Part shown: piece after piece, positions 1 through 64,000 of the stretch
Layout: every line of letters begins with the position of its first letter
How positions within the stretch are numbered: the first letter of the stretch is position 1
Source of the DNA: Eledone cirrhosa
Taxonomy: Eukaryota
Length of the DNA stretch: 64,000 nucleotides
Direction: 5' to 3'
NCBI GenBank assembly: GCA_964016885.1
Contig: OZ024749.1
Coordinates: forward strand, 49,476,001 to 49,540,000
Made by a program: the position numbers and the translations under genes
The notes under the pieces: model-generated
Databases searched by the model: none
What the model was told of the DNA's origin: nothing
Seen by the model: the letters and a program-made list of their open reading frames with translations, nothing else

Positions 1-726
1 TATATAAACCTGCCCTTCAAGAGCATCAATGTAACTTTAAGAGCATAACTTGTATTGTTTTACGCTGGTTCCTCATTAGACTTATGACAATGACACAGGC
101 GTAATTTGGATTACTCGATCGCTTCACCGTTGATTACTTGTAGAATAATTCTCTTAAGCGACCAACGCTATGATATGCGTCAAAATCAGTGGGTAATCGA
201 GAAAAACACACAAACAGTATAAACAACAGAGAATAATCTCAAAATTTGGACTTGAATACAACATTTAAACATAAATTCCACAAGGATCATAGCCATTTTC
301 CTCACTGGAAGCAACGACATCTCTGTTGCAATTTGAACTGAGAAATTGAGAGCTTACTAAATACAGTAAGTCTCCTAGTACGATAAAATAGGAATTCTGT
401 CAGACTATCATTGTAGTGTAATTTTGCTCTCTGACAACGTTTTTCTTTCAAATCTAGTTTGATGTTACATATTATTGAAGTAATGATCACATTTTCTATA
501 AGCAATTGATTTTCCCCCTTTCATAACTCTGAACTATTCATAGTGTATTGGCTTTTAGAAATGTACCTCTATCACACTGTATCAATTGACGAGGAAAATC
601 TGAAACAATATATATTGCAGAATTTTGAATTGTCATTTAACCACAGAATATAGTGATCATATATATATATATATAAATAGGAGGAAGTTATAGTTCACTG
701 GAAGCATTGTGTAAGGAGGTTTGTGT

Positions 727-946
727 AACGTTTGTATTTGTAAAGCCAAAACAATGCAGGTATGGACATAGAATATAAATGCAAATGCAAAAGATATTGT
801 TGACAATTAGTCTGTTACCTTAAATGTATTTAAGGACATTTAAATAAATTTAAGGTAAAAGACTAATTGTCAACACTATCTTTTGCATTTGCATTTATAT
901 TCTATGTGCATACCTGCATTGTTTTGGCTTTACAAATACAAACGTT
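727..946. repeat. Fold-back inverted repeat, ~105-bp arms, between two (TA)n tracts
   Basis: AACGTTTGTATTTGTAAAGCCAAAACAATGCAGG... from 727 is the reverse complement of ...CCTGCATTGTTTTGGCTTTACAAATACAAACGTT ending at 946. There are a few mismatches and a short loop near 836. Confidence 0.9.
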
Positions 947-1017
947 TATATAAATATATATTTATATTAGTTATAAATCGAAGTTGTATCAAATATATAT
1001 ATATAAGACACACACAC

Positions 1018-1068
<51 letters not shown>

Positions 1069-4000
1069 AATAGAAATTAAGATGGTTTTGACAGAACATC
1101 TAATTCTTTAATACAATGAACAAAACGTCGGAATAAAAAAATAAAATGATTTATTTGGAATTGGCACAATGCCAATATTTTTCAAGGGCAGGAATACAGT
1201 TGCTGGTGTTTTTTGTTCTGTATGGATATGAATAAAATAATTTCATCATCGAAAGGAAAACAGATGAATTTACTTCTGGAAAACAAATAGTATTTATTAT
1301 GAGCCTGGTCCATATAAAATCCTGAAAACAATACCTGTAATTATGTCCACAGATAAATAAGCTTCAAGTTGCCAATCCAATGTCATCAGCATTGGGAATA
1401 TTTTAATAGATACTCATTAACGTATTACAGTCACATTTTCATATTATTTTATAAGGGCGCAATTCTACTCAGAGATTTACGCAAGTATTCATGAAGTCAA
1501 ATTCAAACTATAACATCTATATATAACAGCGTACATCCACATCGTACAGATTTACATCAATTTAAAATCGTAAGGAATATTCAAACTAAAGTCATAATTC
1601 CGTAGATATATCAGGTAGATTTGTCAAACTAGGAACACATGTTCGCGAAGCTGGTTCTTTAATCGCATCTCATGATAGACACGTGTGTATGTGTGTGTGT
1701 GTTAAAAATTAGAACCGGAGAAAAGGATGCTATTTATCTATTTGCTAAACTAAATGTTGTGTAGAGATCCACAGATCATTTGTGAGCAGTCGTACTTTCT
1801 TCCGCAGCTGAAATTTTACTATTATTTTATCATTTAATATCGTATATAAGTATTAGTGATAATTTAGCTTATATATGACTGTTCTCATCAAAGTGTGTAG
1901 CTGTTAGCTTATATATATATCTGTGGTTTTTAGATAGGTTATTATGTAAAGAATTTAAAACTCGACAAGTTATTACTTTCATCTTTGATTGAACTACTTT
2001 TCCCTCAATTATATCTCAATCGATAACTTCAATTTAAAACATAAATGATGAAATCGTTAACACCATATAAATTGACTTCTATTTCAGATATGTGTTCGAT
2101 ACATCGTTTTAAAATCAACACATGTTTAACAATGTTATGGTGAAAACAATTTAAATGTTAAACATTATTTTCATTCCTTACTCACAGATAAACTATACAC
2201 ATATATCCAGTTCAGATAAAATGAGAATTTAAATAGTATATTTCTATTGTTTATTTCATTTTACTGCACATAAATACCAATTTCTTTCGTGAAGATTTCA
2301 ACGATGTCCGAAAAGACATATAGAAAAGCAAAACCACATTATACACTTAACCATGTTATATTAACCTTTGGGCTTATATTGTTAGTAATTGATCATGGAG
2401 TTTTTCTCTTGGTTCAATTATATTGAATTCACCAGTTTGTTGGTAAATATGTAAGTCAGCAATCACTAGAATCTAGCGAAACGTTCGTCGATTTTACATT
2501 GATAATTACATTAGCAAAGTTGTTTATTCCCGGCATTAACTAATGACAACTAGGTGGACAAGGTCACTTGACAGTTATCTTTCTTGTACTAAGAGGTAGT
2601 GCTTTATCACAGACGTTAAATGATCGACCGAATTATTGGTTTGCTTTCTGGCACAATATCGAATTAACCATAAGAAAGATCAACGTTTAACAAACGTCAT
2701 TTATGTCTTCGCTCTTTTGAACCTTCACCTAAATATCGGATAATACGTTTTACACCCCAAAGCTGCTTAGGGCTTTTCATCGGCTATTTACCTTCACACT
2801 ATTCTATTTTCTTTCTCAACTGATTTATAATACCATGAATCAACAACTGTATTATAGCTGACTAATTTATTCTATGAAGATGTTATTAAGAATAATTTAT
2901 GCATATTTATCTGGAGGTTAGTTGCTTATATTAATATCTACTCTACTAAGTTTTCACAGAAGAAATTATTCATATGTACTACGGAAGTTTATTCTTAAAT
3001 AGTTCACATCTAATTGATTGATAGTTATTCTCTTTAAGCTAACCATTTACGTCATATTCCAAAAAGAGTAGATTCAAGATTTATTTAATGCACAGAAATA
3101 TATTAATTGATAATTGATAATTGTATCGCTGCAAAAACTATATAGGTATGAATTTGTATACATATTCTCGAAGTATTAATTCAAATATGCATTTAAGTTA
3201 ATGTTGGAATGTGACATACTAGTATTATTGTTGTTGCTTATTAGGCAAATAATTTACATAGTTAAAATCAACGTGATTCTTGTTATTGTATATGAAAGAT
3301 TCTGGGTAATTAATGGTATATTTTACAATTCATATCTCCTCGGTTGATAAAACAAACATTACTAACATGCTAAAAGTATTCGATCGATTGCCCGTGCTCA
3401 CGTGGGATCATGTATTCAATTAAGTACAACGGCATATTGCTGAAGTGTAGTTAATACGTGATTTAGATACATTTCTTATAAAGCTTTACTTTCACAAGAT
3501 AATTTATATTCGCTTTACTTGTGATGGACAAATTAGCCAAAGGTAATAACTTTGCTTGAGTAGCTCTAATTTAACAATTTGTGCTATTAAAATAGGCGTC
3601 TATTTGGAAGCTATCAATAATAGTTGTAAGAGTTCAGAGAATGTCTGTTAAATTTAGTTATTCGATAAAGCAATGTCTGTTTTTCGAGGCTGGATAAATG
3701 GCATTCAATAATATTTTTCCATCAGTATATAAAGTTCAGATATAAGACGAAATTTATAGAACCACATGATGCATATTATCATATTGTTTTTGGCTTTTGT
3801 TTTTAACATTGATGTACACTAGCGAAGTCACTACATCAAATGTTCTGTTAGAGGTGATTATTATAAACGATAACCTATAAACATAGTTCAATAACCTGGT
3901 CATTGTTACATATATCGAACAGCCCCATGTTAAACAACGAATGGTGATTATTGGCGTCTAACTATTTTTTAAGTACTGTGTTTCCATAGACTACAAACAT

Positions 4001-4485
4001 AAATTAACATTTAATAAACTAGTTAGTGTAACTATTAGAAACGAATAGGCTTATAGAAAGTCATAAGTAAACGGTTTGTCCGAGATTTACATTCCAAATG
4101 ATAATATTTATTAAAAGGCGAACCGTAGAGAACTGATTAATAAATATGTCAAACAAAATTAATTAAATCTATATTTAAAGTAAGTGTACGAAAAGCTGAG
4201 CCGTTTCCTCAAAACATTTTGAAAAGAGTGTAACATTGTTTGACTGTGAACCTTGCAATAAAACTGAACGTTTACATAAGGCTCAGCGTATATTAGTTTG
4301 AAATGAAACCTCAGCCATATCAACTTCACCTTTCATTCATTCGGGAACAAAAAAATGATATACCATTTCAAACAACGAATTGAAAGTATTGTTAACATTT
4401 GGACGAGATGACCTGCGGTTTTTGTTTCGACTCTATATTCTTTATATTTTACAATAGTAGATTACAACAATATACATTTTAATAT

Positions 4486-4696
4486 TTGGCAGTATCGGTA
4501 GTGCGTTGGACAACGTACTTTATGGTATAGGGTTACGCCTCTTTAAGATCTGGTTTTAAATCCTGCCGAGGTCAGCTTTGCGGCTCATTCATACACGGGC
4601 GATAATATAAAGTGCCAGTAAAGCATTGGTGTCGATTTAATCGATTTCTCCGAAAGATTGTTGACCTTGTGACTGAATCAGAAACAAATATTATTT
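4486..4696 (+). mobile_element. Diverged tRNA-derived SINE (same family as 21315-21499)
   Basis: TTGGCAGTATCGGTAG head, TTTAAATCCTGCCGAGGTCAGCTTTGC core and CCTTGTGACTGAATCAGAAACA end align to the younger copies. Confidence 0.75.
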
Positions 4697-5265
4697 CGTA
4701 GATCTATGATACATTTAATGCTCCACCCTAGTCCTGAATTTTGCCTCAAAAATCAGACAACCACAAACAAATTACAGCACTTCAAGCGAGCACGAAAATA
4801 TAAGTTTGGACACTTAGTTATAGAGATAACAATAGAGAGGTGACGAATGTAAGAAAAATAAACAGAATATAACAAAATGATGAGTGGTAGAGATGGCACT
4901 TTTGAAAGTGAAAGGGTAGCAAAATTTCATTGTCGAATGATGATGATATATAAAGGTTTATTGTATAACACAGAGGTTAGGTATGTGTGGTAGAGAATGT
5001 TTCTGCTTAGATATATTTCTACGACTGTAATTCGTGTTTGCATTGTGTCTGGTTGTAGGTTGTTTATGGTATTGTGCGACTATATTTGTTTGTAAGAGAG
5101 TGTGTGTATATGTGTATGCTTCTTGATATATGTATGTATGTTATTTTATATTTATGATTGTATATGAATATATACAAATGCGTGTGTCATTCTCTGTATA
5201 TGTACATATATGTTTTCTGTGAATATTTGTTTTTCTGTCTATGTAAGTGGGTGAGTGCACTTTGT

Positions 5266-5338
<73 letters not shown>

Positions 5339-5507
5339 TATATATATATACACACATATATATTAGAAAGTGAGTTTTTTTTACAAAATGAAAAATAACC
5401 GACGTGTCCAACACGAGTGAAAGTATATAGAAGAACAGATGAAATCGAAAATGCAACAGGTGTCTTATTTTTTAAAATAGATATATATAGTTATTTGGTT
5501 CCTTTAC

Positions 5508-5917
5508 CGTTTTCGCAGTTCTTCTGCTTTTCAAAAGTAGAGTTGAGATGGAGAGTATGTGGTTTGTATCACATCTGGTTGTTTTAAACGGAAAAAAATG
5601 GCTCGGAACGCCAGGTCTTTAGAGAAGTAATTTGATTGGTTGGTCAATAAGTATAATACATTTCGCGCCATTTCGAAATACAAAGTTCTTCAAACAAATG
5701 GGAGGGGGCGGCACAGGTTGTTTTTTCATATATGAGTGAAGTTTAGTTGGTTGATGCAGTCACGTGAATGAGCACATAAGCTTTCGCGCCAGTTTGTTTG
5801 AATGTCTGTTTACTGAAAAAAAGGGGCTCAATAGGTTTTTTTTTTTTATAAATATAATTTGATTGCTTATAAATGAAATTAAGCTCTCATGTGAACAAGT
5901 TCATTAAATTTCGCGCC
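5508..5917. promoter_or_regulatory. Putative cell-cycle-type (E2F/CHR/CCAAT) Pol II promoter
   Basis: Three TTTCGCGCC (5661, 5782, 5909); TTCGAA at 5672 and TTTGAA at 5797; reverse CCAAT at 5635-5639; GC box at 5700-5711; E-box GTCACGTGA at 5759-5767; minus-strand donor ACG/GTAAAG at 5508/5507. Confidence 0.6.
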
Positions 5918-6120
5918 CGTATTTGGGAATTTATTTTGTAGCCTTTTGGAGAATATTATGACAAAAAATATAATGGTCAAGAGAAATGGGATGGGAGAAT
6001 TGTTCTGGTTCAGTGAATATGGGTGGTTCACTGGTGTGTCAGAATTCAGACTTTCTATTGAAATAAAGAAAATAGAGATATGTATCTTTATTTGTGCGCT
6101 TGTGTGTGTCTGTGGGGGGG

Positions 6121-10119
<3,999 letters not shown>

Positions 10120-10120
<1 letters not shown>

Positions 10121-10236
10121 CTGAGTTCAAATCCCCCCGAGGTTGACTTTGCCTTTCATCCTTACGGGGTCAATAAAATAAAGTACCAGTAATGCACTGG
10201 GTAATTGCTGGCCTTGTGCCTAAAGTAGAAACAATT
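10120..10236 (+). mobile_element. 3' portion of SINE inside the TA array
   Basis: CTGAGTTCAAATCCCCCCGAGGTTGACTTTGCCTTTCATCCTTACGGGGTC...GTAGAAACA, nearly identical to 58203-58316. Confidence 0.9.
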
Positions 10237-11546
10237 ATATATATATAATATATATATAATATATATATATTACATATATTATATATATATATATATTTAT
10301 ATGTATATATTTATATATATATATATATATAAATCTATGTGTGTGTGCACGTATGTGTGCATGTGTGTGTGTAAGTGATTATATAGGTACTCATGGGTTA
10401 GTATGTGGTTATGCTTTAGCGTAGCGGTTACACCACGTATCTCTCAACATTTATTTATTTTTATTTTTCGTTTGGCAGTGTTGTCTTATCTGGGGGTTCC
10501 TGCTTGAAACCTTTCACCACAAACAACAGAACAAAACACAAGCATCGACTTTAACATTATGAATGGCTGCTGTTTGCTATACTACCAATGTGTAACTATT
10601 TTAATGGACCAATTAGGGAAAATATAGCCTTTAGACTATATTATGAATCATCAGACGTATATTGATATATTGATTTTCCTCTGTTTTCTTTCTTCCTTTA
10701 TTCAACGTTTTTCACTGTTTTTGCTGAATAAGATAAGAGTTCATAGTCTTGAGACATAAATATTTTCTTATAATACGTGTATATTTGTTTGTTTGTTCAT
10801 ATATATATATATATATATATATATACGCATATATTCACACACACAAACATATATATATATACACACAAACATATATATGATTTCTGTCACTATCAGTACA
10901 GCTGATATTTGGGTTTCATTGTTCTTGATACTACTACTAAAACTACTACTGCCGCTGCTACTAGTAATACAACTAATCATAGTAGTAGTTTCTAGTTTAG
11001 ATACAAGGCCATCACTTCTGGGGAAGCAGTTACTCGATTAAATCAACATAGTACATAATTTGTGCTTGAATGATAATAATAGTTTCCTCGTTAACTATGA
11101 TGAATTTGGAAAATACACACTCACGCTCACACAAAGACACGAACAGTATGGGTGGCACAAGATTATACAGTGTCGATTTATGGTACTAAGTAAAGAGATA
11201 ACGAATAAAAACTTTTCCATGCAGTGAGTGTTGGTATGAAATCATGTGTCAACACAGTGGAATTCCACCCGTCTATAATTCTAGCAGGGCAATAGAACCA
11301 GTCCCATTATGACAACTATGACATGGGAAAACGGTCAAGTCTGAATAGATAGTAGATGTAACGTAGCCGTACACTATCATTTTTCAGAGATAGCTTCTTT
11401 TCACGTTATTTCTATGTGGAACCTGCCACCATGCATTTCGTTTGTTTAGTAGTAAACTAGAAACCTGGCCTAAGACAAGCAAGTCAGGCACAATGCATTT
11501 TGTAAAAGCCCCTTCTGAGCAACTTGTGTTTTCTGTCATTAATCCC

Positions 11547-11569
11547 ACTACTACTACTACTACTACTAG

Positions 11570-11607
<38 letters not shown>

Positions 11608-11626
11608 ATACTACTTCTACTACTAC
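11547..11626. repeat. (CTA)n microsatellite
   Basis: Direct reading. Confidence 0.95.
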
Positions 11627-13241
11627 CAATGATAATGACAATGATAATGTGGTGTTAAAACCCTGAAACGTGGAAAACTAACAAAACGTAAAGGGATTGA
11701 TCAAGTATTTGAAGATTCTTGAGTTGGATGATATCATAGAGAAGGGTGGTTGAATAAAAGAATACCTTAAATAGAAGGAATAGATCAAGGCAACGAATAC
11801 ACGAGTAGTGTCTCTTATGTATTGTGGGGCAGGAGTTATTAAATAACTGTAAGTTATTGATATGAAAACTAAGAAGTATATATATATGACTGTGCATAAC
11901 TAATTCTACCCACAGAGTGATAACCTAAATAGTTATGTTAAAGGAAATAATAGCAGTAAAGGATTAACCCAGTCTTCAAATATTTCAATGGTTTCTATCA
12001 CACAACAGAAACATATATGACAAATACCACCATATGGCTTTAAACTATATCATATCAGGGTTTTCTACTTGGGTTAGATTTTGAAATTCAATTCTATTCT
12101 AATAAGTGATTCTAAGTCTATAGAGCAGACGATCATATCATTCTGTATGAGTCGACATACTTCTAGGGTTTATTTCCCTTCTCATCTCCAATTACCGATG
12201 CAGCTTTGAAATGCTAGATCGATTTTATCGAATGCGTCCTTAGAAAATTTACTTTCTTGCGACACTAGAAAGAAATCAATAATACACAATGTTCAATATA
12301 TTTTCCTTTGTTTTACGCTATTTCACATCAATTTATTTCTGAGTAATCAATAAAATGAAATTAATTGTCTTTTACAGTCATAGATCCTCAGAATTACTTT
12401 TGATAGTATGTCAAAGAAATCTTGTGATATTTATAATCGTTGTAGCTATGTGAATTTATAATATTGGCCTGATGCCACAAAAATTATTAACAGGTATAGT
12501 TGATTCAATCGACCACAGTACTTAATTATTTCAAATGATCTAACGTCTGTAGACTGTTATAATAAAGGTACAGAGAATGATTTCGTTACAGCAACCCATT
12601 TTTTCCCTCCGAAGCATTGTGCATTCTGTATGTCCATTAATATTATATTAATTGCTTTTAGAGAAACAGATCAAATCATACATCAGTTTGATGAATAGAT
12701 GATTATATATACCTCCCTATGCAACTCTAAATTCATTTGGAATTATGAAAGATATATTTGGTTTGCGTGTCTTATTTCAACTTACATGATAATGGCACGG
12801 GGATCGTAATTTACTGCCCCTAGCCATCATGGCAGTTGTCAAATTTATCTACTATTATATTCAATTGTATGAACTATATACAAATATTTCGAAACGTATG
12901 TTCGCTCCTAAATCATAGAAGGTTTAATGAAAAAACGTTTATAAAATCTCCAAATGTCTGTGCAACTGCTGACACGGAGGATAGGAGATATACATAAATA
13001 GCAAATCTACTCCGACTGTTTGCACAAAACAGATTTTCCTTCAAACCCACTTATATGAGGTTTATGCCAACCATCCGTAAATATAAACGATTAATTTCAA
13101 CTTTTATTTTGTTTGTGAATTTTACCCAGACGGCATTAAATATCATGTAGGAGAGGTGATTACAATAAGCAAACGAATATACAGAAATCAAGGAAAACAG
13201 TAGAAAACCATGCATTCAGCAGGAAGCTATCTTGAAATAAT

Positions 13242-13428
13242 TGTTTCTACTTTTGGCACCAGGCCAGCAATTATCCCAGTGCATTACTGGTACTTTATTT
13301 TATCTACCTCGTAAGGATAAAAGGCAAAGTTAATCTCGGTGGGATTTGAGCTCAGATCATAAAGGGATGTAACTGTGCGTCAAAGCATGGCGCCCGACCC
13401 TCTACCGATACTGCCAATCCACCGTCCT
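13242..13428 (-). mobile_element. Full-length SINE, first of a tandem pair
   Basis: Reverse complement matches 21315-21499. Flanked by the 18-bp repeat AAGCTATCTTGAAATAAT (13224-13241, 13431-13448). Confidence 0.92.
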
Positions 13429-13448
13429 TGAAGCTATCTTGAAATAAT

Positions 13449-13634
13449 ATTTTCTACTTTAGGCACAAGGCCAGCAATTAAACCTGTTCATTACTGGTAC
13501 TTTATGTTATCGACCCCGTAAGGATGAAAGGCAAAGTCAACCTCGGCGGGATTTGAACTCAGATCGTAAAAGGAGGTAACTTTGCTGGAAAGCATGGCGT
13601 CCGACCCTCTACAGATACTGCCAATCCACCGCCC
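13449..13634 (-). mobile_element. Full-length SINE, second of a tandem pair
   Basis: Same family. Flanked by the same 18-mer (13431-13448, 13635-13652). Confidence 0.92.
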
Positions 13635-14074
13635 AAGCTATCTTGAAATAATGATACCAAACAACATATCTACCCAGTTTTCTCAAAGATGTCGGACGGT
13701 TAGCATGTTAAATATTCGGTCGATATCTGCAGAACGAACTAGAGAAAAAAGTATGTCTTTCACGCTCGTGCTGGATAACATGCTTGTAAAAGGTCGCAAC
13801 AAAACTAAGTTAAGAATCGTGTAAGGAAATCATTATTTTGTGAAACAAAAATTAAGAAAAAGATTTTTAAATTAATATTTCTGCCTTTTAAATTCCATTC
13901 AGTTAAATAACGTTTCAACTGTTATACATACTAAACTAATATTTTGACAACAGTATTGATTATGATGAAGTTAATATTTGTAATTAAGAATTTATGGCTG
14001 CTACCGCTGATGATAGTCATTGTAAAACAGAATGAAGATAACCACGATGATACATAATATATTGGTAGCAAAAG

Positions 14075-14400
14075 ATGATGATGAATATGATGATGGGATT
14101 ACCATGATAATAATTACGTTTCCCTGTTGTAGTTGATGATGATAACGATGATGATGATGATGATGAGGATACATAATTTAGTAATGGTAATTATGAGAAC
14201 GATATATGTGGTATCAGTTATGGGTTTGAAGATGACGACGATGGCAATAGCGAGGAAGTTATTGATGATGATGATATTGATAAGATATGATGTAATTTTA
14301 TTGATAATAAATATCTCTATGGTCTTATATAAAATTGATGTTGCTGCTGATGAAACAGATGTTGATTATGATGATGGCAGTGATAAGTATGATAGTGATC
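14075..14400. repeat. Degenerate (GAT)n low-complexity tract
   Basis: Direct reading. It explains the Met-rich ORF 14133-14477. Confidence 0.8.
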
Positions 14401-15864
14401 TCACAATGAAAACAAAATATATACAAACATACAAAAACCTAACAAACGACACTTTTGGAGAGAAATCTGAACAATGATGAGTGGAGGGGGAGTAAACCAT
14501 AAGCTAAAAAAATAAAATAGCATGAAATAAAAATGGCAATAAAACGAAGGACAGAAACAGAAAAAAAGAAATTGTTTCAAATTTCAAAATGTTTCGGAAA
14601 CTATTTGTTCTCTGAATGAAACAGTAGAACAGCTTTCGATTTATTGATCCTAGCTCGGGTTTCACTGCAGTGTGTAGCGTTTAAAACTCTCAACAAAATG
14701 CCACGATGTCTGTGAATATAATATGTAAACAATACAAAAGCAGCTATCTCGGCTGTATAATGTTCTGAAACATTATTTCTCGTTTCGATGATCGTTTCCT
14801 GAAATTCTCAATCGTCTGAGCGCCTTTCTCCATTATTTCCATAAGCGTCATATCGCTGTACGAATATATGTCCCACGGAAACGATAAGGTAATTTCTAAT
14901 ACGTTTCCCAATACATCTATTAGTTGCAGCCAGAGGGCTGAGGCCATGCTGGGGCCAAGCAATCGAATGTATAATACGTTTCTACACATGTGTTTCCGAT
15001 ATATTTTCAAGGCTAAAATTTGAGCAATGTTAAAAGTACTGGTATACTTGGAGTCATAAATACATGAGCTATTCTCCTCTTAACAAGAGAACATATGCAG
15101 ACACAGAGCCTAGTAAAAATCGAAATATTTTGATTCATACATCTACTATACTTAATGAAGCGGATTGGCTTACCATGACTAGAATACATTTTATCATATG
15201 TCGCTTGGATAAATGTTGACATTTGGCTAAACGTAAATAAAAGAATACAACTCAACCACATTTATACAAAGATCACAACCGCGGTTTTCTAAATGCATAT
15301 CAAACAGCTTATAGTTGCTTTACATTTCTTCATGTATTACAAAGAATATTCAATGAAATGATACGAAATAAATTATGGTCGCATAACACATATGATAGAA
15401 AACAATAAAACAAATAAACAGAGTTAGTTGCATGGCTTCTGGTCGCAGGTCATTTCTCATTTCCTGTAAATAAGCATTAATTATTCTATGTAGCCAACGC
15501 TGAAACTTCAAACCAATTAATCATTTCAGAAACTGGATATTGTAACCGGAACAACTCACCACACAGCCGGGTATGAATGTTTCTCGAAGCTAAGAATAGT
15601 GGGTATATCGATGTGTGTATTAAGTATAGGAAATTTATTAATTCTTGTGCATCTTGAGCAATGCTTTATTCAATTTGTTTATGCGCAAGGAGCACTAATG
15701 ATACAATACTATATTTTGCTTTTCTAAATGAAGAGAAAATCTCTATAACGATAACCAGTGTTTTTCATATGATTCTCAGCATCCTACAATCAAGTGAATA
15801 TAGTACTATTCTTGATTCAGCAGCTTAAGTGAACGAAGAAGTCATTACATAATTATAATTTCTC

Positions 15865-16031
15865 ATTTAGCACAAGGTCAACAGTTTGGACGGACGGCAA
15901 GTCGAATAAATCGACCTCAGTGCATTACTAGTGCTTGGATTTATCAAAGCTAACTTTGGCGGCATTTGCACTCAGAACGTAAATGGCTGTAATTCCATGC
16001 AATGAATCATATTGCCCGACGCTCTAGCGAC
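15865..16031 (-). mobile_element. Old diverged SINE copy
   Basis: GCACAAGGTCAACAG...CAGTGCATTACTAGT...AAAGCTAACTTTGGCGGCATTTGCACTCAGAACGTAAA aligns to the family. Confidence 0.7.
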
Positions 16032-16709
16032 CTAAGACACTACATAGTAATGACTTATATTTCCAATGACATTTCTCCGGAGGGGTTTTGCATGTTACCT
16101 TCCAGTTCCTTCAAAAACGACAAACAAACAAGAAGCTGATGACTGCTGATAATATACTGGAAGGGATATGTCAAGTGAGCTAAATTGAGATGAAGAAGTA
16201 CTGATTAAATAAATGTGTGTCCTGTATCGAGACAAGCAAGATATAAAGATGAAATATTATGCATGGGAAATTTTAAATGATAATGTACTTACTCAGCAAA
16301 TGCGTAAAAACAAAGATTAATATAGAAATGTTGTAAGAGATATGAATCTCAATATGTCAGTTTGTGCTTTGTTTGGAAATGTGTCATGATAGCCTTCCTT
16401 AATTAGCATGGTTATTTACAGAATATCATATATAACATCAACTTACATCACACATAATTTTGATTCGATCTGATTGAAATTTACATCTTATTTTCACGCA
16501 GAGTAAATTTATATATGGTCCAAACAAGCAGCTATTCATAATCAAATATTATATAAGATTACATAAAATAATCACGTTTGACAAGTACCATAAAGCAAGC
16601 AGACTTACAAGAATTATTGTATTTAAACATATGTTTAATGTATTCACATTATACGTTGTTTCATATTGTTTTTAAAAGCAAATACGGAAGTGTTATAGAA
16701 CATTTCGGG

Positions 16710-16745
<36 letters not shown>

Positions 16746-16781
16746 ATGTGTGTATATGTATGTGTGTGTGTGTGCGTGTGT

Positions 16782-16861
<80 letters not shown>

Positions 16862-16880
16862 TTGTCTGTGGGTGTGTGTG
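16710..16880. repeat. (TA)n-(TG)n compound microsatellite
   Basis: Direct reading. Confidence 0.95.
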
Positions 16881-17160
16881 AGTGAGGGTGATTGAAGCGA
16901 AATAGCCGAGTATTTAAGATGTAAGATTAAACAGACTTCGATATTGGCTCGGCTTGCTGCGTTCTATGTTCGTATAAAGGCGAGGTTGTCTATGCGCATC
17001 TTCCTTCCGGAACCGGTAAAATTAAATATTAGTCAAGTATTTGGAACGAAGCATTTGACATGTCCCTTCCATCACAATGGGTTGCATTTGTGACTCAATT
17101 AGAAATTAATATTTTAATTATATATTCCTATATTATTGTATGTGAAGGGGGTGTTGGACA

Positions 17161-17390
17161 TATGATCATAATAATACTCTTCTATATTTTTGAGACGAAG
17201 AATTATTTATATTTATACATTGGAGAGATATGTGTCCTCACCTTGTTTTGTTGTTAATACAACGTTTCGGCTGATACACCTTCCAGCCTTCGTATGAAAT
17301 CTGGAGGGTACATCAGCCGAAACGTTGTGTTCACACCAAAACAAGATGAGGAGACCTATCCGTCCAATGTATATCATTTATGATCATAAT
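17161..17390. mobile_element. Fold-back element (two inverted HHR 3' halves) with 12-bp TSD, inserted in a SINE head
   Basis: Inverted repeat 17214-17373 (CAACGTTTCGGCTGA...TCAGCCGAAACGTTG). Direct repeat TATGATCATAAT at 17161-17172 and 17379-17390. B-box-like GGTTCGATTCC follows immediately. Confidence 0.75.
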
Positions 17391-18727
17391 GTTGTGGGTT
17401 CGATTCCTTCGAACCCACTTCATTTCAGATTGCTCCACTTTTTTATACAGGAAGTCCTGTACTCTCAGTTGGATTAGATAACGGGATGATGAGCTCCACG
17501 GCTTGCATCAGACTTTAACAATATTATAGTATAGGTGTTTATATTCCGTCGCAAATTGCCATGTTTTGCCTGCTGCTTTAAGTTTTAATTTAGTTTATGT
17601 GCATTTGATTAAGCAATTCTCAGCTTGATGCCGTTACTTACACACTATCCACTTGCGTAAAAATAAATCTTCATCAGGATTCCGTATTTGAATAAATATG
17701 AACGTTATGAATTTTCAGAGTATTACATTAATTGTTCATAGCAATATTGATCGCTACTCGTTTGATTCGATATTTACTGATTGGAGTTGAAAGATGGCAG
17801 AATAAAATAAAATATGGTATATCACAGATACATGGAAATTGTAATGGGTATTTCAGATTATACAATTGTCTTTATATGTTTATAGATGTTTTATTCGTTT
17901 TTGATAGCGCTTGGTGAATGAACATCCTAGATATTTTGTTACAGTGTTTAATCCTACTGTGCTTCATTAAGCAAAATATTGCATGAAATCAAACAAGCTT
18001 TATTTTCCCCTTAAACAATTCACGTTTCATGTTCGTTACATTCTGTTTGATTAATCACTACTGGCGTCAGTTGATCTCTACATTCATTAGTATGTCCCTT
18101 TATGAACAAAATAGACAAAATACACATCACGTGTCTATCAATATAGAGAACCATATTTTACACTTATTTAACACTTATGGAAAGTATGTTGGTAGTATTC
18201 CTTCTCACAAAAACATATTACAAAAAGAGTTTTAACGCTTAATTCTTATCTATATGATAATACTGTATTATAGACGTCATTTCGTTTACGAAATCAGATT
18301 ACGTTTAATGAACAAAATTATGTTTCTATTATGAAATAAACAAATATATCATAGAATATATGTTGTGGTTTTCGCAACAACAATGAAGCTTACTATAAAT
18401 GAATCCAATGTTTCGCTGTGACAAATGAAAACTGGCTTGAAGAAAGTTTGAAACATATGGTTGTCAGTATGAATCATATCAATTTACGAACTATGAACTT
18501 TAGATAAACGGATGTTCTGACCTAAAATCTAGTTGGAATCAGATATGATATATACTGCGTTGAAGGTGTAAATATACTGACATAGCAAGGCATGTTCCCT
18601 TCATTATCAATTACATTGATGTTTTCAATTTACTGAAATAAGAATGGGATATATGTGCACACTATATTTTGTTTTAAAGAAACATCCACACATACATGTA
18701 CACATACATTCATGAATACATACATAC

Positions 18728-18788
<61 letters not shown>

Positions 18789-21314
18789 GGGGGGGGGGGT
18801 ATGTGTGTACTTGTCTATACATATATGTCTACATTATATATATATATATATATTTATATGTGAGCGTGACAGATAGATAGGCAGATTTAAAATGTGTTTG
18901 TTTCTGTATGTGTAGCTTCAATAACATATGAATGCATACATTTGCTCGTCTGTCAAACATTCCAGTTGAGAGCGTAACTAACAAAGGGACCGCTTTAAAT
19001 ACCTAGGATGCAACACGGCTTATATCACGACTACAGATAAAGCACATTATCAATTAATGGAAAATACAGGTTTCATACAATCTGTAATCAGAAAGCATTA
19101 CTAATATCTTTTATTTCATTCAGTACCTGAACAACACCTTAGGTAGTCCTCTAATGGACCATTATATTTATATATGTTGCAAAGGGAAAATAACTGACTC
19201 ATTCCATGTAGATAAGTACAACTAATTATTTAATAATAAAGATTGTTACGGTGTAATGTGGTACTGAATGGAATGGAATACGAATAAAAGAGAAAGGTTT
19301 CATGTAATGCATTTTTTTTCTATTTCCAAAACAATAGGAATTCAGTTTTATCATCCTTTTTCATAGTAATTTTACGAGTGCTTCTTTTTTTATTATTTAG
19401 TAACGGATCACATTCGAATGTATTATATAAACATTTACTCAGATGGATGAATAAGGTAATTTTGACCTATGTGTGATTTGAAAACAACGTATAATACTTC
19501 AACGAAATCCCACTAAATTTTTTTTTCCTAAAAGTTTCTATTGTTGGCCCAGTGAGTGATTGGAGGAAAAAGAAAGGAATATACAGTCACGTTATCGCAA
19601 CATGGGAGGTAATTACATATCTAACGTGTATGGTGGAAGATGATTTTGTGTATAGGTTTGCTCGTGCAGTGATGAACTGAGTTACGCAACATATATTTAT
19701 TATACGCAGTATATATCTATTTTCTTTCCGCATTATTAAAAAGAGACAATGTAGTATCTTCCACCATCCTTGCAAATTGGAATTTACTAATCATTTCCGA
19801 AATCTCTAAAACGAAATGTTTGAAAAAATGCCAATAATACATTAGTTTTGTTGTTTAGAAATAACTGAAATATATCTACAAAAATCTGAACAAATTGAAT
19901 ACTTTATAATGGAATGTGTATTATTGTTATTTCTTTATATGATCGAAATAAAATATTCATAAATTATTCATAATCTTTTAAAATAGTTATAATACTTTCT
20001 TTCACTGTGTTACCGAGTACCATGTAATGGGCAGATACATTGTCGAATAATTTTGTTACAACAAAAAGACACATTTAATAAATTAGTATTTTCCTTTCAA
20101 TATCACGTACACGATAATTTTGGGAAAGAAATAAACTGTAATATAATGTAATTGGTATTATCTTAAGGAAAACAGAGTAGAAAGTTCTGGTAATCAAGCA
20201 TGGGTACTACCTCATCTAACATACATGGAATTTCAAAGAAAATATGAGAGACGATTTTAAAATGCTGATGCAGCACCTACTTTCAGATGTGATAATGCTG
20301 GATGTCACTAATAATATCGCGGTGTGTTAATAATACTCTTAGGGAATGTTGTACAGAAATTGTATATTGCAACATATTTGTGTTGGATATAACTAGAATG
20401 ATTATGTCACAAAAAATTATTAATTAAAGGACTGCATGAAACCCGAAGCCCATTTGGTTTTCATTAAAAATAAATTAAGTTATGTCAAATTAAGCAAATG
20501 AAAATATATATTAGTTTATTTCATTAACGGTTTCAGTAATTTGATTGCTGTACACATCGGTATCTTCATCTTTATTCATTTCAGTTTGAAAAAAGACATT
20601 GTGCTTCAGAAAGAACTAGATTTACGTATCCTATGAATATTATAAATATACTATGTGTGATCCTTTGAAGGGAATATTAAATGGAGCTATAATGTATTAT
20701 TTTATTAATCTATATCCATTCAATAGGTTTTTTTACGCATTTGTCCCGATATTGATTCATATAAATATATTAAGATATATATGTAAGTATGAATGCATGT
20801 ATGTGAATGCATGCATGATTTTAAGTAGTTTGAGCTTCAGACCTTCATCTCCCACATTTCAGAAAGTCAGAATATATTTGAAAAATCTAGGCAAAAACTT
20901 TGTCATGGTACCTAAAACGCAGTTAAATAACTTTGCTGAAGCCAACTTTTGTTACCATGTGATAGCGCTCCTTAACGTCACTGAAATATGAAGTCAAATT
21001 GAACTCAGAAAGTTTCTAACTATCATTTCCGGTTTTCATACATGGCCTCTTTCGCATGAAGAAAAAAGAACAGATAATTTGAACGTTATAACTATACTGT
21101 AATCTATGTAAATCATATAATTTCTTCATCTCCATTTGAGGTATCTCATGTATGTAGTTTTCATCATTTGCTAAGTCGATTCATTCTATACAAATTGCAT
21201 ATTTCTAGATATTTACCAAATCTTAGGAATTTCAATGTAACTGGATTAGAAACCTTGTAAGTTTTAATTAATGTGTACCTAATAATAATATTGATATTAA
21301 GTGTTGTTATTTAA

Positions 21315-21499
21315 GGGCGGTGGATTGGCAGTATCGGTAAAGGGTCGAACGCCGTGCTTTCCAGAATAGTTACGTCCCTTTACGATCTGAGTTCAAATCC
21401 CGCCGAGGTTGACTTTGCCTTTCATCATTACGGGGTCGATAAAATAAAGTACCAGTAATGCACTGGGTAATTGCTGGCCGTGTGCCTAAAGTAGAAACA
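21315..21499 (+). mobile_element. Full-length tRNA-derived SINE (~185 bp), best reference copy
   Basis: A-box-like TGGCAGTATCGG, B-box-like GAGTTCAAATCC, core GCCTTTCATCATTACGGGGTCGATAAA, end GTAGAAACA, imperfect TSD GTTATTT(A/C)AGG. Confidence 0.92.
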
Positions 21500-24400
21500 G
21501 TTATTTCAGGAGGCATATTTCAGTTTGCTGTTCAGATTCAAATACCTTAAACATTACGTTAATATCAACACCCAAGAAAGAGAAAAATATATAGTATCAT
21601 TTCTAATATTTTCCATACATCATTATCTATGAAGCGCTGCCTCTATCTGGATTGTTCATCGTTTTTGCTCGTGAAATATCACACTGTTTTAGGATCGCAA
21701 TATAAGTTGATGGATTTACCAATATACACATAGAATATGAACTTATATGGATATTTTCTTCCCGAATTTCGATTATGTTTTCGAATCAACACATGCTAAA
21801 TACGGTTTATTATTCAGATTCATTTAAAGCTATTGATGTTACGACTAAATATATTATGGAAAACAATATCTAAAGAAACACAAATACTTAATAATACTTT
21901 ATTTCCTTAAGGTTATACAGCTTGGTGTAATAAAAAGAAGACAGTTTGGAAACATAAAGGTCTAAAGATCAATAACGTTCACTAGGCAAACAGCATTACA
22001 TGCGGTACAGTAATTTTATTGGACATGCCATGAATACATTCTGAAGAAAAAATATTGTGATTTGTTCGCCTTGGATTTTCAATTGAACTATTTTAATTCC
22101 CTTGAAGTAATTGCCAGAGAAAAAACATTACTACATAATATGTTCCTTACCTCTAGCTGTGGAACGTTGCAGTTAAATAACTTTCATTTTAGTATGTATA
22201 ATGTAAGACGTTGAACATTATATTAAGGAAAAGGAATCTAAAAATGGAAAAGAAAAAATAATTGTTCATCTACAATATTAGTATTAAGGGGGCATATTTT
22301 TTTTTTTGTTTCCTTGCATATTAATAAATACAGCATGTCGGTTCAGTAAGAATGGTTTCGTCAGAGTGTAGAATTTAAATGTGAGGCCGAACTTTGCTAA
22401 TAACGTATGTCATGGTAGCCAAGGATATGGAATGATTCGTAATGTTACAGATGTTGTTGCTGTCATGGACCGATTGAAGAAATACGAGTTTCAGGCCGAT
22501 TCCATTAATAGTTAGTGATAGTCAAATGATAGAGAATTTCATTAAGAATACCTATTGAAAATTATGCTAAATTTATGTTAGAAGAGTAGTGAAAAATGAC
22601 ACGTTTCAAATAACACATATAACTAAAAGAAGTAATGCTTTAATGTATAACTAATTTCTGTTTCCAGTAGCAATCCCCAGAACAGGAATTGCTGAGAAAC
22701 CAATTGCATTAAAAGTTATACAAAGAAAATTGTCGCTTTCGGGACTCTTATTTGCTTGTGTATGCGAGGATGCTAGATTATATATTTTTCCTTTGTGGCC
22801 ATCGGATTGAACTATGCAAATATCACTGCCTATATTTTGAATAGCGGATACTTGATTATCAACCGAACATTGGACGGAACAAAAACAGATTTAAAGTTTC
22901 CTGATACGCATATAAATCTTGTAGTTTGCTCTTTCGATTTATCGCAGATGTGCTTTCTAATATTGAATGCAACATTTATCCTAAAACTGGCAGTGGAAAG
23001 ATTGCTATGGCAGGAATTATAGGATACTCCATTCATTTTCGAGGGTATCATTAAAATTATTATATGCTGTAAGACGGATACTGATTTCCTATATCGGCTA
23101 AATGTAACTTTGTTAAGGTTGCAATATAATACAAAATCTATTCCAAGCTAGTTATTCGCATTCCTCATATAAAAAGACAAAGAGAATGATCAAAAGTAAA
23201 GTCATACCAAAATGACATTGATTTAAAACCTTAAAATAAAGAAAGAACATCGTGCTAAAGAATTGATTTCAACGTGCTACACCTTCTGTGGTTCTTCACC
23301 CTATTTCGTGATGTGAGTATGTTTTGTAAATATACATGTTCATCTGACGTTACAAAGCAGATCAGTCTACATACTACCAATAATTACGCCAAGAAATTCA
23401 ACAATATTAATGACTACATTTCATAATAAATGTATATGAAAATAAATCTAGATTTTCCTACTTAATTATGAAGATATTTACAAGATGTTTATCAGAATAT
23501 CCTATCCGATAATGTGTCATTCTCTTCAGGAATTCATATTATAAATACGTATAGCAAATAGCTATTCTACACTGAATTTAAATGTGTGGTGTCTTTTATT
23601 GGGGTATTCGTAGAACGAGATATAAGAGAATATAAAAAATAGTAAATGTGTTCTGAACTGTGAGGAAAGTGGAATAAGAAAGAAAGTTGTGGTTTAATAT
23701 GGTATAATAATGCGTATTTAATTTTCAGTTTTGCATAAGAGTGAAAAGAATCAAACGGGCATTAAATAAGATAAGTGTTAGCTGTTTTGGAAATCTTATC
23801 CAAGCTTCCGTTAATATTCTTACGGAAATGATTTAAATTCGGAATAGGCTTTATAAAGGAAATTTTCAAACATATTAAATCCTCATAAATTACCAGAAAC
23901 TTATCATCTAATCGATGACACCAGAAGTTGTTTAGATATTAAGAAGATATTTGAAAGACAGGAAATATATATAGTATAAATAAATGAATAACGATATGTT
24001 ATCAGGATATTTCATAAAATTATTGTGCAAACATACATCCATTATCTCTTATAACAGAAAATGTAATCAAAATACTTTCAGGAAATACATTTAACAATAT
24101 ATAAACACATATATACCCATAGAGATTCTTTCACTTATAAATACACCAACGTTTGTGTTTGTATGTAGGTATATATGAATATATTTATTATCTTCGTAAA
24201 TATAACGAAAGGAATTTTGATTATACATGTTTGTTTAGAAAGCAGCTATTATTCTCATCAAAATTGATCACGATCTGTTTCTAATGATGTAGTTTCATAT
24301 ATATAAAGAAGAAAATAAAACGTTACACGTTTTATGAAAACAATATTTTTTGGATATTTCTTTTTTGAAATATATATAATTTATTATAAAATTAAATGAT

Positions 24401-24628
24401 TATCATAATCTTATATACATTAAAAAGTTTCTGGGAAGAGAACCACGTGCAGAGAATAACAATCAAACACGCATGCGTGCCAAACATGCGTGTGTGAAAG
24501 GAAATAATTCTGCATGTTTCAACTATATCTCTGTACAAACAGGATTATATAATAGGATGTTGTTTACAAATTACAAATTCCACGAAGTATATCGGCACAT
24601 ATAGGTTTTTTTCTATTGCAAAGCATAA

Positions 24629-24629
<1 letters not shown>

Positions 24630-24698
<69 letters not shown>
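24630..24698. repeat. (AC)n microsatellite
   Basis: Direct reading. Confidence 0.97.
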
Positions 24699-24701
<3 letters not shown>

Positions 24702-25453
24702 TATATGTTTTAGTTTGGTCATAAATTATTGGAGATTTTATGTTATTTTTTCAACCTCATTTGATGAATGAAAACTCACGTAATATTCGCTGTTTGTCTT
24801 TGTATGGGTTGTATAACAGGTAATAATCTGAACATACTTATGTGAGAAAAATTCGCCAAAGGGGTGAGTGTTTCTGAAATGTGATTAATAAACTTGGGGG
24901 TTCGTAAATTCTAAATCACATATATATACAATGCACTACGTATTTAATAATTTGCTCTGTACAGATGCAAACTTGGTCTTGTACATGCTATGCTAGTTAA
25001 CAATTTGTGACAAATAAAACATTAATTGAACAATATGTTATAATATACCTGTGGCTTCACAACAAATTATCATAAAAAAAACTAACCATGTAAAATTGTC
25101 ACATATTCCGTAACATTGATATAAAAAGGAACTTCGTCTTTTTTTCTTTTCTGATTTTTTTACAAACATTCAATTTTTTCCACTATCGCACTTTTATTTT
25201 CTCTTTGAAACAAATTTAACACATTTAGACATTTCCTTCCACACGTCTTCAATTAAACCTATCAAAATGATTCAAGTAAATTTCTCCCCTGTAAATCAGA
25301 ATTGATAGTTAATCACATGATCACAGACATTCAGCATTCTTTCATTATTAGAGATTCGTTTACTTATGTCACCGACAAAAATAAGATATAAGAAAACAAC
25401 AGCAAACAATACTACAGAATCTATGAACACGTATCTGTATACACGCCGTCTTA

Positions 25454-25500
<47 letters not shown>

Positions 25501-27315
25501 CTTACAAATTAGGCACATACATATGAATACATGCATGCACTTACACACACAGACTCACACATTTGGCTTGTGCTCGCTCCAACGAACACACACAGAAACA
25601 TACAAGATAGAGGTAGGCGATTGAATATATGATCAGTAGTGAGCGAGCGAGTAAGCTTTTGTTCCCTGTTCCCATTCAAATGCGTTCAACTAAGTAACCG
25701 TGTGTAATCGAACGTAGATACGCGTGTATTCATCGTACCAGCAATGATGAAGCAACGTGCCAAAAATTATTTGGCATGAGAAAAGTTATTTGGTGAAAAA
25801 TAAGAAAATAAAGAAATAAATAAATAAAAAGTATATACACATAAAATACAGGAAATCTCAACATTTCGCTCCAACACTTCCCTTCGAATGATTTCAATTG
25901 TTTCGTTGACGTAAAACATACGTAAAAACACACGCATATAAATTGTGATACTCTCACACTCATCCTTACACGCACATACTACCACAAACACACTATCGGA
26001 TACAAACACACATATAGAAATATATAATCGCACGTTCACATACAATTGCTCGTCGCTTAGATATCTTATTTCTATAAAATTCTCTTCAATACTGTATCTC
26101 TTGAATCTCATTCTTTTTTATTTCTCTATCTCACTGCCAGAAGGAGTGCATTTACTATTGCAATATCAGGTTTTAATGATTTCACACACATATATTTTCC
26201 TTGGAAGATAACGTACACATACAAACACACACACATATATATATATATATATACATCTATATATAAATGTGTGTGTCTGTATATATATATATGTATGTAT
26301 GTATATGTATGTATATCTGTTTTTATGTGTGAATAGTTTCTTTAACTATTTTCAAAGCCTTTTAAAGAAAACTGAATTAACTTAAGTTGAGATGTAACAT
26401 TTGATATATGTATGATTAATTTCACATTACGATATTTCTCTATTACTTATCTTACAATGGTTGTAGATATTCATTATTTCCCTTCGATCAATTTCTCTCA
26501 CGCTTTTGTCTGTAAAATTGTATGTAAAATCAAATCAGTTGATTTCACACTCTTAATTCCAAACGCCAGCCTGATTTCAATGTGATTACACATATGTCTC
26601 CGTTTACGTTATTTTGTAATGATACTTTTTGTATCATTACATTTGCACCGATAATAAATGAAAGCTACTTTCACTATGCCCTAAAATATATCTAGTTATG
26701 ATCATATTTTACTAAATAGATTTATGTATTTGACATGCCGTATTTTTGCGGAGTCAGCACGAATCCACTGCTCGTTTGTTCTTTATTGTCTGTTGGATTT
26801 GGAACATGGTATATAGTAGTTTCATTATAAATGTCATTATGAAGTTTATTTAAGATGTCACTTCTTATTTCAATGGAACACGCACGTATTCCAAAAATAA
26901 AATAAATAAAAACGAGGAAACACTTATCACACAAACAGAACCTTTATAATCGTTGCATTCATAGCCTATTCTGATAGTATATATTAATCTATCGATAGTT
27001 AACTCTATTGAATATTTATTGACATTTCAATTCTTCTTATGAATTACGTTAAATATATGTATTTGTGTATATGCATATATTTTTCATGTATATATGTATA
27101 TGTGAACTACTAAACGCTCATATACGCATGAATAGTATTTTCGTTCATTTAATTGCTGTTGACTTCCTCAAATGAATGATATAAACTGTTTCTTCAATTA
27201 GATGTATATTTGTTCGTGTCATAAAATGAATGTACTGAATAATTCTACCGTATTAACAGAAGCAAATGCATATAAAACCACATTCATATTCATCCTAACT
27301 CCAAACGCATACATG

Positions 27316-27407
<92 letters not shown>

Positions 27408-29562
27408 GGAGAGAAAGAGATACAAAGTTAAAAGTGTATATATTTTTTTAATTGCAAATTTCTTTTGTTACAACGAATATTTATTTTGATTTTTATTTCT
27501 ACTTGATAACGTGTCGTATTCGTTTTTTTTTCCTTTCCATACTATCTATACTGGGCTTCTACTATTCCCAAAACCACTTTATTTCGAAACGTTCCAGGAG
27601 CAGCTCTTATACATACAATTTGTTTACTATTAATACACATATATTTCCATAGCGTAAAACGAACATTATTTTTTTTCTTTATTTCTCCTTCAGTATTTCA
27701 TCCATTAATTCCTTAAGCTCACTCTACTCTCTATTTTTGTCTTGTCGTAACGTCATTTTTTTATCTTTTGTCATTGTAATCAATAAAATGTGCTCCTACT
27801 GTCGTTCTGATATTTTTATATATATTTTCTTCGCTCGGTTTAGTTTACTTACTTGACGCCATTCTGTTATCTTTTCAAGAAATAATTCTAGATCTCTTGA
27901 GGATATAAATTGTCAATTCTTTCGTATAGTGTGTTCTGAGTATTGCTCCCACTTTATTGTTCTATACAATTTTATCGATATTTTCCTTTACCGTTTTCAA
28001 GGCAACTAATATTGTAATATCTTTACAAAGGTGATAGAATATTTCTTTTATAAAAAATGAAATAAATATAAAGGTCCTAACCTTTTTGAAGCTACTGTCA
28101 TGGACATTTAATATCATGAATGCTGGTTCAGTATGAGCGTTTATGACATATAATGGAGCTGATTTTGTGTAACTTTTCTGGGGGTTTTTCTAATCAATCT
28201 TCATGCATTGAATTATGTTTTAGATATAGTTTTAGATATAGTTATATATATTATTTATGCCTCTAGTTCAAGAAATTTCATGCCGTTTTTCTATATATAA
28301 AATGTAATTAATACTAATTTACACAACACTATATATTAATCTAAGTCTGGAATTCAACGTAGTGTACATCAACGGGTAGTATACACTATTATATGTGTTA
28401 ATAAAATATATACACATAAACTAATCTTTCAATTTTCAAAAATGTTGTCGTCTCCCTACAAATACCAACGAACTATCATTCAAAGCATGTTCTAATATTA
28501 AAGGAATTGTCATATTGGCTAAAGGAATAGTGGCGTTCTCCCAATACGGCTTTACCTGGTAGTATGAAACACAAACCAGAACAATCTTCAAAAATCCAAG
28601 ATTATAATTCCTGGAAATGTTCAAGTTTATGAAGAGTCGATTAAAATGGTGTAAAATATATAGTTTTGCACAAGCTGAAACGAAATATAATTTATTGAAT
28701 ATCACAGCTGTTCCTAGAGCATAATTCTCTTTGTAATTTCATTAAATGTCTCTAAAGATTGTATTATATAATTCAATGTAAGTGCTAAGTAGTGATATGA
28801 TGATTGAATACCCTCATTGTTTGAAGAGATCTGATGACACAGTAATATGTCCGGACCGGTAATTGCTGATATAATGAGAATTATATTAATCAATGATGGA
28901 TATTAATTTTTCCTTTACGAAGCGTCCTGATGTTCTCTGCAATCAAGATGGTAACAATAATTTAATTATATTTAAAAATGTTTTAAAAGAGCTATAATAT
29001 GATGCGGGATAGCATAATTAGTGAACATTATTATACGAGAATATGATTAAATTATAATGCCTCCAATGAAAATATATTGGTGGAAATATAATGATAATCA
29101 TCCAATGATGCATATAAGTGACAGAGAGAGGCCTAATAATGGTTTAAAGTAATTCCTAATTAGAAATTCGAATGAAGGTAATAGCTTATTTGTCTTCGAA
29201 ATAAATTTTGTGAAATTCAGGCAACACTCTCATGAGATATAGATCTAAGGATGAAGCACTAAAACAATAATTTTTGCAACATAATATAGCGGAAAGACTC
29301 CTTCGGAAATAGGTTATAACTTTGGTAAAAGAAAGAAGAAACCATTAAGCATTTTCAATGGGAGTGTAAGTAATCATTTTCATCACAAGAATTCATCATC
29401 GAATTTATTTTAGATATTTGTGTTCATAGAAAACAAGTATGAATGGTCGCATCAGTGAAGTGAGGTTATATTACACACACTCACACACACATATATATAT
29501 ATATATATGTTTATATAAGTTCCCCGTGTCCAGGCATCGCCTGGGAACTTAGCTGGGAATTG

Positions 29563-29645
29563 ACTTCCTGATGACGAAAGGTATTCTCCATGTGATCCAT
29601 TCGGAAACCATGTTTATTCCCTTTCAGAAACTAATTAGTTGGAGT
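29563..29645 (+). ncRNA. Putative type I hammerhead ribozyme in a ~260-bp element between TA tracts
   Basis: ACTTC-CTGATGA(29568-29574)-C-GAAAGG...CCTTTC-A-GAAA(29627-29630)-CTAATTAG-TT/GGAGT. Stem I ACUUC:GGAGU, palindromic stem III ACUAAUUAGU, GUU site after 29640. Confidence 0.65.
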
Positions 29646-29821
29646 GAAATTTTAGTAAGTAAATTTTTATTAAGTTAATTTTTATAATTTTCTTATTTTA
29701 CGTCTTTCATATAATTGCTCTGCATCCCCTTGCATTGAACCACAGAGTTACTAAGACAAAGCCTATATATTTTCTAGCATAGGTATGCATCTGTATCTAT
29801 ATTTTGGTAGATATACTAAAT

Positions 29822-29871
<50 letters not shown>

Positions 29872-29932
29872 TTCATTATAATAAAGAACATAGGCACCGA
29901 CCCAACTATAAGAGTATATACACACATACATA

Positions 29933-30343
29933 CATGGTGGCTGCCAACTCGTTTTCGAGTACGGCCACTACTTTATATCCATGTAGGAGAACCCCTACCG
30001 ATGCGCTGAACGAGTGTGACTTTTTAGTCCAGCCAGCGACTTGAAAACTCTGGTACAAACACTACACTTGTGACAATTATTGACACATAGTGCTTTGCCT
30101 TTGGTACCATGTGACGACAAGTGCAGAGAGATCTCCAGATATAAAGCAATGCCTGTGCCCTGAAGCTTTTATAGTGAGCAAGGCACTGCACAAAGCCAGT
30201 CCCACTCTCTTAACCAAGATGATTTTTACCAAAAAGAAGAACAAGTCAACATCATTGGATACCATCAGGGTTGCAGGTGTTATATCAGAGTTTTCCTTCT
30301 CCTAGAATTCTGCCTTGACAAAGGCTAAGGGGTCATCTCTCCC
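29933..30343 (-). mobile_element. 5'-truncated copy of an RTE-like non-autonomous retroelement with (TATG)n tail
   Basis: About 410 bp closely matching 30798-31209. Contains GGAGAAGGAAAACTCTGA, a motif typical of RTE-clade 5' regions. Bounded by (TACA)n. Confidence 0.65.
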
Positions 30344-30426
30344 ATACATATATACATATATACATACATATATACATACATATATATATACATACATATA
30401 CATACATACATACATACATACATACA

Positions 30427-30460
<34 letters not shown>

Positions 30461-30797
30461 CATACATATATATATACATATATACATACATACATATATA
30501 TATACATCCATACATATATATATACATCCATACATATATACATCCATACATGTATATATACATATATACATATATACATACATACAAAACATTCTTGCGA
30601 TTCAAGGGATGACAATTTCTTTTCTTTTACAACCTTGCCAGCAGGAAGATGGTCGGTCAAAAAAATATACTCGAAATTAAGAGAAAGAGAAAACATACAT
30701 ATATACATACATACATATATATATACATACATACATATATAGATACATACACACATATATATATACATACATATACATATACATACATACATACATA

Positions 30798-31410
30798 CAT
30801 GGTGGCTGCCAACTCGTTTTCGAGTACGGCCATGACTTTATATCCATGTAGGAGAACCCCTACCGATACGCTGAACGAGTGTGACTTTTTAGTCCAGCCA
30901 GCGACTTGAAAACTCTGGTACAAACACTACACCTGTGACAATCATTGACACATAGTGCTGGGCCCATGGCACCATGTGACGACAAGTGCTAAGAGATCTC
31001 CAGATATAAAGCAATACCTGTGCCGTGAAGCTTTTATAGTGAGGAAGGGCACTGCACAAAGCCAGTCCCACTCTCTTAACCAAGATGATATTTACCAAAA
31101 AGAAGAACAAGCCAACATGATTGGATACCATCAGGGTTGCAGGTGTTATATCAGAGTTTTCCTTCTCCTAGAATTCTGCCTTTACAAAGGCTAAGGGGTC
31201 ATCTCTCCCGGTGATTTTGGATGGCCATTGACTCTTAAGAGGTCCTTTGTCCTTTGACAGGTTTTGTTTTTAGTCCTGCAGGATGTCCAAAGTCACCCTC
31301 CTCACCAAGAAACCTTGGTGGGGTTGCCAGTTTAGTCGCCAACGACCCGACCATGAGACAGGTTGTACTGGGATACATGTTACCAGTAGCACCAACTGGT
31401 GACCTGTCAT
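30798..31410 (-). mobile_element. Longer copy of the RTE-like non-autonomous retroelement
   Basis: Extends ~200 bp further 5' and includes GGCGACTAAACTGGCAACCCC. No intact ORF. Flanked by (TACA)n on both sides. Confidence 0.65.
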
Positions 31411-31477
31411 ACATACATACATACATACATACATACATACATACATACATACATACATACATACATACATACATACA

Positions 31478-31553
<76 letters not shown>

Positions 31554-31999
31554 AGCAAATTATAAACATAAACATATCAGTATGCTTTTGAAACGGTGCG
31601 CGAATTTGAAATTTGAAATTAGAAATTAGAAGCTTTCAGCATATTTTAGACTAACTTTTATATATAACTTTTTCCACTCTTCTTAAGTGACCCCTCATTC
31701 GAAGGCGAATCATTGACTTTGATTTTGCTAATAGAGAAGCTATCCGCAAACTGGAGCAATAGTCCATCACCTTTGGGTATCTATATATTGTATTTGTATA
31801 CATTAGTGTAGCTGATTCCATTGCTGAGAATATAGGTAACATTATCTGCTAGTTTAATATTACATATATATATAGAGACAAAAAGTGTTGCATTTATATA
31901 AATTATAGACGGCCAATCTTGTACATATTTGCATACTAACATAGGCATACACATATGTATTCAATCATATCTATATCCATGTACATATGTGAATACGTA

Positions 32000-32056
<57 letters not shown>

Positions 32057-32064
32057 ATATATAT

Positions 32065-32122
32065 AACATACGTATGACGAACTCTAATATATATATATAT
32101 AACATACGTATGACGAACTCTA
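32065..32122. repeat. Short tandem duplication of AACATACGTATGACGAACTCTA separated by (TA)n
   Basis: Identical 22-mers at 32065 and 32101. Confidence 0.85.
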
Positions 32123-32202
32123 TACGATTCTTTTTCCTTCAATATTATACACATATACGTATATATATATAATTTCCACTAGCCGTAATGCGATTATCGC
32201 TA

Positions 32203-32276
<74 letters not shown>

Positions 32277-32992
32277 AATAGTATATACATAGTATGTGGG
32301 AGAGACGTGTGTCTCATCTGTTTGGCGGTGTTTCTTGGTGTGTGTGATTGTATATATTTATCATACAGACATTATAAATAATAAACACATAACTGATACC
32401 AGTCTTAAATGTTTAATTAAATTCTCATAGATATTGTTAAGTTAGGCAGAAGAGCGAAACGGCAGATTACATTTCTCAGTTCGATAAACCCCGAACTTTC
32501 CATTCAAATGTATGAAATGATCTGTAATATATGTTTCATTCAAGCGTTAATAGGAAAATATATATAACGTAAAGGAATCGCTATGAATTAGTAAGAATAT
32601 TTGAGTAAGATATAGAAAGGTAGTCAAAGCGCTTCTCATTGTCATGATGACTAGATCGATTTTTATGATACTATAACAACACAGTATAATTTAATAATCG
32701 TCGCTTATAAGTCGGACAGTGATAAAATATGAAGTTTTGCTTCAAGAGATCATCTATTCAAAAGAACGATTCATTCTTCCATGGCCATCACGGCGGGGAT
32801 TGCACAATCATTTGGCGGCGTAGTTAAAATGTTGGAAGGATTATAGACAAGGGTTGCACGTCACATTATTTATATATACGCTTATATTTGCATATCGAGT
32901 GGGTTAATCGGCCGGGTGCACCCGGCCGATTAACCCACTCGATATGCAACTTGGGCTACTCAGCCGTTAATATGCATAAGGTAAGTATATAC

Positions 32993-33079
32993 GTTCAACA
33001 ATCTGGCAGGAAGGTATACGTTGCTGACGATAGTTAACAAGCTTGAAACTAGTAGAGCGTTCCTTTGTCAGTGTTGAAC
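32993..33079 (+). ncRNA. Type I hammerhead ribozyme, unit 1 (mismatch next to the cleavage site)
   Basis: ACGTTG-CTGACGA(33024-33030)-T-AGT-TAACAA-GCT-T-GAAA(33045-33048)-CTAG-TA/GAGCGT. GUA site after 33054. Distal stem I GTTCAACA:TGTTGAAC. Confidence 0.75.
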
Positions 33080-33420
33080 AAACGAGCAACGGTGGTTGCT
33101 AGACACTACGGCTTAATACGGGATGTTTATTTACAAACACACCGAGCATTATAATAAATATTCGGTGAATCCATACGTGCATATATATATGTGTGCATGT
33201 ATGTATATATATATATATATATACATACTACTGTACGTCGGTATACATATATGTATGTACGTGTACATACTTATATTTAAGTAACAGTCGTACTAAGACT
33301 GGGAAATGAAATATCGTTTCATTTTTTCCGTTTATCGTTTTCGGTGCACCCGGCCGATTAACCCACTCGATATGCAAATTGGGCTACTCAGCCGTTAATA
33401 TGCATAAGGTAAGTATATAC

Positions 33421-33507
33421 GTTCAACAATCTGGCAGGAAGGTATACGTTGCTGACGATAGCTAACAAGCTTGAAACTAGTACAGCGTTCCTTTGTCAGT
33501 GTTGAAC
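33421..33507 (+). ncRNA. Type I hammerhead ribozyme, unit 2 (intact)
   Basis: ACGTTG-CTGACGA(33452-33458)-T-AGC-TAACAA-GCT-T-GAAA(33473-33476)-CTAG-TA/CAGCGT. GUA site after 33482. Long stem I with an internal loop and palindromic stem III ACUAGU. Confidence 0.88.
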
Positions 33508-33755
33508 AAACGAGCAACGGTGGTTGCTAGACACTACGGCTTAATACGGGATGTTTGTTTACAAACACACCGAGCATTATAATAAATATTGGGTGAATCC
33601 ATACGTGCATATATATATGTGTGCATGTATGTATATATATATATATATGCATACTACTGTACGTCGGTATACATATATGTATGTACGTGTACATACTTAT
33701 ATTTAAGTAACAGCCGTACTAAGAGTGGGAAATGAAATATCGTTTCATTTTTTCC

Positions 33756-33833
<78 letters not shown>

Positions 33834-34807
33834 TTCAGAATCCATTAGTGCTGATTATTGTTAGATTTAAGGAAGCTCCAATGACATTGAAATTACGTGT
33901 GCAGTGATCATGATTTTTAATAGTATGTCTGTGATGATTCTACTTCCATATAATTTATACTCCCATGTCTTGAAAATTTAAATCTAAATTCTTAAGGCTA
34001 TAAAGGTGATGTGAACTTTTCAGAAATTCTCAAGACCCACATGTCATAGAAACCTGATTTTCTGTTCTTCTCCTTTATCATATACAATGGACTTATTTCC
34101 GTTCCAATCAATTTAAGCAACGTATATAGAACTGATTACATTCAATTCAAGAAAGGCTGTAGGGAAAACTTCAATTTAATCGATTAAAGTTATTTTAACT
34201 CCAATGTAGCCTCTTAACGCCAGTCACATAAATATGTATTTAATACACACACATCTATGTATAATCTGTCGAAATACTGTTTTTTATTGTCTAAACATCA
34301 ACTGGAATTATGATACGACATTGCTAAATTAGACATAAACATATACAAGGAAAAAACATATGATTGTCCATTCCATTCGAAATAACTCCTATATATCACT
34401 TTAAATAACTTCAAATCCTACTTACTTCATCGTCTTGAAAATATGGAGCACAATTTTCTAATAAAAACACAAATGCATGAGCGTGGTTGGAAAACGTTAT
34501 ACATCAGTTTGAAATTGGGTAAATATCAACGATGTCTCACATTAAAATCATATGAATGGTGCATTACAAGACGGTAGATTGGTTATACCTTTGTTGTTTT
34601 TAGTAATATTACTTGTGAGGTGTATAAGGAACGGACAGGCTGGGTAATGCGTTAATATATGTCTGGATAAACACATCGCGTAATAAATATATTCAATTGT
34701 CTAAAGAATCACTATCCAATAATCTAATTCTCTCTTTAATATATATATATATATATATATTTGATTTTTTTGTGACTATGTATGTATGTCCGTATTACTG
34801 ATGAGGT

Positions 34808-35037
34808 GTATGGTCCCTGAATGACTCAGGTATAGACTACTTCAATCAATGGAAAGCCATCACTTAGTCTAAGCCATACGCAAGGGGCAATCCTTGTTGT
34901 GGACTATGTATTGAAGAAAGGATAAATATTCTAAGGAGTTTACGCAATAGCGAATGCCTAAATCAAGTAATGACACATTCTCACGTTGTCCACATGTCTG
35001 GAAACACCTCTTGCATAACTACAAAGCTCCGGATTGA
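34808..35037 (+). pseudogene. Decayed C-terminus of a Penelope-like element GIY-YIG endonuclease
   Basis: Manual translation gives VWSLNDSGIDYFNQWKAIT*SKPYARGNPCCGLCIEERINILRSLRNSECLNQ, a frameshift, then SRCPHVWKHLLHNYKAPD*. This fits the W.L...W....PY..G...C.LC..E+..I...LN....C.H..K pattern of PLE endonuclease ends. Confidence 0.75.
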
Positions 35038-35202
35038 ATAACAACAACATTATACTTTTGTAATCAACTCGAACACATTTTCCGGACTTTCGCAGTTATC
35101 TCCCTTACACAGTTCGCCCGTGGCTTTGTATCGCTTCGGTGAAGTGACCTTTTCTGCCCATGCACGTTCATATGGTTGTTCTTCCTGTTCCGTATAACGA
35201 TG

Positions 35203-35254
35203 ACCAGTACGAGCTGAAGATTCTCTAAGGTGAAATAATTGTTCTCGATATGGT
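35203..35254 (+). ncRNA. Minimal type I hammerhead ribozyme in the 3' pseudo-LTR of the Penelope-like remnant
   Basis: ACCA-GTA-CGAG-CTGAAGA(35214-35220)-T-TCT-CTA-AGG-T-GAAA(35232-35235)-TAATTG-TT/CTCG-ATA-TGGT. GUU site after 35243. Confidence 0.75.
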
Positions 35255-36222
35255 GAACTAACATTTGTGTTACTACTTCTACCAAACTCTACCCATGGAC
35301 TGAGTGTTCTACCACTACGGATATTACCTTTCAGTGTGCTCTCTCTCTCTATCTCTCTCTGTGTGTAAATATATACATTATATATGTGTGTGTGTGTGTG
35401 TGTGTGTATGTGTGTGTGAGTGTGTGTGTCTGTCTGTCTGTCTGTCTGTCTGCCTGTCTGTCTCTCTGTCTGTCTGTGTTGAATCTGACACCATGCTTCT
35501 TCGACGATTTCCAACGTATTCAAACCTGGAATCTCATGGTGGTGCTGGCTGAAACTTTAACCAAATATCCTTGTTCCATTATATATTGAAAAGGAAAACG
35601 GAAAACACATATAAACACATTAGGCACCCCCCCCCCTTCTCTCCGCACCAAAAAAAGACAAAGGAATAATAAATACAGTGTTAACATTTTAACATTGGCG
35701 CCAAGTATTGAAATGTGGTTTATGCTCTCATTTATATGACTTTTGTTTCTGAACAAAATACGTTATTTAACATTTTCTGGCTTTTGCTAAAATTTCATAA
35801 AATATTTTTTTTCAAAATGACAAAGTGTTTGAAACTTCTTCATAGCCGATGGGAAAGAAATAATTTATTATTACTACTGATATGAATAAGCATAAATTTG
35901 TTATGGAATACTGAGTGAAAATAATTGATTTATTTCAGAGATCAATATTTGAACAATTCTAAAACACAAAATGCCAAAACACAAATGGCATATTCTCTCC
36001 TTGTAGTTAGCAATGAATTGAAAGCAAACAACATATGTACACGTAAAAATAGATTCACAGGAAGAATACACTTACACAGAAATACGAAAAACACACATGT
36101 CTATACACATATACATAAGTCCTTTCACGCAGAATGGCTCACTGATTAACACAATCTCATACGCATAAACACACGCATATAAAAAAGGTTTATATATAAA
36201 TGCATACGATGTATTAATAATC

Positions 36223-36272
<50 letters not shown>

Positions 36273-37074
36273 GACATAATTCACAATCGTTATATTACAT
36301 CTTTGCGTAATTATATATATAGAGAGTGTGTGTGTGTGTATGTATATATTGATATTTTGATCTTTAGAAATAACCTTTATGTTTGAAGTCTTTCTTTCAT
36401 GTTCGGAAGTGTTGTTGCAAAACTAATTCTAAGATACAGAAATAACATTGGATAGCTTTTTTTTCTTTTAATCAAAACATTTGATACTTGGGAAAACATT
36501 GAATTGTAATATCAATGCGTATTTTAAGTGGAATATGATAAAATAAAGAGCATTAATTTCGGAGAAATTGAAGAAGGCATGAATAAAAATTGTTTACAAT
36601 AAACAAAACAGAACATAGTGTCCATTGAGTCGTTGTTCCTATGAAAATCTCATTTAAACACCAAAGACACCAGAGAGCAAATATATATACAATATATATT
36701 GAGTCACATAAATATATATTTGAAATTAAATGTGGTGGTAATAGATGTCATTTTTATTGCTGTTATTATATTATAATGATAAAAATAATATTAATATAAT
36801 GACGATATGACGCAGATTAGAATCAAGAAATATAAGACGAAGACAAAGTTGTCAACAGATCGATACTGTGATGCAACTAGAAAATCATGTTCAACTTATT
36901 AAGTTGGTTAATGGTGGATCATAATCTCATATGAAATCACAATTCATATCACTAAATAGAGTAACAAAATGATGATGCATTCATTGTCAAATAAAAGGAA
37001 ATACTGAAACATCCTGCATGCAGGTCTGTCTTCACATTAATAACAGACACCTATCCCAAATATATTCAGACATT

Positions 37075-37570
37075 ACGCCACCCATGAATGTGACTGTGTT
37101 AAAGGTATTTGTAAACTCCATCCCAGCCACGCAAGGATTCGTTTGACGTCTTTTGCAGTTTTACATATTCGCCTTATCAGCAGCAATATGATAGCTGGTA
37201 CCCCCTGAACGTTTCCTACACTCCTCTGCCCGACAGGTAGATTCTCATTCTGAAGCAATTAATCATACTCTTTTCTAAAAAAGATTCCAGTTAAAAGCTT
37301 GTATAAGAAATTAAGCAAGCAATCTCACTGTAAATTCCAACTAACAGACCTTTCAAGTTATCCTTAGTTATCAAAGTTGTCTTTCCTTCAACTATACATC
37401 TTTAAATTCCTCCTTGCACTACAAAATGTTATAGATACTTCTCTAGACTTGAGGGAACCCTTCCGAATCTTTTCAACCAGAATCTGGGATTCCACCCAGT
37501 CTAATACATTTCATGTTTGGCAATTTCCTAACAGGTTCTTGAAGTCATCCTTTGAAATTCTGTTTTGCTT
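37075..37570 (-). pseudogene. Decayed non-LTR reverse transcriptase fragment, R4/Dong-like
   Basis: Frameshifted translation TTLITKDNLKG..IYSEIACL / LYKLLTGI / LLQNENLPVGQ / CRKRSGGT..IAADKA..NCKRRQTN...FNTV / SHSW. It parallels the R4-clade RT motifs NYRPITCL..YKLLT..EQKGCRK.SRGTKDQLLIDK..AFDSVPHSW. Confidence 0.78.
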
Positions 37571-38137
37571 CGTAAGATAAAGTATGCTGAATTTATTTGC
37601 TTTAACATATGTTCCTATGTCTATTATAATTGTCTACAGACGTTGATTACAATATATATTGTTCTATCATATGCGATACTGACTTATTTATTACACTTCA
37701 CCAGAAAGCCTATAATACTGGAAGTCAAATATTCACTACGCGGTAGAATCCAGGAATGGGAATTTCGTTTAAGAAAATGTAAATAAGTTAAAAATAGAAT
37801 GAAATACAGTCAGATAGTGTGATCGTAGAGATGAGTGGCATATTATCAATATGCGTGCTGTGTATACTATGACCATTGTTATGGGTGGCGGTTTTGATGT
37901 TTACCGTACATGGTCGAGAGAGTAGAGAAAGTATAAGGAGGACAGAGAAGGAGAATGTAGAAATTAAATATAAAGTATATATAAATATGGGAAAATAAAA
38001 AAAACAGTATTTCTCCGTGACATATGTACTTGAAAGGTTATATATAATCTCAGACATATGTTATATTATGGAAAACAATGCATAGAGAAACCATATGAAT
38101 CAGAAAAAAACATGTTCCGGTGTTAAGGTGATTCAAC

Positions 38138-38168
<31 letters not shown>

Positions 38169-38170
<2 letters not shown>

Positions 38171-38490
38171 AGAGGAAACATAATAGCACCACTGACGATG
38201 TTGCAGATGTGCAACGAAAGAACGTTGTTAGACTATATATATGTGTTTTTGTCTATATTATATCTGTATTTTTGACCGTTAGTCAGTCAATAATAAGATT
38301 GAGGACCGAATACATTTAAATTAACCGATATAAAAGACACAGATGCGAAAACCCACCAAACAGTGAGTGTGTTCTGTTATTAATTCTGGCAATATTATTA
38401 TACACAAATATGACCCTCCCCAAGTATAACAATAGTTGTTTCGACACACGATTTCATGTAAAAAACCTCGCAAAACAAATCCATCGCCGT
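38169..38490 (+). mobile_element. TA-embedded element with a degenerate HHR-like motif
   Basis: CTGACGA(38192-38198)-T-GTTGCA-GATG-TGCAAC-GAAA(38216-38219), with poor stems I and III. Segment 38378-38434 recurs at 41651-41972. Confidence 0.5.
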
Positions 38491-38499
38491 TATATATAT

Positions 38500-38654
38500 A
38501 ACAAAGGAAGTGTTGTAAGGAACCAGGTGGAGTATAACCCACAAGAGTATGCGATACTTTGGGTAGTAGAGTGGGTAATAGGAAAAGAGTCAATCCAGAA
38601 ATAGATTTCGAAACTGCTTGAGCTCTGTCGTCGGGATTCTGACTATTTTCCTAC
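38500..38654. mobile_element. TA-embedded fold-back family 'GGGTAGTAGAGTGGG', copy A
   Basis: Homologous to 40110-40305 and 56159-56324. Short inverted arms TAGGAAAAGAGTCA / TGACTATTTTCCTA. Confidence 0.75.
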
Positions 38655-39193
38655 ATATATATATATAGTAAAAATTTTAACGGGAACAAAAAAAATATAT
38701 ATATATATATATATATATATGGGGGGGGGGGGTACATGTATTTGTGGGTATTTATAAATCTACAGCCACTTGTATGCTTGTTGTAGCTGAAACCTCATAG
38801 TTGTTTTTGTATTAATATATGTATATATATGATATATACATATATATGCGTGAGTGTAGGTGTGTGTGTGTGTGTATGATAGACATAAATGGCCCCTAAC
38901 ACTAAAATAATATTTAATGTATTGATGTCGAAATAATGAAAGGCATATATAATTGATATCAGTTGAATTTGAACAAACATCAAAGGAGGGACGGATCAAT
39001 ACCACGATATATTTTATCCGAGACATTATCTCTCGCATGTCACCTAACTATATAATTACTACAACGAAAATACAAACGGATATAATAATTATTTGCAATG
39101 ATTAACTGGATAAAGTTACCATTCATACTGCCATTATACGCATGAAGGTAATGATTAAATCCAATTATAGATTAACATTGCATATACATGCTA

Positions 39194-39269
<76 letters not shown>

Positions 39270-39502
39270 ATATGCAGCTTTTGTAAGTATATGATTTCTG
39301 TATGTCGAGGCTAGAATTACAAATTCTTAAGAGTACAATTGTTTCTAATGTCTTTCGCCATCTAAGAGTACATGAAATTTCCGATAATGTCGACGTATGT
39401 AGGTCAAGGTCGATATTAGAATTTGAAAGGAATGCCAAACACCATATTTCAAACACTTGTCGTTCCTTAGCTTGCATATATAGACATAAACAGTGAAAAG
39501 AA

Positions 39503-39566
<64 letters not shown>

Positions 39567-39589
39567 ATATGTATATATATATATTTTGT

Positions 39590-39670
39590 GTTTCCTATTT
39601 CCCACTCTACTACCCTATTGAGTATTCTGGTGCGTTATGGTTCATCTGGTTCCTTACCACAAATCCTTTG

Positions 39671-39672
<2 letters not shown>
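39590..39672 (+). mobile_element. TA-embedded family, copy B (distal part only)
   Basis: TTCCTATTTCCCACTCTACTACCCTA...CTGGTTCCTTACCACA matches 56240-56312. Confidence 0.75.
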
Positions 39673-39737
<65 letters not shown>

Positions 39738-40069
39738 CGCGTGCCTGAGGTTGTGTGCGCGAGCATATATGTGTAACATACATACATAATTATATGTTAT
39801 TTATTTACGTGATTGTTAGAAAAAATAAATTAGATCGACATGATTTTAAGTTAGGCTAGAACTATCGATAAATTGGTCATACGGCTGGAGATATGATATT
39901 TAGATTTGATGAATATAGTAATGGATATATATTGGAATGCTATCATTAAGAATCAATATTGTGGAACTTCAACATGTGTAGATATGTAGCAACGAGTGAG
40001 AATGCGAATAGTCAATGGTGTGTAAAGTCAGAGACAAACTTGCATGCATCAACAATAAAAATGCGTATG

Positions 40070-40109
<40 letters not shown>

Positions 40110-40305
40110 TAACGAAGGAGGTCTGGTAAGGAACCTGATGGACCACAATGCACCAGATTACTCAATACTTAGGGTAGTAGAGTGGGTAATTGGAATATGT
40201 TTGTCCCCGACGGCAGAGCTCAAACCGTTTCGACGACTATTTCTGGACTCCAGAAATAGCCGTTGAAACGGCTTGAGCACTGCGTCGGGCTCAAATATGT
40301 TCCTA
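40110..40305 (-). mobile_element. TA-embedded fold-back family, copy C
   Basis: Long arm on the minus strand, and a ~55-bp-arm inverted repeat centred on CTATTTCTGGA-C-TCCAGAAATAG (~40248). Confidence 0.8.
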
Positions 40306-40472
40306 TATATATATACATATGTGTGTGTGTGTGTGTGTGTGTGTGTACGTGTGCGTGTGTGTGTGTTTGTGTGTATGTGTGTGTGTATGTGTGTATGTGT
40401 GCGTGTGTGTACGTGTGTATGTGTATGTATGTGTGTGTGTGTGTGCGTGCGTGTGTGTGCGTGTGCGTGTGC

Positions 40473-40530
<58 letters not shown>

Positions 40531-40579
40531 AACCACTTACGCACTTATATATGAACACTCGCACACACACACACATATG

Positions 40580-40685
<106 letters not shown>

Positions 40686-40877
40686 CATATACATTCTATG
40701 TTATGAATTCAATGTATTGGAGCTAATGTGCCTCGATAATCGAGATATTCCAGGAAGTAATCTGTGTTTTGTAAGGACTATGGGCAAGATAACTGAATCA
40801 ATATGGACGCGTAAATGAATAGTGCTCATATCATGTACGCATGCGTAGGCTTTCATCTACCTGAATCTATATTCAGG

Positions 40878-43869
<2,992 letters not shown>

Positions 43870-43874
<5 letters not shown>

Positions 43875-43970
43875 AGTATGTGTGTATACGTACATACATA
43901 TATGTATATATATATATATATGTGTGTATACGTACATACATATATGTATACAGACGTACAGTAGCATGCA

Positions 43971-44018
<48 letters not shown>

Positions 44019-44391
44019 TACATACAGGTACACATACATATATGCACGTATCAGTTTAGCGGACGCTTATTATAACGCCGCTTTGTCCGTTTGTAAACAA
44101 ACTGAACAGCCTGAATTTGTATGCCGTACGGTGTTAAGGCAACCACGTTACCTTTTTGTTCGAACGTTCAACTATCTGGCAGATGGGTATACGGTGCTGA
44201 TGATAGCTAACAAGCTTGAAACTAGTACATCGTTCCTGTGTCAGTGTTGAACAAAAAGGTGACGTGGTTGCCTTAACACCGTACGGCATAAAAATTCAGG
44301 CTGTTCAGTTTGTTTACAAACGAACAAAGCGGCGTTATAATAAGCGTCCGCTAAACTGATACGTGCATATATGTATATGTACCTGTATGTA

Positions 44392-44467
<76 letters not shown>

Positions 44468-44575
44468 TGCTACTGTACGTCTGTATACATATATGTATGT
44501 ACGTATACACACATACTTACATTTAAGTAAGTGCCGTACTAAGAGTGAGAAATGAAATTTCGTTTTCATTTTATT
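43870..44575 (+). mobile_element. Diverged single-unit copy of the 33-kb retrozyme-like element with a ~280-bp inverted duplication
   Basis: 44164-44575 aligns to ~33419-33750. 43870-44161 is the reverse complement of 44249-44522. Confidence 0.85.
44166..44252 (+). ncRNA. Type I hammerhead ribozyme, copy 3
   Basis: ACGGTG-CTGATGA(44197-44203)-T-AGC-TAACAA-GCT-T-GAAA-CTAG-TA/CATCGT. GUA site after 44227. Confidence 0.88.
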
Positions 44576-44607
44576 TCAACTATATATATATACATATATA
44601 TATACGT

Positions 44608-44689
<82 letters not shown>

Positions 44690-45703
44690 TTACATATTCA
44701 TATTTATATATAGATATAAATTTGTATATACTCATATATATATATATATATATATATACATGCATATATGTACATGAACATAAACGCGTTTTCATGCGTA
44801 TGTGTCTCCATGTATATGTCCGTATATATATAAATGCAAATATTAGAATGTATTGGCTGAATATTGTATAGATATTATGGTTTGTTATAGCTTTCATATC
44901 ATTATTTCTGAATACATGCACATAATTTCCGATAACATAATTATGGTAATGTTAGAACAATATATAGATTTCCATCTTGGTTTATGATATTCTGTAAAAG
45001 TTGACTTCGTTCTACACTACATTTCATATTTACAGTTGACCATCTCTATACAGAATTATATCAAAAATATAATTTCTTATGGGAAATATATATGCGTGTG
45101 TTTCCTTCTGCGTGTCTGTTTTTTTTTGTGTGTACAGATGTATTTATGTTCGTATGAATATATATTTTCTCATACACTCTTTCTCTCTCTCTTTATGTAT
45201 ATATATATATATTATATATATATATATATATATAAGTTGGGTGTGTGACCCTCTGAGTAACTATATACATGTGTCTGCATATGCGCTTTTGCTTGTGTCT
45301 ATTTGTGTTCGTTTGAACTTGTGTGTTTCGTTTAAAAATGGATGAATTTGAGAAGAATTTAGGTGAGTTTCGGGAAAGATTTTTGTAAGACAGTGAATGA
45401 TCACATCAAACGACAATGTAAACATTCACCAGTACAATCAATAAAATCACGTGACAGATTTAGGGTGTAAAACATATGATATTGTCCCTGTGATTGTTCT
45501 GTACAAGGCAACGGTGAGATAGAGGAAACTGCCTCACGTGCGATAAACAAGTCACAAACTTGCCAACATATATGCTAAATCTGTGTGTTTACCCGTATAT
45601 ATATATATATATATGAATGAAAATATTTTTCATCTTGACGTAATAGTCTCTCTTATGTCTGAATTACTGTTGGTTTCTTGCTTACATTAATTTCTCTATT
45701 TTC

Positions 45704-45745
<42 letters not shown>

Positions 45746-46034
45746 GTGTGTGTGGGGGGGGGGGTATATGTTGGTGAGTCTGTATATCAGTCTACTTATT
45801 TGATAAAAAATTGCATAGGTTCATATCTCTACCTAGAAATATATGTACATAATTTCAATTTAATTACTATTCTGCAAAACCTACTGTATTTCTAACAGTC
45901 GCTTTGTATGTTTGTCTCTACGTTTATTATTACCTTTCATGTACTGTTTTCCATAGTTAAATACTTTATGATTATTTTTTACTGAACGATAAGCATACAC
46001 GCGCATACACACTCACACACCCACACACATTATC

Positions 46035-46088
<54 letters not shown>

Positions 46089-46104
46089 GATAATGTTTGT
46101 GGGT

Positions 46105-46196
46105 GTGAAGAAAGTTTTTTGGTTTTTCATTTTCCGAGGAAAATTCTATTTCCTGATAAAGTGGCTGTTTATATATATAATGTGTGTGTGTGTATG

Positions 46197-46274
<78 letters not shown>

Positions 46275-46366
46275 CATACACACACACACATTATATATAT
46301 AAACAGCCACTTTATCAGGAAATAGAATTTTCCTCGGAAAATGAAAAACCAAAAAACATTCTTCAC
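46105..46366. repeat. ~262-bp near-perfect palindrome centred on a (TA)n tract
   Basis: TTTCCGAGGAAAATTCTATTTCCTGATAAAGTGGCTG from 46131 mirrors CAGCCACTTTATCAGGAAATAGAATTTTCCTCGGAAA ending at 46340. Confidence 0.93.
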
Positions 46367-47127
46367 TTTTTCCAGAATAGAAATAATTTAAAATACACTG
46401 TTTCCAAATAATAGACTCAGAGTCGATGATATGTAAAATGTTTTGCCTCGAAGACTTTTGGCTAAATTCCTAGCAGAATATAAAATTTAGCATTGATATC
46501 AAAAGCCACTATGACAACGATTATTCTCAAAAGTGCTATACAATTATATAGTTTTTGCTTAAAGCATTTCTTGAAGACAATGATTATTCATTTCCTATTA
46601 TTTTTATCCTTGCTGAATTCGTTTAAGCGATATATTGTTGAATGCGGGCCTAATATAAAACTTTGTTATCATATATAGCCTTATTTAATTATGTTATTTT
46701 ATATTAACAAGAGTATTGTTCACACGCCATCTTTGAAAAGATAACTTATAAAGCTTATAAAATTAATTATATCATTACTGTATCACAATCTATATTCTAT
46801 TCTGCATTGAAAGAACACACATTCCCCTTTTATGCTTACAGCCATGAAACGATAAATCCTCGTATGATATTAATTAATCACAAAGTATCTAGAATTCTAT
46901 ACGAAATCCATTCCTATTCTGTGTTGTTTTCTTTAAGCTAGCTGTATACAATACCATTACATAAATATTCTAATACCGTTTTTTTCCTTCTACGTATTGT
47001 TTCAAAAATGAATTAGTTGATTTTCGGAAATATTATATATCAGTGTACACTTATGCCTGATTGTATTACTTTTCTTAAATAGAATTAGAATCTAGCACAT
47101 AAATTTTATTGTAATAAACACAATAAA

Positions 47128-47172
47128 CTACTACTAGTACTACTACCACTCCTCACCGTATTTCTCCTCCTC

Positions 47173-47254
<82 letters not shown>

Positions 47255-47265
47255 CATCACCACCA
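47128..47265. repeat. (CTA)n/(CCA)n microsatellite
   Basis: Direct reading. Confidence 0.9.
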
Positions 47266-47269
47266 GCAA

Positions 47270-47480
47270 CAATATTGGTGTCGGATTGAGGCGCAAGAAC
47301 AGCAATGTTGGGGGAGAGGAAAGTCCATTAAATTGATTTCAGTGCAGTGCTTACTGGTATTTTATTTTATCGACCTGGTAAGGATGAAAGGCAAAGCTAA
47401 CCTCTGAATCCAGAATACGATGGGGTGTGACTCTATGCCACGCAGAATGCTTGCCGACCCCCTACCGATGCTGACCTCAT
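47270..47480 (-). mobile_element. Diverged SINE copy
   Basis: TTACTGGTATTTTATTTTATCGACCTGGTAAGGATGAAAGGCAAAGCTAACCTC matches the family. Confidence 0.8.
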
Positions 47481-47985
47481 TGCCTAGCGGCTACTTTATT
47501 TTATCCACCTTGTAATGATGACAGGCACAGCTAACTTAAATGTTTTATCTTCAATGGGATGACATCTTAGAATAACATCTCAATGTTAAATGACGTGGCG
47601 AAATATTCTTACAGTGACTTTGTTAATGTTTACCAGCGTAAACTATTACAATAAAGATTCCTGATTATTAAGTACCCGTTCAATGAACAATAGCGATGCT
47701 AATATGTGCTGTACACAGCTAATTGCTGAAGGTTTGAACAAACAGAATTGGAGACGAACATATCTGTCGACCTTTCAATTACAGTGTCAGGTTCGAAGTA
47801 TAATAGATCTTGCCTCGAGTTGATCGATAGAGAAACATATGTAATATGTTATTAAATATTGTATGTAGCAACACTGAATCCGTGTTCCTTATCATTATGA
47901 TATTATACTCTGCTCTGCGCGAGCATCGAGTACTCAACCGGCATACCGCCTACGGACGCATTTTTCTTGCTACTTTACAACTATA

Positions 47986-48015
47986 TATTGGGTTGTAACA
48001 TACATTCCCGCCGTT
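47986..48015 (+). mobile_element. Possible mariner-type terminal inverted repeat remnant
   Basis: TATTGGGTTGTAACATACATTCCCGCCGTT resembles mariner ends (TA-TTGGGTTG...). No partner TIR or transposase was seen. Confidence 0.3.
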
Positions 48016-49245
48016 GTAATATATATATATATATATATATATTTCTCACTGAATATTTCTCAATATAAAATGGTAGATTGTTGATGTTCCTGTGGTTCTG
48101 CAAATCTATTATAAATGCCTATTTGAAATATAATTTTTAATAGCAGAATATTTAATGTAACCTTTGCTACGCTTGGCATTCAACTATTTATGTATGTTAT
48201 TATTCGTTCAGTGCCATCCGCCTTCATGAACGGTAAGCTTTAAGTACCAGGGATACCAAACATAATATTCTCTATTCAAAATATGGTTGATGAATTGTTT
48301 AAACTTTATAGTGTCTCTGTAGTTTACCATGCTAATGCTTTAATCTATTTCGACAACGAGTACTCAGTTGCTACTCAGTTGAAACTAACTAATAATTAAA
48401 TGTACAAGCAGCTGGGGCATTTTATAAACGTAAATGCATTTGAGGTATATTCTCAAACCATTTAACTAGAAAGCGTATGTGACAAGCTGAACATCTGAAT
48501 AACATATGCCTCGGGATTTTATATATTTTCAGATTACACATATTATTTTACAAATATGAGTCGAATAGAAACGTATGGAAATACATCTTACTCGAACCTG
48601 GGACTTATGGATTCTGAATTCAAAATCATGACCCTCAATTTCATTCTTCAGCCAAAAATACGTCATAAATACGATGCTATTGCTAGTAAGGTATCAACAT
48701 ATAATAACTGGCTTCGAAAAACATAGTTGTGTATTCTATTTCACAGTAATTCAGAATAACAACATAATTTTACGGAAGCTATTTATTTCTAAATCAATAT
48801 TGCTATAGTAACAGTTCCTTGTTTCAAAACAAATATTGCTGTTATAAGATTCTCAACATTATAAGGAAACCACTGACCAGAAAGAATAAAAATATATATA
48901 TATTTCTTTATAGTTCTCTAATGAACCACATCAAACTAAGAAAAGATCAATCATTTCAATGTCGGTAAACACTAATCTAGTCTTATTCATAAACTTGATC
49001 AATACAAACTAAGATCACCAAATATGTGATATATTCTACTCGGAGAAGTGAATAGGAGACGAATCTAATAAGTATTATACAGGTTATTTTATCGATCTAT
49101 CCGTCTATCACTCTATCTATGAATCTCTCTCTCTCTCTCTATCATATATATAATATATATATATATATGTATATATATATAATATATATATATATTATAT
49201 ATATATATATAATATATATATATAATATATATATATATAATATAT

Positions 49246-50580
49246 AAAAGATTTCCATGTATTTTATTATGCGCATTTCAAAAACAAATATCATCATGCG
49301 ATGATACTTGAATGCTTCTCATACTTGAATGCTTCTCTATCCAAGACATGTAATCTCTGTTTATGTGAGAAATTTACCATTATATCTAATTTAGATTCTA
49401 TAATAAATAGACGCACTGACTTGTTTTCTCTCTGCTTGCATACATTCTACAGAATATTCCATAAAGTATACAGCTAATATCTAATACTTTACCAATTTAA
49501 AATCCTTTTTCTCAAAGGCACATATATATATACATATATATTTCTTTAAAAATATACCCATCTTTCTACCTTATTTCAATGTTATTTATTATACATTATA
49601 TAATACTAGTTACTCATTCTATATCACTCCTATTTATCACTTCACTTTCTTTTTTTACTTTTTTCTTTTAATTTCTAACCTCTAATCTGTACCTTTTCAT
49701 CCTAGATAATTCTCATTAATACTCACCACAATATATCCACTATTCCTTCTTCCATCCAATCACTGACCATAACATTTAATATTAACCTTTTAAATACTTT
49801 CTAGTATCACCTTGAAAAATCCATCGTAAACATAAACATTTTTTTTTACGTTAGATTATTCATCCTCAATTCATTATTTTTTTCTCCCTTTCATGCTCAT
49901 CTAACTTCTACATATTACACATATTCACCCACTCTTCTACTTCTTTTCACAATATATCCTTAATCACTATTTTTATTTTTTTTTAATAATACATATCAAC
50001 AATTTTTTCCATCGCACATATTAAACCCTTCAATATTCAAACCTTAACTTAATATTATTCTTAATACATATTAACAATTTCTTTTCATCGCACATATTAT
50101 TAAACCCTTCAATGTACAAACGTTAATTTAACATTATTCAAAAATGTTTTTTCTCTTCGTTAATTTTCAAATTCTTTTAATTTATATATTATCTTCAAAC
50201 GGTTTTTTAACCACTCTCTGTAAAACAATATATTTTTCTCAGTTATAAAAGCTATCTCTCTCTCTATATCACCCATCTCTCCTCCTATCTCCTCCTTCCT
50301 TATTATACACCTCCCCCTCTATTCTTTACTCTCATCTCCTCCTCTTTTTCATCCTTTCTACCGACCCCCCTCAACAATTTTTTTCCCAATATCACACATC
50401 AATCTAAAACTACTTTTCATATGTGATTTAAAACTGCACTATTCACAAGGTTTTTAAAACTTAATATCATGTCTCCCTATGTTATCTGACGAAAACGCAA
50501 ATGTCATCGCATGATGATATTTGTTTTGGAAATGCGCCTAATAAAATATATGGAACTCTTTTAACCATCTTTTGATCTTA
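49246..50580 (+). mobile_element. Heavily decayed Penelope-like element with 3' HHR and inverted partial pseudo-LTR at the 5' end
   Basis: 49246-49306 is the reverse complement of ~50502-50562. The G-poor body is ~1.1 kb. A 17-bp tandem duplication ATACTTGAATGCTTCTC lies at the junction, and TA tracts flank the element. Confidence 0.65.
50478..50548 (+). ncRNA. Type I hammerhead ribozyme motif (stem III mutated)
   Basis: TATGTTAT-CTGACGA(50486-50492)-[AAATGTCATC-GCAT-GATGATATTT hairpin]-GAAA(50529-50532)-TGCGCC-TA/ATAAAATA. The inverted copy retains palindromic ATGCGCAT. Confidence 0.7.
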
Positions 50581-51875
50581 TATATTATTTATACTGTAGA
50601 ATGCTACTTATCCGATATCTGCATTGCTTTATTGTACTGCAACAAAACTCACCTCCTACACACACATATATATGTATATACATACATATATATAGACATA
50701 AATATATATGTCAGGCTTTTCTGGTGATTTCCTTCGAATGAAACAATTCTAGTCCCCTAGAAGACATATCTATATTAATATTTGTATATACTCACTAATG
50801 TATTCAGTACCTTATTTACTGTGGTTACCTCAGATTGAACCGGGGATTCATATATATATATATACATATATATTTAGGGTGGGTGTTGTGTGGACGTATG
50901 TGTGTTTGTGCACTTCAATTTGTATAAGTTTGTAGAGGTATATGTGTGATGAAACATGTAATTAAACTTATCATATGTTTGTTACGCAATGATGCTAGTA
51001 AGACTACATACATTACTTCATTATCCGACGGACATTTAACCAATCCTCTATGAGTTTGCCTTCGTAACCACCTGGATAGTAACATAAATGTCCGCAGCAA
51101 TATAATGAATATATATTTACCTAAACCCACACACATACACAGAGGGTCAAATCACGCCCATCGTGAACACCACAGTACGTATGCTCGTAAAATATTTTAC
51201 ATTACAATTATGAGAGTAAATTTAATTCACAATAGTGATGAATATTTAATCTTTAAAATAGAAACATTAGACACGATGATGCCGAAAAAAAATTAAACAC
51301 ATTACTACTACACATACACCATAATTTTGATTCGGAAAATTAAACAAATAGCGGTGAGATATATCTCTAGACAGGATGATGTACATTCTCTTTTGTTTTT
51401 TCGTTCGTATAACACACACACACACACATATATATATTTATATATATATATATATAAAGTGAAAGAGGAAGAAAGTAAGCGAAGGAAGGAGAGATACATA
51501 TGAAGATATGCATGTAGTTTCAGCAACATAATTAAATGAGAGAGTAATTTTGGTTTATATAACAAATTTCCAACGAGGTGTGTAGTACATATTGACGGAT
51601 ACTATGTAGTATCACAACACGAAACAATAAACGAAAATACTAGAGTAATTTTACAGAACATACAAAGGTCTTTGGGAAGGGAAATATCTGATAATAAGTT
51701 TCCTGACATTAGCAAAGATTCTAGACAGATACATCCATAATGTATCACTGGCGCATTCTAATCGCCCGAATTAATCAGAAATTATCATTGCAAAACAAGC
51801 ATGAAAAGAAACACTGCAAAATAACTTCTTGAGTTAACAAACATCATTGTCTTTATCGAATGTACTATATGAAGC

Positions 51876-51985
<110 letters not shown>

Positions 51986-52968
51986 CATATAGATAGGTAT
52001 ATATATATATGTAGATGGAGACAGAGAGTGAGATATTTTCGTGAATTCAATGTCACAAATGCAAAGATGCATCAGCGATTTACCTTTCGAACGACCTGCC
52101 AGTATTCGACTATCGTATATAGAGTACAATCTAAACGCATTCTAATTAATTTTAATTGGAGGACAGGGAATGTATTCAATAGATGTTTCTGGTGGTTATT
52201 AATATGGTTAACCAGACATATGTAAATTGTGTTTTCCCTTCACAAACTTACTGTTCCTTATTATTTGATAACGTGTGTAGCTTTGCTTTGGTTTTCGATA
52301 CCAAATTTACCCAAATTGTTTTAATGCATTTGATAATAAAATATTTCATTTCCTGATGAATGTTACATCAAAATACTCTCCGCCGTTCTCTTTAACAAGG
52401 GCATTAGCTACGTCATGCATATCTTCACTATCTACTTCTTCATAAACATCATCATCATCATCATCAGCGTTAATCAAATCAACATCATATTCATCATTAT
52501 CATCATGTTTTCGAACGGTTCACGCAAACTTATATCGCTTCAAATAGTGCATGCCCCCGACTGTGTCACTTTGTTTCGTTTATTATATCATCATTTCCCT
52601 TTCACAGAATCCTTGTTTTTGTCACAAAGATTATCAGTGTTAAGCCATGGTTGTACGTATGTATGTGTGTGATGGTGGTTTGGTGGGGCCAAGGTGAGTT
52701 AAACCATGATTACTCATCATTTGATATATATGACGCTATATGTCTGAAATTTCTAGGTGTCTCATTCCTCGTGGTGTAGGAGTCGTCTAATATATTTGCC
52801 AATAGAAAGACTACCTGACATACATTATTAGCTCAAAATTCCCCATTCTCTGTGTACGACACCCTCTGTGAATTTTCTTAACAGATTTAGTTGATAGCGC
52901 CATGTTTCATTCCTATGATTGATATTTGTTATGTGTGCTCATAGCCAAAGCCTTCATTTTGGAAATGC

Positions 52969-53048
<80 letters not shown>

Positions 53049-53368
53049 CATCGACTGTATTTTGACTTCTATGTATTATTAAATTTATTAATATTAACAT
53101 TATTATCGTTACTATTATACATTTCTTCTTAATCTTTTGTGATATTATTGCCAATAGCCGTGCACTCACACGGCTAAATTTCGATCGAGAGAAAACAGTA
53201 ATAGAATGAAAGAAAACTCTATTAATATCTCATTTTATTGTTGTTAGGAACCTTCTTCTTCATCTTATTCCTACCACTACTACTGATATTACTATCATTA
53301 CTATCTTTCCATAAAGCTCCATTAGAGAAGTAACATTACATTATTCTAAAAGATATTTATTTTTATTC

Positions 53369-53474
<106 letters not shown>

Positions 53475-53877
53475 ATATATCTCTATGTGCATGTGTGTGT
53501 CTATGTATATATATATATTATATATACACTATTTTTTATATTTTCTCTCAATTATTCTTGAATGTTGTCTCGAAAGTTACGTTACATTTTCCTCAATTCT
53601 ACTTTATTGTAAATCCTATAACATATACCACTTTTGATCTTAAATCAGACCAAAAGTTAATGTACTGTTAACTAGATTTTCTTTTGCTTTCACGCATTGA
53701 ATTTGTCATATACTACATCATTCGCATCGAACTTGCTTTTACTTATTTCATGTTTCTTATTGACATTTTCTTTCTTTTTACTATTCTTCCCCGGGCTTAC
53801 ATATACACACACACAAACACTCACCCTTGTCTCTCTATCTCTCTCTATATATACATATATTTATATATGTGAGTAGG

Positions 53878-53965
<88 letters not shown>

Positions 53966-53991
53966 CATGTGCATGCGTATATAGCTGCTAT

Positions 53992-54027
<36 letters not shown>

Positions 54028-54269
54028 TGCGTGTGTGTGTGCGTGTGTATTTTTGTTTGACATTTATATAAATACATTAAGCTTATTTCTAATTTCATTT
54101 TTCCTAAATCTAATATACATTTTCCGTTGAATTTACATTCTGAGAGATAAACAGAAACAATTTTATGTTTAGATGTCATAGAAATAAGTATAAGATATAA
54201 AGACACCAACAACCGCCCTTTACCACCAACTACCACCACCACCACCACCACCAGAAACAACATTAAATG

Positions 54270-54410
54270 TTTTCTGTATTTGGCATAAGGACAGCAATTT
54301 GAATTTAAGAAGAATGTCGATTAAATTTACCCCACCACGTTACTAGTATATTATTTTATCGTCCCCGTAAAAACAAAATACTACGATTACCTTGGCTGGA
54401 ATTGAAACAA
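54270..54410 (-). mobile_element. Old diverged SINE copy
   Basis: TTTGGCATAAGGACAGCAATT...TTACTAGTATATTATTTTATCGTCCCCGTAA aligns to the family. Confidence 0.65.
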
Positions 54411-55134
54411 TATGCTGCAAATCTCTTGAGAAATATATCTTTTAACAGCAACGGTAAGTCTCACTCAGTTGGATTTGTAATAAGGTTGAGTTACCCGTCC
54501 AAATATTTCAATGTTATGACAATGTTGTGTATCGTAAAATACGTTGTATCGAATAACTTTTAATAAGCAATAAAATACTAAATGCTGATATTTTGAGTAC
54601 TTCTACTAGAAAGGAATTTTATATTTTTAATTTGCTAAAGTGCAAATGGCTGCTGCATCTAGGTGTCTAAATCTATTAATTTTCAATTTCTAATGCTTCA
54701 CTTTCTATTCAGTCTTTGTTAATCTTTTTAATAATATATTTTCATTGCCGGATTAATCGGTGATAGTTCATTTGTCACTAACAAATCTACAACGACAACG
54801 CCTGAAGAAGACATGAAATACCTAATAAACAACACCGTGAAGAAACGTAATATAAAATTCCAATTCACAGACCTTTTCCCCACCTCAGGTAATGTCAGAT
54901 CTCAAAAAGTTTCCAAATTTCTTGTTTACAAATTAAAACAACATCAACATCAACAAAGGTCGCTCATGAATTAACTATAAGCGAAATTACAATTATTCCT
55001 AGAGCTATATAAAGAAATAGGGTTCAACATATAATAACAATGTTGATGATGAAGACGATGATGCTGACGACGACGATAAGAAGGAGATGAACAATACTAT
55101 GAGAAATGTTTATAGTACTAGTGTTAATAATATT

Positions 55135-55320
55135 GTTTCTACTTTTGGCATATGGCCAGCAATTATGCCAGTGCATTACTGGTACTTTACTTTATCAACA
55201 CCGTAAGGATGAAAGGCAAAGTTAACCTCGGCGGAATTTGAACTCAGACCGTTAAGGGCCCTAAGTCTATACTGCAAAGCATGGCGTCGTTCGACCCTCT
55301 ACTGAGAATCTAACCGTGCG
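55135..55320 (-). mobile_element. SINE with 16-bp TSD
   Basis: Family match. TAGTGTTAATAATATT at 55119-55134 and 55321-55336. Confidence 0.9.
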
Positions 55321-56117
55321 TAGTGTTAATAATATTAATAACATTTTCATAAATAAATGTTGAAATCACTATGAAAATGATTAAACGTAATGATAATTCA
55401 CCAAGTTCCTCCAATGTTACATATTATACATTTTTCTTTATAACTCTCTCCAAGCATGTTTATTTTTTCAAATATGAATATATTTAAATCGGGACGACAG
55501 CTATTTGATTGCCATGTCTACCCGTTGAAGCAGCTGCCTTAGAATCCTGTATTACTTTCTCATAGGAGCGTCGGAATATCTAGAATATTGAGCTAGGTTT
55601 TGTGTATATACAGACCAAAGTTTATCGTGTAAAAATGCAATCACTGTTATGGAGACAACTATAAACCGTATTTTGTTATAGAAGTTGATGTTCATAATCA
55701 ACCACGTTACCAACCGTGTCTTTTTTACAGCTGCTAGAATCGGATTTAATACGATCGAGCCAGTAGCTAAAAGAGACGCACGTTGGCCTGAATATCTACG
55801 AGTTTTTTGAAATATCTGAAGACAAGAACATAGACAGACATAATCAACAACACAACTATTCCCACACTATATGTCCTTTCGCAAATCCAAGAAATCAATA
55901 CATCTCTAAAAGCAACACGGATATAGCACAAACTACATTCTCCTTGTCTTATATTTAGATAGAATATGATTATATTCATATTAATCATAGCTGCCATTCT
56001 ACGAGAAAGAGTTGTCATACATTTAATAATTCAAGTTTCACTTTCACAAACACGTTTTAATACACACACACAGACACATACAATACAGACAGGGGCACTC
56101 GCAATGGAGGGCACACA

Positions 56118-56153
<36 letters not shown>

Positions 56154-56158
56154 CATAC

Positions 56159-56322
56159 ATAGGAACGAGTAGGTCCCCGACGGCTGAGTCGAGAATTAGC
56201 CGTCGAAACGGCTTGAGCTCAGCCGTCGGGTCCTACTCGTTCCTATTACCCATTCTACTACCCTAAGTATTGAGTACTTTGGTGCGGTATGGCCTGTCTG
56301 GTTCCTTACCACATTTACTTCG

Positions 56323-56324
<2 letters not shown>
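56159..56324 (+). mobile_element. TA-embedded fold-back family, copy D
   Basis: ATAGGAACGAGTAGGTCCCCGACGGCTGAG is inverted against CTCAGCCGTCGGGTCCTACTCGTTCCTAT, with internal TAGCCGTCGAAACGGC. Confidence 0.8.
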
Positions 56325-56371
<47 letters not shown>

Positions 56372-56634
56372 TGTATGTATGTATTGCAGAAGCAGGAGTC
56401 CTATAATAAAAAATTATAATAATAATAATAATAATAAACTAATAAACTAATGGGAACTGCCCATATACTAAGGAAGGTTATATCAATATAAGTACATTAC
56501 AAGTCTAAACACTAAAGATGCATGTGTGAGTGTGTATGTTCTTTCTTGAACATGGCGGACCTTGTTGTCTCTTGAGGTCACTGATTGTGACTTGGTGATA
56601 ACTTGTATGAACATAAAGCAAGATAAATGCAACT

Positions 56635-56635
<1 letters not shown>

Positions 56636-56682
<47 letters not shown>

Positions 56683-56724
56683 TCGGCATATATCTCAGAA
56701 ACAATAATGAAAGAAAATAGAAAC

Positions 56725-56759
<35 letters not shown>
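56636..56759. repeat. (TAA)n microsatellites
   Basis: Direct reading. Confidence 0.92.
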
Positions 56760-56760
<1 letters not shown>

Positions 56761-56838
56761 GAGAAGAAAGTATGTTGAGTAGGATGATACAACAACAAAA
56801 ACACATGATGCGAATATCATTATAACAAGTCAGATAAT

Positions 56839-57025
56839 TGTTTCTACTTTTGGCACAAGGCCAGCAATTACTCAGTGCATTACTGGTTCTTTATTTTATC
56901 GACCCCATGAGGATGAAAGGCAAAGTTAACCTCGGCGGGATTTAAACTCAGAATAGCAAGGGCCGTAACTCTATGCGTCAAAGCATGGCGTCCGACCCTC
57001 TACCGATACTGCCAATCCACCGCCC
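56839..57025 (-). mobile_element. Full-length SINE with 18-bp TSD
   Basis: Family match. TATAACAAGTCAGATAAT at 56821-56838 and 57026-57043. Confidence 0.93.
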
Positions 57026-58134
57026 TATAACAAGTCAGATAATGAAGCCTAATAAACCTAATATTTACATATATGCCTAGCAGTAAATATATCAATGCTA
57101 TGAACTGCACACATTTTACTGACGTTAGAATAGAAAATGAAATATCAAAACAAAGTACAGCACACGTCGAAGCTTCACTAGATGCGTTAGGTTGCGCAAC
57201 TAAATTTCAACATAATATGAAATTTGAATAATAAAAGTTCTAAAAGTAATGATAAAATCCTTCTATGCATGTTCTACGTGATGTCCCAATTCTTATTCCA
57301 GGAAAGAAAATTATTGATATATATATGTATATATTTTTTCAAACAAGAATAATAATGTTATAACAGAAAAAAAGAAAGCATAGGAATCGACAAAATAGTA
57401 AGAATAGAGGTGTTGAAAATAGCATTGATGTTATTGATTGAAAATGCATGCAAGTTTTCCAGATTTAGATAATACCTTATACATACAAATAGTATATTTT
57501 GAGCATCTTGCTATATTTACAATGGAAAATCTGCTAGCACTGCTATATAACTATGTCATATATGGTACGTGAACATCGATGAAATAACTGGAAATAAGAA
57601 AATAACAATATTCTGAGCAATAGAGATAGCTACGTATTACATTATAATAGATTATGGTACCGATGCAAACATGAAAGACAAAATATCTATGTTTTTAGAA
57701 ATTGATTGATATAACATATGTGGTGAATAGATATATAGTAATCATTGAAAACGAAATCTTTCTTTGATTGAAATGATTCCACGCTGATATACACTGGTTA
57801 TTTTATTTATTTTTGTTAGAAATGATTTGTGTTCTCGGTGTCGTATATCTCGACAAGGAAGAGGTATATGATTCGAATACTGTCAGTGAGTGTTTAGAAA
57901 GTTTAAGGGAGATTGCATGAGCATAGTTATTTATAAATAAATATATGGTCACATAGCAATCTAGTATCACAAAGGTATATATTTTGCTATTTTTTTTTCA
58001 GGTGAAGATTATTTACCTCAGAAAATACAATCTATTTTATTCTTCCCAATTCATGAAGTTACATGTCACCCAGAAGATTGTGTATATCATTATGGGATCT
58101 TCATAAGGATCACATAGCATTATTATGCTTCCGA

Positions 58135-58316
58135 CGATGGATTGGCAGTATCAGTAGAGGGTCGGACGCCCTGCATTCCAGCATAGTTACGTCCCTTCAC
58201 GATCTGAGTTCAAATCCCGCCGAGGTTGACTTTGCCTTTCATCCTTACGGGGTCAATAAAATAAAGTACCAGTAATGCACTGGGTAATTGCTGGCCTTGT
58301 GCCTAAAGTAGAGACA
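58135..58316 (+). mobile_element. Full-length SINE with 13-bp TSD
   Basis: Family match. ATTATGCTTCCGA at 58122-58134 and 58317-58329. Confidence 0.93.
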
Positions 58317-58675
58317 ATTATGCTTCCGAGGATTGATAAAATTATTTGATTCTGAACATTCGAACCGGGGTTTGCTGTTGATTAGACACATTGTAAAGTA
58401 GGTCAACTATATTTATTATGTGTATGTTTTCAAAAGTAAAGCTACCGTATTTTCGACTATCTATTATTACATTATCACTTTTTTAACATTGGTTATGCCG
58501 TAGATAATCTGTTATTGGGTAAATATTGGGTCATTCTTTTTCTCACGCTTATAGCCGATGCGAACATTACATATTAGATACGTGGCCCTGTTTGTTGTAT
58601 ATTTGTATATGTAATTAAACGTTATTGAAACCAGCAGATTTCATATATAAGAATGTCCATGTGAGTTCATCCGTG

Positions 58676-58710
<35 letters not shown>

Positions 58711-59909
58711 TTATTTCACTGTAATTGCTACAAATGCCACGTATTAACATTTAGATGTATTTACATATACACATTAAAAGCAAACGCAGTGTTACTATTA
58801 ATTTTTAGTTGAAACAGTTTATATTTATTATCATTATAATATATTATTATTATTATTAGTAGTAGTATTAGTAGGTGTAGTAGTATCATCATCATCATGA
58901 CCTACACCATTATTATTAGTAGTAACAGCAGCAGCATAAACAAATGCAGCAAGGATATTACTATTAGTAATAGTAATGTTACTAACGTTATTGCTATTTA
59001 TTTCATATCGATTATATTGACAAAAGCAGGATGAAAGGAAAAGTTGACTCTGCAGTATTTGTCCGCTGAAGGAAGGAAATCATAACCATTTAATCGGTGC
59101 ATTAATGTGTCTTCCCCGACTACCGGTTTGTATATGAATAATATTATTTCTTACATTGGCACTTCGCCATGAATGCGGCGTGTTGAGACTTATAGTCAAT
59201 TTAATCGAGCCTAGAATGTGACTGATATGTATTGTATCAAGCATGTAATGCTGCAATGCTGAGTATATAGCAATTTCAATTTAAAAGGTAATGTTTCATA
59301 CGTAGAGACTGTAAAACGTTTTACATCAGTCCAGTGAATCAGGTTGTCCATTAACAAAATCGTTAGCGAGGCAGATTTAATACCTTGTGTATTTTACCCG
59401 CTCGCATCACTTCGCGTTCTTATAATGTTGAGGTCAGCTTTGCCTCTTTTATTATATAGAATTATAAGGTGAGAGTTTGCTTTAATTCTATATGGAGAGT
59501 GCGTTCTTAGTTAGTATTCCTCCACATCTCACGCAGAATATAGAAGACACGCGAAATGATGGTGCCACCCAATACTTAAATCATTCATATTATCTATTAA
59601 CTGAGAACATAAAATTCCAGTTAATTCTCTGCAAATTTGGACTTTAAAAAATCATCATGGAATACATTTTTGAGATTGTAGGCTTGTGAAATGTGGAATG
59701 CTTTTCTGCAAACTTCCACTCAATCACGTTTGTTCTGCTGACAAAACAGCAAATATACAACAATGCCATGAGATTTCCTTCAATATTTATGTAGGCTAAA
59801 CCATAAAAACACGAATGACTAATAATATTTTATTTCGTACACTATCTGAAATTAACGTTCATAATTTTAGACAAAGGCTATATATTAACCCACGAAAATG
59901 TTATTTAAT

Positions 59910-60088
59910 TGTTTCTACATTTGGTACAGGGACAACAATTACCCAATACATTACTGCTACTTTAATTTATCGACCACGTAAGGATGAAAGGCAAAGTTAA
60001 CCTAGGCGGGATTTGAAATCAGTGTGTAAAGGGACGTAACTATGTTGGAAATCATGGCGTCCGACTCTCTATCGATACTGCCAATCCA
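59910..60088 (-). mobile_element. SINE copy
   Basis: TGTTTCTACATTTGG...AAGGATGAAAGGCAAAGTTAACCTAGGCGGGATTTGAA...GATACTGCCAATCCA. Confidence 0.9.
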
Positions 60089-60520
60089 TATTAACTGAAA
60101 TTTAATATGCTCTTTATTGCATCCACAATTATTCTGGCTTTCATACACATCATATACAGGTGTACGGTATTACATGTCTAGCAATATAGTAGTCATCATC
60201 GTGGTTTAGCATATAAATTACAAACAATTTTATGAATTCAAATGAGTTTTAATACAATCATTTATCACATGTAAATTTCACACGGATGAAAATACGCCAC
60301 ATATACATATATATATATATATGTAGATAAATCTACCAAGAGTTTACGGTAGTGTCCAATCCGTATGAAGAACTCAATGTATTCCGGATATCATGGAAAG
60401 AAGAGATGTAATGAAAAATCACTTTCGGTGAAAGATAAACGGTATACAGAGTCAAGATAAAATATTAAACAAATAATGAATAAACAATGAAACAGTTCCT
60501 TATATTAAACAAAAAAAGTT

Positions 60521-60669
60521 CATTATTTAACGATCGTTTCTAGGATATATATGTGTTAGAATTGGCATGCATATTCAACAGATCTATGTACAAAATTATA
60601 CAAAATTATACAAACTATCAAGATTAAATATACATACCAACACATATATACGCCGTCTTCAGAAATAAT
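60521..60669 (-). ncRNA. Mirror-image hammerhead motif on the other palindrome arm
   Basis: Reverse-complement copy of 60672-60820. Confidence 0.72.
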
Positions 60670-60670
60670 A

Positions 60671-60820
60671 CATTATTTCTGAAGACGGCGTATATATGTG
60701 TTGGTATGTATATTTAATCTTGATAGTTTGTATAATTTTGTATAATTTTGTACATAGATCTGTTGAATATGCATGCCAATTCTAACACATATATATCCTA
60801 GAAACGATCGTTAAATAATG
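60671..60820 (+). ncRNA. Type I hammerhead ribozyme motif with a 115-nt stem II
   Basis: CATTATTT-CTGAAGA(60679-60685)-[long hairpin]-GAAA(60801-60804)-CGATCG-TT/AAATAATG. 8-bp stem I, palindromic stem III ACGAUCGU, GUU site after 60812. Confidence 0.78.
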
Positions 60821-61099
60821 AACTTTTTTTGTTTAATATAAGGAACTGTTTCATTGTTTATTCATTATTTGTTTAATATTTTATATATATATATATATAT
60901 ATAAAGTTATGGGTACATATATCAGATGGCTTGTTACTGCCCATATAGAGAATATCCTATAATATTTGCTTGTGTAACCTATGCTATACCTAATGCTGAC
61001 ACAAAATAGAAATTTCCTAGACAGAACAGCGATTCTATGGAATCGTCCGTGTTGTATGATACTCATCTAAAAATATACTATTATCTAAATAGGATTCGT

Positions 61100-63523
<2,424 letters not shown>

Positions 63524-63874
63524 CAAGACGGAAGGCGCATTGTCACAATTCTAGTGACTGAAAGAAACGTCGGCACGTTACGTATCAAGGAAGCGCAAAT
63601 AAACAACCGATCAGAGAGAAGCGAAGTGAAATGGCTGGTTTAAGTTAACAAGCGATGCAACAACACACAACACACGCACACACACGCAAACGAGACAACT
63701 ACACACCCACACACACACACACACAGTAGCATTCCACCATACGAACATACTACACTGCCAATACAGATGAACAAGGCAACAACACACACACACACACACA
63801 CACACACTCAAGCGAGACAACACACGCACACACACACACACAGTAATATTTAACAAACAGGCAGAGAATGGACT

Positions 63875-64000
63875 GACAGCTAGCGCCATCCCACTCCCTC
63901 ATTCGGCCGCTGACCTCTGTACGACCGACCCCATTTCACGCGCACGCGCGCTCTGCCGAATACCTCAGATATTGAAAACAACAAACAGCGAAAGACGCGT
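63875..64000 (+). promoter_or_regulatory. GC/CpG-rich segment, possible promoter or 5' end of a gene beyond the window
   Basis: Sharp CpG rise (CACGCGCACGCGCGC) and Inr-like TCATTC at 63899-63904. Confidence 0.3.

What the first reader, a model, noticed from the sequence alone, without database searches (positions are those of the whole stretch)
43870..44575. Third family copy: compensatory change in the ribozyme, which sits exactly in the loop of a 280-bp inverted duplication
Seen: stem I is ACGUUG:CAGCGU at 33.4 kb but ACGGUG:CAUCGU here (U.G swapped to G.U). The variable core position N7 changes C to U, while the other core bases and stems II/III are identical, even though downstream sequence has diverged strongly. 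The inverted arm begins at the base of stem I. Inference: selection on RNA structure, and a fold-back triggered at the ribozyme hairpin. This is the best internal evidence that the HHR was functional during family spread.
Basis: partly seen in the sequence, partly recalled or inferred. Interest (0 to 1): 0.75.

Follow-up and report, generated by a model that had tools for sequence, protein, structure and literature searches.

The report
Retrozyme copy with Penelope-type insertion
This is one of more than 27,000 copies of a short non-coding jumping repeat that carries a predicted self-cutting RNA (hammerhead) motif; the motif's key bases stay unchanged across the repeat's lineages, but the mirror-image layout is this repeat's usual way of landing, likely made by a Penelope-type retrotransposon enzyme, and is not triggered by the ribozyme.

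Summary
43870-44581 is one insertion of a 420-490-nt hammerhead-bearing repeat (non-LTR retrozyme; 27,422 core matches genome-wide). Head-to-head arms are the family norm (73 of 116 insertions). In 45 of 47, one arm ends at a long and one at a short 3' site 59 nt apart, in (TA)n; a coding Penelope-like element of this genome has two such ends. Junctions scatter evenly over the unit; only this copy of 61 brackets the ribozyme, 8 nt out of register. A non-ribozyme control site has more junctions (21 vs 8; another 0). 17 of 45 insertions cannot come from a fold-back. The G.U/U.G swap is one subfamily-level event, probably G.U to U.G, not significant as covariation. Selection is still supported: 0 of 33 core and paired sites differ among six subfamilies versus 70 of 323 flank sites (p=0.0005), while individual copies mutate there at flank rates. 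Cleavage and expression are untested. The scan found this family and layout before on other DNA of this genome.

The parts
43870..44161 (-). Inverted arm: unit positions 434 to 181, starting at the family's 'short' 3' end, abutting (TA)n
44159..44161 (.). Head-to-head junction, 3-nt microhomology TTC, 8 nt out of register with the hairpin base
44159..44581 (+). Forward arm: unit positions 91 to 493, 5'-truncated (lacks unit 1-90 with the octamer-like ATGCAAAT at 41-48), ending at the 'long' 3' end
44166..44252 (+). Extended stem I hairpin enclosing the hammerhead (three further helices)
44191..44233 (+). Type I hammerhead: stem I 6 bp with G.U at 44194/44230; core CUGAUGA 44197-44203; U.U at 10.1/11.1; 4-bp stem II; GAA; palindromic helix III ACUAGU 44221-44226; predicted cut after A 44227
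   Evidence: cleavage predicted, not tested
44523..44581 (+). 59-nt 'tail' present on one arm only, then (TA)n
32886..33761 (+). Sister-subfamily insertion: short inverted piece at a palindromic junction, then two 426-428-nt units with hammerhead cores at 33024 and 33452 (U.G form)

Best explanation
This is a 5'-truncated, probably dead copy of a non-coding, hammerhead-bearing tandem repeat (an animal non-LTR retrozyme) whose two back-to-back arms were likely made by a Penelope-like reverse transcriptase/endonuclease priming from both ends of a cut in (TA)n and then joined at a chance microhomology. Shown in sequence: unit structure, copy number, two fixed 3' ends used one each, scattered junctions with microhomology, shared rare variants between arms, and conservation of the ribozyme between subfamilies. 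Inferred: source arrays are transcribed; tandem hammerheads pair through the palindromic helix III and cut out monomers, which may be circularised; a Penelope-like protein starts cDNA at two internal sites 59 nt apart, one from each DNA end, on the same template; the two cDNA ends anneal over 1-4 nt. Only copies with a working ribozyme become sources, so selection acts on source lineages and inserted copies decay neutrally. Here the ribozyme lies in the loop by chance of where the two arms stopped.
For: 73 of 116 complete insertions are head-to-head and none is a lone tail-to-tail pair. 45 of 47 with both ends classed have one long and one short end (binomial p 2e-11 against 0.5). Microhomology at 48 clean junctions averages 2.3 nt against 0.73 at random (p 2e-12). 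16 of 26 two-armed loci share rare variants across arms and none has arms from two subfamilies. A coding element of this genome (863-residue open frame with RT and GIY-YIG-like motifs read by eye; Pfam RVT_1 E 0.001, below cut-off) has a hammerhead after the frame and two ends about 59 nt apart in (TA)n (15 short, 10 long, 5 without anchor, of 30), and one head-to-head pair of it has one of each (L222/L224). Inverted 5'-truncated copy, one-sided tail and (TA)n bias are described Penelope-like hallmarks (PMC8557442, passages); the tail equals the gap between two RT start sites in vitro (PMC11167929). Constraint: 0/33 vs 70/323 between subfamilies, p 0.0005; private changes 8/690 vs 89/5287, p 0.42.
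Against: No coding element sharing this unit's sequence was found among the two families examined; their downstream regions match the unit only where a separate retrozyme sits in the adjoining (TA)n, and the two tails are no more alike than shuffles (p 0.35, 0.55). The catalytic fold of the monomer is 8-9 kcal/mol above the MFE. The 11 core bases alone are not significant (p 0.07); with the wobble pair included and only the slow flanks as control p is 0.10. Several subfamilies were found with core-anchored patterns, which favours core conservation. Only 21 copies were free of that bias. Eight of nine Xenopus retrozyme dimers did not cleave in vitro (bioRxiv 10.64898/2026.07.22.740005), and ribozyme mutants did not affect insertion by the anole element in vitro. 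25 of 73 head-to-head insertions had at least one end outside the two classes.
Confidence: 0.75

Rival explanations
1. One reading: one cDNA folded back at the ribozyme hairpin and copied itself, giving the inverted arm (related to the self-priming model proposed for Penelope elements).
For: Geometrically possible for this copy, since the short arm lies inside the long arm; possible for 28 of 45 insertions. 4 of 8 genome-wide junctions near the hairpin base are exactly in register at its 7-nt complement. Two junctions sit on palindromes (L041 and the 33-kb insertion). Self-priming was proposed from palindromic junctions in PMC3846280 (passages).
Against: 17 of 45 insertions have arms that each hold sequence the other lacks. 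Junction ends are uniform and unrelated to each other. The non-ribozyme 7-nt complement at 237/285 has 3 in-register junctions and 21 in the same-sized window. This copy's junction is out of register. A fold-back would also need an exact stop at the other fixed end.
Confidence: 0.08
2. The unit is a Penelope pseudo-LTR derivative copied from long linear read-through transcripts; the hammerhead fold is kept as a protein-binding or processing element and self-cleavage or a circular RNA is not needed for spread.
For: All insertion features fit a linear multimer template equally well. Cleavage was dispensable in vitro for the anole element. The monomer fold is weak.
Against: All 11 catalytic-core bases, an allowed cut triplet (GUA or GUU) and the palindrome are kept in six subfamilies up to 17% apart, and separate families keep different palindromes (ACUAGU, ACGCGU, AGUACU, ACAAUUGU), as expected for dimer cleavage.
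Confidence: 0.15
3. The conservation is an accident of shallow divergence and biased sampling; the ribozyme is a neutral relic.
For: Formal covariation is not above shuffles for pair counts; other 25-30-nt stretches of the flanks are also invariant.
Against: All seven variable sites within the 43-nt motif fall at tolerant positions (N7, H17, the 10.1/11.1 mismatch, loop II, the wobble pair). Mismatched forms of the wobble pair are about 1% of copies and scattered on the tree.
Confidence: 0.07

Closest known systems
Metazoan non-LTR retrozymes (Cervera and de la Pena 2020, PMC7229834, passages read; Li, Clavereau and Pollet 2026, bioRxiv 10.64898/2026.07.22.740005, parts 1-3 of 5 read)
   Same: Non-coding tandem units of a few hundred nt, low GC, one type I hammerhead per unit, thousands of copies. 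Helix III of one pair plus a palindromic tetraloop as in axolotl HHR_Amex1, U.U at the base of stem II as in HHR_Amex2.
   Different: Both weakening features occur in one motif. The unit (420-490 nt) carries an internal (TA)n tract. The passages read do not describe head-to-head arms or two fixed ends ('inverted' 0 times in PMC7229834). Expression, cleavage and circles are not shown here.
Endonuclease-containing Penelope-like elements and their pseudo-LTR hammerheads (PMC8557442, PMC3846280, PMC4209133, passages read; PMC11167929, parts 1-2 of 4 read)
   Same: Partial tandems, inverted 5'-truncated copy, tail on one arm, (TA)n targets, hammerhead upstream of the 3' ends.
   Different: No ORF; tail 59 nt instead of the 30-40 nt in print (though about 59 nt in a coding element of this genome); no sequence homology to the two coding families examined.

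Membership tests
Type I hammerhead ribozyme | Core CUGANGA, GAA, UH with three helices, ends in stem I | tested here: met
   (95% of cells paired over 28 pairs)
Type I hammerhead ribozyme | G10.1-C11.1 pair at base of stem II | tested here: not met
   U.U, or C.A in the oldest subfamily; U.U is reported in the active axolotl HHR_Amex2
Type I hammerhead ribozyme | Rfam family at gathering score | tested here: not met
   none at gathering; HH9 18.6 bits vs 52
Type I hammerhead ribozyme | Site-specific self-cleavage | not testable with these tools
   needs in vitro assay of a dimer
Non-LTR retrozyme | Non-coding tandem unit of a few hundred nt with one type I hammerhead per unit | tested here: met
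   family arrays of up to about 10 units; ORF scan shows only chance frames; this copy itself has a single hammerhead
Non-LTR retrozyme | Dispersed high copy number, no LTR/PBS/PPT layout | tested here: met
   ends abut (TA)n directly
Non-LTR retrozyme | Linear and circular unit-length RNA | not testable with these tools
   no RNA holder listed
Penelope-like element (mobilised by) | Inverted 5'-truncated copy and one-sided tail | tested here: met
Penelope-like element (mobilised by) | Insertion in (TA)n | tested here: met
Penelope-like element (mobilised by) | Shared pseudo-LTR sequence with a coding partner | tested here: inconclusive
   two coding families of many examined, no homology
Penelope-like element (autonomous member) | ORF with RT and GIY-YIG | tested here: not met
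   no such ORF in the unit

The most novel reading that the evidence does not exclude
Animal retrozymes are inserted by a Penelope protein that primes twice, once from each DNA end at two fixed sites on one ribozyme-processed (circular) RNA, with the arms joined by microhomology; the ribozyme is under purifying selection in source lineages. That would rule out self-priming fold-back as the origin of Penelope-type inversions and show that cleavage matters in vivo although it was dispensable in vitro.
Probability: 0.45. Interest if true: 0.6.

Novelty: new member of a known kind. Interest (0 to 1): 0.36.

Why it matters
The locus itself is an ordinary copy. The family gives countable genomic evidence on two open points: how Penelope-type inverted insertions form (two primings with microhomology joining rather than fold-back), and whether the hammerheads of retrozymes are needed for spread (constraint between subfamilies, none within copies). 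It also names exact sites (unit 434, 493 and the GUA cut) for an in vitro test.

Tried and rejected
Fold-back at the ribozyme: rejected. The wobble swap as stand-alone proof: rejected; one event, pair-count covariation not above shuffles (R-scape was not run). An amplified mismatch intermediate: U.U 210 and G.G 66 matches against 27,422 by a slightly shorter pattern; 24 such loci were fetched, 21 anchors entered the tree, and they are scattered, many beside normally paired sister units; two U.U copies branch just outside the U.G clade, a weak hint of a U.U step. MicroRNA precursor hits (MIR5998, mir-208) only reflect the long hairpin. Sequencing runs: no RNA holder listed; contigs of three other organisms gave 2, 0 and 2 laid records, too few to use. 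Coding partner: two Penelope-like families examined, none shares the unit. Literature searches listed no paper on head-to-head retrozyme insertions or on this family; the library lacks most subscription papers, and supplements of the papers were not read. The newt satellite 2 promoter paper was not found; that parallel is recalled.

Full report
Observation. The motif at 44191-44233 is a type I hammerhead: stem I ACGGUG:CAUCGU, core CUGAUGA, U.U at 10.1/11.1, a 4-bp stem II, GAA, palindromic helix III ACUAGU and a predicted cut after GUA. The 33.0 and 33.4 kb copies have ACGUUG:CAGCGU and C at N7. Stem I extends by three helices to a hairpin at 44166-44252 (z -2.8). The left arm 43870-44161 mirrors 44249-44522. 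Rfam finds nothing at gathering score and HH9 weakly.

What it is. The window lies in a 3.0-Gb genome; earlier AI notes call it a cephalopod, which I did not check. The exact 31-nt core occurs 13,460 times, and 27,422 times with stem II free. The best-scoring copies are identical or nearly so over 211 nt, so the subfamily is young. The unit is about 490 nt (this subfamily) or 426 nt (33-kb subfamily), non-coding, with an internal (TA)n tract and an octamer-like ATGCAAAT upstream of the ribozyme. This copy lacks unit 1-90 and has one ribozyme, so it is probably a dead end (inference).

Insertion architecture. I segmented loci L001-L118 and the two window stretches against the two units. After removing four duplicates, seven loci chosen for their junction and five clusters cut by a locus end, 73 of 116 insertions are head-to-head, 41 single-orientation and 2 complex. 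Ends fall at two sites, unit 493 (long) and about 434 (short), against (TA)n. Of 73, 48 had both ends classed; with one internal duplicate removed, 45 of 47 have one of each. This copy follows the rule. These are the described marks of Penelope-like elements (PMC8557442 passages), and the tail has been tied to two internal RT start sites (PMC11167929). A coding element in this genome, with an 863-residue frame, has a hammerhead after the frame and two ends about 59 nt apart (15 short, 10 long, 5 without anchor, of 30). Its placement among Penelope-like elements rests on motifs read by eye and a sub-threshold Pfam RT hit. It shares no sequence with the unit.

Is the inversion triggered at the ribozyme? 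No. Of 75 junctions not selected for position, 14 touching the (TA)n tract were dropped. The other 61 are uniform over the unit (KS p 0.47, 0.34); 8 of 122 ends lie near the hairpin base against 8.7 expected, and only this copy has both ends there. Microhomology is enriched (mean 2.3 vs 0.73 nt at 48 clean junctions; 13 have inserted bases). Genome-wide, equal-sized pattern windows hold 8 junctions at the hairpin base (4 in register), 0 at one control complement and 21 at another. The in-register four leave room for a small effect of the 7-nt complement, but the control has three of the same kind. This copy's junction is 8 nt out of register. In 17 of 45 insertions neither arm is contained in the other, which a fold-back of one cDNA cannot give. 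Arms share rare variants in 16 of 26 two-armed loci and never belong to different subfamilies, so one template or source serves both arms; this does not separate a circle from a linear multimer.

Is the compensatory change evidence of selection? It is real but single. 232 monomer stretches gave six subfamilies with at least three loci each, up to 17% apart. Four have G.U and two sister subfamilies U.G; A-U occurs in a few older copies. On the tree G.U is spread over the deep lineages and U.G forms one clade (support 95/84, midpoint root only), so the change was probably G.U to U.G, opposite to the finding. On 59 distinct copies, pairs with two-sided change number 3 against 3.5 in shuffles; the cell counts and score that exceed shuffles reflect shared descent. 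Mismatched forms are about 1% of copies and scattered.

The better evidence is the pattern between subfamilies. None of 33 core, Watson-Crick and palindrome sites differs, against 70 of 323 flank sites (p 0.0005; p 0.006 against the slower flanks; p 0.014 and 0.10 when the wobble pair is counted as constrained; core alone p 0.07). Private changes in 21 copies collected without the core motif hit those sites at 8/690 against 89/5287 (p 0.42). The seven variable sites in the 43-nt motif are N7, H17 (A or U), the 10.1/11.1 mismatch (U.U or C.A), one loop II base and the wobble pair. Lineage changes in the outer helices keep pairing (G.U/A-U twice, C-G/U.G once) except one pair that goes A-U, A.G, U.G. 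Separate hammerhead families in the same loci keep U.U and different helix III palindromes, the design described for dimer-dependent metazoan hammerheads (PMC4209133 passages). Caveat: some subfamilies were found with core-anchored patterns, and treating the wobble pair as tolerant is partly after the fact.

Mechanism, shown and inferred. Shown: unit, ends, junction statistics, constraint. Inferred: transcription, dimer cleavage, circularisation, Penelope-type double priming and microhomology joining. Against it: the monomer's catalytic fold is 8-9 kcal/mol above the MFE, no partner was identified, most Xenopus retrozyme dimers did not cleave in vitro, and cleavage was dispensable for the anole element in vitro.

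Verdict. A new family of a known kind (non-LTR retrozyme with Penelope-type insertion marks). The locus-specific claim, a ribozyme-triggered fold-back, is refuted; the selection claim holds on other evidence. Earlier notes of this scan describe the same family and two-end rule elsewhere in this genome; I reached and tested these independently before reading them, except the shared-variant test, which they prompted. My searches listed no paper with this architecture for retrozymes; supplements were not read.

Noticed in passing
window 35205-35245 (+): Hammerhead of another family: CGAG stem I, CUGAAGA, U.U at stem II base, helix III related to the palindrome ACAAUUGU seen in L109 and L027.
   Followed up: partly
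window 38186-38240 (+): Minimal hammerhead with long stem II, the same design as the one after the 863-residue Penelope-like frame; probably a Penelope pseudo-LTR fragment.
   Followed up: partly
L035 4834-5500: 310-nt tandem with a hammerhead of the same design: U.U, 4-bp stem II, palindrome ACGCGU, GUA, and a G.U at the third pair of stem I as in this family.
   Followed up: partly
L166 about 1506 (+); L167: L166 looks like a chimera of two subfamilies with its crossover inside the ribozyme (between unit 126 and 162, which contains the cut site); L167 has G.G in one arm and U.U in the other. Ligation at the cut or template switching in the identical stretch are both possible.
   Followed up: no
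L173-L202; G000: A second very young coding family with frames up to about 820 residues, GIY-YIG-like C-terminus (Pfam E 0.003, below cut-off) and many head-to-head pairs; no shared hammerhead within 900 nt after the frame.
   Followed up: partly
unit 41-48; window 33372: Octamer-like ATGCAAAT about 110 nt upstream of the cut in both units; a small-nuclear-RNA-type promoter as in newt satellite 2 is a recalled parallel, untested.
   Followed up: no
L003, L005, L027, L034, L046, L048, L059: Abundant repeat with CAGAAGA...GAAA, a hammerhead-like string with an altered core; not examined.
   Followed up: no
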